A program made the translations under genes and the position numbers. Shown here piece by piece: positions 1-64,000 of a stretch of 64,000 nt of DNA. Numbering within the stretch: the first letter of the stretch is position 1; each line of letters opens with the position of its first letter. This stretch comes from Alphaproteobacteria bacterium (lineage in GTDB: Bacteria > Pseudomonadota > Alphaproteobacteria > UBA828), in assembly GCA_965221125.1 (NCBI GenBank), contig CBDCRW010000005.1, positions 700,419-764,418 of the forward strand. Reading direction: 5' to 3'. Under the pieces are notes generated by a model. The model searched no databases, was not told the origin of the DNA, and worked only from the letters and a program-made list of their open reading frames with translations.

Positions 1-2
1 AT

Positions 3-1337
3 CCGCTGGTGGGCAGCGGCATGCTGCTCCTCATCTTCGCCGCGACCATCCTGGGCGGGACGCGAATCGGCGGCGGCGAGGGCGGCTGCCTCGGCACCGT
101 GTTCGCGGCGTTCACGCTGATGCTGATCTCGAACGTGCTGATCGTGCTCAACTGGTCGCCCAACGTCATGCCGATCACGGAAGCCGTAATCCTGCTGCTG
201 GCGGTGATCGGCGCCTCCATCGGCCGCGACACGTCCTTGGCCGAGTACTGGCGGGTGACCGGCCTCAAGATATCGGGGCTCCGGCACCGGAGCCTCCCCT
301 CCTTCCACGGCAGCGCGCGGGCCAACGCGGGCAAGCTCGCCACGAGCTGGACCCCGCGGCCGAGCGACGAGCTGAAGGGGCCGCAGCTCTGGCAATGGAC
401 GACGAAGAACTGGGACGTGCTCCGCCTGATGGTGCCGGCGTGGACACTGCTGGTCGTGGTCTACATCCTCGTGGTCGCGGTGATCGGCGGCGAGAGCGTG
501 AGCGTCCACTACCTCAACTCGCTGCTGACGCTGGCGCTCTTCCTCGCCGTGCTCGGTCTCGGCCAGGGCGCGGTGGTGCTCACCGGCGGGCTCGACCTCT
601 CGGTGCCGCACACATTAGCCTTCACCGGCGTGGTGCTGGCGGCCGTCTGCAACGGGATGGACGCGCCGGCCTACTGGGCGGTGCCGATGGTGCTGGCGAT
701 CGGCATCGGCGTCGGCCTCTTCAACGGCATCGGCGTGGTGCTCTTCGGCATGCCGGCGATCGTCGTCACGCTCGCCACCAACGGCATCATGCAGGGCGCG
801 GGGCTCCTCTTTACCGGCGGCATTCCCACCGGGCGCTCGCCGCCGGCGCTGGTGTGGTTCTTCACCGAGCGGCTGGCCGGGCTCGCGCCCGCCGCCTGGT
901 TCCTCCTCGCCTTCGCCGGCGTCGCCTACGTCGTGCTGCACCGCACCACCTTCGGCCGGCGCGTCTTCGCGGTCGGCAACAGCGCGCGGGTGGCGCGGCT
1001 CTCGGGCGTGCGCGTCGACTGGACGACGCTCGGCGTCTACGTGCTGAGCGGCTTCTGCTCGGCGCTGGCCGGCGTGCTGATGACCGGCTTCTCCACCGTC
1101 TCCTTCCTCAACATGGGCCAGCGCTTCCTGCTGCCGGCGATCGCCGTCGTGCTGGTGGGCGGCACGCTCGCCATCGGCGGGCGCGGGCACTATCTCGGCA
1201 TATTCGGCGGCGCGCTGCTGCTGACGGCGGTGGGCACGCTGGTCTCGGGCTCGGAGCTTCACTTCGCCTGGCGCGACATCATCTTCGGCATCGTTGTCCT
1301 CGGCGCCGTCCTGACGCTCCGCGAACGTGCGAGTTGA
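3..1337 (+). CDS. Sugar-type ABC transporter permease (RbsC/BPD_transp_2-like), apparently two permease domains fused; 5' end lies outside the window
   Basis: Hydrophobic ORF, open from the window edge. It has two 'LGG..IGGG.G' C-terminal permease motifs, plus 'TGGLDLSV' and 'TTFGRRVFAVGNS..VARLSGV'. Confidence 0.85.
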   Translation, partial: PLVGSGMLLLIFAATILGGTRIGGGEGGCLGTVFAAFTLMLISNVLIVLNWSPNVMPITEAVILLLAVIGASIGRDTSLAEYWRVTGLKISGLRHRSLPSFHGSARANAGKLATSWTPRPSDELKGPQLWQWTTKNWDVLRLMVPAWTLLVVVYILVVAVIGGESVSVHYLNSLLTLALFLAVLGLGQGAVVLTGGLDLSVPHTLAFTGVVLAAVCNGMDAPAYWAVPMVLAIGIGVGLFNGIGVVLFGMPAIVVTLATNGIMQGAGLLFTGGIPTGRSPPALVWFFTERLAGLAPAAWFLLAFAGVAYVVLHRTTFGRRVFAVGNSARVARLSGVRVDWTTLGVYVLSGFCSALAGVLMTGFSTVSFLNMGQRFLLPAIAVVLVGGTLAIGGRGHYLGIFGGALLLTAVGTLVSGSELHFAWRDIIFGIVVLGAVLTLRERAS

Positions 1338-1449
1338 CCGGGTAGACCGTGCCCGGCTTGCGGCGCCTGGGGCGCGCGGGTAGCCTCTCGCCCGCACGCG
1401 CGAGCGGGCTGACGCTCCGCGCTGCACAGTGATCGTAAGCCCGGTGCCC

Positions 1450-2811
1450 ATGCAGAAACTCCTGATCGCGAACCGGGGCGAGATAGCCTGCCGGATCATG
1501 CGGAGCGCGCGCTCGCTCGGTATCGCGACGGTCGCGGTCTATTCCGAGGCCGACGCCGACGCCCGTCACGTGGCCCAGGCCGACGAGGCGCTCCCCATCG
1601 GGCCGGCGGCCGCGAAGGAGAGCTACCTGGTCGCCGACAAGATCATCGCGGCGGCGCGCGAGAGCGGCGCCGATGCGATCCATCCGGGCTACGGCTTCCT
1701 CGCCGAGAACCCCTCTTTCGCGCAGGCGGTGGAGGACGCGGGCCTCGTCTGGGTCGGACCGACGGCGGAGAGCATCGCCGCCATGGGCGACAAGGAGCGC
1801 GCGCGGACCATCGCGCGGGACGCGGGCCTTCCCGTCGTCCCCGGCAGCGCGCGGCTCACGGCGGACGATCTCTCCGGACTCGACGAGATGGCGCAGGCGG
1901 TGGGCTTCCCCCTGCTGGTGAAGGCGTCCGCCGGCGGCGGCGGCATCGGCATGCGGCAGGTGGACGACCCGGCCAAGCTAGCCGACGTGGTCGGCGCGAC
2001 CCAGACCATGGCCGAGCGCGCGTTCGGCGACGGCACGGTCTACCTGGAGAAGCTGGTGCTCCAGCCGCGCCACGTGGAGATCCAGGTCTTCGGGCACGGC
2101 GACGGGCGCGGCTTCCACCTCATGGAGCGCGAGTGCTCGGTGCAGCGGCGCTTCCAGAAGATCGTCGAGGAGGTGCCGTCCCCGGCAGTGGACCCGGCGC
2201 TGCGCGCGCGCATGACCGATGCCGCGCTCGCCCTGGTGGAGCGGGAGCGCTACCGCGGCGCCGGCACGGTCGAGTTCATCCTGGCGCCGGACGGCGCGTT
2301 CTACTTCCTGGAGATGAACACGCGCATCCAGGTCGAGCACCCGGCGACGGAGATGATCACCGGCCTCGACCTGGTGGGCCTGCAGCTCCGCCTCGCGCGG
2401 GGCGAGGACCTGTCGGCACTCGCCGCGCCGGCAGACGGGCCCGACGGCCACGCCATCGAGTGCCGCATCTATGCCGAGAACCCGGACAGGAATTTCCTGC
2501 CCTCGCCCGGCCTGCTGGAGCGCTTCGCGCCGCCGCCGGAGGGAGAGGGCATCCGGCTGGATACCGGCGTGGCCGAGGGCGACCGCATCACGCCCTACTA
2601 CGACCCCATGATCGCCAAGCTCGTGGCCCACGGCGGCGACCGCGCTGCCGCCATCGACAAGATGCTGACGGCCCTCGGCGAATTCCGTATAGAGGGGATC
2701 GTCACCAACATCGACTTCCTGCGCCGGGTTGTCGACCACGACGCCTTCCGCGCCGGCCGCACGCACACCGGCTTCGTGGACGAGCATCGGTCGGACCTGA
2801 TGGCCGCCTGA
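1450..2811 (+). CDS. Biotin carboxylase (ATP-grasp) subunit
   Basis: Motifs KLLIANRGEIA, AIHPGYGFLAEN, KASAGGGGIGM, ERECSVQRRFQK, FLEMNTRIQVEHP and YYDPMIAKL; ATG at 1450. Confidence 0.95.
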   Translation: MQKLLIANRGEIACRIMRSARSLGIATVAVYSEADADARHVAQADEALPIGPAAAKESYLVADKIIAAARESGADAIHPGYGFLAENPSFAQAVEDAGLVWVGPTAESIAAMGDKERARTIARDAGLPVVPGSARLTADDLSGLDEMAQAVGFPLLVKASAGGGGIGMRQVDDPAKLADVVGATQTMAERAFGDGTVYLEKLVLQPRHVEIQVFGHGDGRGFHLMERECSVQRRFQKIVEEVPSPAVDPALRARMTDAALALVERERYRGAGTVEFILAPDGAFYFLEMNTRIQVEHPATEMITGLDLVGLQLRLARGEDLSALAAPADGPDGHAIECRIYAENPDRNFLPSPGLLERFAPPPEGEGIRLDTGVAEGDRITPYYDPMIAKLVAHGGDRAAAIDKMLTALGEFRIEGIVTNIDFLRRVVDHDAFRAGRTHTGFVDEHRSDLMAA

Positions 2812-2835
2812 ACGCCGGCTCGAGAAAGCAGCGCC

Positions 2836-3705
2836 ATGATCTACGAAGAAGCCAAATTCCTGCCGGGCGGCGACCGCTACGTGCTGATCGAGTTCGGCAA
2901 CGAGATGAACCTCGAGCTGAACTTCATCGCGCAGGGGCTGGCGGCGCGCATCGTCGCCGACAAGACCAAGGGCATCGTCGAGACCGCGCCCTGCTTCGCC
3001 TCGATGCTGGTCCACTACGAGCCGCGCGATATCTCCTACGACGACGTGGTGAAGGAGCTGAAGGCGCTGATCGCGAGCCTCGGCTCCACCGACGACATCG
3101 AGCTCGACAGCCGGCTCTTCCTGTTCGAGACCATGTATCTCGACCCCTGGACGAAGGAGTGCATCGACGACTACAGCGAGAAGATCACGCCCAAGGAGTA
3201 CGACCCGGACCTGGTGGCGCGGCTCAACGGCCTCGCCGACCGCGACCAGCTCGTCCGCGTCCATTCAAGCTCGGAGTACTGGGTCGCCTCCCTCGGCTTC
3301 TGGCCGGGCCTGCCATTCCTCCAGCCGCTCGACCCGCGGGCGATGATCACGGTGCCCAAGTACAATCCGCCCCGCACATGGACGCCGCAGGGGACGGTCG
3401 GCATGGGGGGGTCCGCGAGCGCGATCTACCCGGTCAACACGCCGGGCGGCTATCAGCTCCTCGGCCGCACGCCGGTGCCGATCTGGGACACCGAGAAGCG
3501 CTTCGACGTCTTCGGCGGGGACATCGTGCTCTTCCAGCCCGGCGACCGGATCAAGTTCGTGCCCGTGACCCAGGAGGGCTACGAGCAGGCGGAAGCGCGG
3601 ATCGAGGACGGCACCTACCTCTACAACGTCGTCGAGTATCAGCGCTTCTCGGTGCACAACTACAAGCTCTGGATCGACAAGCTGGACCAGAGCCAGCGCT
3701 TCTGA
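2836..3705 (+). CDS. Carboxyltransferase/allophanate hydrolase subunit 1-like protein (urea carboxylase CT_C_D / PxpB family)
   Basis: Motifs GDRYVLIEFG, LGFWPGLP, PRTWTPQGTVGMGG, YPVNTPGGYQLLGRTP and PGDRIKF. Confidence 0.85.
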   Translation: MIYEEAKFLPGGDRYVLIEFGNEMNLELNFIAQGLAARIVADKTKGIVETAPCFASMLVHYEPRDISYDDVVKELKALIASLGSTDDIELDSRLFLFETMYLDPWTKECIDDYSEKITPKEYDPDLVARLNGLADRDQLVRVHSSSEYWVASLGFWPGLPFLQPLDPRAMITVPKYNPPRTWTPQGTVGMGGSASAIYPVNTPGGYQLLGRTPVPIWDTEKRFDVFGGDIVLFQPGDRIKFVPVTQEGYEQAEARIEDGTYLYNVVEYQRFSVHNYKLWIDKLDQSQRF

Positions 3706-3727
3706 TCGACCCTGCGGACGACGCGGC

Positions 3728-4645
3728 TTACGGCCCGAGGCTCGCCTTCGGCCCCCGGCCGCCGCCGTGGACCGCCTCCCGGCGCGCGATGTAGAGCCCG
3801 CTCGCCACGATGATGGCCGCGCCCAGCCAGGTCCACAGGTCGACGACCTCGCCGAACCAGAGGAAGCCGACCACCGCCGCGCCGAGCAGCTGGCCGTAGT
3901 CGAACGGGCCCACCACCGAGGCGCGGCCGTACTCGTAGGCCTTGATGACGCAGTAGTGGCCGAAGCCGCCGAACACGCCGAGGCCGATGAAGGCGCCCCA
4001 GTGGGCAAGGCTTGCGGGCCACGTCCAGAAGAAGGGGCCTGCGATCGTGGTTGCCACCAGGGCGACGACGATCGTGTAGATCGCGGTCGTGCGGTAGTCG
4101 TCGTGGGCCGCGAGCTGGCGGGTCTGAATCTGGAAGAGCGCGTAAGCGGCGGCGGCGCCCAGCACCAGCAGGAACGACCAGTGGATGATCTCGCCGCCGG
4201 GGCGAAAGATCACGGCCGCGCCGGCGAAGCCCACCGCGACGGCGGCCCAGCGGCGGGGGCCCACGCGCTCCCCCAGCATCGGCACCGAGAGCGCCACCAC
4301 CATCAGCGGCGCCGTGAAGAAGGCCATCGTGATCGCCGTGAGCGGCACGTGAGAGAGGGCGATGATGTAGAGCACCAGGGCCACGAGCTGCAGCGCCGAG
4401 CGCACGAGCTGCAGGGCAGGCCGGTTGCTGCGCAAGAGACGGATGCCGCCATAGGGCAGGAACAGCGCGAGCATCCACGCCATGTGGACGACGGAGCGCA
4501 TCCACATGATCTGCACGATCGAATAGTCGTTCGTGAGCAGATACTTGACCAGCGCGTTGAGCAGCGGAAAGACGACCACCGCAGTGAGGCACATGAAGAC
4601 GATGCCTCGGATCGAATCGTCGAGGCGCGCGGGCCGGGCGGTCAT
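3728..4645 (-). CDS. DMT/EamA family transporter
   Basis: About 10 TM helices; motifs LGERVGPRRWAAV and AS.VGPFDY.QL. Confidence 0.9.
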   Translation of the reverse strand: MTARPARLDDSIRGIVFMCLTAVVVFPLLNALVKYLLTNDYSIVQIMWMRSVVHMAWMLALFLPYGGIRLLRSNRPALQLVRSALQLVALVLYIIALSHVPLTAITMAFFTAPLMVVALSVPMLGERVGPRRWAAVAVGFAGAAVIFRPGGEIIHWSFLLVLGAAAAYALFQIQTRQLAAHDDYRTTAIYTIVVALVATTIAGPFFWTWPASLAHWGAFIGLGVFGGFGHYCVIKAYEYGRASVVGPFDYGQLLGAAVVGFLWFGEVVDLWTWLGAAIIVASGLYIARREAVHGGGRGPKASLGP

Positions 4646-4698
4646 CAGCTCGTTCTATGGGATCGTTCATGACCGTGCCAGAGCAGGCGCCGGCCGAC

Positions 4699-5592
4699 TC
4701 AGGCCGCCGTTCGCCTCAGGCGCGCTTCCCGGTGGGCGATGTAGAGGCCGCTCGCGATGATCACGGCGGCGCCCACCCAGGTCCAGGTGTCGGGGATCTC
4801 GCCGAAGAGCAGAAAGCCGAAGAGGCTCGCGCCCACGAGCTGGCTGTAGTCGAAGGGGCCGACCAGCGAGGCTTCGGCGTACTGATAGGCCTTGATGATG
4901 AAGTAGTGGGCGAGCCCGCCGACGATGCCGAGCGATATGAACAGCAGCCAGTCCGCCGTGCTGCGCGGCGTCTCCCAGAAGAACGGCACCGCGACCGTGG
5001 CCACGATGAAGGCGGCGAGGATGGTGTAGACCGCCGTCGTGCGCGGGTCGTCGTAGCCCGCGAGCTTGCGCGTCTGGATCTGATAGATGGCGTAGAAGAA
5101 CGCGCCGCCGAGGACGAGCAGCGCGCCCCAGTGCACCACGTCGGCGCCGGGGCGGAGCACGATGAGCACGCCCGCGAAGCCGACGAAGACCGCCGCCCAG
5201 CGGCGCGGCCCCACCCGCTCGCCGAGGAAGGGCACCGATAGCGCCACCAGCATCAGCGGGCCGGTGAAGAGCACCATGGTGACGGTGGTGATCGGCGTCC
5301 AGAAGAGCGCGACCCAGATCAGCGTGAAGGTGACGAGCTGGGTGAGCGAGCGGATCGACTGCAGCCACGGGCGCCGGCTCGCGAAGAGCCTCGGTCCCAT
5401 CGCCGGCATGAAGAGCGCCACCATCAAGCCCAGGTGCACGACGCAGCGGAACCAAATGATCTGCGCCATGTGGTAGTCGGCGATGAGCAGCTTCACGAGG
5501 GCGTTGAGCCCCGGCAGCCCGAAGCCCGCGGCCACGCACATGTAGAGCACGCCCACCAGCGGCGCGGCGGACTGGGATCGCGGGGAAACCAT
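4699..5592 (-). CDS. DMT/EamA family transporter, paralogue of the neighbouring gene
   Basis: Same motifs (LGERVGPRRWAAV, ASLVGPFDYSQL). Start at 5592 chosen; 5628 is the alternative. Confidence 0.9.
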   Translation of the reverse strand: MVSPRSQSAAPLVGVLYMCVAAGFGLPGLNALVKLLIADYHMAQIIWFRCVVHLGLMVALFMPAMGPRLFASRRPWLQSIRSLTQLVTFTLIWVALFWTPITTVTMVLFTGPLMLVALSVPFLGERVGPRRWAAVFVGFAGVLIVLRPGADVVHWGALLVLGGAFFYAIYQIQTRKLAGYDDPRTTAVYTILAAFIVATVAVPFFWETPRSTADWLLFISLGIVGGLAHYFIIKAYQYAEASLVGPFDYSQLVGASLFGFLLFGEIPDTWTWVGAAVIIASGLYIAHREARLRRTAA

Positions 5593-5642
5593 GCGGCACT
5601 TGTAGGCGCCCCGGCATGGGAAGGCCATGCCGGGAGAAGTGG

Positions 5643-7265
5643 TTAGGTGTTGGCAGGCGCCTCGGCCTGGAGCGGCGGCTTGCCGAGGATCATGTCGGCC
5701 GCCTTCTCCGCGATCATGATGGTGGGCGCCGCGGTGTTGCTGCTGGTGATCAGCGGCATGACGGAGGCGTCGACGACCCTCAAACCCTCAGCCCCGCGCA
5801 GCCGCAGCTGCTCGTCCACCACGGCGCTCTCGTCCCGGCCCATGCGGCAGGTGCCGACAGGATGCCAGACGGTGGTGAGGTTGGCCCTGATCCAGGCGTC
5901 GATCTCGTCGTCGCTTTGCGCGTCCTCGCCGGGCGCGATCTCGTGGCCGCGGTAGGGGTCGAACGGCGCCTGGGCCATGATCCGCCGCGCGAAGCGGACC
6001 GCGTCTCGCATCACCCGCCGGTCGGTCTCGGCGCTGAGCGTGTTGGCGTGGATCGCCGGCGGCAGGCTCGCGTCCGCCGCGGTGACGCGGATCTCGCCCC
6101 GGCTCTCGGGCCGGAGCTGATAGCAGTGGGTGAGGAAGCCGTGCCGCCCCTGCTTTTTGCGGGTCACGTCCAGGGTGAGGCCGGGGATGAAGGTGACCTG
6201 CAGATCGGGCGCGTCCAGCCCCTCGCGGCTCCGCGCGAAGCCGCCGGCCTCCAGCGCGATCGAGGTGCCGGGGCCGGTGCCGAAGAGGTAGGCGCCCAGG
6301 CAGGCGAGCGCCGCGCGGTCCGGCCTGAGCAGGCCGTAGAGCGCGACCGGCTGCGTACACGCGTTCTGTACGTAGACGCCAGCGTGGTCCTGCAGGTTGC
6401 GGCCCACGTCCGGGCTTTCCAGAACCACGTCGATGCCGAGGGAGTTCAAATGCTCCGGCGCGCCGATGCCCGAGAGCTGCAGCACCTGGGGCGAGTTGAT
6501 CGTGCCGGCCGAGAGGATCACTTCGCGCCGCGCGCGGATCTCGTGCCGCCGCCCGCCCCGGCGGTAGGCGACGCCGACGCAGCGCCGGCCCTCGAACAGC
6601 AGCCGCTCCACGTGGGCCCGCAGCACCACGCGCAGGTTCGGCCGCTCGCGCACCGGCAGGATGAAGGCATGGCCCGTGTTCACCCGCCGCCCCTTATCGA
6701 CGCAAAAGTCCTGCCGGCCGACGCCTTCCTGCACCGCGCCGTTGAAATCGTCGTTGCGCGGCAGGCCCATCGCCGCGCAGGCCTCGAGGAAGACGCCGTA
6801 GAGCGGGTTCTTCGACTGGGCGCGGTTGACGCGGAGCGGGCCGTCGGTGCCGTGATAGGCGTCGCGGCGCGAGCCGTGGCCCTCCGCCCGCTTGAAGTAG
6901 GGCAGCACGCTCTCGTAATCCCAGCCGTCGAGGCCGAGCTGGCGCCAGCCGTCGTAGTCCCGGCGGTTGCCGCGCATGTACATCATGCCGTTGATCGCGG
7001 ACGTGCCGCCCAGCACCTTGCCGCGCGGCCAGGGGATGCGGCGCCCGTCGAGATGGGGTTCGGGCTCGGTCTCGTAGCTCCAGTTGATCGAGCGCATGAA
7101 GTAGACGAGCCCCGCCATCAGCGGGATGTGGATGAAGGGATGGCGCGCCTCGCCGCCGGCCTCCAGCAGCGCGACGCTGGCCTCAGGCTCGGCCGAGAGC
7201 CGGTTGGCCAGCACGCAGCCGGCGGTGCCGCCGCCGATCACGACGAAATCATGCTCGTCCGCCAT
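5643..7265 (-). CDS. GMC family FAD oxidoreductase (choline dehydrogenase-like)
   Basis: Motifs GGGTAGCVLANRLS, RGKVLGGTSAINGM, WHPVGTCRMG, VVDASVMP and TIMIAEKAADMI. Confidence 0.93.
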   Translation of the reverse strand: MADEHDFVVIGGGTAGCVLANRLSAEPEASVALLEAGGEARHPFIHIPLMAGLVYFMRSINWSYETEPEPHLDGRRIPWPRGKVLGGTSAINGMMYMRGNRRDYDGWRQLGLDGWDYESVLPYFKRAEGHGSRRDAYHGTDGPLRVNRAQSKNPLYGVFLEACAAMGLPRNDDFNGAVQEGVGRQDFCVDKGRRVNTGHAFILPVRERPNLRVVLRAHVERLLFEGRRCVGVAYRRGGRRHEIRARREVILSAGTINSPQVLQLSGIGAPEHLNSLGIDVVLESPDVGRNLQDHAGVYVQNACTQPVALYGLLRPDRAALACLGAYLFGTGPGTSIALEAGGFARSREGLDAPDLQVTFIPGLTLDVTRKKQGRHGFLTHCYQLRPESRGEIRVTAADASLPPAIHANTLSAETDRRVMRDAVRFARRIMAQAPFDPYRGHEIAPGEDAQSDDEIDAWIRANLTTVWHPVGTCRMGRDESAVVDEQLRLRGAEGLRVVDASVMPLITSSNTAAPTIMIAEKAADMILGKPPLQAEAPANT

Positions 7266-7335
7266 GCTCCCCCCTGCATCGTGGCGGAGTGTGTCTTAGA
7301 CTGCGCCGCCCGCAACCGCCAGCACGGATCCCGCC

Positions 7336-9291
7336 ATGGCCCTCGACACCCTGTTCAGCCCCATCACGGTGGGCGGCCGCGAACTGCGCAACCGCATCGT
7401 TCACGCCGCGACCGTCACCGGGCTCGGCCGGGACCGCGCCGTGACCGACCGCCTCATCGCCTACCACGCGGCGCGGGCGCGCGGCGGCACCGCGATGATC
7501 GTGACCGAGCTGATGAACGTCCATCCGACCAGCACCGGCGCGCCGATCCTGGTGAGCATCCACGACGAGGCCAATCTGGGTGGGCTCGCGCGCTGGGCCG
7601 AGGCGGTCGAGCGCCACGGCTGCCGGCTGGTGGGCCAGCTCGGCCATATCGGCCGCCAGCAGCTCTGGGGCCTCGATTCCGTGCCGCGCAGCGCGTCCTC
7701 GCAGCCGGAGGCGCTCTACTGGAACTCGGCCCGCCCGCTCGCCGAGGACGAGATCGCGGGCGTCGTCGCGGGCTATGCGGAGAGCGCGGAGCGGCTGAAG
7801 CGCGCGGGCTTCAGCGGGGTCGAGCTGCACGGGGCGCACGGCTACCTGATCGCGCAGTTCCTCTCGCCCGCCTGCAACGACCGGACGGACGGCTACGGCG
7901 GCAGCTTGGAGGGCCGCACCCGCTTCATGCGGGAAGCGATGGCGGCGGTCCGCGCAGCCTGCGGCGAGGACTTCATCGTCGGCATCAAGCTGCCGGCCGA
8001 CGAGCGCGTGCCGGGCGGCATCGACCCGGACGAGGCCGAGCGCATCGCCCACGCGGCGGCGGCCGAAGGCGTGCTCGACTACCTCTCCTTCAGCCAGGGC
8101 GCGTTCGGGCCCGCCTTCGACACCCACTTGCCGGACATGCACTACCCGCCCCGGCCCTTTCTGCCGCTCCACGCGCGGCTCCGCGCAGCCGCCGGCGGGC
8201 TCCCGGTGATCGGCCTTGGCCGGATCGAATCGGCGGAAGCGGCGGAGGCGGCGCTGGCCGAGGGCGCCTGCGACATGGTGGGCGTCAGCCGCCTGCTGAT
8301 CTCGGACGCCGACTGGCCGCGCAAGACGCAGGCCGGCCGCGCCGGCGACGTCCGCGCCTGCACCTTCTGCAACTATTGCTGGGGCGAGATTCATGCAGGA
8401 AAACCCATCCGCTGCTTCCAGAACCCCGTGCTGGGCAGCGCCGACGAGTCCGGCTGGCGGCCGCCGCCGGCCGATGCGCGGAAACGCGTGGCCGTGGTGG
8501 GCGCCGGGCTCGCAGGGCTGGAGGCCGCGTGGATCGCGGCGGCGCGGGGCCACGCGGTCACCGTCTTCTCGGCCAGCGCCGAGGCCGGCGGCGCAGCGCG
8601 CCTCGAAGCCAGCCTGCCGGGCCGGGCCGACGTGGCGAAGACCGCCGCGTTCCAGTTGAGAAAGGCAGCGGAGGCCGGCGCCGCGTTCCGCTGGGGCGAG
8701 ACCGCCACGGCGGCGGCCGTGATGGCCTGCGAGCCGGACGCGGTGATCCTCGCCACCGGCTCCCGCATGCGCCGGCCGCCGGCGCTGGCGGAGAGCGCCG
8801 AGGCCGTCGACTTGCGCAGCGCCGTCGCGGCTCTGGTCGAGAGCGATGCCCCGCCGTCGCCTGGCACGGCCGTGCTGCTCGACATGGATCAGACGCCCGC
8901 CGTTTACGGCGCGGTGGAGCTGCTGGCGGAGCGCTTCGCCCGCGTCGTGCTGCTGACGCCTGCGCCGGAGAACGCCCGCTTCGTCAACCTGATGTCGCGC
9001 ATGGGCGTGGAGCGCAGGCTGGCACTCCTCGGCATCGACGTGCGCCGGCTTACGGAGCCGGTGGCACGCGCAGGCGAGCGCGTCACCTGCCGCCACGTCA
9101 TCACCGGCGCCGAGACGACGATCGAGGACGTTGCGCTGCTGACTTACGCCACGCCACGGGCTGCGCGGGACGACCTGGCTGACGATCTCGCGGAGGCCGG
9201 GGTTCCGGTCACGCTGATCGGTGATTGCCTGCTGCCCCGCGACGCCGCCTCCGCCATCCACGACGGCCACCGCGCCGCGCTGGCGCTATAA
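7336..9291 (+). CDS. NADH:flavin oxidoreductase (OYE / 2,4-dienoyl-CoA reductase-like) with Fe-S and FAD domains
   Basis: Motifs GVELHGAHGYLIAQFLSP..N.RTDGYGGS, CTFCNYC...C and VVGAGLAGLEAA. Confidence 0.9.
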   Translation: MALDTLFSPITVGGRELRNRIVHAATVTGLGRDRAVTDRLIAYHAARARGGTAMIVTELMNVHPTSTGAPILVSIHDEANLGGLARWAEAVERHGCRLVGQLGHIGRQQLWGLDSVPRSASSQPEALYWNSARPLAEDEIAGVVAGYAESAERLKRAGFSGVELHGAHGYLIAQFLSPACNDRTDGYGGSLEGRTRFMREAMAAVRAACGEDFIVGIKLPADERVPGGIDPDEAERIAHAAAAEGVLDYLSFSQGAFGPAFDTHLPDMHYPPRPFLPLHARLRAAAGGLPVIGLGRIESAEAAEAALAEGACDMVGVSRLLISDADWPRKTQAGRAGDVRACTFCNYCWGEIHAGKPIRCFQNPVLGSADESGWRPPPADARKRVAVVGAGLAGLEAAWIAAARGHAVTVFSASAEAGGAARLEASLPGRADVAKTAAFQLRKAAEAGAAFRWGETATAAAVMACEPDAVILATGSRMRRPPALAESAEAVDLRSAVAALVESDAPPSPGTAVLLDMDQTPAVYGAVELLAERFARVVLLTPAPENARFVNLMSRMGVERRLALLGIDVRRLTEPVARAGERVTCRHVITGAETTIEDVALLTYATPRAARDDLADDLAEAGVPVTLIGDCLLPRDAASAIHDGHRAALAL

Positions 9292-9313
9292 GGTGGAGTG
9301 TGGAGAAACGCTT

Positions 9314-9958
9314 TCAGGAGATGTCTTCGAAGGTGAATGTAAACCCGTAACGCTTGAGCGCGACCATGGGTATCATGCGAGCAGCGTAAAGTGTTTTTTC
9401 CGTAAAGTCGCGAGCGATCAGCAATCCGCGGATATTTCCCGTTTCCTCTTCTTGCAGTGCGCCCATGTAGGCCGCCAGTTGGCTGACAGCCCTATCATTT
9501 GCCGTACCAGCCTTCAGTTCGATTACCCACCATGCGTCATTGGAATCGCGGGCAAGAATGTCTATCCGTCCAGTCGCGACCGATCGCTCTGAACCGTTGT
9601 CTGCAATCCTCAGGCCCGGTGCAAGCTGACCCAAGTTATCGCGGAGCGAGCGCTGCAGGTCGGCTTCAAGTGAAAATCCATCTGTCTCCGGGGCGGTGTC
9701 CTCATTGAGTTCACCGCTTATCTCCTCATAATCGCCATTCTCGCGAAGGAATTCTCGATAGCGGTTCACGGCTGAGCGATGCCAACTCTTGAGACCGTCA
9801 GGCAGTGATCGGTCGGCATCGTGGGCAAGGTAGTCATCAAGATCCTCGCCGATCGCTCGTTCCGCAGTGCGTGCGTCTGACAGTTGGGTTGAGGCAGTAC
9901 TCTTGTTTGGATAACGACTATACAAGTAGTTCCTAAAAGCTTGCTCCTGCACTGTCAT
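9314..9958 (-). CDS. NucS/EndoMS C-terminal-like PD-(D/E)XK endonuclease domain protein
   Basis: LEADLQ, GRIDILARD, VIELKAG and QLAAYMG motifs; AAGGAGG RBS upstream of ATG 9958; lower GC than its neighbours. Confidence 0.75.
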   Translation of the reverse strand: MTVQEQAFRNYLYSRYPNKSTASTQLSDARTAERAIGEDLDDYLAHDADRSLPDGLKSWHRSAVNRYREFLRENGDYEEISGELNEDTAPETDGFSLEADLQRSLRDNLGQLAPGLRIADNGSERSVATGRIDILARDSNDAWWVIELKAGTANDRAVSQLAAYMGALQEEETGNIRGLLIARDFTEKTLYAARMIPMVALKRYGFTFTFEDIS

Positions 9959-10069
9959 AACCTCCTTGAGGCGGCAAACAACGAGCACTCCGCGTATACC
10001 TGCAAATGCGAGCTTCGGGAAGAGTAGCGAGACTGTAACGAGCCGGCAGAGGAGCGAGTGTGACTGGTC

Positions 10070-10822
10070 CTAATCCGGAATCGCGTCCGCGCCGGGCAGG
10101 AGGGCGGCGAACTCGCGCTCGGCCGCCTTGGGGTCGCTCCGCATCAGCGCCTCGGTCTGGATCGAGTGATCGCCGATGCAAACATCCTCCACACCCTGTT
10201 CCAGCGCCTCGCAGATGCCGTCCGCGACCGCCTCGGGTCGCTGCTTCTCGCCGTCGAAGCCCGCGAGCATCGGGGTGTCGGTCGAGCTCGGGAAGACGGC
10301 GAGCACGTGGGTGCCCTGGGCGGCAAGCTCGGCCCGCATGCACTGGGTCGCGGACCAGACGGCGGCCTTGCTCGCGGAGTAGGAGCCGCAGAAGGGCGCG
10401 CTCACCCGCGCCACCTCGGAGAGCACGTTGGCCATCGCGCCGCCGCCGTTCCGCGCCAGCACCGGGGCGAAGGCGCGGGCCACGTGCAGGTAGCCCCAGT
10501 AGTTGATCTCGAACACGGTGCGCGCGGTGGAAAGCGTGGGCGCGCTCATCACGCCCTCCCAGGCGACGATGGCGGCGTTGTTGACCACCAGCGTGACGCC
10601 CGCGCATTGCTCCGCGGCGCGCTGGACCGCCGCCTCGTCGGTCACGTCGAGGGCAAGCGGTTCTGCGCCCGCGCCCTTCGGAAACGCAGCCTTCGCGAGC
10701 GGGCCGGCCAGGTCCGCCGCGTGGATGCGGCGCGCCCCGCGCCGTGCCAGCGCTGCCACCAGGCAGGCGCCGATGCCGCCGGCAGCGCCGGTGACGAAAG
10801 CCTCGCATCCATCGATACGCAT
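10070..10822 (-). CDS. SDR family oxidoreductase
   Basis: VTGAAGGIG, VNNAA and YSASK motifs. Confidence 0.9.
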   Translation of the reverse strand: MRIDGCEAFVTGAAGGIGACLVAALARRGARRIHAADLAGPLAKAAFPKGAGAEPLALDVTDEAAVQRAAEQCAGVTLVVNNAAIVAWEGVMSAPTLSTARTVFEINYWGYLHVARAFAPVLARNGGGAMANVLSEVARVSAPFCGSYSASKAAVWSATQCMRAELAAQGTHVLAVFPSSTDTPMLAGFDGEKQRPEAVADGICEALEQGVEDVCIGDHSIQTEALMRSDPKAAEREFAALLPGADAIPD

Positions 10823-10826
10823 GGGC

Positions 10827-11639
10827 TCAGTCGCTCTTGGAGGGGTCGCGGACATCGCTCTTCACCGTGGTGAGTTCCGTGTAGCTGAAGATGAGGCCGG
10901 CGGCGTCGAAGCCGCCGTCGACGTTGACGACGCTGCCGGTGAGATACGCCGCCTCGTCGCTGCTGAGAAAGAGCGCCGTGCCGGCGATGTCGCGGGCGTG
11001 GCCGAAGCGCTCCAGCGGGATGCGCTCGAGGTAGCGGCGCTCCTGGTCAGGCCCCATGCTGGTGATGCCGGTATCGATGGGGCCGGGCGCGATGGCGTTG
11101 ACGGCGATGCCGCGCGGGCCGAGCTCCACCGCCATGATGCGCGTCATCTGGTGGATGCCCGCCTTGGTGACACCGTAGGCGGTCCGCCCGTAGCTGCCGC
11201 GCTGGCCCGAGATCGAGCCGATGTTGACGATCCGCCCGCCGCCGTTCGCCGCCATGATCCGCGCCGCCCCCTGCGCGCAGAGGAAGGCGCTGGTGAGGTT
11301 GTTGCGGAGCACGCGCTCCCAGTCCTCGAAGGAAAGCTCGAGGAAAGCGCCGTGATGGGCGATGCCGGCGTTGTTGATGAGGATGTCGAGGCGCCCGCCG
11401 AAGCACTCTTCCGCGTGCTCGAACAGGTGCCCCGCGCCTTCGGGCAGGCCGAGGTCGGCGGTACACGGCGTCGCCTGTCCGCCGGTTGCACCGATCTCGT
11501 CCGCCGCATCGCGCGCCCGCTCGCCGTCGATATCGGCGAGCAGCACGTGCGCGCCCTCGGCGGCGAAACGGCGGCCGATCTCGCGGCCGATGCCCCGCCC
11601 GCCGCCGGTGACGATGGCGGCCTTGCCCTCCAGCTTCAT
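10827..11639 (-). CDS. SDR family oxidoreductase
   Basis: TGGGRGIG, NNAG, YGVTK and VDGG motifs. Confidence 0.92.
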   Translation of the reverse strand: MKLEGKAAIVTGGGRGIGREIGRRFAAEGAHVLLADIDGERARDAADEIGATGGQATPCTADLGLPEGAGHLFEHAEECFGGRLDILINNAGIAHHGAFLELSFEDWERVLRNNLTSAFLCAQGAARIMAANGGGRIVNIGSISGQRGSYGRTAYGVTKAGIHQMTRIMAVELGPRGIAVNAIAPGPIDTGITSMGPDQERRYLERIPLERFGHARDIAGTALFLSSDEAAYLTGSVVNVDGGFDAAGLIFSYTELTTVKSDVRDPSKSD

Positions 11640-11758
11640 CGCGTCCGATCCGTCCCGTTCACGGCCCGGCGTATCGGCTGGCGGGGCGCGGAGTCAACCC
11701 TCGCAGGCCCCAGGCCGCCGGGCTATCCTGCGCCGGCCATGATGGCGGGTACGGATAC

Positions 11759-12529
11759 ATGAGGCTCGAGGGCAAGACGGCCATCGTCACGGGCGCAGGC
11801 TCCGGCATCGGCCGCGCCACGGCGCTACGCTTCGCCAGGGAAGGCGCGGCGGTGGCCTGCGCCGGGCTCAGCGCCGACGACAACGTCGCCACCGTGCGCG
11901 CCATCGAGGCCGCGGGCGGCAGCGCCGTCGCCATCGAGGCGGACGTCATGCGGGACGACGACGTGGCGGGGATGGTCGGCGCCGCCATCGAGGCGCTCGG
12001 CCACGTCGATATCCTGGTCAACAACGCCGGCCAGGCGGTGATCGGAGCCGTCGAAGAGGTCGAGCGGGCGGACTGGGACCGCCAGATGGACGTCAACGTC
12101 ACCAGCATCTACCGCGGCGCCAAGGCGGTGTGGGGCCACATGCGCGAGCGCGGCGGCGGCGCGATCCTGAACACCGCGTCGGTCGCCGGCCTCATCGGCA
12201 CGCCGGGGCAGGTGGCCTACGCCACCTCCAAGGGCGCGGTGGTGATGCTGACGAAGTGCCTCGCTTTGGACGGCGCCAGGGACCGGATCCGGGTCAACTG
12301 CGTCTGCCCCGGCTGGGTGCAGACGCCGATGGTCGACTATCACCTCTCCCAGCTCGACGATCCGCAAGCGTTCAAGGAGCGGCTGGCGCGCCTGCATCCG
12401 CTCGGCGTGGGCGATCCCGCCGATATCGCCGGGGGCTTCGTCTACCTCGCCTCGGACGAGGCGCGCTGGGTCACCGGCATCGCGCTCACCATCGACGGCG
12501 GCGTGAGCTGCGGGCTCGTGCCCGAGTGA
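11759..12529 (+). CDS. SDR family oxidoreductase
   Basis: [17 protein letters not shown] and IDGG motifs. Confidence 0.92.
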
Positions 12530-12566
12530 CGGCCGGCGGCACGTCCAGCCACCGACGGAGGCAGGG

Positions 12567-14294
12567 ATGACGGAGAAGCCCGCCGGGCTCCGGCGCAAGC
12601 TCACGGACTACGGCGACCCCGGCTTCTCGCTCTTCCTGCGCAAGGCCTTCGCCAAGTCGATGGGCTACACCGAGGCGGAGCTCGACCGCCCGGTGATCGG
12701 CATCGCGAACGTGACGAGCGGCCTCGTGAGCTGCCACGGCACGGTGCCGGCCCTGATCGACGCCGCGGAGCGCGGGGTGACGGCCGCCGGCGGACTGCCG
12801 CTGACCTTCCCCACGATCTCGCTCGGCGAGCCCTTCATGCACCCGACGACCATGCTCTTCCGCAACCTGATGGCGATGGACACGGAGGAGATGATCCGCG
12901 CCCATCCGCTGGATGCGGTGGTGCTGATCGGCGGCTGCGACAAGACCGTGCCGGCCCAGCTCATGGCGGCGGCGAGCGCGGGCGTGCCCGCGATCCAGCT
13001 GGTCACCGGGCCGATGCTGACGGGGAGCCACAGGGGCGAGCGGCTGGGCGCCTGCACCGACTGCCGCCGCTACTGGGGGGCGCACCGGGGCGGCCGGGTC
13101 GACGAGGACGAGATCGCCGAAGTCGGCGGCCGGCTCATGCCTTCCGCCGGCACCTGCATGGTGATGGGGACGGCCAGCACCATGGCGTGCGCGGCCGAAG
13201 CGCTCGGCATGATGCTGCCGGGGAGCGCCGCGATCCCCGCCGTGCTCGCCGACCGCCAGCGGGTCGCGCGGGAAAGCGGGGCGCGGGCCGTGGCGATGGC
13301 CGCCGAGGGGCTCACGCCGGCGCGAATCCTCACGCCAGCCGCGTTCACCAACGCGCTCCGGGTGCTGCTCGCGGTCGGCGGCTCGACCAACGCGGTGATC
13401 CACCTCGCCGCCGTCGCCGGGCGCTGCGGCTTCGACCTCGACCTCGACCGGCTCGACCGGCTCAGCCGCGAGACTGCGGTGCTGGTCGACCTCAAGCCCT
13501 CCGGCCAGCACTACATGGAGGATCTGAACAAGGCCGGCGGGCTGATGCCGGTGCTGCGGGCGCTCGCCGATCAGCTCGATCTCGATTGTCTCACCGTGAC
13601 CGGGCGGACGCTGGGCGAGGAAATCGCCATTGCGCCCGCGCCCTGGCCGCAGGACGTGGTGCGGGAGCCGGGCGATCCCATCTACCCCGAGGGCGGCATC
13701 GCGGTGCTGCGCGGCAACCTCGCGCCGGACGGCGCCATCATCAAGCAGTCGGCGGCGACGCCTGCGCTCTGCCGGCACGCCGGGCGCGCGGTGGTCTTCG
13801 AGTCCGTCGCCGACCTCACGGCGCGGATCGACGATCCCGCTCTGGACGTGACGCCCGACGACGTGCTGGTGCTGCGCAACGCGGGCCCCAAGGGCGCGCC
13901 GGGGATGCCGGAGGCCGGCTACATTCCGATCCCCCGCAAGCTCGCGACGGCGGGCGTGACCGACATGGTGCGGCTCTCGGATGCGCGGATGAGCGGGACG
14001 GCCTTCGGCACCATCGTCCTCCACGCGGCGCCTGAAGCCGCCATCGGCGGGCCGCTCGCGCTGGTGGAGAACGGCGATCGGATCGCGCTGGACGTGGAGG
14101 CGCGCACGCTCACGCTGGACGTGCCGCAGGCTGCGCTCGATGCGCGGCGCGCCGCGTGGCGGCCTCCGCCGCCGCCGGCCGGCGCCGAGCGCGGCTATCT
14201 CGCGCTCCACCTCGCCCACGTGGAACAGGCGGACCGCGGCTGCGATCTGGACATCCTCTCCGCCCCGCGCTCGGGAATTTCGGTGCCGGTCTGA
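12567..14294 (+). CDS. IlvD/Edd family dehydratase (dihydroxy-acid or sugar-acid dehydratase)
   Basis: GGCDKTVP, CMVMGTASTMA, GGSTNAVIHL, GPKGAPGMPE and SDARMSGT motifs. Confidence 0.92.
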   Translation: MTEKPAGLRRKLTDYGDPGFSLFLRKAFAKSMGYTEAELDRPVIGIANVTSGLVSCHGTVPALIDAAERGVTAAGGLPLTFPTISLGEPFMHPTTMLFRNLMAMDTEEMIRAHPLDAVVLIGGCDKTVPAQLMAAASAGVPAIQLVTGPMLTGSHRGERLGACTDCRRYWGAHRGGRVDEDEIAEVGGRLMPSAGTCMVMGTASTMACAAEALGMMLPGSAAIPAVLADRQRVARESGARAVAMAAEGLTPARILTPAAFTNALRVLLAVGGSTNAVIHLAAVAGRCGFDLDLDRLDRLSRETAVLVDLKPSGQHYMEDLNKAGGLMPVLRALADQLDLDCLTVTGRTLGEEIAIAPAPWPQDVVREPGDPIYPEGGIAVLRGNLAPDGAIIKQSAATPALCRHAGRAVVFESVADLTARIDDPALDVTPDDVLVLRNAGPKGAPGMPEAGYIPIPRKLATAGVTDMVRLSDARMSGTAFGTIVLHAAPEAAIGGPLALVENGDRIALDVEARTLTLDVPQAALDARRAAWRPPPPPAGAERGYLALHLAHVEQADRGCDLDILSAPRSGISVPV

Positions 14295-14334
14295 GGCTGG
14301 ACCGTTTCCGTCCTGCGCGGAAACGCTCTGAGCA

Positions 14335-14409
14335 TTTCTCGCTCACGGCCTGTCGCGCGCTTTTGATTCCGCGCGCCCGTGGGCGCGACCGTGCATGTCG
14401 GAGGCGCTC
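14335..14409 (+). repeat. Left copy of a 75-bp imperfect direct repeat (candidate attL, or a dispersed structured repeat)
   Basis: 14335-14387 is identical to 48311-48363 (53 bp); the match extends to 75 bp with 3 mismatches. It contains the hairpin GCGCGC-TTTTGATTCC-GCGCGC. Confidence 0.85.
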
Positions 14410-14932
14410 CAACCCCGCACCATGGTGCTTTCTCCGCCCGGACATTCGCTACACCGGGTCTGGCCAGCGGAGTGTGCTATAATATTGCGTTATATCAGTA
14501 GGTTGAAGAACTCCCCCGACGGGCGCTGTCGCATTGGCCCAAATCCCAGGTACCGCATAGGCGCAATCAGGAATCGCATTCCTGCGTGCACGATTCACCA
14601 ACTCAGCAGGATTCCTGCTACGATATTTCCGATTATCGAAATCTCACTCTGCCCCGACACAGCCCGCGTGACTGTCCGAGAGACCGTGCCGATCCGGACA
14701 ACCACGGGTGGCGAACGGCCGCGAAGCGCAGAGATCCTTCATTTCAGACGCCAAGCTCAGCCGCGGGCCGCTCGGCTCCACGGCCTCTTGGAACGGGTTA
14801 CCCTCTTCGCATGACTGTGCGCCAGGCGTTCGAATCCCGCCAACGGCGCCTCGTGCTCCTGCCGCTGGTTGGGGTCCCTGCGGACCGAGCGCACGCGTGC
14901 CTCCCGACGGCATTTCTCCTTCGCCCATCGCT

Positions 14933-17410
14933 TCAGAACCGCATGTTGAGGGTGACGAAGAAGGTCCGTCCCCAGCCTGCTGCGGTGGGTCCGTCGGTCG
15001 CGGAGGGGTTCGCGGTGTTGGTGGAGAGCTTCGCGTCGGTGACGTTGTACACACCCGCGGTCACCCGCGTGCTTTCGAGCCCCAGCGGCGCTCTCCAATC
15101 GAGCGTCAGGTCGTGGCCGATCCAGGACTTGAACCGTCCATCGCCCTGCCGGTTCTCGATCTCGTCGCGGTAGTTGACGGCCCAGAAGGCGGTAAGGTCG
15201 CCGCGCCCGGCCGAGGTCACGATGCGCACGGCGTTGCGCGGGAGCGGGTACGGCTGCTCGTCGCCTGCGATGCGCTCCTCGCTGCTGGCCACGTAGCGCC
15301 AGAATCCGCGCAATGCGACGAAGCCCCAGCCGGTCTCCGCGCGGGCCCCGAACCGGGTGTTGAGCCCCGAGATATCGATCTCGACGATGTTCGCGAAGCT
15401 GTCGTGGATGGTGATGTCTCCGGCCGCGCGCTCGATACAGCCGGCGCCGCCGCCCGGCGGGCACTCGGGATGGTTCAGCATCGCCCAGTCGGCGTCGTGC
15501 TGTCCCGGCAGATCAGAGGTCGTGAGCGAGTACCAGTCGGCGACGAGGTAGAACGGCCCGCTGCGGGCCTCGGCGCCGAGGGAGCGCCTCTGCGAGCGCG
15601 ACGGGTCGAGCTCGGGGTTGCCGCTCGTGCGGCGCTCCACCTGCCGGTAATTCGACGTGTCGCATGTGCGCGGCGGCGGCCCGCTCTCGGGGACGCAACG
15701 GACATAGGGGTAGTCCTGCGCCGCTGTGCTGTGCAGGTGGTGCATCGAGGGCGCCTCGTCGCCCGCGCTCCACGAGCCGCGCAGCGCCACGATGTCGCTC
15801 GGGCGCCACTCGGCCCCGAGGCGCCAAGCGCGCAGACCGCCGACGTCGTCGTACTCGTCGGCCCGTGCCGCCGCTCTCACGTCCACGCTGTCGCCGATGG
15901 GCAGGGACAGCTCGGAAAATACACCCGCCTCAATGCGCTCGCCGGCGTAGCTGGTGCCGCCCGATCCGAGCACCCCGCTCACGTCGCGGGTCCCGCCGTC
16001 GCGCGCCCGGAACGAGAGCTGCCGGTGGGCCTCCACGTCGGCGAGTTCGACCCCCGCGGTCCATGCCGAGGCACGCCCGCCGATGCCCGGACCCGCCCCC
16101 TCGAGCGCGAGACGCGCGCCCTGGTACCTCCCGCCGAAGTCTTCTTCCTCGTGCAGGCTGCTCCTCTCAATCGCTCTCAGGTGGTCCGGTTCCACCGACA
16201 ACGGATTGGTCAGGTCGTACCTTCCGGCCTCGATCTCCTGCCTGATGATCTCGGCGTCCACGAAGGTATCGCCTCTCAACGAGCCGTCGCGGTTCCAGGC
16301 GCTGATCTCGGCGTCGTAGCCCAGGCCGTCAGCGAGACGGCCCTCAATGCTTGCCGAGACATCGTACTCTTCGATGCTCGTCCTCCAGTCACGGTTTCCA
16401 TGGCCGATGAAGCGGTGCCCAACCGAGAAGACGTCCTCTCCCGTCGCCTCGAACGCCGGGTCGGCCTCGCGCGCCGACGCGTTGATATCGTCGAGCAGGC
16501 TCTCGCTCGGGGTGACGGAGAAAACATCGATCGACGGTGCGTAGCGGAACGCCCAGCGTTCTTGCGTGACGTTTGCGTCCACGTGGAGCTCGGCGCTCTC
16601 CCCAAGCGGGTGGTCGAGGTTCAGGATGGTATTCTCCTGGCCGTAGCTCCCCCTGTCCCACCAGAAGTCGCCGTAGGCGAACCCGCAGCCCTTGTCGCCG
16701 GAGTCGATCCCCGGCGGGTTGCTGAGCGGGCCGGTGTAGCCGTGCGCCGGGTCGCACGCACCGAGCGGCACGGATCTCAGCTCGCCCGTGCTCGTGTCGA
16801 AGACGTAGACGGTGTTGCCGCCGACGCTCACGTTCCTCGCCTCGGCGAAGCTCCCGCCTTCCTCCCACTCGGAGCGGCTGTGCTCGCGTGTGTGGCCGGC
16901 GATCTCCTCGCGGTCAAGAACGTCGACGCCGAGGGCCATGTAACCGCCGGCGCCGATTTCGCCGCCCCACACGACGCTTCCCTGGCGCGCATCGCCGCCG
17001 TCGCGGCTCGGCAACCGAGCTACGGTGCGCACGTCGAAGCCGTCCAGGTCCTTCCTCAGCACGAGGTTGAACGCGCCACGCACCGCGGCGTGGCCGCCGA
17101 TCGTCCCCAGGCTCTCGCCTCTCAGCACCTCGATGCGCTCGACCGCCGAAAGCGGGAGGGAGTCCAGATCGTGCGCGGTCGTTGCGTAGGGTCGCCCGTT
17201 CACCATGACGAGCAGGTTGCGCCCTCCGGTGAAGAAGTAGCGGATGATGCCCGTGTCGAGCATCTCGCCGAACGTCTGGGCGCCGGAGCGCTCGATGAAG
17301 CTGCGGTCGTATTCGGCGACGATCTGCGGGCCCGGCGCCAGCGCGCCGGCACGGACTTCACCGGCCGCGAGAATGGCAGCCACGGCGAGCGCTGCGAGGA
17401 CTATTCTCAT
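14933..17410 (-). CDS. TonB-dependent outer membrane receptor
   Basis: Signal peptide MRIVLAALAVAAILA; plug motif LVMVNGRP...LPLSAVERIEVLR; C-terminus GVYNVTD...GRTFFVTLNMRF. Confidence 0.9.
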   Translation of the reverse strand: MRIVLAALAVAAILAAGEVRAGALAPGPQIVAEYDRSFIERSGAQTFGEMLDTGIIRYFFTGGRNLLVMVNGRPYATTAHDLDSLPLSAVERIEVLRGESLGTIGGHAAVRGAFNLVLRKDLDGFDVRTVARLPSRDGGDARQGSVVWGGEIGAGGYMALGVDVLDREEIAGHTREHSRSEWEEGGSFAEARNVSVGGNTVYVFDTSTGELRSVPLGACDPAHGYTGPLSNPPGIDSGDKGCGFAYGDFWWDRGSYGQENTILNLDHPLGESAELHVDANVTQERWAFRYAPSIDVFSVTPSESLLDDINASAREADPAFEATGEDVFSVGHRFIGHGNRDWRTSIEEYDVSASIEGRLADGLGYDAEISAWNRDGSLRGDTFVDAEIIRQEIEAGRYDLTNPLSVEPDHLRAIERSSLHEEEDFGGRYQGARLALEGAGPGIGGRASAWTAGVELADVEAHRQLSFRARDGGTRDVSGVLGSGGTSYAGERIEAGVFSELSLPIGDSVDVRAAARADEYDDVGGLRAWRLGAEWRPSDIVALRGSWSAGDEAPSMHHLHSTAAQDYPYVRCVPESGPPPRTCDTSNYRQVERRTSGNPELDPSRSQRRSLGAEARSGPFYLVADWYSLTTSDLPGQHDADWAMLNHPECPPGGGAGCIERAAGDITIHDSFANIVEIDISGLNTRFGARAETGWGFVALRGFWRYVASSEERIAGDEQPYPLPRNAVRIVTSAGRGDLTAFWAVNYRDEIENRQGDGRFKSWIGHDLTLDWRAPLGLESTRVTAGVYNVTDAKLSTNTANPSATDGPTAAGWGRTFFVTLNMRF

Positions 17411-17489
17411 CGTAGGATCACCCATTCGCTAGTGGATGCAGGCATTCTCCTCCGCGCCGGTCGCACGTCGGCGCGGAGCGTGCGGAGCC

Positions 17490-17640
17490 AAGTTTACTCG
17501 ACCGGCACGGGCGACGCTTTCCTCGCATTTGCCGCAGGCGCAATTTGGACGCACGGTGACGTTGACCAGAAGCTGCGCCGGGACGATGTGCAGCCGCGCG
17601 GCGCGGCGCTCGGCGATTCTCGTCATCTCACGGCACCCGG
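17490..17640 (-). pseudogene. Degenerate IS66 TnpC fragment
   Basis: MTRIAERRAARLHIVPAQLLVNVTVRPNCACGKC resembles MTKIGEDRSERLDYEPAKFTVIETVRPRYACNKC in the intact TnpC of this window. Boundaries are approximate. Confidence 0.65.
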
Positions 17641-18016
17641 TCCTTCCAAGGCCCGCATCGTCGATTTGCCGGGTGACGCCGAGGCTTGGCGGACCCGCAG
17701 GGTGCCGACGGACAAAGCCGAACAGGTATCAAGTGAACCGCACCGTCGATTGTCGCTCATGCGGTCACCCGGTCCGGCACGCTCCCTCCGGCAAGGACGC
17801 GGCGACCCGAGACATGACCACTTCCGCTCCCCGCAAGGCCACCGCACTCAAGGAAGCGATGACCAAGATGCCGTAATGGGGCTCGGCGCCAATCGGCACC
17901 ATCGGAGCCTGTCCCGATGACGACGAATCGGGTGTCGTTGCCCTTGCACGCTCAGCGTGCTCACGGGGTCTTGCCGGAAGGCGCGCCCCAATCCTTCGAG
18001 AGGAAAGGGCAACGAC

Positions 18017-19081
18017 ATGGCTGTCTATATCGGGCTGGATGTATCGCTGGCAAGCACGACAATCTGCGTGATCGGCGACAAGGGCAAGATCGTGACCGAG
18101 GCTCAGGTCGCCAGCACGCCTGACGCGTTGGTTGCGACAATTCGTGATGGGCAAGCGTGGAGGCACAGCAGACGCGTTGGTTCGCCGTGATCGTGTCTTG
18201 AGGCCGGTCCCCTGTCCCACTGGTTGCACAAGGGGCTGACCGACGCCGGCTTCGAGGCCGTCCTTATGGAGACCCGGCGGGTGAAGGCAGCGCTGAAGGC
18301 GATGCCGATCAAGACGGATCGCCGGGATGCCGAGGGCATCGCACGGCTTCTGCAGATGGGCTGGTTCAGGCCGGTGCACTGCAAGTCGGTATCGTCGCAG
18401 GAGATGCGCGCACTGCTGAACTCGCGCAGGTCCGTGAAGGACGCGCTCACCGATATGGAACTCTCGCTGCGCGGCGTGTTGCGCAACTTTTGCCTGAAGC
18501 TGGGCCAGGTCTCGAAGGGCCGCTGGGAGGCCCGCGTCCGGGAGTTGATCGCAGGCAACGCGATGCTGGAGGCCGCCGCCGAACCGATCCTGCGCGCGCG
18601 GGTGGCTCTGCGCCGCGAGCTGGCCGGCCTGGAGAAGCTGGTCCGCGATCTGGCCAGGGAGGATCCGGTATGCCGGCTGCTGATGACCATGCCCGGCGTA
18701 GGCGCGGTCGTGGCCCTGACCTTCAAATCGGCGATTGACGATCCCGGGCGGTTCCGGAGATCGAAGGATGTCGGCCCCTGGGTGGGACTGACGCCGGGCC
18801 GGGACCAATCCGGCGAGCGAGATATTGTCGGCGGCATCACGAAGTGCGGCGACGCAGGTCTGCGTACCGCGCTCTATCAGGCCGCCACGGTGATGCTGAA
18901 CCGCACCGCCGGGCCGAACTGGCTGAAGGCCTGGGCGCTTCGTCTGGCGAAGCTCCGTGGCAAGAAGCGTGCGACCGTCGCCCTGGCCCGGCGCATCGGC
19001 GTGGTACTTCACCGGATGTGGCGGGACGGCACCGAGTTCCGCTTCACGCGCGAGGAGGCGATGGCGCTCCAGACGGCATAG
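18017..19081 (+). pseudogene. IS110-family DEDD transposase with an in-frame TGA at 18188-18190
   Basis: YIGLDVS, LEAGPLS.WL, KTDRRDAEGIA, TMPGVG and GLTPGRDQSG motifs; both segments are in the same frame. Confidence 0.85.
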
Positions 19082-19149
19082 GCGCGGCTGCATCCCACCG
19101 GCAATCGGAAGCGAGAGGAGGAAAGAGCCGCGCCTGAAGGTGGCGATCC

Positions 19150-19330
19150 ACCGGTGTCCCCTCGCCGGGACGCGGTTCCCGTTGATGCACGCGCTGCGTC
19201 TTGTCGGCCGAACCGTTTCATCGCGTTCGAGCACGCGACCAAGATCGGCACTCGGGAATCGTTTGGACCAGGCATGACGTTGGCAGCCGCTGCGCTGACC
19301 ACGGACGGAAGCGAGAGCCTGGCGACGGAC
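19150..19330 (+). ncRNA. Putative bridge RNA / seekRNA of the IS1111 element
   Basis: GCTGCGTCTTG (19193-19203) is the reverse complement of target CAAGACGCAGC; GACCAAGA (19237-19244) equals the target top strand; ACGGAAG (19305-19311) equals the donor junction. All sit inside stem-bounded loops. Transcript ends are not known. Confidence 0.7.
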
Positions 19331-19898
19331 ACATCCGGGAATCCCGCTTCCTTCTTTGCCGCGCAGACGAGTCAGTTAGCCGCTCCCGCCATGGCAATCC
19401 GCTATGTTGACCGCGCCTGTGATTCGATTTGCAACAGGCTACGGTGCTTCATGTGCGAGCCACCGTGCCAGGCCGGAAGATCGTGAAGATCGGTGTTTGA
19501 CATCAACCGCCCCATTACGGAAGACGCAGCTGGTGGCTTCGCTGTCCGAATCGACGGGGCTGCCGAAGAAAGACGTCGCGGCGGTGTTCGACGAGCTCGG
19601 TGTTCTCATCGAGCGCCACATCAAGAAGCGCGCGGTCGGCACCTTTACGCTGCCCGGCCTTCTGAGGATCACCCGCGCGCGCAAGCCCGCCAGGAAGGCG
19701 CGGACGATGATCTCGCCACGGACCGGCGAAGAAATCCAGGTGGCCGCAAAACCGGCGTCCACGGCGGTCAAGCTTCGGCCGCTGGCGGGCCTCAAGCGGA
19801 TGGTGGAATAGCTCTCCGCCGCCCGGTCGAAACGGCGCCCGCGTTCCGGCGATACGTCCCGGCATGTGAGACGCATCGGCGCGCGCCGGAGTTCCGCC

Positions 19899-20741
19899 TC
19901 AGATGAGTTCGATATCCCTCGCCTGAAGGCCGCGCGCTCCCTGCTCCACCATCACGCTCACGCGCTGGCCCGCTTCCAGGCCGCCAAGGCCCGCACGATT
20001 GAGCACGATGCCCGGCACGAACACGTCAGGCCCGCCGTCGTCCGGCACCACGAAGCCGTAGCCCTTGGCCGCGTTGTAGAACTTGACCAGGCCGGAACGC
20101 TCCTCGGCCGGCCCGGCCGGCTGGCCGCGCTCCCACCTTTGCTCGCGCCGGTCCCGGTACGGCTCGTCGCGGCCCGCAGGTTGGGCCATGGCGGTCGAGG
20201 CATCGACGGCGACGATCGACGATACCATCGGACCCCGCTGGCCTTCCGCCACCTCGCAGGTCACGGTCGCGCCCTGCGGGAGCGTGTCGTATCCGGCGTC
20301 CCGGACAGCAGAGGCATGGCAGAACACGTCGGGCGAGCCGTCGTCGGGGACCAGGAACCCGAAGCCTTTCGACGGAACGAACCATTTCACGACAGCCTCG
20401 ACGCGGCGGGACGGAGCCGGACTCCGCTCGCCATGAAGGCGTCCGTAATCGCCGCGCGGCGGCCCGCCGCTCCCCGGTGGGCTCGTGGTCGCGGTCGACG
20501 TATCGACGGCATGGATCTGCCAGACCTGCAGGCCCTGACGGCCCTGCTCGACCTCACAGGTGACGGTCGCGCCCTCGGGAAGAGTGTCAAAGCCTGCCTG
20601 CGACACCGCCGAGATATGGCAGAACACGTCGGCCGAGCCGTCGTCCTGCGTCAGGAAACCGAACCCCTTCACCGGATTGAACCACTTCACTGTCGCCACG
20701 ACCGCGGCGCCGGGCGCCGATCCTGAACCGCCTTCCCGCAT
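19899..20741 (-). CDS. Cold-shock protein with three tandem CSDs
   Basis: Three VK(W/F)(F/Y)...KG(F/Y)GF...DVF repeats; start at 20741 chosen. Confidence 0.88.
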
Positions 20742-21050
20742 TCCGAACGACCTGCCTTCCGTGAGTTGCCGGGCCGCGCCCGCCGCCGGGCCGCCATCAT
20801 AGCCACGGCCGGGACGCGGCGACAGACCGGCGGACGCCTCGTGATCTGCCCCGGCCGTCCCCCGGATCACCAATCGGCGGCGCCTGCCACCCCTGCACGT
20901 CTCCGCCCCGCCGCCTCACCGTCGCCCCTCCGCCGCCACACGCCTGCGCGCCGGCATGAGCGAGAGCTCGGCCGTGACGCGGGCGGCGGGGGCGGCGCTG
21001 TGGAGCGTGTCCTCGCCGTCGGCAACCACCACCGGGGGAGACGGCAGACC

Positions 21051-21374
21051 ATGCAGACCGGCCGGATGTTCCATCGCAACGCGCGGACGTTCTTGATCCA
21101 CCTGTTCGGCAGAGGCCTCGACGACGAGCGCTACGTGGTCGAGACCTACCGCTCCCTCCCCAGCGGCGAGATCCGTGCCGTCGACGCCGGGCAGCCCGAG
21201 ACGAAGGGCCGGCGCAGGCCGCGCCGGAAGATCGTCTCGCGCAAGGCGGTCCGGGAGATGCGCCCCGAACGCGACGAGATCATCATCTGCACGGGGGTCA
21301 AGCTGGCCCGCTCCGGGGTCCAAATGTGGGGCTGCGCCGCCTCGGGCCTGAGCACCCTGCGCAACGCGCGCTGA
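21051..21374 (+). CDS. Hypothetical basic protein
   Basis: GGGGAG RBS upstream; ends 15 bp before the next gene. Confidence 0.5.
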   Translation: MQTGRMFHRNARTFLIHLFGRGLDDERYVVETYRSLPSGEIRAVDAGQPETKGRRRPRRKIVSRKAVREMRPERDEIIICTGVKLARSGVQMWGCAASGLSTLRNAR

Positions 21375-21389
21375 CTGGGAAGCCAAGCC

Positions 21390-22196
21390 ATGCCGCTCAA
21401 GGACCCTGCGAAGCAGGCGCGGGATCGTCGCCACCGTCTGCGCCACGCCGATTGCCTCGCCAGTGGCGTATGCACGCGCTGCGCCAAGCGTCCCCCCGAG
21501 CCCGGACTCAAGGTTTGCGGTAGTTGCGCCGAGAAAAGGCGCGCCGCCGACCGCGCCCGTCGTGCCAAAGCCAGGCAGCAGGGGGTGCCATACGGCGGCC
21601 GGGATCCGGAGCAGTGCCGCCGCGCCGACCGCGCCGGCGACAGGCGCCGCCGCCGGGCGCGTCAGGAGGCAGGGCTATGCTCGTCCTGCGGCCGGCGCCG
21701 GCCGGAAGACAACCGCTCCGTGTGCGAGCCATGCCGCGAGGCACGCCGCGCACTCGACCGCCGGCGCTATGCCGCGCGGCGCGCCACCGGCCGTTGCGTG
21801 CGCTGTGCGCAGCCCACGGTCGGCGACCTGTCGCGCTGCGGCCGGTGCCTCGCGCTGGAGAAGGAACGCGTCTGTGCCGAGCGGGCAAATGCCGCCGGGA
21901 AGAGACGCTATGTCGCGAGACGCGCGCGGGGCGCGTGTGTGGATTGTGGAGTCCCCACCGGGGGCACGGCCCGCTGTCCGCGCTGCGCATATCGTTCCAA
22001 CTCCCGCGCGCCAGAGCGTCACCTGGTGTCGCTCTGGCCGCCGCAGATCACCGTGGTCGAATTAGAAACAGGCGACGAGCTGGGCGTCTTCGAGACCGAA
22101 TCCGAAGCCGCCGCCTGCATCGCCTTCGCCCGCCTGCGTCCCGACCAGGTCGAAGTCCTCTCCAACGTGCCGCTCTTGGCCCTGTCGCCGTCATGA
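21390..22196 (+). CDS. Arg/Cys-rich protein with four tandem CxxC...CxxC Zn-ribbon repeats
   Basis: CTRC/CGSC, CSSC/CEPC, CVRC/CGRC and CVDC/CPRC pairs, followed by an acidic C-terminal domain. Confidence 0.7.
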   Translation: MPLKDPAKQARDRRHRLRHADCLASGVCTRCAKRPPEPGLKVCGSCAEKRRAADRARRAKARQQGVPYGGRDPEQCRRADRAGDRRRRRARQEAGLCSSCGRRRPEDNRSVCEPCREARRALDRRRYAARRATGRCVRCAQPTVGDLSRCGRCLALEKERVCAERANAAGKRRYVARRARGACVDCGVPTGGTARCPRCAYRSNSRAPERHLVSLWPPQITVVELETGDELGVFETESEAAACIAFARLRPDQVEVLSNVPLLALSPS

Positions 22197-22437
22197 GCGC
22201 GGACCCGCCGCGGCCGTCCCGAACGTGAGCCCGCTCCCGACATTCGCAATCCCGAATCGGCGCCGCGGCAGTCACCGGCCGTGCGGTCCGCGAGGCCCTC
22301 GTGAACCCGGCGAGCCTCGGAGCAGGCCGCGGCCAGGAGGAGGTGAAGAGCTTTCGAGGAGTGAACTGGAGGTGGATCGAGAGAGACCGCCCCGTTCGCC
22401 AACCATCGTCAGAACTCGCACGTGAAGGAGCACGATC

Positions 22438-22884
22438 ATGAGTTTCGGACTGAACCGCGCAGAAGTCATTGGCCGCCTGGGTGCGGACGTCACCGTCAAC
22501 AGCCTCGCCTCCGGCGGGCGCGTCGCCAATATGAGCATTGCGACCGACGAGAGCTACGTCGAGAAGCAGACAGGGAATCGGATCGACAAGACCGAGTGGC
22601 ATCGCGCCGTCACCTTCCAGGACGGGCTGATCGACATGCTGGCGAAGCACGCGAAGAAGGGCCGCTTGGTCTACGTCGCCGGCAAGATGCAGACCAGGAA
22701 GTGGCGCAAGGACGGCGAGGACAGCGACCGGTTCTCGACCGAGATCCTGCTCGTCCCCGGTGGACGCGTGCAATTTTTGGACAAGCCTGCCGGCACCAAC
22801 GGCAACGGCACCGCGCCGGCCAACGGTGACGATGCGCAGGCGGCCGCATCGGCCGACGCCCAGGGCACCGGGATTCCCTTCTGA
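22438..22884 (+). CDS. ssb: Single-stranded DNA-binding protein
   Basis: LNRAEVIGRLG.D, TEWHR and KGRLVYVAGK motifs, C-terminal IPF; AAGGAG RBS. Confidence 0.95.
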   Translation: MSFGLNRAEVIGRLGADVTVNSLASGGRVANMSIATDESYVEKQTGNRIDKTEWHRAVTFQDGLIDMLAKHAKKGRLVYVAGKMQTRKWRKDGEDSDRFSTEILLVPGGRVQFLDKPAGTNGNGTAPANGDDAQAAASADAQGTGIPF

Positions 22885-23044
22885 ACGGCCTGTCCTCGCA
22901 GCGGGTGCCTCCCGCCCGCTCGCCCCTGGGGCCGTGTTCCGCGTCATCTCCCGCGCGGGGCACGGCCCCTTCCTTCTTCAACCATGGCACGCGGCAGGCA
23001 CCCTCCGGGCGCCGCCGCGCGCCGTTCGTCCAGGAGGTTCTGCC

Positions 23045-23344
23045 ATGTCCGGCTACAGCCTCACCGCCGACGACATCGCCTTCCGCTCATGCGGCGATGA
23101 CGAGTGGCTCGTCATCGCGGACGGCGAGACCGTCGGCACCGTCATGAAGCGCCCCGCCTACACCACTCCCGATCGCGGGGTCTACTACATACACCTCTAC
23201 GACGACTTCGCAGGACCCGTGCCGGTCGAGGATGCGCGCGCCGTGCGCGCGACAGTGGCCGAGCTGCTGATCACGCGTGATCTCGCGCCCGCGATGCCGA
23301 TCGTGCATCCCGCCTGGCTGGTGCAGCAGCACGCGGGCGCCTGA
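23045..23344 (+). CDS. Hypothetical protein
   Basis: AGGAGG RBS; coding-like composition (MSGYSLTADDIAF...). Confidence 0.65.
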   Translation: MSGYSLTADDIAFRSCGDDEWLVIADGETVGTVMKRPAYTTPDRGVYYIHLYDDFAGPVPVEDARAVRATVAELLITRDLAPAMPIVHPAWLVQQHAGA

Positions 23345-23557
23345 CAGCACCACCGCCGTCCTCCGGCACCCTGGGGGCCGCGCCTGCGCCGATGACCGGC
23401 GCGTGCGCGTGCCCCCTTCTTCATGCAGCACGACCAGAGCCCCGTCCCGCCGGGCAGCGGCGCGGGTGCGCTGCGCGCCTCCCCGCCGCCCGCGCGCCGC
23501 CGAGAGTCCGAGCCCGGCCGGAACCCGGGCACTCTCTGGACGGAGCGGGGGAGCCCC

Positions 23558-24661
23558 ATGAACGCCACCCGGATCGCCAAGGCCCTCGGCGAGCGCGCCG
23601 AGGAGGTCTGCCGCGCCTATCTGCCCCACGGGCGCAGGCAGGGGAGGTACTGGACCGCCGGCGACATTCGCGGCGCCCGCGGGCGCTCGCTTTTCGTCCG
23701 CCTCGCGCCTCCCGGCATCCCAGGCAAGTGGACCGACTCAGCAGAGGGCACGCATGGCGACCTCCTCGATCTCATCCGCCACCGCATGGGGGACGTGCCG
23801 CTGCGCGACGCCATGGCTGAGGCCCGCGCCTTCCTCGCCCTGCCGGCTGCGCCGGCATCGGGCTCGGCCGACGCGTACGACCCCTGCGAGGCGGCACGCC
23901 GCCTTTGGCGGCGCTGCCGCGCCATCGACGGCACCCACGCCGAGGCGTACCTCAGGGCCCGCGCCATCCACCGCTGCCGCTTTCCCGCGCTACGCTTCCA
24001 TCCCTCTCTCTTCTACCGCGACGGCGGCGGCGTGCACCGCCTGCCGGCATTGGTCGCCGCCGTCACCGCCGACACAGGGGAACACCCCGGCCCAGGGGAA
24101 CACCTTGGTCCGGAGGACCGCTCCGGTCCAGGTGAGTGCCTCGACCCGGGGGAGCAGCGCACGCATGGCGCCATCGTCGGCGTCCATCGCACGTGGCTCG
24201 ATCCCCGGCGTCCCGCGAAGGCAGACGTGTCGTTCCCCCGCAAGGCCCTCGGCCGTGTCCATGGCCATGCCGTCCGCTTCGGCGACCCCAGCACCGGCAC
24301 GCTGCTGGTGGGGGAGGGCATCGAGACCATGCTCTCCATCGTTACCGCCGTGCCGACCGTCATCGCCGCTGCCGCGCTCTCGGCCGGTGGCCTCGGCGCC
24401 TTCACGCCGCCAACGGGCGTCGCACGTCTCGTCGTGGCCTGCGACAACGACGAGGCGGGAGAGCGTGCCGCGCTTCGACTGCGCCGGCGATGTTCTGCTC
24501 TGCGCATCGAGTGCGCCGTTGTCGTCTCCCAGACCGGCGACTTCAACGAGGACATCGTGACCTTCGGCCCGCACGCCCTGGCCGCCCGCATCGCGCCCTT
24601 GGTCCGCACCGCCGCGGCATTGCCGGCAGGCAGGAAAGAAACAGGAGGCCGTGCGTGTTGA
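23558..24661 (+). CDS. Toprim-domain (primase-like) protein of ICE/plasmid backbones
   Basis: GKWTD...GDLLDLI, AEAYLRARAI, GVHRTWL, VGEGIET, VACDNDEAG and GDFNED motifs. Confidence 0.85.
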   Translation: MNATRIAKALGERAEEVCRAYLPHGRRQGRYWTAGDIRGARGRSLFVRLAPPGIPGKWTDSAEGTHGDLLDLIRHRMGDVPLRDAMAEARAFLALPAAPASGSADAYDPCEAARRLWRRCRAIDGTHAEAYLRARAIHRCRFPALRFHPSLFYRDGGGVHRLPALVAAVTADTGEHPGPGEHLGPEDRSGPGECLDPGEQRTHGAIVGVHRTWLDPRRPAKADVSFPRKALGRVHGHAVRFGDPSTGTLLVGEGIETMLSIVTAVPTVIAAAALSAGGLGAFTPPTGVARLVVACDNDEAGERAALRLRRRCSALRIECAVVVSQTGDFNEDIVTFGPHALAARIAPLVRTAAALPAGRKETGGRAC

Positions 24662-24753
24662 AATGGAAGCCTCTTCCGTCGTGTCCTCCAATTCTTCCAC
24701 GCGTGCTCGCACCAGCAACCCTGCGGGTCCTCCAGTCGCTCCGCTCCTTCCGG

Positions 24754-25083
24754 CCTGGCCCAAGGAACTGTAAGGGCGGGCCGTGAAGTTCGGCGACCGT
24801 GAAGATGGCTTGCGTGTAATCGCCAACCGCCTCGTCTCGCAGCGCGCCGGCCCCTCTCGCGGGGCCGCCGCGTCACGCTGCACCGCCTCAAATCCATTCG
24901 CGGAACCATTCATGGCGGCGCCTAGACGCCGGGCAGGCCCAAGCGGGCCTGCCCGGCCCGGCGCCGTAAGGACCACTGGAATGGATTTGCTGCGGAGCAC
25001 CGTTCCCACCGGCACGGCGGCGCCATCTTCCGCACCATCGCCAAACTTCCGCACCACCCCGCCCAACAGTTCCTAAGGCCAGG
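24754..25083. promoter_or_regulatory. ~330-nt nested inverted-repeat fold-back, candidate ssDNA promoter or priming signal (Frpo/ssi-like)
   Basis: Nested pairs CCTGGCC/GGCCAGG, AGGAACTGT/ACAGTTCCT, GGGCGGG/CCCGCCC, GAAGATGGC/GCCATCTTC and AAATCCATTC/GAATGGATTT, with a 12-bp apical stem at 24929-24956. Confidence 0.55.
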
Positions 25084-25163
25084 TGCTGATCCTGCGCGCG
25101 CGTGAAGAAGGAGGACACCACGACGGGGCACAGGGTCCCGGAGGGCGAACAAGGGAGATCGTC

Positions 25164-26078
25164 ATGATCGACACCACAAGCGCTACCGCTTCTGCAACTG
25201 CTACGGTCTGCGAGAGCATGGCCCTCTACGGCACGGCGCCCGAGCGCGGCGAGCTCGACAGCAGGGTCGTCTGGGACGAGGACGACGCCACCGATGCGCT
25301 GAGCGAGGCCATCCGCGTCATCGTCGTCGGCGTCACCGTCGATGGCACGCAGATGGCCGACGAGCGCGAGCCCCTGATGTGGGGCTTCGTCAACATGCTG
25401 CACTCCCAGGTCGCCAGGCTCGACCGCGCCGTCGACCGCATCACCCCCGAGATGCGCGACCTCGAGAAGGCGCAGGATGGATCGGAGGTGAAGGCCTGGG
25501 AGTTGCAGACCCTCACGGACCGGGCGCAGAGCCTCGGCGACCGCCGCGACGCCTTCGAGAAGATGCGCGACATCGCAGCCGATGCCTACCGCGTCGAGAC
25601 CGGCGATACATGGCGCCCGAGGCACGGCTCGCACACGAGCCGCACAGGGACGCTGACCTCCGCCGCCATCGATGCCCGCGACTTCCGCAGAGCCCGCAAG
25701 GACCGCGAGACCCGCGCGCACCTGCCCGAGGGCACCCTGGTCGCGATCACCGGCGGCAAGGCCGTCGCCGATGCCGACGCGGTCTGGAGCACGCTCGACC
25801 GCGCCCGCGAGAAGTACGGCGACATGGTGCTGGTCCACGGCGGCGGCCCCGGCGTCGAGAAGATCGCGGCGAGCTGGGCCGAGGCCAGAGGCGTCAACCA
25901 GGTCGTCTGCCGCCCCGACTGGACCGCCCACGGCAAGGCCGCGCCCTTCCGCCGCAACGACGAGCTGCTCAACCTGCTGCCCAAGGGCGTCATCGCCTTC
26001 CCAGGCTCAGGCATCACGGGCAACCTGGTCGACAAGGCGAAGCGCTTGGGCATTCCCGTGATGGTCGTACCGGCCTGA
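25164..26078 (+). CDS. DUF2493 / SLOG (YspA-like) domain protein
   Basis: WRPRHGS, VLVHGGGPGVEKIAASWA, APFRRND and AFPGSGITGNL motifs. Confidence 0.8.
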   Translation: MIDTTSATASATATVCESMALYGTAPERGELDSRVVWDEDDATDALSEAIRVIVVGVTVDGTQMADEREPLMWGFVNMLHSQVARLDRAVDRITPEMRDLEKAQDGSEVKAWELQTLTDRAQSLGDRRDAFEKMRDIAADAYRVETGDTWRPRHGSHTSRTGTLTSAAIDARDFRRARKDRETRAHLPEGTLVAITGGKAVADADAVWSTLDRAREKYGDMVLVHGGGPGVEKIAASWAEARGVNQVVCRPDWTAHGKAAPFRRNDELLNLLPKGVIAFPGSGITGNLVDKAKRLGIPVMVVPA

Positions 26079-26099
26079 TCGGCGCCCGCGACAGACACA

Positions 26100-26140
26100 G
26101 CGGTCGGTGCCTCACGGCACCGACCGCGTTCTGCGTTTTC
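26100..26140 (+). terminator. Probable intrinsic terminator
   Basis: 12-bp stem GCGGTCGGTGCC-TCAC-GGCACCGACCGC followed by a weak T-rich tail. Confidence 0.55.
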
Positions 26141-27282
26141 ACGACGGCTGTCAATGCGCGCAGTCCGGTGCACCCGACCGCCGGTATCCGTATCGGCCAC
26201 CGGTGTGCGCCCTCGATGGCCGGTGCCGCCGCGCTTCGCGCAGGCGGCGCTCGCGCTCTCTGCGGTCGCTGGCCATCCCACATCACTCCGAGCCCCGCGT
26301 CCGGCTCGGCGCTACGCGCCATCGCCGGACGCTCGTCTCGCTGCAGAGAGACACACCGCGACTCAGTACGCGAAGTCAGAACCGCGGTCGAGCCGCGCGC
26401 CGCCATCGCCGGCCTTTGCAGCGGCGCGCGCATGGACTGCGCGCGCTCGCGCTTGTGCCGATGACGATGATCGCGGCGATGAAGATGGCGATGGTGCGCC
26501 GTCGACCGCCGCCGCCGACATCGTGCCGCAAATCACCTTCGACCGATGGACTGCAAGTCCCATGCGCGTGCTCGGCGTCAGCGCCGTCGCCGAAGACGAC
26601 GAGCGCCTCCGCGGTTCGACGGACATTGGTGCCGTCGCGCCTGAACGGCCCGACGTCACCACGTCCGACACTCGTGACGATCATGGTGATCGGTCCACTG
26701 CGCCGACCATGATCGCTTGCCTCATTTCTACCGCATCTCCGAACGCCGCCAAGTCTGCGAGAACATGCGCCTGCACGAGCTCGGCAGATCGATCCCCGCG
26801 TGCATCCCGAGCCGTGCCGAGCGCACCGGAATCGCCACACACGGACAACACAAGTCGCCAATTGTGTTCTACATAACGCGTGCCATAAGAAATTCCGCGT
26901 ATGCTCTGCGAAATACGCCCGAATTCCCGGATTCCTGGCCTCACCGTGCCTCCTGCGCCCCCTAAGTGGCTGGGCCTGATAGCTTTTCTGCGGACCCCTG
27001 GACCTGTCTTACGCCTTGAGGCGTTTTTTGCTCTCACACCTGACGCAGCCCGCTGCAGGCCTACGACAACACTACGCTCAGGCACGCGCAGGATACAGCC
27101 TGCTACGATACTTCGTAGAAGAGCGTAGCTCAGAGGGGCCGGAATAACTGCGTCGCATTTTGCGTCGCTCCGAGCTACATAAGAATTGTTCCGTAAGCGG
27201 TATCGATCCCCCATACTTCCAACGAATCTGATTTCGCGGCTGACTCTGGGCCTTGGCAAGGAGCCCTGGAGGAGGCATCGCG

Positions 27283-27927
27283 ATGAAGGATTTGGATTTG
27301 CTGCGTGGCCACGAGTTCGGCGGTCACTCGGTCGAGGCACCAGCGCCTGAAGAAGCCGCCCCATCTGCTGCAGCTCCACCTACACCATCCACAGCAACTG
27401 ATCCGGCTCATCACACTCGGCGATCATGGTCTGCCGAGGAGAAGGCGCGGATTGTCGCGGAGAGCGACAGACCGGGGGCCGTGCAGAAGGAGGTCGCGGC
27501 TCGCCACGGCATCACCGGGCAAACTCTTCGTCAGTGGCGCAGTCGGGCGCGCGCTCGTGGTCTCTCCGGCGCGCGCGGGGTGGCGGCATCCGGGAAGCGG
27601 GATGGCCGGCCTTGGCCGGATGATGTGAAGGCGCAGATCGTTGCGGAGAGCGAGCGCCCGGATGCATCGATATCGGCAGTTGCCCGCCGTCACGGCATCA
27701 GCGAGAGGACGCTGCGCACCTGGCGTCGTCAGGCGGCGAGTGGCGCTGGTGGTGATCGGCGGGGAGCCGAGTCTGCGCCTCCCTATATTCCGGTTGTGGT
27801 TGACGGGGCTGCGTCCGAGCAGACGGTCGCGATCGAGGCGCTGGGCGTCGTCGTTCGCCTTCCGGTGGAGAGCGCGGTCGATCGGATCGTGGCTGTGGCC
27901 TCGGGGCTGGGTCGGGCGTCGTCATGA
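27283..27927 (+). CDS. tnpA: IS66 TnpA with two HTH domains
   Basis: RRSWSAEEKARIVAES...VAARHGI and RPWPDDVKAQIVAES...VARRHGI. Confidence 0.85.
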   Translation: MKDLDLLRGHEFGGHSVEAPAPEEAAPSAAAPPTPSTATDPAHHTRRSWSAEEKARIVAESDRPGAVQKEVAARHGITGQTLRQWRSRARARGLSGARGVAASGKRDGRPWPDDVKAQIVAESERPDASISAVARRHGISERTLRTWRRQAASGAGGDRRGAESAPPYIPVVVDGAASEQTVAIEALGVVVRLPVESAVDRIVAVASGLGRASS

Positions 27928-28274
27928 TCGCGGGTCCCTCGCTTCGCATCGTGTTGGCGACGCGGCCGGTTGATTTTCGCCGGGGCCACGACGCTCTTGC
28001 GGCGACGGCGGCGGGGGAGCTGGACCTCGATATCTATTCCGGGGTGATCGTGATCTTCCGCTCGCGCCGCGGCGACAGGCTCAAGCTGCTCACCTGGGAC
28101 GGCACCGGTCTGGTGATGACCTACAAGCGTCTGGAGCAGGGCCGCTTCGCGTGGCCCGCGATTGAGGACGGTGTGATGCGCCTTACGAAGGGCCAGTTCG
28201 AGGCTCTCTTCGAGGGCCTTGACTGGCGCCGGGTGAAGGCCCGCCCGGTTCGCCGCCCGCTGGCAGCGGAGTGA
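27924..28274 (+). CDS. tnpB: IS66 accessory protein TnpB
   Basis: PVDFRRG, FRSRRGDRLKLLTWDGTG and KRLEQGRF motifs. Confidence 0.93.
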   Translation: MIAGPSLRIVLATRPVDFRRGHDALAATAAGELDLDIYSGVIVIFRSRRGDRLKLLTWDGTGLVMTYKRLEQGRFAWPAIEDGVMRLTKGQFEALFEGLDWRRVKARPVRRPLAAE

Positions 28275-28367
28275 AGAGACACGCAGGCGGGGGCGCAGAT
28301 TCTGGTCGAGGTCCCGCCTGCGCTTTTCTCTGGTCACGCATTGGCGAATCGGATTAAGGGATCAGTC

Positions 28368-30083
28368 ATGCCGAAGGCCACGCCCTCACCCCTCAGCAGC
28401 GCCGGTTCGCCGTCGCCTGGGGTGGTTTCTGCGGCGCTGGCAGCCTTGCAGGCGGAGCTTGCCGACGAGCGCGCGGCGCGCCGTGCGACCGAAGCGGCCC
28501 TGTGCGAAGCAGAGCAGGCACGCAGCACGGCGGAGGCGGCGAGGCAAACGGCGGAAGCGCGGGCGGCACGGCTGGAGGCCGAGAACGCGTACAGCGCGGA
28601 GCAGATCAGCCGGCTTGAGCATCTCAACAAGGAGCTCAGGAAGGCGCTGTTCGGTCCGCGCTCCGAGAAGCTCAACGAGGACGAGCGCCAGCTTACGTTC
28701 GAGGAGTTTTGGGCGGCGATCGCCGAAGCAGGCGGCCGACCCGAGGCAGATGACCAGGAGCAGGACGAGGAGGCCGGCAGCAAGCGTCGGCGGCGCTCTT
28801 CCCGGGGATCGCGCAGCGGGGTGCGCTTCGGGCCTCAGGTCGACCGGCGCGAGGAGGTGATCGAGCCGGACACGATCATGTGCCCGTGTGGCTGCGGCGA
28901 GATGACGAAGATCGGCGAAGATCGCAGCGAGCGGCTGGACTATGAGCCGGCGAAGTTCACCGTCATCGAGACCGTGCGTCCTCGCTACGCTTGCAACAAG
29001 TGCAAGGGCGGCGGTGTGGTGCAGTCGCCGGCGCCCGCCGCTCTGGTGGAGGGCGGCCTTCCCACCGAGGCTCTTCTTGCGCACGTGCTGATCGCGAAGT
29101 ACGGCGACCACCTTCCGCTATATCGTCAGTCGCAGATTTACGAGCGCTCGGGGATCGAGATTCACCGCGCGACGCTGGCGACGTGGGTGGGGCAGGCAGC
29201 GTTTCACCTGCGCCCCGTGGTCGACTGCCTGAAGGATGAGCTGAAGACGTCGAGCCACCTGGGTCTGGACGAGACCACGATCCGCGTTCTCGACCCGGGC
29301 CGGGGCAAGACGAAGACGGGCTACATGTGGACCCTTGTGCGCGACGAGCGTCACTGGAGTGGCGCGGACCCGCCGGGCGTGGTCTATCGCTATGAGCCCG
29401 GTCGCGGCGGCAAGTATGGCGCCAGGCTGTTGAAGGGCTTTTCGGGGACGGTGCAACTCGACGCCTACTCGGGCCACAAGATCCTGGCGCGGCCGGATCG
29501 ACCCGGCGGCCCTGTGACGCGGGCACTGTGTTGGGGGCACGCCAGGCGCAAGCTGAAGGAGGTGTACGACTCGAGCGCCTCGCCGATCGCGCTGACCGGT
29601 CTCATGCAGATCGCCAAGCTCTATGCGATCGAGGAGAAGATCCGGGGCGAGCCGCCGGCGACGCGCCAGGCGATCCGCTGGGAGGAGTCGGCGCCGGTCG
29701 TGAACGCCTTCGGTGTCTGGCTCGACGAGCAGCGCTCGAAGGTCTCACCGCGCTCCCGTCTCGGCGAGAAGCTCGCCTATATCGCCAACCAGTGGGACGG
29801 GCTGCTGGAGTTCCTGCACGACGGCCGCGTCGAGATCGACTCGAACCTGGTGGAAAACCGAATCCGCCCGCTGAAGCTCACCGCCAAGAATGCGCTCTTC
29901 GCCGGCAACGATGAAGGTGCGCAGGCCTGGGCCCGCATCGCATCGCTGATCGAGACCTGCAAGATGAATGGCGTCGAGCCTTACGCCTGGATGCGAAGCA
30001 CGCTCGAAAAGATCGCCAAGGGTCACCCGCAGTCCAAAATCGAGGAACTGCTGCCGTGGAACTTCGAGCCCGAGACAAATTGA
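28368..30083 (+). CDS. tnpC: IS66 DDE transposase TnpC
   Basis: FGPRSEK, CPCGC, KYGDHLPLYRQ, LDETT, CWGHARRK and ELLPWN motifs. Confidence 0.95.
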   Translation: MPKATPSPLSSAGSPSPGVVSAALAALQAELADERAARRATEAALCEAEQARSTAEAARQTAEARAARLEAENAYSAEQISRLEHLNKELRKALFGPRSEKLNEDERQLTFEEFWAAIAEAGGRPEADDQEQDEEAGSKRRRRSSRGSRSGVRFGPQVDRREEVIEPDTIMCPCGCGEMTKIGEDRSERLDYEPAKFTVIETVRPRYACNKCKGGGVVQSPAPAALVEGGLPTEALLAHVLIAKYGDHLPLYRQSQIYERSGIEIHRATLATWVGQAAFHLRPVVDCLKDELKTSSHLGLDETTIRVLDPGRGKTKTGYMWTLVRDERHWSGADPPGVVYRYEPGRGGKYGARLLKGFSGTVQLDAYSGHKILARPDRPGGPVTRALCWGHARRKLKEVYDSSASPIALTGLMQIAKLYAIEEKIRGEPPATRQAIRWEESAPVVNAFGVWLDEQRSKVSPRSRLGEKLAYIANQWDGLLEFLHDGRVEIDSNLVENRIRPLKLTAKNALFAGNDEGAQAWARIASLIETCKMNGVEPYAWMRSTLEKIAKGHPQSKIEELLPWNFEPETN

Positions 30084-30509
30084 CTCGCGCGCTCACGGCG
30101 CTCCTCAATAAGTCCCCGTCGTAGTCAACCCAGATTCCAGTATGGGGTCTGCGTAACGCTTACATTGTTCCCAATGAAGCAATGACTTGAGCGTCACGTT
30201 CGATAGACCTTCGGATATGGCGCTCCGATAGACATGGCCCTGTTCCCACATCCGCATCCCATTCCGCACCCGCATTCGGGGCAGGGCCAACTGCTGCACA
30301 TTGCGTTCGGGAGCGCGTAATCGAGTCAAAATCGACGACAATGTTTCTGTCAGAGGCCCTCAAATCGTTCAACCAGCGACCCCGTTTCGGCTTCAAAGTC
30401 CCGCCAAACTCCGTTTCCGGCGCCACGCTGAACACGAATCGCCGTCGCAAGTGCGCGCCGCTTCACGGAAAATGGTGCGCGCGTCGACTCTACAGAGGGG
30501 ACAGGAACC

Positions 30510-30860
30510 ATGCCCGGCACGATCAGCAAGCACATCCGCATCGACGAGGAGCTCTGGAAACGCCTCGAAGCGGCCGCCGGGGAAGAGGACATGACCGCCA
30601 ACCGCCTCCTCGCCGAGCTCGCGGAGCGGTGGCTGGAGACCAGGGAGTGGCCCCAATCCGAGGTGCAGGTGCGCGTCGCGCGCGCCTCACTGTTCGCCGC
30701 GCAGGCCATTGCGCTCGACATGATCGCCGCAGGCCGCAAGACCGAGGTCGACCAAATCCTCGAGCACGTGGCTACCATCGTTCCCGACGTGGCTCCCGAA
30801 CCATTGGCGGAGGAAGAGGCGGTCTCGCAGGAGCATCATCTAAGCCGGCAAGACTCGTGA
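30510..30860 (+). CDS. Small ribbon-helix-helix-like regulator
   Basis: KHIRIDEELWKRLEAAA...TANRLL fits a beta-alpha-alpha pattern; purine-rich RBS upstream. Confidence 0.6.
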   Translation: MPGTISKHIRIDEELWKRLEAAAGEEDMTANRLLAELAERWLETREWPQSEVQVRVARASLFAAQAIALDMIAAGRKTEVDQILEHVATIVPDVAPEPLAEEEAVSQEHHLSRQDS

Positions 30861-30922
30861 ACCTCGCGCGCCGTCAGCCGCCGACGGCGGGCGCGGTGCT
30901 GCCTGGCAAAAAACGAGCCCTG

Positions 30923-30956
30923 CCACTACCAGGTCGTCACCACTACCAGGTCGTCA
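30923..30956 (+). repeat. 17-bp perfect tandem duplication CCACTACCAGGTCGTCA x2
   Basis: Read directly from the sequence, upstream of the adhesin gene. Confidence 0.9.
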
Positions 30957-31206
30957 TTGGGCGCAATGCGGATCATCCTATACACTGAATGCAGGGCGGT
31001 GCGCTCGCACCGCCCTTACAATGTCTAAGAGTGAGCCGGGCGGGACTTCGGGCCCACAAGGGGGCAGCTCAAGGGTTGCTGTCCGCAAGACGGGCAGCTG
31101 GCAACGATGGGTGAGGAACAAGCTCGGAACAGAACTTTGCCAGCAAGCCCTTCCTGTACCCCCCCCTTGCATTTTAACGCGCCGGATTTCCGGTAGTGCG
31201 TCGTAG

Positions 31207-34200
31207 ATGAGTCTGCGCACTGGCTTCCGAGCAAACGGGCTAGGCGCTGGCCTGAGTATCCTGAGGTGGAGCCGCATTTTGCGGCTCGCCTGTTTTCTGG
31301 GACTGCTGACCGCCTTTATCGCCGCGCTGTGGGCGCTGACCGTTTTGGCGCAGACGCCGCCCCTCAAAGTGACCCTATCCGTCCCGGCCAACACGCAGCT
31401 CACGGAAGGCGGCGGCAATTCCGTTGTGACCGTCACGGCCAGCATCGCGTCGGGGCGCTCGGCTGACCTGATCATTGATCTCTCCCTCGGAGGCACAGCC
31501 AAGTCCAGCGACTACGAAGTCGTGGGTTCTCTTCCGGCCATCACGATCACGGCCGGTCAGACGACGGGTACGGGCGACGTGACACTGTCGGCGATGGACG
31601 ACTCATTCTTCGAGGGGCCGGAAACCCTTCGCGTCGAAGGCACCATCAGGGGGCAACCCCAGGATGAAGTAGCCAGCGTGGACATCACCATTGCCGACAA
31701 CGACAGCGCTCCGCAGTTGAACGTGACCGTCGATCCTCCAAATCGCTTGATCCAGGAGGGGGCGCGGCAGCAGTTCGATATCGTTGTTAGCCTCATCGGC
31801 GGAGGTCGCTTTGAAGAGTCCGAAACGATCACTGTGTCCTTGGCCGACGACAATCAGATTGAACCCCCCGACGAGAGAGACTTCGCTAAAGACGGACGCT
31901 ACTTACCAAGCGAACCCCCTTGGAACCTGACGCTTCCGGCAGGCAGCGGTTCCGCCACGATTCGCGTGACGTTCGACTCTCGCGACGACATGAACGACAG
32001 TGAAGGCCGGGAAGAAGCAAGATTGGTTGCCGAGCTTAGTGCAGTGGGAGCGACGCTCAGCAAGCGCTTTCGGTTGTTTACGCTAACCGACCCGATAAGG
32101 TACGCAACCTTTAGCGTCCACTGTGACGAATTACCTGCCTACAGCGGAACGACAGACGCAACATGTCACGCCAGAATAAGTAACCCGCAAGCCATTAGAA
32201 GCTACGTCGTCACTATGACGGCAGAAAAGCCTCAGCTGGTTGAACCCGATAGCGTCACATTTCCTTCGATTTCGTACCGCGCCGGCGGAAATCGGTCTGC
32301 TGACATGGACGTGGAATTCACGGTGGATGAACGGGCCGCTGGCGAGACGTTGCGCTGGAATCTCTCCGTGACGCCGGACGACGGGATCTCCAACGCAGTC
32401 CTGAGACCGTTTGCGGTGGCTACTTGGCCCGCTGCCGATTCCGATTTCCAGATTTCGGAATATGACGCTCGCGTGGTCTCCACAACAAGCGGCATCGCTA
32501 CTCGTGGTTTCACTGTGTTTGAGATCGTGTTCTCGACTCCACGCCCGGTCACAATTGTGGGTCCGCCAAGTGTCGAGATCGTTCTCGACAGCGGGGCCGT
32601 GTCAGCGCCTTGCACAGTCCAGGGCGCGAGAATTCGCTGTATATACCGTGTCCAGGAAGGGGACTACGACTTCGATAGGACGGTCGAACTCCGTACCGGC
32701 GCCGTCAAGTTCACCGGCTGGAGGGATCGCCGCGACACGACGGTCAGCGGCGGGGTTGCATCGCCCCTGCCGGCCCAAGGCGAGAGCTATAGCGGGTTTC
32801 CACTCGTCTTCGGAGGCACTCACGCGATCGACATTGGCGTCTCGCCCCAATCCCTGCAGGAAGGTGCTGGCGAACAGCAACTGACGATCACAGCGCAGGA
32901 TCTCACAGGGAAGGCTGCGGCCACGGATGTGGTGATACCCCTTTCTATTGCGGACATCACCACGAGTCCAAGCGACTACAGCGTTACTGGCACCTTGAGC
33001 GTCACAATCCCGAAGGGCAGCTCCGAGGGCAGAACGACCGGCGTGTCCATGACGGCGATCGCCGATCCCATCAGGGAGAATCGCATAGAGAAGCTGCGGA
33101 TCGAGGGCACCAAGGGCGCGATGATGACGCCCTTTGTTCGTGGCGCCGAACTTTCGATCATCGACAGCGCCAGCATCGCCTTGTCAGTGTCTCCGGCGGA
33201 GGTCGCCGAGAATGGCAGCGCACGAGAGGTGATGGTGACGGCTGAATGGGGTGACCCGGCGGACAGCGTCCTTCCGAGAGACACGGAAGTAACCCTTTCC
33301 TGGGGCGGCACGGCCGGTCCCGGCGACTATTCCCGCACGGGCGGCGCCACCGTGACGATTCCCGCGAACGGTCGCTCCGGCACAACCAGCGTTACGATCA
33401 CGCCGACCGACGACAAGCTGCTCGAGGGCAATGAAACCGTCCATATCAGCGGAACCGCGCTGGGGCACTCGGTCTTTCCGGCTAATTTGACGATCACGGA
33501 CGACGAGACGGTGCCCGCGGTAACTTTGGCGGTGGATGTCAATTCCCTGTCGGAGGGCGGCCGGGCCGAGATGGTCACGGTGAGCGCCACGCTCGATGCC
33601 GAGGTGGCGATGGCTAACGACGAGACGACTGTGACCCTGGATCTCGCCGGTACAGCCGCGCTGGGGGAGGATTACACCGCGAGTTGGTCGCCATCGTCGC
33701 GGGTGATAACCATTCCCCGGGGAGCGACGGCCGGGTCGAACACCGTCACCCTCACGCTGACGCCCACCGACGATTCCGTAAAGGAAGACGACGAGACCAT
33801 CGTCGTGCAGGGCATGGCCACCACGGACATGGCCAACCGCGACCTGGTGGTGAAGGTGGCGACGATTACGCTTCTGGATGATGACGCGCTCGGCGTCTTC
33901 TTTTCTCCCACTGCCCTGACCGTCGACGAAGGCAGCACGGCCACCTACGAGGTCTGGTTGGGAACACGGCCCAGCGACACCGTCACGGTATCGCTGTCGA
34001 GCACGGACATGTCAGTGGCGACGGTCAATTCGAATTCGCTGACCTTCGGTCCAACGACCTGGAGCACGCGGCAGCCGGTCACGGTCAACGGGGTTGATGA
34101 CGATCTCAGGAATGGGGAGGACGGCAAACGTACCGCCGAGATCCATCACACCGCCGCTGGCGGCGATTACGACGACGCGGAGGTGGCCACGCTGCCGGTG

Positions 34201-37200
34201 ACGGTCAGCGACGACGAGGAGCCCGTGCGCTTTACCATCGCCGATGCATCCGCGGATGAAGGGCAGGCCATCACCTTCAACGTGACCCGTCTGGGTGCGG
34301 CGGGCGCCGCAGCCACGGTCGATTGGAGCACCGTCGACGACACGGACGGCAGTTATCCGGCGTCCGCCGGCGACTATACGGCGCAGACCACGGCGCAGAC
34401 GCTGAGCTTCGCCGCGGGCGAAACCCGCAAGACAATCACGGTGCAGACGACCCAGGACACGCTCGACGAGGAGGACGAGACCTTCCTCGTGAAGCTGAGC
34501 GCGCCGAGCACGGGAACCTCCATCGGCGACGGAACGGCCACCGGGAAGATCACGGACGACGATGCGACCACGGCGCAAGTGTCGCTGGCCGCGCCCGCGG
34601 CGGTGGCGGAAGGCGCCGCCGGTGCCACGACGAAGATGACGTTCACGGTGGGGCTGTCCGCCGCCAGCGGGCGACAGGTTAAGGTGGACTACGCGGACGC
34701 GGGCAGCGGGACGGCCACGGCGGATGGCGATTATTCGTTGACCGCGGGCACGCTCACCTTTGCTCCGGGCGACACGAGCAAGACCATCGACGTGCCGGTG
34801 AACGGCGACGACGTGGACGAAATCAGCGAGACGGTCGTTCTGCGTCTGTCGTCGCCGGTCAACGCGTCGTTTGCGGACGGGGTGGCGATGCTCGACGCCA
34901 CCGGCACCATAACCGACGACGACCCGACCAAGGTGACGCTTTCCGCTCCCTCCGGCCCCATCGCCGAGAACGGAGGGAGCAAGATCCTCACCGTCACTCT
35001 GGGTCGCGCGCTGACCGGCGACGAGGCGTTTGACGTGCCATTGAAGCTCCGCGGCGTGGCGACCTTGGGCGATGATTACACACTCGCCGCACCGACCAAC
35101 ACGCCTACCGGCGTCGCCTACTCGAACCTCGCGAGTGACGACCTCAAGAAGAGTCCGCCGACCGTCAGCTTCAGCGGCGTCGCCAACGCTGCAAGCAGTG
35201 CCACCCTGACGCTGACAGCGATGGCCGACGACATCGATGAGGGTACGTCCGAGCGGGTGACGGTGGCCCTCGGCACCCTTGACGCGAACTCTGGCACGAA
35301 TCTCGACGGCGGCGCGTCCGGCATGGGCACAGTGAAATTCACCATCACCGAAGATGATGGGGTCCCCCCGACGGCGACGCTCACCGTGGACGCCGATACC
35401 GGCACCAACAACGCGCAGAACTCGCTGGCCGAGGACGGCGGCGCCAAGACGGTGCGGGTGACGGCGACGCTCGACGGCTCGACGACCTTTACCGCCGACA
35501 AGACGGTGACCGTCGAGGTGGGCGATGCCGGCGACAGCGCCGCCGAGGGCACCGATTACGCGATGGTGGCGACGCAGACGATCACCCTCAAGGCGGGGGC
35601 GTCGAGCGGGCATGTGGATTTCACCCTGACGCCGACCGACGACGCCGTCGACGAAGAGAGCGAGACGATCAGCTTCAAGGGCACCGCTACCGGCCTGACC
35701 GTGGCCGACGCCACGATCACGCTCACCGACGACGACACGAAGGGGGTGACGGTTTCGGCGGCGGCGGCCGGGCTGACGGTCCGGGAGACGGACGACGGCG
35801 GCACCACGGAGACGACGGAGAATGTGGCCACCTACACGGTGGTTCTCACGAGCCAGCCGACGGGCGACGTGGTGATCGATGTCGAGGTGCCGGAGGGGGC
35901 GCCGTTCACGGCGTCGCCTTCGCGCCTGACCTTCACTGCGAGCGGGGCCGGGATCTGGAGCACGGCGCAGGAGGTGACCGTGACGGCTGTCGACGACAAC
36001 GTCGACAACACGGGCAACCAGCGCAGCGCGTCGATCACCCATGCCCTGACCGTCGGGAGCTCCGACTACGGCGGCGTGAGCGTGCCTGCGGTGACGGTCA
36101 GGGTCACGGACGACGACGCGGCGCCGACGGCCCTGACGCTGACGGTGGATGCGGACACGGAGACCGACAACGTGCAGTCGTCCGTTTCCGAGGGCGGCGG
36201 CGCGAAGACGGTGCGGGTGACGGCGACGCTGGGCGGTTCGACGACCTTCGCCGTGGACAAGACGGTGACCGTCGAGGTGGGCAAGTCCAGCGACAGCGCC
36301 ACCGAGGGCACGGATTACGCGATGGTGGGGACGCAGAGCATCACCCTCAAGGCGGGAGCGTCGAGCGCGTATGTGGACTTCACCCTGACCCCGACCGACG
36401 ATGCCGTCGACGAGGAGAACGAGATCATCAGCCTCGACGGGTCGCTTGCCGGGGTGACGGTGACGGATGCCGAGATCACGATCACCGACGATGACGACGC
36501 TCCAGGCGGCATCGCGCTTTCGGTCGACACGGACAGCGTCACGGCCGACAGCCAGACGGAGGTCGGCGAGGCGGCGGGCGCCACCACGGTTGAGGTGACG
36601 GCGACCGTGACGGGGAGCACGACCTACAGCGGCGCGCAGACGGTTGCGGTGAGCGTCAGCGGCGACACGGCGACCGTCACCGACGACTTCGCCGCGGTGA
36701 CCGGTTTCACCATCACGATCCCCGCCGGGACGGCAAGCGCCCGGGGCATGTTCACGCTGACGCCGGTCGCCGACGCCATCGACGAGAATGACGAGACCGT
36801 CGACGTTACCGGCACGGTCAGCGGCGACGGCGCGCCCGCCGTCACCGGCGCCACCATCACCATCAAGGACGACGACACGAAGGGGGTGACGGTTTCGGCG
36901 GCGGCGGCCGGGTTGACGATCCGGGAGACGGACGACGGCGGCACCACGCAGACGACGGAGAATGTGGCCACCTACACGGTGGTTCTCACGAGCCAGCCGA
37001 CGGGCGACGTGGTGATCGATGTCGAGGTGCCGGAGGGGGCGCCGTTCACGGCGTCGCCTTCGCGCCTGACCTTCACGCCGAGCGGGGCCGGGATCTGGAG
37101 CACGGCGCAGGTGGTGACCGTGACGGCTGTCGACGACAACGTCGACAACACGGGCAACCAGCGCAGCGCGTCGATCACCCATGCCCTGACCGTCGGGAGC

Positions 37201-40200
37201 TCCGACTACGGCGGCGTGAGCGTGCCTGCGGTGACGGTCAGGGTCACGGACGACGACGCGGCGCCGACGGCCCTGACGCTGACGGTGGATGCGGACACGG
37301 AGACCGACAACGTGCAGTCGTCCGTTTCCGAGGGCGGCGGCGCGAAGACGGTGCGGGTGACGGCGACGCTGGGCGGTTCGACGACCTTCGCCGTGGACAA
37401 GACGGTGACCGTCGAGGTGGGCAAGTCCAGCGACAGCGCCACCGAGGGCACGGATTACGCGATGGTGGGGACGCAGAGCATCACCCTCAAGGCGGGAGCG
37501 TCGAGCGCGTATGTGGACTTCACCCTGACCCCGACCGACGATGCCGTCGACGAGGAGAACGAGATCATCAGCCTCGACGGGTCGCTTGCCGGGGTGACGG
37601 TGACGGATGCCGAGATCACGATCACCGACGATGACGACGCTCCAGGCGGCATCGCGCTTTCGGTCGACACGGACAGCGTCACGGCCGACAGCCAGACGGA
37701 GGTCGGCGAGGCGGCGGGCGCCACCACGGTTGAGGTGACGGCGACCGTGACGGGGAGCACGACCTACAGCGGCGCGCAGACGGTTGCGGTGAGCGTCAGC
37801 GGCGACACGGCGACCGTCACCGACGACTTCGCCGCGGTGACCGGTTTCACCATCACGATCCCCGCCGGGACGGCAAGCGCCCGGGGCATGTTCACGCTGA
37901 CGCCGGTCGCCGACGCCATCGACGAGAATGACGAGACCGTCGACGTTACCGGCACGGTCAGCGGCGACGGCGCGCCCGCCGTCACCGGCGCCACCATCAC
38001 CATCAAGGACGACGACACGAAGGGGGTGACGGTTTCGGCGGCGGCGGCCGGGTTGACGATCCGGGAGACGGACGACGGCGGCACCACGCAGACGACGGAG
38101 AATGTGGCCACCTACACGGTGGTTCTCACGAGCCAGCCGACGGGCGACGTGGTGATCGATGTCGAGGTGCCGGAGGGGGCGCCGTTCACGGCGTCGCCTT
38201 CGCGCCTGACCTTCACGCCGAGCGGGGCCGGGATCTGGAGCACGGCGCAGGAGGTGACCGTGACGGCTGTCGACGACAACGTCGACAACACGGGCAACCA
38301 GCGCAGCGCGTCGATCACCCATGCCCTGACCGTCGGGAGCTCCGACTACGGCGGCGTGAGCGTGCCTGCGGTGACGGTCAGGGTCACGGACGACGACGCG
38401 GCGCCGACGGCCCTGACGCTGACGGTGGATGCGGACACGGAGACCGACAACGTGCAGTCGTCCGTTTCCGAGGGCGGCGGCGCCAAGACGGTGCGGGTGA
38501 CGGCGACGCTGGGCGGTTCGACGACCTTCGCCGTGGACAAGACGGTGACCGTCGAGGTGGGCAAGTCCAGCGACAGCGCCACCGAGGGCACGGATTACGC
38601 GATGGTGGGAACGCAGAGCATCACCCTCAAGGCGGGGGCGTCGAGCGCGCATGTGGACTTCGCCCTGACGCCGACCGACGATGCCGTCGACGAGGTGAAC
38701 GAGACCATCAGCCTCGACGGGTCGCTTGCCGGCGTGACGGTGGCGGATGCCGAGATCACGCTCACCGACGATGACGACGCTCCAGGCGGCATTGCGCTTT
38801 CGGTCGACACGGACAGCGTCACGGCCGACAGCCAGACGGAGGTCGGCGAGGCGGCCGGCGCCACCACGGTGACGGTGACGGCGACCGTGACGGGGGGCAC
38901 GACCTACAGCGCCGCGCAGACCGTTGCGGTGAGCGTCAGCGGCGACACGGCGACCGTCACCGACGACTTCGCCGCGGTGACCGGTTTCACCATCACGATC
39001 CCCGCCGGGACGGCAAGCGCCCGGGGCATGTTCACGCTGACGCCGGTCGCCGACGCCATCGACGAGAATGACGAGACCGTCGACGTGACCGGCACGGTCA
39101 GCGGCGACGGCGCGCCCGCCGTCACCGGCGCCACCATCACCATCAAGGACGACGACACGAAGGGGGTGACGGTTTCGGCGGCGGCGGCCGGGCTGACGAT
39201 CCGGGAGACGGACGACGGCGGCACCACGGAGACGACGGAGAATGTGGCCACCTACACGGTGGTTCTCACGAGCCAGCCGACGGGCAATGTGGTGATCGAT
39301 GTCGAGGTGCCTGGCGGGGCGCCGTTCACGGCGTCGCCTTCGCGCCTGACCTTCACGCCGAGCGGGGCCGGGATCTGGAGCACGGCGCAGGAGGTGACCG
39401 TGACGGCTGTCGACGACAACGTCGACAATACGGGCAACCGGCGCAGCGCGTCGATCACCCATGCCCTGACCGTCGGGAGCTCCGACTACGGCGGCGTGAG
39501 CGTGCCTGACGTCACCGTGACCGTGACCGACGACGACGCGGCGCCGACGGCACTGACGCTGACGGTGGATGCGGACACGGAGACCGACAACGTGCAGTCG
39601 TCCGTTTCCGAGGGCGGCGGCGCCAAGACGGTGCGGGTGACGGCGACGCTGGGCGGTTCGACGACCTTCGCCGTGGACAAGACGGTGACCGTCGAGGTGG
39701 GCCACGCCGACGACAGCGCCACCGAGGGCACGGATTACGCGATGGTGGGAACGCAGAGCATCACCCTCAAGGCGGGGGCGTCGAGCGCGTATGTGGACTT
39801 CGCCCTGACGCCGACCGACGACCCGCTGCACGAGGGCCCCGAGACGATCAGCGTGGAGGGCGCGCTGTCCGGGGTGTCGGTGACGGACGCCACGATCACG
39901 ATCACCGACGACGACACGGCGCCGACGGCTCTGACGCTGACGGTGGACGCCGATACCGGCACCAACAACGTGCAGAACTCGCTGGCCGAGGGCGGCGGCG
40001 CCAAGACGGTGCGGGTGACGGCGACGCTCGACGGCTCGACGACCTTTACCGCCGACAAGACGGTGACCGTCGAGGTGGGCGATGCCGGCGACAGCGCCGC
40101 CGAGGGCACCGATTACGCGATGGTGGCGACGCAGACGATCACCCTCAAGGCGGGGGCGTCGAGCGGGCATGTGGATTTCACCCTGACGCCGACCGACGAC

Positions 40201-43200
40201 GCCGTCGACGAAGAGAGCGAGACGATCAGCTTCAAGGGCACCGCTACCGGCCTGACCGTGGCCGACGCCACGATCACGCTCACCGACGACGACACGAAGG
40301 GGGTGACGGTTTCGGCGGCGGCGGCCGGGCTGACGGTCCGGGAGACGGACGACGGCGGCACCACGGAGACGACGGAGAATGTGGCCACCTACACGGTGGT
40401 TCTCACGAGCCAGCCGACGGGCGACGTGGTGATCGATGTCGAGGTGCCGGAGGGGGCGCCGTTCACGGCGTCGCCTTCGCGCCTGACCTTCACTGCGAGC
40501 GGGGCCGGCATCTGGAGCACGGCGCAGGTGGTGACCGTGACGGCTGTCGACGACAACGTCGACAACACGGGCAACCAGCGCAGCGCGTCGATCACCCATG
40601 CCCTGACCGTCGGGAGTTCCGACTATGGCGGCGTGAGCGTGCCTGCGGTGACGGTCAGGGTCACGGACGACGACGCGGCGCCGACGGCCCTGACGCTGAC
40701 GGTGGATGCGGACACGGAGACCGACAACGTGCAGTCGTCCGTTTCCGAGGGTGGCGGCGCCAAGACGGTGCGGGTGACGGCGACGCTGGGCGGTTCGACG
40801 ACCTTCGCCGTGGACAAGACGGTGACCGTCGAGGTGGGCAAGTCCAGCGACAGCGCCACCGAGGGCACGGATTACGCGATGGTGGGGACGCAGAGCATCA
40901 CCCTCAAGGCGGGAGCGTCGAGCGCGTATGTGGACTTCGCCCTGACGCCGACGGCCGACTCGCTGCACGAGGGCTCCGAGACCATCAGCCTCGACGGGAC
41001 GCTTGCCGGGGTGACGGTGACGGACGCCGTGATCACGCTGACCGACGACGACAGCGCACCGACGACGGCGACGCTCACCGTGGACGCCGATACCGGCACC
41101 AACAACGAGCAGAACTCGCTGGCCGAGGGCGGCGGCGCCAAGACCATCCGGGTGACGGCGACGCTCGACGGCTCGACGACCTTTACCGCCGACAAGACGG
41201 TGACCGTCGAGGTGGGCGATGCCGGCGACAGCGCCGCCGAGGGCACCGATTACGCGATGGTGGCAACGCAGAGCATCATCATCAAGGCGGGGGCGTCGAG
41301 CGGGCATGTGGATTTCACCCTGACGCCGACCGACGACGCCGTCGACGAAGAGAGCGAGACGATCAGCTTCAAGGGCACCGCTACCGGCCTGACCGTGGCC
41401 GACGCCACGATCACGCTCACCGACGACGACACGAAGGGGGTGACGGTTTCGGCGGCGGCGGCCGGGCTGACGATCCGGGAGACCGATGACGGCAGCACCA
41501 CGGAGACGACGGAGAATGTGGCCACCTACACGGTGGTTCTCACGAGCCAGCCGACGGGCGACGTGGTGATCGATGTCGAGGTGCCGGAGGGGGCGCCGTT
41601 CACGGCGTCGCCTTCGCGCCTGACCTTCACTGCGAGCGGGGCCGGCATCTGGAGCACGGCGCAGGTGGTGACCGTGACGGCTGTCGACGACAACGTCGAC
41701 AACACGGGCAACCAGCGCAGCGCGTCGATCACCCATGCCCTGACCGTCGGGAGTTCCGACTATGGCGGCGTGAGCGTGCCTGCGGTGACGGTCAGGGTCA
41801 CGGACGACGACGCGGCGCCGACGGCCCTGACGCTGACGGTGGATGCGGACACGGAGACCGACAACGTGCAGTCGTCCGTTTCCGAGGGTGGCGGCGCCAA
41901 GACGGTGCGGGTGACGGCGACGCTGGGCGGTTCGACGACCTTCGCCGTGGACAAGACGGTGACCGTCGAGGTGGGCAAGTCCAGCGACAGCGCCACCGAG
42001 GGCACGGATTACGCGATGGTGGGGACGCAGAGCATCACCCTCAAGGCGGGAGCGTCGAGCGCGTATGTGGACTTCGCCCTGACGCCGACGGCCGACTCGC
42101 TGCACGAGGGCTCCGAGACCATCAGCCTCGACGGGACGCTTGCCGGGGTGACGGTGACGGACGCCGTGATCACGCTGACCGACGACGACAGCGCACCGAC
42201 GACGGCGACGCTCACCGTGGACGCCGATACCGGCACCAACAACGAGCAGAACTCGCTGGCCGAGGGCGGCGGCGCCAAGACCATCCGGGTGACGGCGACG
42301 CTCGACGGCTCGACGACCTTTACCGCCGACAAGACGGTGACCGTCGAGGTGGGCGATGCCGGCGACAGCGCCGCCGAGGGCACCGATTACGCGATGGTGG
42401 CAACGCAGAGCATCATCATCAAGGCGGGGGCGTCGAGCGGGCATGTGGAATTCACGCTGACGCCGACACAGGACCAGCTGGCCGAGGGCTCCGAGACGAT
42501 CAGCTTCAAGGGCACCGCCACCGGCCTGACGGTGGCGGACGCCACGATCACGATCACGGATGATGACGCGGCGCGGATGATCACAGTCTTGCTCTCGGCA
42601 TCGGATTACGAGGTGTTCGAGGGCGAAGCGCTCACGGTGAAGGTGAATCTGTCCGAATCCCGCGCTGCCGATACGGTGATTGCTCTGGATCCCGCGACCC
42701 AGACAGGCCAAACCGCGACAAATGGCGTCGATTACGACGGCAGCATGCGGACGGTGACGATCCTGGCGGGTGAGACGAGCGGGACAGCCCGCATTTCGAC
42801 CACGGCGGACGACCGAAAGGACCCGAACGAAACCTTTACGGTGGCAATTCAGGAATTCGGATTGTCGGGTGATGTCATCCTCGGGGAGCCCCACACGGCT
42901 GTCGTCACGATCCGGGAGCGGGTGACCGGGGTAACGCCGCCGGCGACGGCGACGGTCGAGTATGCGGGCGCCGACAGCCGGATCACGCTGACCGTGCCGA
43001 CGGACCTGCAAGGCAATGGCATCGATGTGGCGTTCCGATATAGCACGGACAAGGGGACGGCCAGGAGCGGCGGGTTCCAATGCGGGGATGATGACGACGC
43101 CGACTTGATCAATCGCGAAGTTGTCGGCTCCGGAACTCCGGGGGAGGTGATCAACAGGCCCACGCTGCGCCGGATGATGGATCTTGATGCCGACACGGTC

Positions 43201-46200
43201 GATCTGGAGATCAAGCTGTGTCCGGGATCCCGGGGCAAGACCTTCGATGTCATCTGGGACACCACTCTTTACCTCGGTAACCCGGACCGGGGCTTTCCTG
43301 GTATCAGGAGCACTCCGTTCGACGCCGCTGCGGCCCATTGCTCCTCGGCCAGTCTGTGCCGTACGAGAGTAACGATCGAAGGCGGCGACGCAGTGGAAGC
43401 GTGCGTTTCGCATAGTCTCAGGGAGACCGTGGAATTCTATGCCGGGGAGGCGCATCACGGTGATGCGCATGTCGACCGGTGGAAGCAGGTGCTGGCGGCC
43501 TTTGGCGATGACAATGGCTATACGCCGATAACCGCCGCCGAGGCGCAGCAGAATGCGAACCAATTCCAAGCGAGCCGCTGGAACCCGGTGGTGACGACGC
43601 TCCAGTGCCTGGAGGCGGCTCCTGCAGCCGAGGACTCCTCTGTTCCGGCCGGTCCTGAGGTCACGATCTTGGGCGGCGGCGATATCGCTGAAGGTGCCGC
43701 CGCCGTCCTCACCGTCCAGGCGAATCCGGTGCCGGCGTCAGACCTCACGGTTGCGCTTGCCATTGCCGACGACACTGCAAGCGACTTCCTGGCGGAGAAC
43801 GATGAGGGCCCGAAGACGGTCACGATAAAGGCCGGCGAGAGTTCGGCTGCCTATACGCTCACCACGGTGGATGATAACGTCGAGGAAGCGGACGGCAGTG
43901 TGTCGGCAATGGTAGAGGCCGGAACCGGCTATCGGGTCGGCACCCCGTCCAAGGTCGTGGTGGCGGTTAGCGACGATGACGATCCGGCGCCGGTCGCGCC
44001 GGTGGTAAACATCGCAGGTGGTGCCGGGGTGACGGAGGGAGCCCCAGCCTCGTTTACCGTCACGGCGAACCCGGCGCCTGCTGCGCCGCTCACCGTGGCG
44101 CTGACAATTGACCAGAGTGGAGACTATGCCGCCACCGGCGAGACCGGTGTCAGGGAGGTCGTGGTTCCTACCGAGGGTAGCATGACCTTCGAGGTTGCGA
44201 CGGTGAACGACACGGTGGACGAGCCCGACGGCTCGATCTCTGCAACCCTCGCCGCCGGCACGGGCTACGCGGTGGCGGCGTCTCCGGACGACATGGCCTC
44301 GGTCGCGGTCGCGGACGACGATGTCGCGGCGGCGGGCGTGCCGTCCTTCTCGGTGGACGATGCCGAGGGGAAAGAGAACGAATGGATGCTTCGCTACACC
44401 ATCCGGCTGAGCCGGGTCTCGGACCGCACGGTTTCGGTGTGGGTGCATACCCGGGAGTCGGACCCGGTGTCGGCGCGCGACGGCGAGGACTACGTTGGCA
44501 TGGGCTGGGGCACGCGGATCGTCTTCCGTCCGGGGACGACCGAGTGGGAGCTTGGGATCACCCTGATCAACGACAGCCATGACGAGGGTTCGGAGACCTT
44601 CGAGGTGGAACTGCTGGCCCCACAGGGCGGCGCGACGATCACCGACGGCGTGGGCGTGATGACGATCGTGAACGACGATCCGATGCCGGCGGCGTGGCTC
44701 GCGCGCTTCGGTCGCACGGTTGCGGAGCAGGCGCTCGACAGCATCGCCGGGCGCATCGCGGCGCCGCGCGAGGCGGGCGCGCAAGGCACGCTTGCCGGGC
44801 AGGCGCTGAACCTCGGTACGGGTTCGGGGGCTGACGGCGCGGCGAACGATGCCGGATCGTTGTCGATGGCGGCAAACGACAATGCGCCCTTGGGCGGTGT
44901 TTCCCGCGGCGTGTCGCTTGCGCAATCCGATGTCGCCCGCGCCTTCGGCGCTTCCGCCGACCGCCCCGGATCGGGTCCGGGGCAGGCTTTCGGCGGAGGC
45001 TATGGTCCGGATAACACGCATGGTCTGGGCCAATCCCGCACCATGACCGGTCTTGAGGCGCTGCTGGGCTCGAGCTTCACCGCTACGGGGGAGACCGACA
45101 GCAGCGGCGGCAGGCTTGCCTTCTGGGGCCGGGCGGCGCAGTCGAGCTTCGACGGCCGCGAGGGGGCGTTCTCGCTTGATGGCGAGACCACCACTGCCAT
45201 GCTGGGCGCGGACTACGCCCGCAGTAACTGGCTGGTCGGGCTCGCGCTGATGCAGAGTTCCGGCGAGGGCGGCTATGCCGATGCCGGAACGGGGTCCGTG
45301 CGCTGTCCCCAGGACCTGGACGCGGAGACGCGGGCGGTCCTGTGCAACGGCGCGGTGCGGGAGGGCGACGGCGATGTCGAGGCGTCGCTGACGGCCGCCG
45401 TTCCCTATGCGGCGATCCAGCCGTCGGAACGCCTCAGGCTCTGGGGCGCGGCGGGCTACGGCACGGGCGAGGTGACGCTCAAGCCGGACGTGGGCGGCGC
45501 GCTCAAGTCGGACCTCTCCTGGACCATGGCGGCGGCGGGCGCGCGGAGCGACCTGCTGCCTCCGCCCAGGGAAGGGAACGGCCTTGCGTTGGCGCTGACT
45601 ACGGACGCGTTCTGGGCGCGGACCTCCTCGGAGAAGACGCACGAGCTGGCGGCGTCGGACTCCGACGTGACCCGGCTCCGGCTCGGTCTGGAGGGCGGCT
45701 ACGCCATCGCCATGGAAGGCGGCGGTAGTCTGATGCCCAGGGTCGAGATCGGTGCCCGCCATGACGGCGGCGACGCCGAGACCGGGTTGGGCGTGGAGCT
45801 CGGCGGCGGCATCGCCTGGACCGGTCCGGCGATCGGGCTCTCGCTCGACCTCTCGGGCCGGACGCTGATCGCGCACGGCAACGGCGATCTGGAGGACCGG
45901 GGCTTCGCGGCCTCGCTCGCCTTCGATCCGAACCCGGGCACGGAGCGCGGGTTGTCGCTGACGCTCCGCCAGGACTGGGGCGGATCGGCGCAAGGCGGGC
46001 TCGACGCGCTGTTCGCGACCAACCCGCTGGCGGACCGCACCGGCTTCGGCGAGGCGGAGAGCCGCTGGCAGGCGGAGGCCGCCTACGGCTTCCCGGCCTT
46101 CTCGGGACGCTTCACCGGCAGCCCGCATGCCGGGCTGGGGCTTGCCACCGGCGCGCGCGACTACACGCTCGGCTGGCGGCTCTCGCCGGCGGCCAATGCC

Positions 46201-46302
46201 AACGCGCCCGATCTCTCCTTCGGGGTGAAGGCAACGCGGCGGGAGAGCGACACGGCGGCGCCGGAGCACACCGTGGGGTTCGAGCTTCGGGCGAACTGGT
46301 GA
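31207..46302 (+). CDS. Giant (5031 aa) Calx-beta/Ig-like repeat adhesin with C-terminal autotransporter beta-barrel
   Basis: Signal-peptide-like N-terminus; many T/V/D-rich modules ending 'ITDDD'; 'WLARFGRTVAEQ' linker; amphipathic barrel ending GFELRANW. Confidence 0.88.
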   Translation: MSLRTGFRANGLGAGLSILRWSRILRLACFLGLLTAFIAALWALTVLAQTPPLKVTLSVPANTQLTEGGGNSVVTVTASIASGRSADLIIDLSLGGTAKSSDYEVVGSLPAITITAGQTTGTGDVTLSAMDDSFFEGPETLRVEGTIRGQPQDEVASVDITIADNDSAPQLNVTVDPPNRLIQEGARQQFDIVVSLIGGGRFEESETITVSLADDNQIEPPDERDFAKDGRYLPSEPPWNLTLPAGSGSATIRVTFDSRDDMNDSEGREEARLVAELSAVGATLSKRFRLFTLTDPIRYATFSVHCDELPAYSGTTDATCHARISNPQAIRSYVVTMTAEKPQLVEPDSVTFPSISYRAGGNRSADMDVEFTVDERAAGETLRWNLSVTPDDGISNAVLRPFAVATWPAADSDFQISEYDARVVSTTSGIATRGFTVFEIVFSTPRPVTIVGPPSVEIVLDSGAVSAPCTVQGARIRCIYRVQEGDYDFDRTVELRTGAVKFTGWRDRRDTTVSGGVASPLPAQGESYSGFPLVFGGTHAIDIGVSPQSLQEGAGEQQLTITAQDLTGKAAATDVVIPLSIADITTSPSDYSVTGTLSVTIPKGSSEGRTTGVSMTAIADPIRENRIEKLRIEGTKGAMMTPFVRGAELSIIDSASIALSVSPAEVAENGSAREVMVTAEWGDPADSVLPRDTEVTLSWGGTAGPGDYSRTGGATVTIPANGRSGTTSVTITPTDDKLLEGNETVHISGTALGHSVFPANLTITDDETVPAVTLAVDVNSLSEGGRAEMVTVSATLDAEVAMANDETTVTLDLAGTAALGEDYTASWSPSSRVITIPRGATAGSNTVTLTLTPTDDSVKEDDETIVVQGMATTDMANRDLVVKVATITLLDDDALGVFFSPTALTVDEGSTATYEVWLGTRPSDTVTVSLSSTDMSVATVNSNSLTFGPTTWSTRQPVTVNGVDDDLRNGEDGKRTAEIHHTAAGGDYDDAEVATLPVTVSDDEEPVRFTIADASADEGQAITFNVTRLGAAGAAATVDWSTVDDTDGSYPASAGDYTAQTTAQTLSFAAGETRKTITVQTTQDTLDEEDETFLVKLSAPSTGTSIGDGTATGKITDDDATTAQVSLAAPAAVAEGAAGATTKMTFTVGLSAASGRQVKVDYADAGSGTATADGDYSLTAGTLTFAPGDTSKTIDVPVNGDDVDEISETVVLRLSSPVNASFADGVAMLDATGTITDDDPTKVTLSAPSGPIAENGGSKILTVTLGRALTGDEAFDVPLKLRGVATLGDDYTLAAPTNTPTGVAYSNLASDDLKKSPPTVSFSGVANAASSATLTLTAMADDIDEGTSERVTVALGTLDANSGTNLDGGASGMGTVKFTITEDDGVPPTATLTVDADTGTNNAQNSLAEDGGAKTVRVTATLDGSTTFTADKTVTVEVGDAGDSAAEGTDYAMVATQTITLKAGASSGHVDFTLTPTDDAVDEESETISFKGTATGLTVADATITLTDDDTKGVTVSAAAAGLTVRETDDGGTTETTENVATYTVVLTSQPTGDVVIDVEVPEGAPFTASPSRLTFTASGAGIWSTAQEVTVTAVDDNVDNTGNQRSASITHALTVGSSDYGGVSVPAVTVRVTDDDAAPTALTLTVDADTETDNVQSSVSEGGGAKTVRVTATLGGSTTFAVDKTVTVEVGKSSDSATEGTDYAMVGTQSITLKAGASSAYVDFTLTPTDDAVDEENEIISLDGSLAGVTVTDAEITITDDDDAPGGIALSVDTDSVTADSQTEVGEAAGATTVEVTATVTGSTTYSGAQTVAVSVSGDTATVTDDFAAVTGFTITIPAGTASARGMFTLTPVADAIDENDETVDVTGTVSGDGAPAVTGATITIKDDDTKGVTVSAAAAGLTIRETDDGGTTQTTENVATYTVVLTSQPTGDVVIDVEVPEGAPFTASPSRLTFTPSGAGIWSTAQVVTVTAVDDNVDNTGNQRSASITHALTVGSSDYGGVSVPAVTVRVTDDDAAPTALTLTVDADTETDNVQSSVSEGGGAKTVRVTATLGGSTTFAVDKTVTVEVGKSSDSATEGTDYAMVGTQSITLKAGASSAYVDFTLTPTDDAVDEENEIISLDGSLAGVTVTDAEITITDDDDAPGGIALSVDTDSVTADSQTEVGEAAGATTVEVTATVTGSTTYSGAQTVAVSVSGDTATVTDDFAAVTGFTITIPAGTASARGMFTLTPVADAIDENDETVDVTGTVSGDGAPAVTGATITIKDDDTKGVTVSAAAAGLTIRETDDGGTTQTTENVATYTVVLTSQPTGDVVIDVEVPEGAPFTASPSRLTFTPSGAGIWSTAQEVTVTAVDDNVDNTGNQRSASITHALTVGSSDYGGVSVPAVTVRVTDDDAAPTALTLTVDADTETDNVQSSVSEGGGAKTVRVTATLGGSTTFAVDKTVTVEVGKSSDSATEGTDYAMVGTQSITLKAGASSAHVDFALTPTDDAVDEVNETISLDGSLAGVTVADAEITLTDDDDAPGGIALSVDTDSVTADSQTEVGEAAGATTVTVTATVTGGTTYSAAQTVAVSVSGDTATVTDDFAAVTGFTITIPAGTASARGMFTLTPVADAIDENDETVDVTGTVSGDGAPAVTGATITIKDDDTKGVTVSAAAAGLTIRETDDGGTTETTENVATYTVVLTSQPTGNVVIDVEVPGGAPFTASPSRLTFTPSGAGIWSTAQEVTVTAVDDNVDNTGNRRSASITHALTVGSSDYGGVSVPDVTVTVTDDDAAPTALTLTVDADTETDNVQSSVSEGGGAKTVRVTATLGGSTTFAVDKTVTVEVGHADDSATEGTDYAMVGTQSITLKAGASSAYVDFALTPTDDPLHEGPETISVEGALSGVSVTDATITITDDDTAPTALTLTVDADTGTNNVQNSLAEGGGAKTVRVTATLDGSTTFTADKTVTVEVGDAGDSAAEGTDYAMVATQTITLKAGASSGHVDFTLTPTDDAVDEESETISFKGTATGLTVADATITLTDDDTKGVTVSAAAAGLTVRETDDGGTTETTENVATYTVVLTSQPTGDVVIDVEVPEGAPFTASPSRLTFTASGAGIWSTAQVVTVTAVDDNVDNTGNQRSASITHALTVGSSDYGGVSVPAVTVRVTDDDAAPTALTLTVDADTETDNVQSSVSEGGGAKTVRVTATLGGSTTFAVDKTVTVEVGKSSDSATEGTDYAMVGTQSITLKAGASSAYVDFALTPTADSLHEGSETISLDGTLAGVTVTDAVITLTDDDSAPTTATLTVDADTGTNNEQNSLAEGGGAKTIRVTATLDGSTTFTADKTVTVEVGDAGDSAAEGTDYAMVATQSIIIKAGASSGHVDFTLTPTDDAVDEESETISFKGTATGLTVADATITLTDDDTKGVTVSAAAAGLTIRETDDGSTTETTENVATYTVVLTSQPTGDVVIDVEVPEGAPFTASPSRLTFTASGAGIWSTAQVVTVTAVDDNVDNTGNQRSASITHALTVGSSDYGGVSVPAVTVRVTDDDAAPTALTLTVDADTETDNVQSSVSEGGGAKTVRVTATLGGSTTFAVDKTVTVEVGKSSDSATEGTDYAMVGTQSITLKAGASSAYVDFALTPTADSLHEGSETISLDGTLAGVTVTDAVITLTDDDSAPTTATLTVDADTGTNNEQNSLAEGGGAKTIRVTATLDGSTTFTADKTVTVEVGDAGDSAAEGTDYAMVATQSIIIKAGASSGHVEFTLTPTQDQLAEGSETISFKGTATGLTVADATITITDDDAARMITVLLSASDYEVFEGEALTVKVNLSESRAADTVIALDPATQTGQTATNGVDYDGSMRTVTILAGETSGTARISTTADDRKDPNETFTVAIQEFGLSGDVILGEPHTAVVTIRERVTGVTPPATATVEYAGADSRITLTVPTDLQGNGIDVAFRYSTDKGTARSGGFQCGDDDDADLINREVVGSGTPGEVINRPTLRRMMDLDADTVDLEIKLCPGSRGKTFDVIWDTTLYLGNPDRGFPGIRSTPFDAAAAHCSSASLCRTRVTIEGGDAVEACVSHSLRETVEFYAGEAHHGDAHVDRWKQVLAAFGDDNGYTPITAAEAQQNANQFQASRWNPVVTTLQCLEAAPAAEDSSVPAGPEVTILGGGDIAEGAAAVLTVQANPVPASDLTVALAIADDTASDFLAENDEGPKTVTIKAGESSAAYTLTTVDDNVEEADGSVSAMVEAGTGYRVGTPSKVVVAVSDDDDPAPVAPVVNIAGGAGVTEGAPASFTVTANPAPAAPLTVALTIDQSGDYAATGETGVREVVVPTEGSMTFEVATVNDTVDEPDGSISATLAAGTGYAVAASPDDMASVAVADDDVAAAGVPSFSVDDAEGKENEWMLRYTIRLSRVSDRTVSVWVHTRESDPVSARDGEDYVGMGWGTRIVFRPGTTEWELGITLINDSHDEGSETFEVELLAPQGGATITDGVGVMTIVNDDPMPAAWLARFGRTVAEQALDSIAGRIAAPREAGAQGTLAGQALNLGTGSGADGAANDAGSLSMAANDNAPLGGVSRGVSLAQSDVARAFGASADRPGSGPGQAFGGGYGPDNTHGLGQSRTMTGLEALLGSSFTATGETDSSGGRLAFWGRAAQSSFDGREGAFSLDGETTTAMLGADYARSNWLVGLALMQSSGEGGYADAGTGSVRCPQDLDAETRAVLCNGAVREGDGDVEASLTAAVPYAAIQPSERLRLWGAAGYGTGEVTLKPDVGGALKSDLSWTMAAAGARSDLLPPPREGNGLALALTTDAFWARTSSEKTHELAASDSDVTRLRLGLEGGYAIAMEGGGSLMPRVEIGARHDGGDAETGLGVELGGGIAWTGPAIGLSLDLSGRTLIAHGNGDLEDRGFAASLAFDPNPGTERGLSLTLRQDWGGSAQGGLDALFATNPLADRTGFGEAESRWQAEAAYGFPAFSGRFTGSPHAGLGLATGARDYTLGWRLSPAANANAPDLSFGVKATRRESDTAAPEHTVGFELRANW
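35370..42570 (+). repeat. Near-identical intragenic tandem repeats with 1140/1137-bp period
   Basis: GACGACACGAAGGGGGTGACGG starts at 35731, 36871, 38011, 39151, 40288 and 41425. Confidence 0.95.
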
Positions 46303-46464
46303 GCGCGACGCCCGGCGATGGCGCGGCAGGTCCGCGGATGGGACGCCCTGCGGGCCTGGCGTTTCATCCGGGCCAGCAAGGCCTATCGCGACGCCTGGGC
46401 GAAGCATCGCTTTCTTCCCGGCCTGCCGGGGCGGGCGCCCTTCCCGGTGCGCCTCCAGACCGCC
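46299..46464 (+). pseudogene. Truncated, frameshifted DUF6499/DUF2285-like regulator remnant
   Basis: Reads RAWRFIRASKAYRDAW...PFPVRLQTA, resembling the AWxFLRRNxxY motif; it breaks at a GTAAGC IS66-like end at 46465. Confidence 0.45.
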
Positions 46465-46679
46465 GTAAGCCTCCGGCGGGGACCGCCTGTGCGGTGACCT
46501 GAAAATCGGCGAGTCTTCGTGATCGGGGGTGGGCACCGTGGTGCCCACTGTGGACCAGACGGAGGCGATCGCGGATGTCGGACGATCAGCAGAAAAATTC
46601 GGGCGTTTACGCGCTTGTCGCGCAGCAGGGTGGCGTCGGTGACCGAGCGCGTCGCTCAGATTGCAGGGGCTGTCCGTAC

Positions 46680-47834
46680 TTACCCCGTGACCTCGGCGAT
46701 CCTACTCGCGATGCGATTGGCGGCCGCTTTTACGGGGTCGTTGGCCAAGTGCGCGTAGCGCGAGGTCGTCGTCACCCTGTTGTGGCCAAGGAGCTTGCCG
46801 ATCATCGGAAGCCCTTCACCGACCAGCAGACCGCCGCTGGCAAAGCTGTGCCTGAGGTCATGGATTCGCAGATTTTCGATCCCGGCCCGGTCGAGAATGC
46901 GGCGCCACGAGTCGTGCAGGTAGGCGATGTGCTTGCCACCCCTGATGCCCGGCAACACCCACGGACTGCCGTCTGCGTGCGGGATGCCCCGCAGCACCGC
47001 TATCGCCGGATCGCCCAGGTGCACCACCTTCGACCCGGTCTTGCTATCGGGCAACCTGAGCTCGCCTGCTTCAAGATCGACATGCTCCCACCGCAGGCTC
47101 ATGATCTCCCCGCTCCGGCACCCGGTCAGCATCAGCAAGCGGATCGCGGCGATCGCCACCGGGGAGACGAAGCCCTCCGCCTCCGCGTCCCGCAGCGCGG
47201 CGCCGAGACGGCGGTACTCGTCGTCCGAGAGAAACCGCTCGCGCTTGTGCTCGGGATACTTCTTGACGTGCCGGCACGGATTGACGCCCTCGGGCCGCAT
47301 CTCCCAGACCTCGGCGAGGGTCAGCATGCGCGAGAGCACGCTCAGCGTCCGGTTGGCATGGCCGGGGACGTCGCGCATCTCGTGGTGAAGAGCGGCGACG
47401 TCGTTCTTGCCGAGATTGCCGACCCTGCGCTTGCCAAGCCGGGGAAGGATGCGGTTGTCGATGATCTTGCGGTAGAGCCGCGCGGTGCCGGGCTTCAGAT
47501 GGGCAGGGGCGTACTCGTCCATGAAGCGCTTGGCGAGGTCCGCCACGGTGGCGCCCTTCTTGCCACGAGGGATCTTCCCTTCGAGATCGCGGCCGGTCTT
47601 CGCGAGGGTGACGATTTCTGCAGCCCTTGCCCGTGCGGCGGCGGGCGTGATGGGACCGTGGGGTCCGATGGTGACTTTGACGGATCGTCCCTCGTGTCTG
47701 TACTTGACGATGTAGACCTTGCGCCCGGTCGGATGCACGCGGACCCCGAAACCTTTGATGGCGTCGTCCCAGAGGACGCGCTCCCGCTCTTCGGGGACGA
47801 GGGCATCGACGGTTCTCTTGGTGATTTTCGGCAA
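46680..47834 (-). CDS. Tyrosine recombinase/integrase with N-terminal arm-binding domain
   Basis: LWDDAIKGFGVRV, LTGCRSGEI, DSKTG, HDLRHSFAS and LLGH...TTSRYAHL motifs; TTG start at 47834 with AGGA upstream. Confidence 0.95.
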   Translation of the reverse strand: MPKITKRTVDALVPEERERVLWDDAIKGFGVRVHPTGRKVYIVKYRHEGRSVKVTIGPHGPITPAAARARAAEIVTLAKTGRDLEGKIPRGKKGATVADLAKRFMDEYAPAHLKPGTARLYRKIIDNRILPRLGKRRVGNLGKNDVAALHHEMRDVPGHANRTLSVLSRMLTLAEVWEMRPEGVNPCRHVKKYPEHKRERFLSDDEYRRLGAALRDAEAEGFVSPVAIAAIRLLMLTGCRSGEIMSLRWEHVDLEAGELRLPDSKTGSKVVHLGDPAIAVLRGIPHADGSPWVLPGIRGGKHIAYLHDSWRRILDRAGIENLRIHDLRHSFASGGLLVGEGLPMIGKLLGHNRVTTTSRYAHLANDPVKAAANRIASRIAEVTG

Positions 47835-48148
47835 GGTTCTGAATTTTCCTGCTGATTTTGGGTGCCACATAGGTACCTGAAAAACGCGAACCAGAGCGTA
47901 CGATATCGTACTTCTGACCACAAGGGAATTCACATAAAGCACTGAACGTAGTGCAATATCGTACATCTCTCGTCTTCTAGAGCCATAATCCCAATACTAT
48001 GGTGCGGTGCACGGAGCCGCTTGGTGGGGGCAGGCTCCGCAAATGCAGCACGCAGACCGTCGCACTTCCGGGACTATCGGGCCGGAGCGGCTCGGGGGAG
48101 CCGGCTCGTCGCCGGGCGCTCGTCCACCGGCCTCCCGCCGCCGCCAGC

Positions 48149-48281
48149 TTGGACCACCATGAGCCACCTTGTGCCACTTTGTGCCACTTTGTGCCACTTT
48201 GTGCCGCTCGTTTCGGACCACCTTGGGCCACTTTGGACCACTTTGGACCGGCATAGATCGGAATGGACCGCTTTAGTGCCG
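48149..48281 (+). repeat. Decamer tandem array, G(T/G)(G/A)CCAC(T/C)TT-like, about 11 units
   Basis: GTGCCACTTT x3 exact at 48171-48200, with degenerate in-phase copies on both sides. Confidence 0.85.
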
Positions 48282-48310
48282 TTTCGTGCAAAACGAAAAC
48301 GCTTCAGCCT

Positions 48311-48385
48311 TTTCTCGCTCACGGCCTGTCGCGCGCTTTTGATTCCGCGCGCCCGTGGGCGCGTCCGTGCATGCCGGACGCGCTC
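48311..48385 (+). repeat. Right copy of the 75-bp direct repeat (candidate attR)
   Basis: Matches 14335-14409 with 3 mismatches. Confidence 0.85.
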
Positions 48386-48392
48386 TGGCGCT

Positions 48393-49034
48393 TCACCCGT
48401 CGATGAGGGGCGCGAGGTCGGGGAGGCGGGGGACCACGGCGAGCGGCGCGCCAGCCGCAAAGAATTCCGGCGTGCCGATGCCGACGAAGGGAATGCCCGC
48501 CAGCGCCGCCTGCTGCATGTCGGTCTGGGAATCGCCGGCGAAGAGGGCATCGGCCGGGGACAGGCCGCGCGCCGCGAGGAACCGCGTCATGTGGACATGC
48601 TTGGGCGTCTCGCGCGTCGCTCCGTGGACCGAGGCGAGGCAGGAGGCGAGGCCGAAGCGCGCGAGCTGCCGCTCGGCTTCGTCCGCCGGCACGCCGGTCA
48701 CCACGGCAACGAGCCGCCGCGCCGCCTGCGCCACGATGAAGTCGTGGACGCCGGGGAAGAGGCCGACCGCGTCGTTGATGGCGTCGACGCGCGCGAGAAA
48801 GGCATCGACAATGCGCGCGCGGGTGGCCGCATCGAGCGCGTTCCCGGTCAGGTCCCTGTAAATGCGGTCGAATTGCGCCTCGCGCCCGCTGCCCGCATGG
48901 CGGTGGAAGCCGTCGGCGATGGCGGCACGGTCGTCGCTGTAGGGCGCGAAGGCGTCCGCGATGGCCTCCGCCTTGGGCCCCATGCTGTCGACGATCACGC
49001 CGTCGTAGTCGAGAAACAGCACCTTGACCGGCAT
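48393..49034 (-). CDS. HAD family hydrolase
   Basis: FLDYDGVIVDS, VVTG, PK and FAGDSQTD motifs. Confidence 0.9.
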   Translation of the reverse strand: MPVKVLFLDYDGVIVDSMGPKAEAIADAFAPYSDDRAAIADGFHRHAGSGREAQFDRIYRDLTGNALDAATRARIVDAFLARVDAINDAVGLFPGVHDFIVAQAARRLVAVVTGVPADEAERQLARFGLASCLASVHGATRETPKHVHMTRFLAARGLSPADALFAGDSQTDMQQAALAGIPFVGIGTPEFFAAGAPLAVVPRLPDLAPLIDG

Positions 49035-49112
49035 CCGCCGCGCTCCGCCCCCGCCGTTTGACCTCTGCGCCATAGTGCCGCAAAACCGCCCCTCTGCCGA
49101 ATGGAGTGCACG

Positions 49113-50510
49113 ATGACGGCACCCCACGAGCGGCTCCGGGCGCGCCTCGGCGACCCGGCGCTCTACCTCGACGACCCCGCCGACACGGCCCGCTACGCGC
49201 GGGACTGGATCGGCAAGTACGCAGGCACCGCGCCGCTCGTGGTGCGCCCGCGATCCACGGAGGAGGTGGCGGCGGTGCTGGCAGCGTGTGCCGAGCTCGA
49301 CGTGCCCGTGGTGCCGCAGGCGGGCAACACCGGGATGGTGGGCGGCAGCGTGCCGCGCGCGGGCGAGGTGGTTCTGAGCGTGGAACGCATGCGCGCCATC
49401 GAGGCCTTCGACGAAGCCTCGGCGACCGTGCGCGTCCAGGCCGGCGTCGTGCTGGAGACGCTGCAGAATTTCCTGGCCGAGCGGGGCTGCGACATGCCGG
49501 TGGATCTCGGCGCGCGCGGCTCCTGCCAGATCGGCGGCATGATCGCGACCAACGCCGGCGGCGTGAAGGTGCTGCGCTACGGCCACATGCGCGAGCAGGT
49601 GCGCGGGCTCGAGGTCGTGCTCGCCGACGGCACGGTGGTGAGCGGCCTCAACATCCTCAAGAAGAACAACACCGGCCTCGACCTGAAGCAGGTCTTCATC
49701 GGCTCGGAGGGGACGCTCGGCGTCATCACCCGCGCCGTGCTGCAGGTGCAGCCCGCGCCGGAGGCGTTCCAGACCGCGCTCGCCGGGCTCGCCAGCCGCG
49801 ACCTCCTGCCGGCCCTGCTGCAGGCGGCGCGCGCGCGCTTCCCCCGCCTCTCCTCGCTGGAGTTCGTCGACGGGGCGACCGTGGCCTACGTTCGCGGCGC
49901 GGACCCGGAGCTCCGCATCCCGCTCGACGGCGAACACGCGAGCCTCGTCGTGATCGAGGAGGAGTCCGGCGCAGGCGAGGCGGCGGGCGAGGCCTTCGCC
50001 GCCGGGCTCGAGAGCCTGCTGGAGGCGGGGCTGATCGCCGACGCCGTGGTCGCCGCCTCGGACGCGCACGCAAGGGCGATCTGGCGCGTGCGCGAGGCGC
50101 CGACCGAGACGGTGAGCCGGCGCGGGCTCACCCACAAGTTCGACGTGACGGTCCCGCCCGGCGTGATCCCCGCCTTCCTCGGCGAGATGGAGGCGCTGGC
50201 CGAGGGTTTTGAGGGCGTGCGCGTGGTCCTCTTCGGCCATCTCGGCGACGGCAACGTGCACGTCAACATGGCGCAGGAGCCGGGGCTCGCGGACGACGAC
50301 TTCCTCGCTATGGAGCCCGCGCTGGCGGACGCGATCTACGCCGCCGTGCACGCCCGCCAGGGCAGCATCAGCGCCGAGCACGGCATCGGCGTGATGAAGC
50401 GCGCGTACCTTTCGCTCGCGCGCTCGCCCGAGGAAATCGCGCTGATGCGCACCCTCAAGGCCGCCCTCGACCCCAAGGGCATCCTCAATCCCGGCGTGAT
50501 CCTGGAGTGA
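49113..50510 (+). CDS. FAD-binding oxidoreductase (D-2-hydroxyacid dehydrogenase/GlcD-like)
   Basis: PQAGNTGMVGGSVP, IGSEGTLG, GHLGDGNVH, SAEHGIG and DPKGILNPG motifs. Confidence 0.92.
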   Translation: MTAPHERLRARLGDPALYLDDPADTARYARDWIGKYAGTAPLVVRPRSTEEVAAVLAACAELDVPVVPQAGNTGMVGGSVPRAGEVVLSVERMRAIEAFDEASATVRVQAGVVLETLQNFLAERGCDMPVDLGARGSCQIGGMIATNAGGVKVLRYGHMREQVRGLEVVLADGTVVSGLNILKKNNTGLDLKQVFIGSEGTLGVITRAVLQVQPAPEAFQTALAGLASRDLLPALLQAARARFPRLSSLEFVDGATVAYVRGADPELRIPLDGEHASLVVIEEESGAGEAAGEAFAAGLESLLEAGLIADAVVAASDAHARAIWRVREAPTETVSRRGLTHKFDVTVPPGVIPAFLGEMEALAEGFEGVRVVLFGHLGDGNVHVNMAQEPGLADDDFLAMEPALADAIYAAVHARQGSISAEHGIGVMKRAYLSLARSPEEIALMRTLKAALDPKGILNPGVILE

Positions 50511-51251
50511 TTCCGCGCACTCGTCAGGCGCCGGCCGTCGCAGCCGGATCGTCCCGATCGGCGCAGAGTCTCGTCAACCGTGCTCGGCGATGGACGGGAA
50601 GATGGCCGCGAGGCGGTGCCTGATGTCGTGGCGTGCCAGCACGCGCGCGATGGCGGGCGCCAGGGGAACGATATCGGCATCGCGCGCCTGCCTCGGCACG
50701 ATCGAGACCAGCGTTTCGAGCCAGGTGTCCACCCGCACCTGCTCTCCGGGAGGCATGAACTTGAAGCTGCTCTCCAGCAGGCGAAGATGGTCGTAGGCCA
50801 TCTGCTGCTCCAGGGCGATCCCGGCCCTTGGCCCGTACTCGAAGTCGATCAGCCGACAGCCATCGCCAGCGTCGATCGTGTTGGCGAGTGACGCGTCCAT
50901 ATGGGTTATGGCGAGAGCGTGCAGGTCACCGAGGGCACGACTGGCGCGGACCAGCAGGTCCCAGAACGACGACGGATCCTGCGACAGCCGGTCGGACAGC
51001 CGGGGACCTGCGACGAACTCGCACATCAGCGCGTCCTCGTCGCGCCAGAGGGGGTTTGGCGTGATCCCCGCGGGGCCCGCTTCGGCATAGCAGCGCCACT
51101 CGCGCGACAGACGCTCGCCGTCGCTCAACGTGACGAAAGGCATATCGGCGGAAGGCGGTCTTCGTCGCAAATAGGGATTGCACAGGCGCAGCGCGCCCAC
51201 GGTCCCGCGCGCGTCCTTCACCAGAAACACGCTGTCACGCCCCCGCGCACC

Positions 51252-52704
51252 GATCGTGTCCCGAGGAGTGGTGTAAGAGCGTCGCGCTTTACGCGGCATC
51301 CGGCGGGTAGGGCCGGGTTATTCAGGCTGCCACAGCGGACAGCTTGATCGTGGGATTGTCGCTCAGGGGAGCGATCGATTCCAGCGTCATGTACCTCCTT
51401 CCGACGGTCCATTCGTCGTTCTGCTCGAGCAGCACGGCGCCGACGAGGCGGGTGATGGCGTCCTCGTTGGGGAAGATGCCGACGACGTTGGTGCGTCGCT
51501 TGATCTCGCCGTTGACGCGTTCGAGCGGGTTGGTCGAGTGAAGCTTGACCCGGTGCTCCTTGGGGAAGCTCATGTAGGCGAGGACGTCGTGCTGGGCCTC
51601 GTCCATGAGGGCCGCCAGCTTGGAGGCCTTGGGCCTGAGCTGGTCGGCGATCAGGCGCCACTGGGCGGCAGCGGCCTCGGCATCGTCCTGGGCGAAGGCG
51701 GTGGCGACGAAGGCGGAGACGACGCGCCGGCCCTGCTTGCCGGCATGGGCCAGCAGGTTGCGCATGAAGTGGACGCGGCATCTCTGCCAGGTGGCGCCGA
51801 GGATCCGGGTGGTGGCGGCCTTCAGGCCCTTGTGGTCGTCGGAGATCACCAGCTGCACGCCGCGCAGGCCGCGCCTGGTCAGCGAGCGCAGGAACTCGGT
51901 CCAGAAGGTCTCGGCCTCGGAGGCGCCGATCGCCATGCCGAGGATCTCGCGCCGGCCCTGGTCGTTGACCGCGACGGCCACGGTGACCGCGACCGGGACG
52001 ATGCGCCCGGCCTCGCGCACCTTCACGTAAGTCGCATCCAGCCAGAGATAGGGCCAGTCGCCTTCGAGCGGGCGGTCGAGGAAGCTGCGGATCTTGTCGT
52101 CTATCTCCCCGCAAAGGCGCGAGACCTGGCTCTTCGATATCCCGCTCATGCCCATGGCCTGAACCAGTTCGTCGACCGAGCGGGTCGATACCCCCTGGAT
52201 GTAGGCCTCCTGGATCACCGCCGTGAGCGCCTTCTCCGCCGTCCGTCGGGGCTCCAGGAAGCCGGGGAAGTAGCTCCCCTTCCTGAGCTTCGGAATCTTC
52301 AGGTCGACCGTGCCGGCCCGGGTCTCCCAAGGCCGATCGCGGTAGCCGTTGCGCTGGTTGATCCGCTCCGGCGTCCGCGCGCCATGCTCGGCGCCGGTCA
52401 GGCCCTCGACTTCCAGCTCCATAAGGCGCTGCGCAGAGAAGGCGATCATCTCACGCAGCAGATCGGCGTCAGAGCTCTTCTCCAACAGCGTCCGCAGGGT
52501 AAGCTTGTCATCGGTCATCGTGGTTCTCCTTAGGCTCGGGTCGATTCGGATTCACCCAAACCCTAAACCGGAACCGCGATGGCCACCCCGCTGTGGATAA
52601 CCGGCTTGGCGCCACCAGACTCGAGGGCGGTCGCGGCGCCAAGCCGGTTACCCACAGCTACCGGGGGTAGCGGGAGCTCCTACACCACGTCTGGGGACAC
52701 AACC
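51252..52704 (-). mobile_element. IS256 family element, copy 1 (1453 bp)
   Basis: Imperfect IRs GATCGTGTCCC / GGGGACACAACC; 8-bp TSD CGCGCACC at 51244-51251 and 52705-52712. Confidence 0.95.
51322..52518 (-). CDS. IS256 family transposase
   Basis: [29 protein letters not shown] and [15 protein letters not shown] motifs. Confidence 0.97.
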
Positions 52705-53813
52705 CGCGCACCTGCCCGATGCAGCGAGACCGGACGGTCGAAGTGAGCGGACAATTGCTCGATCAGCCGCCGTTTGCGTCCCCCGATGCGCCGATTCGCA
52801 TATTCGCGGCGCAGCAAGCGCGACAGCCTCCTCACCGCGAAGCCTCCGCCCGCAACGCGGGCAGAGACTGCCTGATCCCCTCCCGTTCCTCCGCCGAGAA
52901 GAACAGGGGCAGATGACCCAACGCCTCCGCTTCGTTGTCGGTCGAGTGAATGGGGTTGTCCTTGGCGCGCGCCCCGGTCTCGCGGTGGAACCCGTCGCGC
53001 CACTCGACCTTGACGAACTGGTTGCGGTTGAAAACGAAGGGATGAACCTCGCGCTCCTCAGCCGTGGTCGGCACCGGCGCCAAGTCGAACACCACCACTG
53101 CGACGCGAGGTCTTCCGCCTCGGCGCCACTTGCCGCCACGCATGTGCCGGGCTTGGGTGAGGCGAGTCCACCAGTCGATCGCCTTCACGGACACGATGTG
53201 GAAGCGCTCTCGCAGGCGTTCGACGAACGCCTCGCTCTTGCCGTGTCTCACCGCCACTTCGCGGATCACGAAGAGGTTCAGCTCCCCCGGATGCCGGTCC
53301 TGCAGTCGAGCGTGGAAGATGGACTTTCGACCGTGGCGGAAGTCGTACTCGATGTAGGCGACAAGGCGCGCCTCGCTGACCGACAGGTCACAGGACTCGA
53401 GGTGACGGTGAAATCCCTCCAGGGTGCAGGGAACGGTGACGCCGTGTTGTTTTCCGGTCTAGCCGGATAGAAGCACGGGTTTTTTTCTCACTTTGATTGG
53501 TTGGTGGATTTCCCGGGATGGTGGCCGAGTGCGGGAAGGACGCTGCCTGCGGCATTTTTTTGATCCTCAGCAGAATCCTCATTGCTGTTGAAGCTGTGGA
53601 GCGGTGGGCGCGAGATCGGCGAGTGTGGTCAGGCGGTGGGCAAGCGCCAGCTTGTCCACGGGCTGTCCACACGGTCCGCAGGACGCCGATCGGTCCGCAG
53701 GACGCGTCCACGGCTCCACAGCTTGGCGGCGGCGGGGAGCGTCCGTAATCTTGGCCTCTCACTGAACGACAAAGAGAGGCCCGGGGGACGGAACTCCCGC
53801 CGGGCCAGGGCCG

Positions 53814-54449
53814 GTGCAGCTTCGCTACGAAACGGGGCTCACCAGCGAGGAATACGTTAAGACCGAGGCGTGGCGCGACGCAAGGCTTGAGCGCTGCCCG
53901 AATCACCCGCACGGCGGATGTTCTGTGGCAAGCCACGGCACCTACGAGCGGAAGACCCCGCCCGGCGCAAGGGTTCCTCGCTGGTATTGCCGTGAGAGCC
54001 ATACGACCATCGGCCTGCTGGCCGACTGTCTGGCGGCGCGGCTGCCGGGCACGCTCGATGCGCTGGAAGCGGTTGTTGTCGTGGCGGAGGAGGCCGGCAG
54101 CCTGGAGGAGGCAGCGGACGAGGTGCGCTGCCCCGAGGACGAGGACGCCATCGAGCTTCCCGGCGCCGTGCGTTGGATCCGCCGCAGGCTGAAGCTTGTG
54201 CACGACGCGCTTGTGCGCGTCATCGGCCTGATCCCCGACCTGCTCGCGGGCTGCGCGCCCACCATGAGCGCGGTGCGCGAGCGTCTGAAGAGCGACAGCG
54301 CGTTGATGGAACTGCGCGGCCTGGTCGCCGGGCAGCTCCGGACGCTACCCGCGCCTCTGGGCTTCCAACCCCACGGCATCGACGTGGGGAATCGCAAACC
54401 GCAGTTCCAACAACGGGCGGGGCCGGACCCGCCGCCGGAGAGTTCGTAG
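53814..54449 (+). CDS. Transposon ORF1: Cys/His Zn-binding plus HTH-like protein of unknown function
   Basis: CPNHPHGGC...HGTYERK...RWYC..SH motif; co-oriented with the transposase; GTG start. Confidence 0.65.
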   Translation: MQLRYETGLTSEEYVKTEAWRDARLERCPNHPHGGCSVASHGTYERKTPPGARVPRWYCRESHTTIGLLADCLAARLPGTLDALEAVVVVAEEAGSLEEAADEVRCPEDEDAIELPGAVRWIRRRLKLVHDALVRVIGLIPDLLAGCAPTMSAVRERLKSDSALMELRGLVAGQLRTLPAPLGFQPHGIDVGNRKPQFQQRAGPDPPPESS

Positions 54450-54494
54450 CGTGACGATCCCGGGGCCAGGGAGTCCCTGAACGAGGATCGCACC

Positions 54495-55823
54495 ATGAAC
54501 AGCTCAGACGACGACCTTCGCCAACAGATCGCGCTCTTCCGATACGACGTCATCGCCGATCTGGTGCATCTGCCCGTGGGTGCACCGGGTGCCGGCGCGA
54601 TGATGCGCGCCAAAGCCGAGAAGACCTACACGATCCCCGGAACCACCAGGACCCGGGTCGCCGCCGAGACCATGCGGCGCTGGATCAAGGACTACCGCTA
54701 CGGCGGCTTCGACGCGCTCTACCCCAAGCCCCGCACCGACCGGGGGAAGCCCCGGCGGCTGCCGCCCGAGGTCGCCGAGCGCCTCATCGCGCTGAAGACC
54801 GAGAACGACGCATTGTCGGTTCGCGCCATCATCCAGAAGGTCAAGGAGGAGGGTATCGACCACCCGCTCGCCTCGTCCACCGTGCACCGCCTCTTCAGCC
54901 GCGAGGGCCTGTTCGACAAGAAGCCGCCCGACGGGGCGGATCGCCGCCGCTTCGCCTTCCGGCATGCCGGCGAGATGTGGATGAGCGACGTCATGCACGG
55001 ACCCAAGGTCCGGCACGGCCGAACCCGGCGCAAGACCTACCTGATCGCCTTCATCGACGACGCCACCCGCGTCATCCCGTTCGCCGCCTTCGCCATGGCG
55101 GAGAACACTGCGGCGTTCCTGCCGGTGTTCAAGGACGCGCTGATCCGGCGCGGCCTCCCGGCCCGCTTGTACGTCGACAACGGAAGCGCCTACCGCTCCC
55201 GTCATCTCTCCCTGGTCTGCGCCAGGCTCGGCGTTGCGTTGATTCACGCAAGGGCGTTCCAGCCAGCGGGAAAGGGTAAGATCGAGCGCTTCTTCCGCAC
55301 CCTCCGGGCCGGCTGGCTCCGCCACCTCGGCGATGACGTCGACAGCCTGGAGGCGCTCAACCGCAGCCTCTGGGCCTGGATCGAGGGGGAGTATCACAAC
55401 AGCCCGCATCGTGGCCTCGACGAGGGGCGCACCCCGCTTGAGCAGTGGGCGCTGGCCTCGGCCGGCGTGCGCTATCCCGACGCCACCATGGACCTCGACG
55501 ATCTGTTCCTCTTCGAGGCCAGGCGCCGTGTCTACAAGGACCGCACCGTTAGTCTGAACGGCCGCGTCTACGAGGTCGACGCCCTCCTGGTGGGTCAGAA
55601 CGTCATCCTGCGCTACGACCCGGCCGCGCCGCCCTCGCGCCCTCTCGACGTGGTCCATGACGGCAAGCCGGCCGGCAAGGCCAGCCCTCTCGACGCCTAC
55701 GCCAATACCGCCGTCAGGCGCACCTACCCGGCCAGGGAGATCGAGGCCGAAGATCCGGCGCCCGAGCCTCCGCCCTCGCCGCTGGCCATGCGCAACCTCA
55801 AGGACAAGAAGGAGGACGAGTGA
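54495..55823 (+). CDS. DDE transposase (rve core with Mu/TnsB-like C-terminus)
   Basis: WMSDVMHG, IDDATR, YVDNGSAY and GKIERFFRT motifs; C-terminal RRVYKDRTVSLNGRVYEV. Confidence 0.93.
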   Translation: MNSSDDDLRQQIALFRYDVIADLVHLPVGAPGAGAMMRAKAEKTYTIPGTTRTRVAAETMRRWIKDYRYGGFDALYPKPRTDRGKPRRLPPEVAERLIALKTENDALSVRAIIQKVKEEGIDHPLASSTVHRLFSREGLFDKKPPDGADRRRFAFRHAGEMWMSDVMHGPKVRHGRTRRKTYLIAFIDDATRVIPFAAFAMAENTAAFLPVFKDALIRRGLPARLYVDNGSAYRSRHLSLVCARLGVALIHARAFQPAGKGKIERFFRTLRAGWLRHLGDDVDSLEALNRSLWAWIEGEYHNSPHRGLDEGRTPLEQWALASAGVRYPDATMDLDDLFLFEARRRVYKDRTVSLNGRVYEVDALLVGQNVILRYDPAAPPSRPLDVVHDGKPAGKASPLDAYANTAVRRTYPAREIEAEDPAPEPPPSPLAMRNLKDKKEDE

Positions 55824-56623
55824 TGTACCTGCGCCACTTCGCCTTCACCCGCCTGCCCTTCGAGACCCCGGCAGAGACCGACGAGCTGTTCGAGTCCAAC
55901 GCGCGCCGCGAGGCCGAGGCCAGGCTCGGCCACCTCATCGACCTGCGCGGCATCGGCCTGCTCACCGGCGAGGTGGGCTCCGGCAAGACCACCGTGTGCC
56001 GGCATCTGACCGCGCAGCTTCATCCAGGCCTCTACCGGGTCCACTACGTCTCGCTGACCACGGGCAACGTGCTCGACATGTACAAGGCGATCGCGTGGGA
56101 GATCGGCCTGCCCATCGAGCGCTCCCGCGCCTCGGCCTATCAGGCCATCCGAAACGAGATCTCCCGCCTCGTCACCGAGGCCAAGCAGCTGCCGGTCCTC
56201 GTCATCGACGAGGCCCATCATCTGCGCAACGACGTCCTTGAGGACCTGCGCCTGCTCACCAACTTCGCCATGGATGCAGAGCAGCGCCTGTGCCTCGTCC
56301 TCGTCGGTCTGACCGAGCTCAGGCGCCGCCTGGCCATGGCCATGCACGAATCCCTCAGCCAGCGCCTCGTCGTCCGCCACCACCTGAGCGGTCTCGACCG
56401 CGACGAGGTCGACGCTTACATCAAGCACCGCCTCAGGCTCGCGGGATGCGAACTGCCGCTGTTCGAAGAGCCCGCCGTCGAGGCCCTGTTCCAGGGCGCG
56501 CGCGGCCTGCCGCGCCAGATCAACCGCATCGCCCACTACGCGCTCTCCGCCGCCGCTCTCGACGAGGCGAGGACCGTCAGTGCCGACCACCTGCAGCACG
56601 CGCTCGAGGAACTGCGGCCATGA
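55823..56623 (+). CDS. ExeA/TnsC-like AAA+ ATPase
   Basis: MYLRHFAFTRLPF, GEVGSGKT, VIDEAHHL and GLPRQIN motifs; overlaps the transposase stop. Confidence 0.92.
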   Translation: MYLRHFAFTRLPFETPAETDELFESNARREAEARLGHLIDLRGIGLLTGEVGSGKTTVCRHLTAQLHPGLYRVHYVSLTTGNVLDMYKAIAWEIGLPIERSRASAYQAIRNEISRLVTEAKQLPVLVIDEAHHLRNDVLEDLRLLTNFAMDAEQRLCLVLVGLTELRRRLAMAMHESLSQRLVVRHHLSGLDRDEVDAYIKHRLRLAGCELPLFEEPAVEALFQGARGLPRQINRIAHYALSAAALDEARTVSADHLQHALEELRP

Positions 56624-57660
56624 CCGGCTTCCCGACCCGCGCCCCGATCGAGCTGGAGGAGCGGCCGCGCGAGCAGCAATGGCTGGTGGACACGCTATGG
56701 GGCGAGCAGGCCGTCGGCATCGTCGGCGGCGAGCCGAAGTGCGGCAAGTCCATCCTGGCGCTGGACCTCGCGGTCGCAGTCGCCGCCGGCGTCCCATGCC
56801 TGCGGCACTTCGCCCCGGCCCGGCCTGGCCCGGTCCTGCTGTTCGCCGCAGAAGACGCCGGCCACCTCGTGCGCAAGCGCCTGCAGGGGATCGCCCGCGC
56901 CGCAGGCGCCCGCTTCGAGACCCTCGACATCGCCGTCATCGACGTGCCCACACTGCGCCTCGACCATCTCGACGACCGCCGCCGCCTGCAGCAGACCGTG
57001 GAGCGCATCGCACCGCGCCTCGTGGTCCTCGACCCCCTGGTCCGCCTGCACGGCGTGGACGAGAACACGGTTGCGGACGTCGCCCCGATCCTCGGCTTCC
57101 TGCGCGACCTGCAACGCCGCTTCGAGACCGCCGTCCTCCTCGTCCACCACGCCCGCAAGAGCGGGGCCACGAGGCCGGGGCAGGCCCTGCGGGGCAGCAG
57201 TGAGCTGCACGCCTGGGGGGACTCGAACCTCTACCTGCGCCGCCGGGACCGGCAGACCCTCATGACCGTCGAGCATCGCGCCGCACGCGGTCTCGACGAC
57301 ATCGAGATCGAGCTCAAGGAAGACGGAGAGGAGCCCTCCTTCCGGCTGCGCCAGCCGCCCACGGCCGGCGGCGGGGCGCCTCAGCCCGAAACACCCGAAT
57401 GCCGCGTTCTCAAGGCGCTCGCCGACGCCGGGGCGCCGCTCTCGCAACGCCAGATCCGGGAACGCGCCGCGACCCGGCACAAGACCGTCGGCGTAATCTT
57501 GCAAAAGCTCGTCCAGGAGGGTCGCGTCGCGCGCAACGCCGAGGGCGGCTACAGCGTCGTCGCAGGCGCAGCGGACAAGCGGGCGGCGGCCGCCGCCGCC
57601 AACGGCAGCAGTCGGCCGCAGGCCCCGCGGTTCCCGGAGCCCGGTTCCGCCAACGCCTAG
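56620..57660 (+). CDS. RecA-fold RepA-like (AAA_25) helicase/ATPase with C-terminal winged helix
   Basis: WLVDTL, GEPKCGKS, AAED, VVLDPL, LVHHARK and LRGSS motifs; wHTH-like LSQRQIRE...LQKLVQEG; ATGA overlap with the upstream gene. Confidence 0.85.
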   Translation: MTGFPTRAPIELEERPREQQWLVDTLWGEQAVGIVGGEPKCGKSILALDLAVAVAAGVPCLRHFAPARPGPVLLFAAEDAGHLVRKRLQGIARAAGARFETLDIAVIDVPTLRLDHLDDRRRLQQTVERIAPRLVVLDPLVRLHGVDENTVADVAPILGFLRDLQRRFETAVLLVHHARKSGATRPGQALRGSSELHAWGDSNLYLRRRDRQTLMTVEHRAARGLDDIEIELKEDGEEPSFRLRQPPTAGGGAPQPETPECRVLKALADAGAPLSQRQIRERAATRHKTVGVILQKLVQEGRVARNAEGGYSVVAGAADKRAAAAAANGSSRPQAPRFPEPGSANA

Positions 57661-57985
57661 GGGTTCGAGCCGGAACCGCCGTCGGGAACCACCCTTCCCC
57701 AACGGTCCGGAAGGCGCTGCGCCTCCACCGGGATACTACGTCAGGTGAGCGGCCAGTCCGTGGCCGGAAGCTTGCTTCAGGCCATGGCAGCACTTCGTCG
57801 TGTGGACGGTGGCGAGTCACCCGAAGGGCCGAAGCGAAGCGCAGGAGCGGCGCAGCCGCTTGACGCGCCGACGGCCGCGCGACACCTCGTCAGCTCTCCT
57901 CAAGCACCAGTCCAAACCTCAATCAGACAGCGACCCCGGACCGCCCGCAGAGACCATGAGCTCCTACGCTTCGATCCGGAAAAGA

Positions 57986-59438
57986 GGTTGTGTCCCCAGA
58001 CGTGGTGTAGGAGCTCCCGCTACCCCCGGTAGCTGTGGGTAACCGGCTTGGCGCCGCGACCGCCCTCGAGTCTGGTGGCGCCAAGCCGGTTATCCACAGC
58101 GGGGTGGCCATCGCGGTTCCGGTTTAGGGTTTGGGTGAATCCGAATCGACCCGAGCCTAAGGAGAACCACGATGACCGATGACAAGCTTACCCTGCGGAC
58201 GCTGTTGGAGAAGAGCTCTGACGCCGATCTGCTGCGTGAGATGATCGCCTTCTCTGCGCAGCGCCTTATGGAGCTGGAAGTCGAGGGCCTGACCGGCGCC
58301 GAGCATGGCGCGCGGACGCCGGAGCGGATCAACCAGCGCAACGGCTACCGCGATCGGCCTTGGGAGACCCGGGCCGGCACGGTCGACCTGAAGATTCCGA
58401 AGCTCAGGAAGGGGAGCTACTTCCCCGGCTTCCTGGAGCCCCGACGGACGGCGGAGAAGGCGCTCACGGCGGTGATCCAGGAGGCCTACATCCAGGGGGT
58501 ATCGACCCGCTCGGTCGACGAACTGGTTCAGGCCATGGGCATGAGCGGGATATCGAAGAGCCAGGTCTCGCGCCTTTGCGGGGAGATAGACGACAAGATC
58601 CGCAGCTTCCTCGACCGCCCGCTCGAAGGCGACTGGCCCTATCTCTGGCTGGATGCGACTTACGTGAAGGTGCGCGAGGCCGGGCGCATCGTCCCGGTCG
58701 CGGTCACCGTGGCCGTCGCGGTCAACGACCAGGGCCGGCGCGAGATCCTCGGCATGGCGATCGGCGCCTCCGAGGCCGAGACCTTCTGGACCGAGTTCCT
58801 GCGCTCGCTGACCAGGCGCGGCCTGCGCGGCGTGCAGCTGGTGATCTCCGACGACCACAAGGGCCTGAAGGCCGCCACCACCCGGATCCTCGGCGCCACC
58901 TGGCAGAGATGCCGCGTCCACTTCATGCGCAACCTGCTGGCCCATGCCGGCAAGCAGGGCCGGCGCGTCGTCTCCGCCTTCGTCGCCACCGCCTTCGCCC
59001 AGGACGATGCCGAGGCCGCTGCCGCCCAGTGGCGCCTGATCGCCGACCAGCTCAGGCCCAAGGCCTCCAAGCTGGCGGCCCTCATGGACGAGGCCCAGCA
59101 CGACGTCCTCGCCTACATGAGCTTCCCCAAGGAGCACCGGGTCAAGCTTCACTCGACCAACCCGCTCGAACGCGTCAACGGCGAGATCAAGCGACGCACC
59201 AACGTCGTCGGCATCTTCCCCAACGAGGACGCCATCACCCGCCTCGTCGGCGCCGTGCTGCTCGAGCAGAACGACGAATGGACCGTCGGAAGGAGGTACA
59301 TGACGCTGGAATCGATCGCTCCCCTGAGCGACAATCCCACGATCAAGCTGTCCGCTGTGGCAGCCTGAATAACCCGGCCCTACCCGCCGGATGCCGCGTA
59401 AAGCGCGACGCTCTTACACCACTCCTCGGGACACGATC
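57986..59438 (+). mobile_element. IS256 family element, copy 2 (inverted relative to copy 1)
   Basis: Same ends and identical protein; own 8-bp TSD GGAAAAGA at 57978-57985 and 59439-59446. Confidence 0.95.
58172..59368 (+). CDS. IS256 family transposase
   Basis: Translation identical to 51322-52518. Confidence 0.97.
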
Positions 59439-60195
59439 GGAAAAGACCGAGCAATCTGGGAAATCAGGGCAGCGATCACGTCAAATAATCTGGGAGATTC
59501 GGCGTCAAATAACGTGCGAAACAACACGCCGCACTCCCTCTGAAGCGCCGCGAGACGCTCGGTGTTCGGGTTCTCCACGGAGTGCGCTGGATCGCTGACA
59601 TGAACACCGGACTGCAGGCTCTTGTGATAGGCCATGTGATAGAGAAGCGCGTTCAGCTCGTCCAGCGGCTGCGGCATCCAGATGCCCGCGACCAGGCGAC
59701 GCTGAGCCAGAACTTGCCGGCCCAACCGTTCCGGCAGGTGGGGGAACCCGCGGTAGTCGCTCCCGTGCAGCCCCCTGATGCCGTAGCAATCGAACTTGAG
59801 GCCCGAGCGTCTGCCCTGGAACGCCGCTCTGAGAGCGGTGATTGCGCGGTCGTCGATCAGCAGGTCCAGTTCCTTCACCCGTGCGTCGAGCACACGGTGA
59901 CCGCCCCTCAAGACGACATGCTCCACCCGATTCTGCTCGAGCCAGGCGAAGAACTCCCGGGGCGGTGCGCGCAGAGACACCGGCCTAGCGCAGGCTGACC
60001 CGCAGATCGCTGCGGAGAACGGGCGCCCGCTCCCGCATCGAGCACACAGGAAAGCCCCCCTCGAATTCCGGCATCCTCATCAAGAGCCTCGTCGTGGCGT
60101 TGCCGGCCGGCCGCGCAAACCACGACCGGCGCGACCGCGCACTTCCAGTGTCTGCCGAACAGGCGACGCCGGCGAGGAAGCCGTGCCGGCGGCAG

Positions 60196-61545
60196 TCAGC
60201 CCAGGTTGCGGTCCGCCATCACCTCGCGGATCGCCTGCTCCGCCACGTCGACGCAGCGGTCGACGTCCTCTCTGGTGGCGATGAGCGCGGGGCCGAACTC
60301 GATCGCCGTGCCCTCCTCGCCGCCGAGCACGCCGAGATCGGCCATGCGCCGCGTGATCGCCTTCACCGTGTCGTCGGTGAACGCGGCCTTGGTCTTCCTG
60401 TCGGTCGTGAAGTCGATGCAGGTCCACATGCCGAGCCCGCGCACGTCGCCGACGATGGGCAGCTCCCGCAGCCGCTGCATCTGCTCCAGGAAGTAGGCGC
60501 CGGTCTCGCGGCCGTGCTGGATCAGGTTGTCGCCCTCCAGGATGTCGATGGTCGCCATTGCCGCGGCGCAGGCGCCGGGGTGGCCGTTGTAGGTCTGGAC
60601 ATGGGTGAACACCGGCAGGGCCTCAGCCACCCTGCGGCTCGCGGTCGACGCGCCGAGCGGGAAGTAGCCGGCGGTGATCGCCTTCGCCGTGCTCATGATG
60701 TCGCACTCCACGCCCCAGTGCTCGAGCGCGAACCAGTAGCCGCAGCGGCCGAAGCCGGTGATCACCTCGTCGCCGATCAGGAGCACGTCGTACTTGTCGC
60801 AGACCGCCCTCACGCGGGCGAAGTAGTCGTCGGGCGGCACCTGCACGCCGTCGCCCTGCATCACCGGCTCGGCGATGAAGGCGGCCACCGTCTCCGGCCC
60901 CTCGTGGATGATGTGCTGCTCAAGGTAATCGACGCAGAAATCGCAGACCTCCGAGGGGTCCATGCCGAAGGGCGTGCGATACATCGTCGGCGGCGGGATG
61001 CGGCTGTAGCCGGGCACGCCCGGCTCGGTAATGGCGCGGGTGCCGAGATAGTCGGTACACCCGATCACGCCCATGGTGGCGCCGTGATAGGAGTCCCAGC
61101 GCGAGATGATCTTGTGCGCGTGCGGCTTGTCCCCCTTGGCGATGTGGTACTGCTTGGCAAGCTTGATCGACATCTCGTTGGCTTCCGACCCGCTGCCGGC
61201 GTAGACCGTCGCCGTGAGCGAGCCGGGCGCAAGCTCCGCGATCCTGGCCGAGAGGTTGACCGTGACGTCGACCACGTTGGCGACCGTGCCGGCGTAGTGG
61301 AGCTGCATCAGCTGGTCGTAGATCGCCCGCGCAATACGCTCCTGCCCGTAGCCGAGGGAACTAGCCCGCGTGTGGGAGCTCATCATGTCGAGGTAGGACT
61401 TGCCGCCGGCGTCGGTGATCTCCATTCCTTCCGCGCTCGTGAAGATCATCGGGCCTTGCTCGCGAACGTCCTGCTTGCTCACGAGCGGGAACAGGTAGTA
61501 GTCGAGCGCGTCGCGGGTGAGCGCGTCGAGATTGGAAGCGTCCAT
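60196..61545 (-). CDS. Class III aminotransferase (PLP-dependent)
   Basis: SGSEANE, SYHG, FIAEPV, DEVITGFGR, AKAITAGYFPLG and TYNGHP motifs. Confidence 0.93.
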   Translation of the reverse strand: MDASNLDALTRDALDYYLFPLVSKQDVREQGPMIFTSAEGMEITDAGGKSYLDMMSSHTRASSLGYGQERIARAIYDQLMQLHYAGTVANVVDVTVNLSARIAELAPGSLTATVYAGSGSEANEMSIKLAKQYHIAKGDKPHAHKIISRWDSYHGATMGVIGCTDYLGTRAITEPGVPGYSRIPPPTMYRTPFGMDPSEVCDFCVDYLEQHIIHEGPETVAAFIAEPVMQGDGVQVPPDDYFARVRAVCDKYDVLLIGDEVITGFGRCGYWFALEHWGVECDIMSTAKAITAGYFPLGASTASRRVAEALPVFTHVQTYNGHPGACAAAMATIDILEGDNLIQHGRETGAYFLEQMQRLRELPIVGDVRGLGMWTCIDFTTDRKTKAAFTDDTVKAITRRMADLGVLGGEEGTAIEFGPALIATREDVDRCVDVAEQAIREVMADRNLG

Positions 61546-61630
61546 TCGATCTCTCCTCGGGCCGGGGCGGTTCGCGTGCGGGCGATCTTGGTGCGGCACG
61601 CTGCCTCGCGCAAGCGGCGCGGGAGGCCGC

Positions 61631-62854
61631 TCAGGCCGCGTCGTCGCTCTGGCGGAAGGGGCCGTGGCGTTCCAGCACGGCGATCTCGCGGTCGATCTCC
61701 CGTGTCTCGTGGTCGAGGTAGTTGGCGACTGCGTCCCGCAGGCTCTCGTTGGCGACCCAGTGCGCGGAATAGGTGGGCACGGGCAGGTAGCCGCGCGCGA
61801 GCTTGTGCGGCCCCTGGGCGCCGGCCTCCACCCGCTTCAAGCCGTGGGCGATGGCGTAGTCGATGGCGCGGTAGTAGCAGGCCTCGAAGTGCAGGAAGCG
61901 ATGCTCCTCGATACAGCCCCAGTTGCGGCCGTAGAGCGCATCCGCGCCCGCGAGGTTGAGCGCGCCCGCGATGGGCTTGCCTGCGCGCTCCACCATCACC
62001 AGCACCACCGCATCCGCCATGCGCTCGCCCAGCAGGCTGAAGAATTCGCGCGTGAGGTAGGGCACGCCCCACTTGCGGCTGCCCGTCGTCTGGTAGAAGG
62101 CGAAGAAGGCATCCCAGTGGCGCTCCTCGATCTCGCTGCCGGAGAGCGCCGCGATCGTGAGGCCGGCGTCGGCGACGGCCTGCCGCTCCTTGCGGATCTG
62201 CTTGCGCTTGCGCGAGGCGAGGGTCGCGAGGAAATCGTCGAAGCTGCCGTAGTCCTCGTTGAGCCAGTGGAACTGGATGCCCGTGCGCTGCAGGAGCCCG
62301 GCCTCGCCCATCAGGTCGAACTCGTCCTCCGTGGGGAAGGTGACGTGCAGGGAGGAGACGCCGGCCTGGTCGCAGAGGCCGACGCAGGTGGAAAGGAGCG
62401 CCGTTCTCACGGCTTCGGTGTCCGCCCCGGCCGGGGCCAGCAGGCGCGGCCCCGTCACCGGCGTGAACGGGACCGAGACCTGGAGCTTGGGGTAGTAGCG
62501 CCCGCCCGCGCGCTCGAACGCGTCCGCCCAGCCGTGGTCGAAGACGTACTCGCCGTAGGAGTGGTTCTTGAGATACATCGGCACGGCGCCGAGGACGGCG
62601 CCGTCCCCGGTCTTGAGGACGATGTGCCGGGGATGCCAGCCGGTCTCCGCCGTGCTCGACCCGCTCTCCTCGAGCACGGACAGAAACGCATGGCGGACGA
62701 AGGGATTGCCCAGGCCGGCGCAGCGGTCCCAAGCGGCCTCGTCCACCTGGGCGATCGAACTCAGAACATGCGCTTCGACGGCGGCGTCATCTGTTGCCGG
62801 ATCAGCCTCGCCGGCCTCCGTCGCGTCGTCTGTCACGTCGCGGCCGGCGGCCAT
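61631..62854 (-). CDS. GNAT/FemAB-like (DUF482) protein
   Basis: HSYGEYVFDHGWA, VPFTPVTGPR, LYGRNWG, LHFEACYY and EAGAQG.HK motifs. Confidence 0.9.
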   Translation of the reverse strand: MAAGRDVTDDATEAGEADPATDDAAVEAHVLSSIAQVDEAAWDRCAGLGNPFVRHAFLSVLEESGSSTAETGWHPRHIVLKTGDGAVLGAVPMYLKNHSYGEYVFDHGWADAFERAGGRYYPKLQVSVPFTPVTGPRLLAPAGADTEAVRTALLSTCVGLCDQAGVSSLHVTFPTEDEFDLMGEAGLLQRTGIQFHWLNEDYGSFDDFLATLASRKRKQIRKERQAVADAGLTIAALSGSEIEERHWDAFFAFYQTTGSRKWGVPYLTREFFSLLGERMADAVVLVMVERAGKPIAGALNLAGADALYGRNWGCIEEHRFLHFEACYYRAIDYAIAHGLKRVEAGAQGPHKLARGYLPVPTYSAHWVANESLRDAVANYLDHETREIDREIAVLERHGPFRQSDDAA

Positions 62855-62856
62855 GG

Positions 62857-64000
62857 TCACTGCATCTTGGCGCCCGAGGCCGCGAGGTCGCGCATGTCGG
62901 TCTTGAGGTGAATCAGCGCGGGGCCTTGCGCCGCCAAGGCCCCCTCCAGGGCCGGCGCGAATTCCTCGGTGGCCGCCACCGTCCAGGCGTCCGCGCCCCA
63001 GGCGCGTGCGGCGGCGGCGAAGTCCGGGCGGTCGAGCGCGATGCCGTAGGTGGCGCCCGCGCCGTAGCGGTTGTGCTGGTGCATGGCGATGGTGCCGTAG
63101 CCGCCGTTGTCGCAGACCAGCACGACGATCGGCAGCCGGTTGCCGACCGCCGTGATCAGCTCCTGCCCGGTCATGCCGAAGCCGCCGTCGCCGACAAGCG
63201 CAACCACGCGCTTGCCGGGCCTGGCGAGCTGCGCGCCGATGGCGCCCGGCATGGCATAGCCCATGGCGCCGACCGCCGGCGCGGCCTGCGAAAGCGGATG
63301 CTCGTAGGGGTAGTGGCGGAGCAGCCATGTGGAGAAGTTGCCGGCGTCGTTGACGATGGTGGCATCCGCCGGCACCTGCTCGGTGAGCGTCTGCACGACC
63401 TGAGCGAGGTCGACCGCGCCGAGCGCCGGGGCAGCGGCGTTCTGGCGGAAGGCATCGAACGCCCCGCGCTGGGCCGCGCGCCAGGCGGAACGCGGTGCGG
63501 GCGGGGCTTCCGGCGCGGCGGCGATCAGGCCCTCCAGGACCGGCGCAATGTCTGCACAGACCTGCATGTCAGCGCCGGCCGCGGCCAGCGCGTCCGCATC
63601 CGGGTAGACATGGATGACGAAGCGCGCCTCCTCGGTCACGCGGTCGTCGAGGGTCGTGGCGAGGTCGAGCCGCGTGCCGAGGGCCAGCACAAGGTCAGCC
63701 TCGGCCAGCAGGGCCTCCTGGTAAGGCGGCAGCGCCAGGCCGAGCGTCCCCAGGTAGGCGGGTGCGCGCACGGCACCACGCCCTGCTGGCGGAAGGAGCT
63801 GAGCACGCCCACGCCATAGGCCTCGGCGAAGGCGGCGAGCGCCTCGTTGGCGCCCTCGAAGCCCACCATCTCGCCCGCGAGCACGACGGGGCGCTCGGCG
63901 CGCGCGAGGCGCCGGGCGATGTCGGCCACCGCCTCCGGCGCGGGCGGCCGGGCGCCGCGGGCGCGGGGCTCCGGCGGCGGCGCGTTGCCGGCCGCGCCCT
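62857..64000 (-). CDS. Thiamine pyrophosphate-dependent enzyme (acetolactate synthase-like); 5' partial, apparent 1-bp frameshift near 63761
   Basis: GAMGYAMPGAIGA and GDGGFGM...N motifs. The upstream frame ...VPCAHP continues into AYLGTLG only if one base is added. Confidence 0.8.
   Translation of the reverse strand, partial: GRGRQRAAAGAPRPRRPAARAGGGGRHRPAPRARRAPRRARGRDGGLRGRQRGARRLRRGLWRGRAQLLPPAGRGAVRAPAYLGTLGLALPPYQEALLAEADLVLALGTRLDLATTLDDRVTEEARFVIHVYPDADALAAAGADMQVCADIAPVLEGLIAAAPEAPPAPRSAWRAAQRGAFDAFRQNAAAPALGAVDLAQVVQTLTEQVPADATIVNDAGNFSTWLLRHYPYEHPLSQAAPAVGAMGYAMPGAIGAQLARPGKRVVALVGDGGFGMTGQELITAVGNRLPIVVLVCDNGGYGTIAMHQHNRYGAGATYGIALDRPDFAAAARAWGADAWTVAATEEFAPALEGALAAQGPALIHLKTDMRDLAASGAKMQ

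Follow-up and report, generated by a model that had tools for sequence, protein, structure and literature searches.

Guide/target covariation among IS1111-type elements argues for a seekRNA/bridge-type guide RNA in the element that interrupts an HU-like gene

What determines the position at which an insertion sequence interrupts an HU-like gene, and what does the long 3' non-coding region of this element encode? The locus lies at 17868–19523 of the window, by which is meant the whole 64,000-nucleotide stretch of DNA that was analysed. The initial annotation had read in it an RNA-guided recombinase specificity aimed at an HU coding sequence. The element and its host gene are organized as follows.

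17814–17867, + strand: HU-like gene, 5' part (MTTSAPRKATALKEAMTK), 18 codons up to the core
17866–17867, + strand: core dinucleotide AG at the left junction, with its second copy at 19522–19523
17868–19523, + strand: IS1111-type insertion sequence, 1656 bp with one core AG copy counted
17871–17882, + strand: left subterminal inverted repeat, 12 bp, CCGTAATGGGGC, preceded by ATG (17868–17870)
18017–19081, + strand: IS110-family recombinase gene (DEDD and Transposase_20), broken here, with open frames 18017–18190 and 18224–19081
18137–18194, + strand: scrambled patch that breaks the recombinase frame, from the alignment of six copies
19509–19520, + strand: right subterminal inverted repeat, 12 bp, GCCCCATTACGG, followed by A (19521) and the core AG (19522–19523)
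19524–19811, + strand: HU-like gene, 3' part, TQLVASLSES... and stop codon (Pfam PF00216 Bac_DNA_binding, E 3.1e-13)

The left junction reads directly as ATGACCAAGA followed by TGCCGTAATGG, and the right junction as CCATTACGGAAGA followed by CGCAGCTGG. Since AAGA stands at both junctions, the boundary of the element is ambiguous by up to 3 nt. This tetranucleotide had been proposed as the core, which was not borne out: the core is AG, embedded in a conserved A-AG-AT context, and in empty sites the core alone is common to both junctions. Both ends were found in 62 of 86 loci (the other 24, with contig ends or diverged ends, were left out), and all 62 elements read flank-AG-AT(G/A)... on the left and ...A-AG-flank on the right, a conservation that is partly by construction because the end-finding pattern demanded those letters. 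An unbiased inverted-repeat search arrived at the same junctions, and the left repeat is conserved, with variants, in the same 62 loci. Elsewhere in the genome there are five more full-length copies (98% identical, 1635 bp) and a 255-bp left-end fragment. Both flanks of copy L004 align to an empty paralogous site (G000:C2:151564-151577), where they meet exactly at the core.

The anatomy of the element has the traits described for IS1111 elements (PMC11187229, available portions), among them subterminal inverted repeats of 7–17 bp, the enzyme motif GL-P----S(t)G and an enzyme of 330–350 aa. The inverted repeats are set in by 3 nt on the left and by 1 nt plus the core on the right. The longer non-coding region is located downstream of the recombinase gene (about 442–443 nt behind the stop codon 19079–19081 versus 149 nt ahead of ATG 18017), and insertion is site- and orientation-specific in six of six copies, without conventional target duplication. 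The intact product of a sister copy, P0001, is 347 aa long, carries GLTPGRDQSG, reaches 249 bits with the model NF033542 ("IS110 family RNA-guided transposase"), whose cut-off is 140, and is similar to the IS621 transposase (8wt6, E 3.5e-13). By these sequence traits, 17868–19523 is an IS1111-group member of the IS110 family. The recombinase gene of the window copy is broken by a patch that, relative to the five sister copies, has 7, 13 and 1 additional nt in three runs as well as 10 substitutions. In this copy Pfam PF01548 is matched in two pieces (E 0.0033 and 3.7e-09), next to PF02371 (E 2.2e-22). Its ends and guide region are intact, and it could still be mobilised in trans because all five sister copies encode intact enzyme.

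The interrupted gene could be rebuilt. Its upstream ATG and amino-terminal extension are kept in uninterrupted relatives, which are 83–94% identical in congeneric genomes and read GCGATGACCAAG directly followed by ACGCAGCTGG across the site; the target reconstructed in the initial annotation is thus a real, uninterrupted sequence of congeneric HU-like genes. The site is contiguous in 10 of 11 fetched loci other than the own one (L105 stops short of the site-bearing part of the gene), and the exact 14-mer is present in L102 and L103. HU-like genes occur in 10 of 20 congeners, one of which has multiple copies (nine matches in G011), and the same element occupies the orthologous HU-like gene on a contig of another metagenome-assembled genome (MAG; L029). 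A tblastn search with the HU-like fragment (E up to 1e-3) yielded only the query locus itself in the own 92%-complete assembly, with no intact HU-like paralogue.

The target motif spans 14 nt, GACCA-AG-ACGCAGC, with AG as core; the target-site sequence, as for a target plasmid, is GACCAAGACGCAGC. All six full genomic copies have ACCA-AG on their left (GACCA in five), in one orientation relative to the motif, and ACGCAGC or a variant with 1–3 changes to the right of the core. The right half-site specificity is loose, since up to three mismatches in seven positions are tolerated within the genome (L006). The only perfect 14-mer match of this genome is the HU-like gene, and no unoccupied exact 14-mer was found in it (0.057 expected by composition). 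HU-like sequence hosts two of the six copies and the other four are inserted at partial matches. The specificity is directed to a 14-nt motif rather than to HU as such.

The sequences that match this motif reside in the 3' non-coding region, within the following candidate RNA features.

19146–19337, + strand: conserved scaffold resembling a seekRNA/bridge RNA (alignment A1, helix covariation, covariance model)
about 19166–19321, + strand: target plus donor modules, 156 nt
about 19172–19262, + strand: target module, 91 nt
19172–19181, + strand: outer stem of the target module, 5' strand, pairing with 19253–19262; includes TTCCCG/CGGGAA
19184–19188 with 19248–19251, + strand: short stem closing the guide loop
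19193–19203, + strand: target guide T, GCUGCGU-CU-UG, complementary to the target top strand CA-AG-ACGCAGC; variable part 19193–19199
19207–19232, + strand: inner hairpin between the target guides, GC-CGAAC / GUUCG-A-GC, with a bulged A
19237–19245, + strand: target guide B, GACCA-AG-AU, same sequence as the top strand (left half plus core); variable part 19237–19241
19271–19275, + strand: donor guide GGCAU, complementary to the top strand of the left end ATGCC (17868–17872)
19279–19302, + strand: hairpin between the donor guides, with a bulged A
19305–19311, + strand: donor guide ACGGA-AG, same sequence as the right end plus core (19517–19523)
19497–19502, + strand: TTGACA, a -35-like hexamer that in the circle lies 17 nt from a junction-spanning GAAGAT

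The guides T (11 nt, 19193–19203) and B (8 nt, 19237–19244) match the target at the positions first reported. The DNA of guide T is GCTGCGTCTTG; in reverse complement, CAAGACGCAGC, it is identical to an 11-nt run in the rebuilt target. That of guide B is GACCAAGA, with the next base, T 19245, also fitting the left junction GACCAAGAT. From its sequence, guide B would pair with the bottom strand of the target. T is positioned 5' of B and the two overlap by CAAGA in the target. The last two bases of guide B are the first two of the element, and AGAT is present in 31 of the 32 aligned elements.

The single sequence gives a mixed picture. Of 5000 segments of 427 nt drawn at random from this genome, 15 had a complementary match of at least 11 nt and 844 a same-strand match of at least 8 nt, so that the 8-mer alone is unremarkable and the 11-mer rare. 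As contigs were drawn uniformly and the IS copies were kept in, the 15 may include hits to the element. The significance of the guides rests on family comparison. In alignment A1 (32 homologues, without L074 and without L050, a near-duplicate of L034), the T and B blocks are the only runs of scaffold columns that lack a majority base. Guide T scores on average 5.58 against the element's own target versus 3.17 against the targets of other elements, and guide B 4.28 of 6 versus 1.53; for each, none of 20,000 permutations was as high (n=32), although the sequences are kin and shuffle tests therefore overstate independence. The T score was local and core-free, as a core-pairing score undercounts guides with CA for CU (L030–L033, L074), and L073, with flanks shorter than 10 nt, was left out of guide scoring. 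Guide T is the unique best match to its own target in 18 of the 32 elements. Its match to the single known flank is unconvincing in nine (L011, L013, L016, L020, L025, L052, L058, L064 and L065, ranks 12–32), and some guide B matches are weak too, e.g., in L013 and L016. Clear individual cases are L008, whose target gtacc-AG-ccgctcgc is accompanied by guides GCGAGCGGCT and TACCAGAT, and L066, with a 12-nt guide T match. Elements with differing targets have differing guides that track their own flanks across the 32 elements, the opposite of the constant guides that the initial annotation had named as its refutation. An exact-pattern scan of metagenome contigs for the 22-nt guide stretch gave two matches, which were attributed to chance because both fall within unrelated coding sequence far from any element ends; the scan thus added no further insertion sites.

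The blocks flanking the guides behave as helices. The outer stem, with TTCCCG (19176–19181) and CGGGAA (19253–19258) on either side of both guides as first described, belongs to a helix of 14 pairs (helix 2), five of them changed on both sides, with 94.9% of cells paired. The inner hairpin, in which CGAAC (19209–19213) and GTTCG (19225–19229) had likewise been recognized, has seven pairs (helix 3), five changed on both sides, and is 96.5% paired. The donor hairpin (helix 4) has eight pairs and is 98.0% paired, one pair being AU in 18 sequences and GC in 12. Over all helices 12 of 33 pairs change on both sides and 96.5% of cells are paired; this falls to 29–45% when partners are slid by 1–3 columns, and none of 500 shuffles reaches the observed values. 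The guides are thus held in loops of a conserved secondary structure, with compensatory changes in helices 2–4. RNAalifold on the family gives the same shape as a published description, and the covariance model R1 finds exactly six matches in the genome, one per full IS copy, at 183.7 bits each. Two further candidate helices, a 5' hairpin (19156–19160 with 19167–19171) and an alternative closing helix (19166–19169 with 19318–19321), are both about 99% paired, with no compensatory change. The proposed second stem (CCAGGC 19268–19273 / GCCTGG 19317–19322) does enclose ACGGAAG; its conservation in the family is just partial (77.5% paired) and its 5' strand overlaps the donor guide GGCAT at 19271–19275. 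The suggested folding of the single sequence gave no thermodynamic support, the energies being no more stable than those of shuffles (z = -0.39 for 19082–19516, +0.84 for 19150–19330), and in the minimum-energy fold the two target guides pair with each other. A cmscan search of 17000–20500 (E up to 10) found no relevant Rfam family; a snoRNA match at 18889–18928 (19.2 bits versus a gathering score of 38) was considered a chance hit.

The second module relates to the ends of the element. ACGGAAG (19305–19311) matches the donor junction, as had been noted, and would from its sequence pair with the bottom strand of the right end. The GGCAU block had escaped the initial annotation. Among seven elements with left-end variants, four have an exactly compensating change in the GGCAU block (ATACC with GTAT in L030, L034 and L053; ATGTC with GACAT in L082) and the remaining three (ATGCT) are wobble-compatible. 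Right-end variants occur in six elements, four of which show the same change in the ACGGAAG block (ACAGAAG in L021, L059 and L064; ACGAAAG in L024), while L053 and L084 keep G and are wobble-compatible.

The ends also carry promoter elements. TTGAC is present in all 34 distinct non-coding regions and its 17-nt spacing to GAAGAT in 33 of them. RNA-library contigs (four runs, two studies) cover 19159–19323 and both element ends, which shows presence and not expression, strand or ends, as such contigs may derive from DNA; the recombinase gene is partly uncovered in X3 and X4, contigs of the two studies end near 19320–19323, and one X2 contig (depth 4.47) skips 19081–19141. No joint of right end to left end, as in a circle, is listed among the contigs of the four runs, which are unfit to show absence.

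Taken together, the anatomy, the one-orientation site-specific insertions, the way in which guides vary with targets and donor blocks with ends, the covariation within helices, and the conservation of the promoter half-site make it highly probable (roughly 0.9) that a guide RNA of the seekRNA/bridge type is encoded in the 3' non-coding part of the element. That the guide matches are mere chance similarity in a G+C-rich non-coding region is scarcely credible: the frequent 8-nt same-strand matches and the unremarkable folding energies would suit it, but the rarity of the 11-nt match and, above all, the family covariation contradict it. Very improbable, too, is a reading that dispenses with an RNA guide, in which the blocks resembling the target would work as DNA or be mere remnants, for example copies of a target once captured or a site that decoys the enzyme. 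Such a reading would agree with RNA-library contigs that show no RNA ends and with a Kordiimonas MAG in which the right end of some copies is joined to guide-coding DNA of another copy, so that recombination can evidently use this DNA as a substrate. Against it, the blocks sit in both strands of an internal loop whose closing helices keep pairing via compensatory changes, implying selection on a folded single strand, and relatives were shown by experiment to use RNA from the same region (PMC11187229, as far as available).

A narrower alternative accepts the target module as a true guide and regards GGCAU and ACGGAAG as non-pairing scaffold, or as kept for other reasons, with the protein reading the ends via the subterminal inverted repeats. 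In the available text of PMC11187229, an 82-nt short form of the ISEc11 seekRNA with target matches only supported transposition even better than the long form, and its authors stress that end recognition in IS1111 may differ from IS110. Moreover, no more than 5 and 7 nt match in the two donor blocks, and the 5' block lacks core pairing, with GA and not CU after GGCAU. Opposed to this are the end variants, 8 of 13 mirrored exactly in the donor blocks and the other five wobble-compatible, and the donor-complementary nucleotides that Durrant et al. (PMC11208160, available portions) describe in IS1111 multi-loops. The alternative is thus unlikely, although a donor-binding role in IS1111-type elements is less secure than target binding because the short ISEc11 seekRNA sufficed without a donor part.

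A guide RNA in this region would function as follows. The target module would fold into a stem-closed internal loop, whose 5' strand (19193–19203) would pair with the top strand over the right target half and core, and whose 3' strand (19237–19245) with the bottom strand over the left half and core, both jointly reading the 14-nt GACCA-AG-ACGCAGC. The blocks GGCAU and ACGGAAG, flanking a hairpin, would pair with the joined ends of an excised circle (...ACGGA-AG-ATGCC...). The RNA-bound DEDD/serine recombinase would then exchange strands at the core AG, resulting in one-orientation insertion with nothing duplicated beyond the core. The circle junction would build a promoter (TTGACA, 17 nt, GAAGAT) driving the recombinase gene and the downstream guide region. 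Expression as a discrete RNA, its processing, its binding by the enzyme, the circle and the chemistry are features that we infer from published relatives.

These relatives are the seekRNAs of the IS1111-family elements ISEc11, ISKpn4, ISPa11 and ISPst6 (Siddiquee et al. 2024, PMC11187229) and bridge RNAs. In the available portions of the former study, as here, the RNA region is non-coding, 3' of an approximately 340-aa DEDD recombinase gene, in elements with subterminal inverted repeats; two short matches overlap in the target, the one complementary to the top strand being 5' (T before B); redirection affects the matching blocks alone and conserves the stem (ISEc11 versus ISXne4); and the joined ends make a promoter, which is putative here. 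At 91 and 156 nt, the modules are within the 70–100 and 145–170 nt given there. The likeness described here is one of layout. The systems differ in what they aim at, here 14 nt early in the coding sequence of an HU-like gene and there REP, attC or Tn21-IR sites, and in the second, donor-matching module, which is evident here and is not assigned in that study.

The IS621 bridge RNA (Durrant et al. 2024, PMC11208160; Hiraizumi et al. 2024, PMC11208158; PDB 8wt6) follows the same two-module logic: on either side of a two-base core, target loop and donor loop alike recognise one half-site through its top strand and the second through its bottom strand. It likewise has target-loop bases beside the core that match the donor (here AU after the core in guide B). 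The carboxyl-terminal domains of the enzymes are similar (8wt6, E 3.5e-13), whereas the amino-terminal domains are barely alignable by sequence. Unlike in IS621, the RNA is encoded in the right and not the left end, the order of the target guides is reversed, the core reads AG where IS621 has CT, the inverted repeats are long and subterminal, and the donor nucleotides are probably in a multi-loop. Bridge RNAs of the IS1111 group were predicted for ISCARN28, ISAzs32 and ISPa11 (Durrant et al. 2024, PMC11208160, in Fig. 6 and in Extended Data Fig. 10), and a close relative of this element may be among the 274 ISfinder entries of that work.

The element is hence a clear but ordinary further example of the known RNA-guided IS110/IS1111 system (seekRNA/bridge RNA, 2024). 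No published report of the GACCA-AG-ACGCAGC specificity was found in the literature, a search that did not extend to ISfinder or to the supplements of PMC11187229 and PMC11208160, which may list a relative; it is plausible that this target specificity is new.

Two more speculative proposals, quite doubtful when taken jointly, concern the invariant bases and the host gene. A-AG-AT may serve at once as crossover core, as -10 hexamer (GAAGAT) and as the donor-matching bases that follow the core in guide B; if so, the family can re-aim all but those six bases. Rather than a random passenger, the element might also be a switch, perhaps a reversible one, or a hitch-hiker, dedicated to a mobile module that carries HU, since its perfect target is a conserved HU-like 5' coding segment that is multi-copy in G011 and occupied in a second MAG.

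The locus offers a case of natural RNA-guided recombinase targeting that is fully readable and leaves the known mechanism unchanged. One scaffold with 32 naturally re-aimed guide pairs and their matched sites constitutes a covariation set for the less-studied IS1111 branch, from which pairing rules can be learned: guide lengths (5+2+7 nt), right half-site tolerance, core mismatches (CA for CU) and a possible donor module. For annotation, it means that such elements and their preferred sites are predictable from sequence alone. RNA-guided targeting also accounts for the interruption of the HU-like gene at one same codon in different genomes.

The HU-like gene of the window is interrupted by an insertion sequence that reads as an IS1111-type element, whose left junction is ATGACCA-AG-ATGCCGTAATGGGGC and whose right junction is GCCCCATTACGGA-AG-ACGCAGCTGG. 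Read this way, the inverted repeats are subterminal and 12 bp long, and each junction has the dinucleotide AG. The guide RNA of the element very probably (about 0.9) aims it at GACCA-AG-ACGCAGC. The features involved are the following.

Features of the element (window coordinates)
17868-19523: insertion sequence, IS1111 type, 1656 bp
19079-19081: recombinase stop codon, followed by about 440 nt of non-coding DNA containing the guide region
19172-19181 with 19253-19262: outer stem, extended by 19184-19188 with 19248-19251
19193-19203: target guide T
19207-19232: inner hairpin
19237-19245: target guide B
19279-19302: second hairpin

The 3' part of the interrupted gene (19524-19811) matches PF00216 (Pfam, E 3.1e-13). 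Uninterrupted relatives place the protein start at the ATG at 17814, 15 codons upstream, and the insertion thus lies after codon 18. A minus-strand open frame adjoins (19899-20873; 324 aa, with three cold-shock-domain-like motif repeats read from the translation alone). The single gene of the element codes for an IS110-family recombinase (Pfam PF01548 and PF02371) that is broken, relative to the sister copies, by a scrambled patch at 18137-18194 that carries substitutions as well as stretches of 7, 13 and 1 additional nt. The patch spans 58 nt, adds a net 21 nt and has GACGCGTTGGTT twice nearby, which a simple point mutation does not account for; the break may be an assembly artefact, as no RNA-library contig compared covers it.

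The source genome (7 contigs, 92% complete) has five further full copies, 1635 bp long and 98% identical, all coding for an intact 347-aa enzyme. With NF033542 ('IS110 family RNA-guided transposase', cut-off 140) this enzyme reaches 249 bits, and it aligns over its C-terminal domain with the IS621 transposase structure 8wt6 (E 3.5e-13). The 3' non-coding region is the same in all six copies save for the final A/G directly past the right-hand core. The family covariance model matched the genome exactly six times, once per full copy, and this search found no orphan guide genes. The genome also carries a lone 255-bp left-end fragment (L007, C6:220871-221123; 96% identical, flank ...TATTC-AG-ATGCC), and a different IS110-family recombinase in two copies (C3:392157-393134 and C4:166507-167484; 315 bits against NF033542) with two partial ones (C2:60018-60803 and C7:303676-303921).

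All strings named in the initial annotation, which proposed a guide RNA aimed at the HU-like gene, are found at their places. Taken as an observation on a single sequence, the guide matches are only moderately improbable: among 5000 random genome segments of the same length, 15 had an 11-nt complementary match and 844 an 8-nt same-strand match. The guide reading is carried by the relatives. Scanning one genome per species yielded 80 loci with recombinases 69-95% identical to that of the window, and both ends were located in 62 of 86 loci, the six own copies included. All 62 elements read flank-AG-AT(G/A)CCGTAAT... and ...ATTACGGA-AG-flank, letters that the end-finding pattern required; an unbiased inverted-repeat search gives the same junctions, and the flanks vary between elements. 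Of 34 distinct 3' regions compared, 32 entered an alignment that shows a strongly conserved scaffold in which runs of columns without a majority occur only at 19193-19199 (7) and 19237-19241 (5), coinciding exactly with the two proposed guides.

The 32 distinct guide pairs were each scored against every element's target, the elements being relatives and hence not independent samples. Guide T matched its own target with a mean of 5.58, against 3.17 for other targets, and was the unique best match in 18 of 32 cases; for guide B the values were 4.28 of 6, 1.53 and 14 of 32. None of 20,000 permutations scored as high for either guide. Poor T matches were found in nine elements, each known from one insertion (L011, L013, L016, L020, L025, L052, L058, L064 and L065). 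Different targets served by the same guides, the outcome that would contradict the guide reading, is clearly not the pattern across the 32 pairs. A Kordiimonas MAG holds a relative with 75% identity, and several of its copies have part of their own type of guide-coding DNA directly past the right end: that of guide T in L035 and L046, that of guide B in L036 and L038. These copies may have inserted into, or recombined with, the guide DNA of another copy, which is target-like by design.

Folding energy was no lower than background (z = -0.39 and z = +0.84) and gives no support for a guide RNA. RNAalifold and explicit pair counts support the three helices listed. Of 33 pairs counted, 12 show changes on both sides, and 96.5% of cells are paired, compared with 29-45% when partners are shifted by 1-3 columns; 0 of 500 shuffles attained the observed values. 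The proposed TTCCCG/CGGGAA closing stem lies within the outer stem and the CGAAC/GTTCG hairpin within the inner one, so that T and B form the two strands of one internal loop. Tracking between guides and targets upholds the guide-RNA interpretation with corrections, among them the CCAGGC/GCCTGG stem and the role of GGCAT. The stem is partly conserved, with only 77.5% of cells paired and two of six pairs broken in 17 of 32 sequences. Closure might instead come from 19166-19169 with 19318-19321, a helix that is 99.2% paired, without compensatory change, and would place the donor nucleotides in a multi-loop.

ACGGAAG (19305-19311) corresponds to the right end plus core, as originally proposed, while GGCAT (19271-19275), previously assigned to the stem, is complementary to ATGCC at the left end. 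Where the ends vary, the two donor blocks follow. The left end ATACC goes with a GTAT block (3/3 elements) and ATGTC with GACAT (1/1), and three ATGCT ends retain GGCAT, allowing a G-T wobble. The right-end variants ACAGAAG or ACGAAAG are mirrored in four of six cases, the remaining two retaining a wobble-compatible G. The putative donor-binding role of GGCAT/ACGGAAG is less secure than the rest of the model, because a short seekRNA of ISEc11 without donor part sufficed for transposition (PMC11187229); confidence in the donor module is accordingly lower than in the target guide.

The six copies lie in one orientation relative to the target motif.

Target half-sites of the six full copies (left half, right half)
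L001 (window): GACCA, ACGCAGC
L002: GACCA, GCGCAGC
L003: GACCA, ACGCAGT
L004: GACCA, ACGCCGC
L005: TACCA, ATGCGGC
L006: GACCA, ACGCGCT

The left half-site is nearly strict in these copies, and the right half tolerates 1-3 changes. Only L001 and L003 are inserted in HU-like sequence, which at L003 is reduced to a short gene remnant. In the left flank of L003 (C5:53962-58584), about 142 nt to the left of the insertion, a 71-nt unit is perfectly duplicated in tandem; its last bases are precisely ...GATGACCAAG (left target half and core), and the half-site therefore occurs twice before the element. Recombinase action or unequal exchange could have left this duplication.

No unoccupied exact 14-mer GACCAAGACGCAGC occurs in the source genome (composition predicts 0.057), and three sites are one base away from it. 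One of them (C2:151564-151577) is paralogous to the L004 site and empty; both L004 flanks align to it (258/309 and 236/285 identical) and meet exactly at the core. The site is uninterrupted (...GCGATGACCAAG/ACGCAG...) in 10 of 11 HU-like loci compared from other genomes; congeneric loci L102 and L103 match the 14-mer in full, with changes at 1-2 right-half positions in the rest. Judged from these sequences, the empty paralogue and the uninterrupted relatives confirm the element boundaries in two ways. The same element lies inside the orthologous gene of another MAG (L029, a 2.7-kb contig), with an enzyme identical over residues 86-347, a diverged flank and the right half ACACAGT. The HU-like gene has nine matches in one congeneric genome, and relatives in only 10 of 20 same-genus genomes searched, a distribution suggestive of carriage by a repeated or mobile module.

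TTGAC is found near the right end in 34/34 distinct 3' regions, 17 nt from GAAGAT in 33 of them, and the GAAGAT hexamer arises only when right end, core and left end are joined. This predicted arrangement fits the junction promoter described for the IS1111 family (PMC11187229) and would explain the invariant A-AG-AT. Among the runs listed, 14 RNA-library runs hold part of the stretch; contigs of the four compared contain no right-to-left circle joint. Guide-region contigs from two studies (X3, 19176-19320; X4, 19159-19292 and 19263-19323) indicate presence only, as neither transcription nor strand nor ends can be read from contigs and the libraries may contain DNA. A contig of a further run (X2, depth 4.47) lacks the 61 nt 19081-19141, the spacer between stop codon and scaffold start, which hints at a natural variant with a dispensable spacer.

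With the IS621 bridge RNA the element has the two-module logic in common; RNA position, guide order, core and end structure all differ. The window element shows every sequence-level feature of the IS1111 group and its seekRNA, including the order of T before B (PMC11187229). This kind of guide RNA is already known, since PMC11208160 gives bridge RNAs as predicted for 93.0% of IS1111 elements. The literature searched, to which ISfinder and paper supplements did not belong, yielded no description of this target specificity. The window element is a new, well-resolved example of a known RNA-guided kind.

Follow-up and report, generated by a model that had tools for sequence, protein, structure and literature searches.

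Within the 64-kb stretch of DNA analyzed here (the window), a transposon occupies positions 53445–59526 and measures 4621 bp once an IS256-family insertion is subtracted. It begins with TGTTGTTT at 53445, ends with AAACAACA at 59526, and is flanked by a 5-bp target-site duplication, CGCCG (53440–53444 on the left and 59527–59531 on the right). The left end (53445–53813) comprises the terminal TGTTGTTT and subterminal repeats at offsets of approximately 6, 40 and 64, and its G+C content is lower (56% in the first 200 bp). It is followed by ORF1 (53814–54449), encoding a 211-aa zinc-ribbon protein, and by genes for a 442-aa DDE transposase with HTH_32, rve and Mu-transpos_C domains (54495–55823), a 267-aa AAA_22 (ExeA/GspA-like) ATPase (55820–56623) and a 346-aa RepA-like AAA_25 ATPase with a C-terminal winged helix, hereinafter the helicase (56620–57660). 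The four genes are co-oriented; the transposase stop overlaps the ATPase start (GTGATG), and the ATPase stop overlaps the helicase start (ATGA). Downstream lie a conserved non-coding segment of about 226 bp with predicted hairpins (57661–57886) and the right-end region (57887–57985). The latter is interrupted, 80 bp from the right end of the transposon, by the IS256-family element (57986–59438; 1453 bp, encoding a 398-aa transposase), which does not belong to the transposon proper and is flanked by the 8-bp duplication GGAAAAGA (57978–57985 and 59439–59446). Positions 59439–59526 hold the second copy of this duplication, followed by the final 80 bp of the transposon, which contain three subterminal repeats and the terminal AAACAACA. 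All features apart from the CGCCG duplications are assigned to the forward strand.

The motif TYTCBCASDTT, derived from the same sites at which it was then counted, occurred four times in the 64-kb window, each time within 80 bp of either end; shuffled sequences averaged 0.32 matches, and not one of 100 shuffles reached four. Six of seven related elements had it at end offsets of 6, 40 and 64, and the seven loci contained one match elsewhere. Searches of Pfam and NCBIfam with the four proteins gave no match to the TnsA, TniQ, resolvase or Cas families. Thus, the ends and 5-bp duplication, the length of about 4.6 kb without the IS256-family element, the repeated subterminal motifs, the co-oriented genes with overlapping frames in the last three, and the lack of these four families, all proposed in the initial annotation, were confirmed.

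Copies, Recent Activity and Target Sites

Twenty copies of the transposon were found in the genome to which the window belongs, 17 of them uninterrupted, 4621 bp in size and mutually identical. The 5-bp duplication was perfect in 15 of the 20 copies, and imperfect duplications were found in two copies (4 bp) and in one copy (one mismatch in five positions). This pattern of copies and duplications is far beyond chance, and the transposon is genuine and was recently active. Two inverted copies on one contig had reciprocal flanks, and it was therefore concluded that an inversion had occurred there. Such a pair is the expected trace of intramolecular replicative inversion; homologous recombination between two copies inserted independently in inverted orientation accounts for it equally well. 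Together with the 20 copies, 17 of which are identical, the inversion indicates that the element is now reshaping its host genome.

The target-site analysis suggested in the initial annotation was performed on 38 insertion sites in two genomes and revealed a duplication weakly similar to CCNGG, with no common flank. The orientation of the transposon did not correspond to GC skew.

Core Genes and the Zinc-Ribbon Protein

The best NCBIfam model for the transposase was IS481 (201.9 bits, under the cut-off of 224); the protein also matched phrog_310 (E = 3e-49), while its match to the TnsB V-K model was weak (E = 2.6e-7). The catalytic residues D165, D228 and E264 were invariant in eight relatives. 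The ATPase contained AAA_22 and TIGR03015 (ExeA-like) domains with invariant Walker motifs and matched phrog_296, "DNA transposition protein" (E = 1.4e-29); its matches to TniB (E = 2.9e-4; 20.8 bits, under the cut-off of 22.4) and to the TnsC V-K model (E = 9.5e-4) were weak. The domain content of the two proteins bears out the pairing of a transposase with an AAA+ ATPase of the Mu, Tn7 and IS21 kind. Related loci were surveyed in a set of 99 with an intact transposase, where metagenome contigs or binned genomes could be chimeras. ORF1 was located upstream of the transposase gene in all 85 loci with room for it, the other 14 of the 99 having no such room, and elements of the ORF1–transposase–ATPase type in several genomes had TGTTGT ends and 5-bp duplications. 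Judging by this comparison, the core consists of ORF1, an IS481/Mu-like DDE transposase and an AAA_22 ATPase.

In ORF1, the Cys/His residues of the zinc-ribbon pattern (C28, H31, C36, H41 and C59) were invariant among 26 sequences. The Pfam model of DUF6431 (PF20020) did not match ORF1 itself; alignment with three DUF6431 members using hhalign gave a probability of 93.6% (E = 2e-7), and 28 of the 30 Atlas matches of ORF1 were clusters carrying DUF6431. At the level of sequence profiles, ORF1 is probably a divergent DUF6431 protein. Of its initial description as a Zn/HTH protein, the zinc ribbon was retained, and no HTH was detected in this ORF1 by domain scans; transposase-type HTH domains were present in two of three distant DUF6431 relatives scanned. 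The predicted model of ORF1 was of mediocre quality (pLDDT 65), and a fold search with it gave no significant match to a solved structure, the best being the zinc-ribbon/HTH protein MqsA (E = 0.18). Homologues of ORF1 were found inside tyrosine-recombinase (RIT) elements and adjoining serine recombinases, and these recombinases have no AAA+ partner.

These data bear on two roles that may be considered for ORF1. Under a Tn7-like pathway, ORF1 and the helicase would be target selectors replacing TniQ, TnsD or TnsE; the transposase–ATPase pair, the ends with their repeated sites and the 5-bp duplication are indeed Tn7-like, and TniQ and TnsD, the former called a "Zn-finger protein", have a zinc ribbon, as does ORF1. 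Such a pathway is nevertheless very improbable given the insertion sites described above, with their weak CCNGG-like duplication and no common flank, the independence of orientation from GC skew, the negative TniQ search with ORF1 (even at E up to 10) and the absence of the helicase from most relatives; moreover, the sharing of the ORF1 family with tyrosine- and serine-recombinase elements, whose recombinases lack an AAA+ partner, argues against a Tn7-type target selector. ORF1 would most likely be a DNA-binding regulator or an end-binding accessory factor rather than a target selector. A more specific proposal, compatible with this explanation, likens ORF1 to IS1 InsA: a repressor or end-binding regulator with a zinc ribbon and a helical DNA-binding part, which would bind the left end or promoter of its own element. 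In every case ORF1 comes first among the genes, immediately after the left end, and in RIT elements, too, a gene of its family comes first within the 34-bp inverted repeats; the HTH domains of two of the three distant relatives and the use of this family by three unrelated recombinase chemistries also fit a DNA-level or regulatory role. The scans of ORF1 without an HTH match and the fold search without a significant match count against the proposal, which we regard as a realistic but tentative possibility, falling a little short of an even chance.

The Helicase Cassette and the Fourth Slot

The helicase contained an AAA_25 domain (E = 9e-37) and a weakly matched C-terminal MarR-type winged helix (E = 2.5e-5, under the Pfam cut-off) and was similar to RSF1010 RepA (PDB 1g8y; phmmer E = 9.6e-10, residues 32–196); its Walker A and B motifs were invariant in 15 sequences. 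Of the 82 scorable loci, 15 had its gene and 67 lacked it; 17 others were unscorable. All 10 distinct helicase carriers fell into one 13-row transposase clade with 100% support (FastTree, midpoint root). Together with the conserved non-coding segment of about 226 bp, the helicase gene forms a cassette of 1.26 kb, and a second, distant Tn6049-like transposon carries the same cassette, with a DNA identity of 77–80% confined to it (the transposases are 31% and the ATPases 27% identical). Helicase-free elements were also multi-copy, with 2–8 copies and clean duplications. From its distribution among relatives, the RepA-like helicase is classed as accessory and not as part of the core. Consequently, the expectation that the four genes would be conserved as a unit held for the three core genes (ORF1 upstream of the transposase in 85/85 loci) and failed for the helicase (15/82). 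The initial annotation had combined ORF1 and the helicase into a non-canonical targeting or replication module and had named beforehand the absence of the helicase from most relatives as evidence to the contrary; with ORF1 in the core in 85 of 85 loci and the helicase absent from 67 of 82, this module is not supported, and its replication part survives in an altered form, set out below, in which the helicase is swappable and accessory.

In 51 of the 67 helicase-free loci, a small gene occupied the slot of the helicase, a count that is partly circular, since the filter demanded a C-terminal phenylalanine. The small proteins (63–125 aa) have an acidic tail with a beta-clamp-binding consensus. 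Exact QLDLF, described as the strongest clamp-binding consensus (PMC11139829), was found in 13 of the 48 distinct proteins and Qx[DSAHPE]L[FWL] in 33, and a subset of tails, e.g., ...RQSPPSQPTDPPF, had no recognizable clamp motif. Larger proteins ending in QLALF or QLPLF were found in three other loci (L082, L098 and L101). No small gene was found in the six helicase-bearing sequences (five of the window's family and the second transposon). The helicase sits in the slot that in relatives is occupied by the clamp-motif protein, and therefore a link to replication is plausible; the fourth slot may be a swappable replication-coupling module.

Alternatively, the helicase may be plain cargo, that is, a stray replication gene of a plasmid or integrative element or another passenger with no role in the transposon. 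Its absence from 67 of 82 relatives, the evident transposition of helicase-free elements, the plasmid origin of its nearest solved relative and the occupation of this position in one relative (L029 type) by some 0.65 kb of different, unassigned sequence are consistent with this. We consider it rather unlikely, however, as the cassette directly follows the ATPase gene, with overlapping stop and start, in two lineages with 31%-identical transposases, and the helicase replaces the conserved small gene instead of being added to it. The helicase is also strongly conserved (the best 120 database clusters were all at least 69% identical), and PADLOC defence models gave no match to it. Helicase-bearing populations were the largest (20, ~30 and ~34 copies versus 2–8), a contrast that is anecdotal, with three such populations counted, two of them in one host.

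The locus is thus best explained, and in our estimate probably so, as an active, non-composite, Tn6049-type transposon with a three-gene core and an accessory RepA-like helicase in the fourth slot. By analogy with Mu, Tn7, Tn552 and IS21, the transposase would bind approximately three repeats per end, the ATPase would capture and license target DNA, and strand transfer would attach the 3' ends to target strands cut 5 bp apart, with a weak preference for approximately CCNGG. Replicative movement is probable because there is no TnsA-like second nuclease. The helicase and the clamp-motif protein would both couple the strand-transfer product to DNA replication. A broader joint reading, which we put forward as unlikely in its entirety, treats the fourth slot of Tn6049-like transposons as a site of interchangeable replisome-coupling modules and DUF6431 as the universal first-gene regulator or end-binding factor, common to DDE, tyrosine-recombinase (RIT) and serine-recombinase mobile elements. 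Most lineages would employ a small adaptor that brings the beta clamp to the strand-transfer intermediate by way of its QLDLF tail. The lineage of the window and, independently, a second lineage would rely instead on a self-loading RepA-like helicase; by binding either the conserved 226-bp segment or the transposition fork, this helicase would initiate replicative transposition with no need for the host restart machinery. If so, helicase-started replication would permit bursts of 20–34 identical copies.

Transposons with a transposase and an AAA+ regulator (Mu, Tn7, CASTs and IS21) are the best understood and most engineered. The DUF6431–transposase–ATPase kind, occurring in Proteobacteria, Actinomycetota, Bacillota and many metagenomes, is little studied. 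Mu and the Tn7 TnsE pathway are the main systems in which the handover of strand-transfer products to replication has been elucidated, and a slot alternating between a clamp-motif protein and a replicative-type helicase offers a route to it. One zinc-ribbon family across DDE, tyrosine-recombinase and serine-recombinase elements is a lead on a common accessory function, and RIT elements carry a member of it as an unannotated fourth gene.

Comparison with Known Systems

The closest named counterpart is Tn6049 of Cupriavidus metallidurans CH34. Its copy on pMOL28 (3517 bp, TGT...ACA ends, flanking TATGG) encodes a Cys-rich 181-aa ORF, a DDE transposase, an AAA_22 ATPase and a small ORF. In both elements, a small Cys-rich ORF precedes genes, with overlapping frames, for a DDE transposase of the IS481 type and an AAA_22 "gspA" ATPase; TGT...ACA ends and short duplications (4–5 bp) are also common to them. 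Identity is low (transposase 26%, E = 9e-25; ATPase 28%, E = 6e-15) and homology of the first ORF to ORF1 was undetectable (hhalign probability 0.2%), so assignment to the same kind rests on architecture. Tn6049 is smaller (3.5 kb versus 4.6 kb) and, unlike the window's element, has no helicase and has a small ORF after its ATPase. Tn6049 has also been described as multi-copy (12 copies in CH34), with another copy having 12-bp repeats and a 4-bp repeat (PMC2864759, PMC4739549), and its transposase gene as struck by RIT elements (PMC3414803); RIT elements were likewise inserted in the transposase gene of three relatives (L033–L035). The initial view of an undescribed system therefore yields in part to the named architecture of Tn6049, an element still little characterized in mechanism.

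Like Tn7, Tn5053/Tn402, Tn552, Mu and IS21, the element combines an RNase-H-core transposase with a Mu-type C-terminal domain, a partner ATPase, several transposase sites per end and a 5-bp duplication, and the Tn402 repeat (TGTCGTTTT...) has a similar TGT end (PMC4739549). In contrast to these systems, it lacks TnsA, TniQ/TnsD/TnsE and resolvase, its 442-aa transposase is far shorter and gives its best scores with IS481 models, its ATPase is AAA_22/ExeA-like, and it has no site-specific target. The tniABQ genes and resolvase typical of Tn5053/Tn402 were not recovered (no TniQ, no resolvase, TniB under the cut-off); of the proteins typical of Tn7-like elements, TnsA and TniQ/TnsD gave no family match, and the TnsB and TnsC V-K models gave weak ones, alongside the Mu-transpos_C domain. 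The IS481 family consists of single-gene insertion sequences of about 1 kb; the element, with 201.9 bits against 224 and four genes in 4621 bp, was not assigned to it.

The helicase shares with RSF1010 RepA the RecA-fold AAA_25 core, Walker A and B and the HHxxK motif, and differs in its extra C-terminal winged helix and in being transposon-encoded; unlike the RSF1010 system, the transposon has no RepB primase, RepC initiator or recognizable origin. In RIT elements on pMLa, pRetMIM1e and pMAQU02, an ORF1-family gene (43–49% identical) is the first inside the 34-bp terminal inverted repeats; RIT elements move by three tyrosine recombinases, unlike the DDE transposon of the window, and the available text of the RIT literature describes three coding regions with no mention of a fourth gene. 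The Tn7 TnsE pathway represents beta-clamp-directed targeting. In helicase-free relatives, the clamp-binding consensus QLDLF in the tail of the small protein likewise suggests replisome coupling, but this protein is tiny (63–125 aa) and unrelated to TnsE, and the window's element, without that gene, carries the helicase in its place.

Structure, copies and insertion sites of the element

The element occupies positions 53445 (TGTTGTTT...) to 59526 (...AAACAACA) of the window, is flanked on both sides by CGCCG, and measures 4621 bp without the IS256-family insertion sequence found in it (57986–59438, + strand, 1453 bp, own 8-bp duplication GGAAAAGA). Its four co-oriented genes encode ORF1 (53814–54449, 211 aa), a DDE transposase (54495–55823, 442 aa), an AAA_22 ATPase (55820–56623, 267 aa) and a helicase-like protein (56620–57660, 346 aa). 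The transposase, ATPase and helicase genes overlap (GTGATG and ATGA), and the helicase frame is open for approximately 110 codons upstream of its ATG (ORF 56290–57660). A host frame of about 350 codons is split by this copy into 52832–53443 (−) and 59527–59980 (−), the frames of which agree across the insertion; no Pfam family was found for either fragment. Scanning for promoters and terminators yielded nothing above shuffled sequences, and the Rfam scan of the element gave a single chance-level match (E = 0.87).

The host genome (4.58 Mb, seven contigs, 69% G+C) contained 20 copies of the element, of which 17 were 4621 bp in length and mutually identical. The other three had each been hit independently by an IS256 element, at element positions 179, 4541 and 4564. 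The 5-bp duplication was perfect in 15 of the 20 copies, was 4 bp long in two and had a single mismatch in one. The transposon described in the initial annotation is confirmed by these copies and duplications, and it is live. The insertion sequence itself was present in the genome in 14 identical copies, one of them at about 51252–52704 (−) of the window with a different duplication; the three copies located inside the transposon were all within 180 bp of an element end, where the G+C content was 56–57% versus 69% overall.

On contig C4 of the host genome, two copies in inverted orientation, 671960–676580 (−) and 716887–721507 (+), lie about 40 kb apart and have reciprocal flanks (CGGGG/CCCTC and CCCTC/CGGGG), which is an inversion of the approximately 40-kb segment between them. 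This inversion arose either by homologous recombination or by one-step intramolecular replicative transposition, and the flanks fit both equally. The closest pair of copies was an estimated 19 kb apart, and 20 copies in 4.58 Mb are too sparse to inform on target immunity. Target analysis covered 38 insertion sites, namely, 20 in the host genome and 18 in G001, an alphaproteobacterial bin of 5.8 Mb. The preference in the duplicated pentamer was weak (C in 23/38, C in 25/38, G/A, G in 19/38, G/C), these 38 sites had no common flank, and the orientation of the 20 host copies showed no pattern relative to GC skew.

The motif TYTCBCASDTT occurred four times in the 64 kb, always within 80 bp of the termini (0.32 occurrences on average in shuffled sequences), a count that is circular because the motif was derived from the window's own ends. 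Seven related elements lay outside the derivation; six of them had the motif again at offsets of 6, 40 and 64 from their termini, and just one match in the seven was located elsewhere. Each end therefore has about three repeats, in line with a transposase that binds at several sites.

Proteins encoded by the element

The transposase contained HTH_32, rve and Mu-transpos_C domains, and its residues D165, D228 and E264 were invariant in eight relatives. Its best model was IS481, with a score of 201.9 that is under the cut-off of 224; it also matched a Mu-type phage transposase family (E = 3e-49) and the V-K TnsB model (E = 2.6e-7). The ATPase was ExeA-like and matched the phage family 'DNA transposition protein' (E = 1.4e-29). 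The helicase belonged to AAA_25 (E = 9e-37) and was similar to RepA of RSF1010 (E = 9.6e-10); more than 7880 proteins of this family were found at E ≤ 1e-10, the best 120 of which were all at least 69% identical, and a homologue was present in just 2 of 400 sampled other genomes of the host's phylum (44% identity). The model of the helicase was poor (pLDDT 53.5 overall), with only the winged helix at residues 259–313 reaching a local confidence near 85; this C-terminal domain is predicted to comprise three helices and two strands. Complex prediction for the ATPase and helicase gave a score of 0.00, which weighs neither for nor against binding. One 597-aa protein from a single contig (P0127) was an AAA_22 ATPase–helicase fusion produced by a change of reading frame close to the end of the ATPase gene; a sequencing error may account for it.

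ORF1 had no match among the Pfam and NCBIfam families, and more than 1297 unnamed homologues of it were found. Residues C28, H31, C36, H41 and C59 were invariant in a sample of 26 sequences. The AlphaFold2 model built from 26 sequences had a pLDDT of 65 (about 55 in the N-terminal, zinc-binding part), and a Foldseek search with it against PDB returned nothing at E ≤ 0.001 (top match MqsA, E = 0.18), so that no fold was assigned. PADLOC returned no defence model for ORF1 or the helicase.

The gene slot following the ATPase gene

Related loci were collected from genomes with ORF1 as query (30 loci) and from metagenomes by alignment to the transposase (the best 80 of 492 loci); 99 loci with an intact near-full-length transposase, the window included, were scored. 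The recorded hosts included Alphaproteobacteria, Gammaproteobacteria, Acidimicrobiales, Acidobacteria and Spirochaetia, but these are metagenome bins and the assignments may be wrong. ORF1 was found upstream in all 85 loci with room for it (14 had none). The helicase followed the ATPase gene in 15 loci (10 distinct sequences), was absent in 67 and could not be scored in 17. Helicase-free elements are complete and mobile: that at L017 was 3852 bp long with the duplication ACGTG and two genome copies, those at L036 and L037 were 3622 bp long with the duplications GCAAC and CCAAC (two genome copies), and those at L029–L032 were 4178 bp long with duplications of 4 or 5 bp (eight genome copies). 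At the latter loci, approximately 1.1 kb separated the ATPase gene from the right end (L029:9794–10920, also L030–L032), compared with 400–490 bp in others; this region contained no helicase, no small clamp-motif gene was found in it, and its ORFs had no Pfam match.

In relatives that lack the helicase, a small gene begins at the stop codon of the ATPase gene. A filter for 45–110 aa and a C-terminal phenylalanine recovered it in 51 of the 67 loci (48 distinct proteins). The acidic tail of these proteins terminated in ..PF in 42 of 48; Qx[DSAHPE]L[FWL] was found in 33, Q[LPSHRQ]DLF in 24 and exact QLDLF in 13, the last being, according to PMC11139829, the consensus peptide for beta-clamp binding and the one that binds most strongly. 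Thirteen of the 16 loci failing the filter were inspected: three had shorter variants terminating in ..DFWD, ..DLRD or ..DLWD, and three others (L082, L098, L101) encoded proteins of 100–125 aa with an exact terminal QLALF or QLPLF. No small gene was found inside the element in six helicase-bearing sequences, which comprised five elements from the family represented in the window and the second transposon described below; a single weak match, at L066, was in the flank and not in the element.

In a FastTree phylogeny of 86 distinct transposases, all 10 helicase carriers fell into a single clade of 13 rows (local support 100%), together with the non-carriers L010 and L067 and one locus that could not be scored. 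This tree requires a minimum of three changes. Both non-carriers retain the small gene, with QLPLF and QLALF, and the changes are therefore better explained by recombination that exchanged the right-hand module than by simple loss.

In the genome G001 (also the source of loci L011–L016), the four-gene element was present in about 30 copies. A second, Tn6049-like transposon of approximately 4.42 kb (L059:2883–7302) reached about 34 copies there; it has TGAG...CTCA ends, 5-bp duplications and a first ORF similar to the one in Tn6049. The transposase and ATPase of this second transposon were 31% and 27% identical to those of the window, while its last gene, overlapping the ATPase stop codon, encoded the same helicase (about 78% identical to that of the window at the protein level). 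At the DNA level, the two transposons were similar (77–80%, about 1.26 kb) only in the helicase gene and about 226 bp downstream of it, a cassette that both carry. The initial annotation had proposed the helicase, together with ORF1, as a non-canonical targeting or replication module. This is not supported for a gene absent from 67 loci and present in 15, with helicase-free elements in multiple copies; the helicase does not belong to the conserved machinery, and it is probably not random cargo either. It is a mobile cassette, which in two lineages fills the slot of the small protein with a clamp-binding-type motif. The fourth slot, in our interpretation, would couple transposition to replication.

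The 226-bp 3′ segment of the cassette was conserved in five elements, and RNAalifold predicted hairpins in it, with a compensatory change in just 1 of 43 pairs (five sequences). Covariation was almost absent, and any RNA or DNA structure in this segment is putative. Within it (57735–57886), relatives have a perfect 9-bp stem (CCATGGCCG...CGGCCATGG); the window copy has an A-to-G change, pairing being kept only as G-U in + strand RNA.

Homologues of ORF1 and relationship to Tn6049

ORF1 homologues were also found in elements of other types. In RIT elements (three tyrosine recombinases) on plasmids pMLa, pRetMIM1e, pMAQU02 and a Cupriavidus plasmid, an ORF1/DUF6431-like gene came first (L040:5867–9988, L042:5862–9991, L039, L041); at L040 and L042, it lay within the 34-bp terminal inverted repeats. 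A stretch of 4131 bp, bounded by a perfect 34-bp inverted repeat that encloses the ORF1-like gene and ritABC, is common to the elements of pMLa and pRetMIM1e. The three annotated RIT records leave the ORF1-like gene without annotation or have an antisense ORF in its place, and the L041 region carries no annotation; RIT elements are described as having three coding regions and 34-bp repeats (PMC10214605; PMC3414803). At L027:7001–11866 and L028:2784–5531, an ORF1 homologue (55–60% identical) precedes an unknown ORF of 209 aa and the gene of a large serine recombinase, a synteny conserved in two genomes; at L027, two ParB/RepB-like proteins come after the recombinase.

An RIT was also located inside the transposase gene of a relative (L033:8365–11646; also L034 and L035, genome G004), where the L033 transposase fragments overlap by about 80 residues. 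All four copies in G004 appear interrupted, and two of them, at different sites, each have their own 5-bp duplication (CCACT, CTCCC). An RIT in the transposase gene has also been reported for a Tn6049 relative in Acidithiobacillus.

The occurrence of ORF1 homologues with tyrosine and serine recombinases speaks against a Tn7-type targeting role of ORF1. A protein that serves three recombinase chemistries would hardly act as adaptor of the AAA+ ATPase, and a DNA-binding role, either regulatory or at the ends, would be the most economical reading. The same gene order was present in distant homologues (transposase identity 35–40%) on plasmids of Cupriavidus necator, Streptomyces and Geobacillus, the first gene of which is annotated as DUF6431. 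The ORF1 profile aligned with three DUF6431 proteins (93.6% probability, E = 2e-7), and 28 of its 30 protein-atlas neighbours were DUF6431 clusters; based on these two comparisons, ORF1 is in all probability a divergent DUF6431 zinc-ribbon protein.

The literature search found no description of this transposon family beyond Tn6049; a fourth RIT gene or further Tn6049-related elements may be covered by Ricker et al. 2013 or by the Tn6049-related tables of Van Houdt 2012. None of the literature found on DUF6431 concerned transposition, judging by titles and abstracts. There was no AAA_25 among the matches listed for Tn7-like/TnsB/TnsC transposons, and searches for IS481 with ExeA transposons and for gspA/Tn7-like transposase-ATPase-TniB yielded nothing relevant.

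Tn6049 of Cupriavidus metallidurans CH34 is described as a 3.5-kb transposon in 12 copies with a 'gspA' ATPase gene in each (PMC2864759) and 12-bp inverted repeats, TGTGCATAAGCA (PMC4739549). Its pMOL28 copy was 3517 bp in length, with TGT...ACA ends and TATGG on both sides, and contained a 181-aa Cys-rich ORF, a DDE transposase, an AAA_22 ATPase and a small ORF. The Tn6049 transposase and ATPase were 26% (E = 9e-25) and 28% (E = 6e-15) identical to those of the window; Tn6049 and the C. necator element encode a similar small acidic protein in which the motif is not clear. By its gene order and ends, the element belongs to the Tn6049 kind as a distant member, and the undescribed system considered in the initial annotation is not supported. 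It is active, and the kind of transposon that it represents, for which Tn6049 is the named example, is widespread but unstudied.
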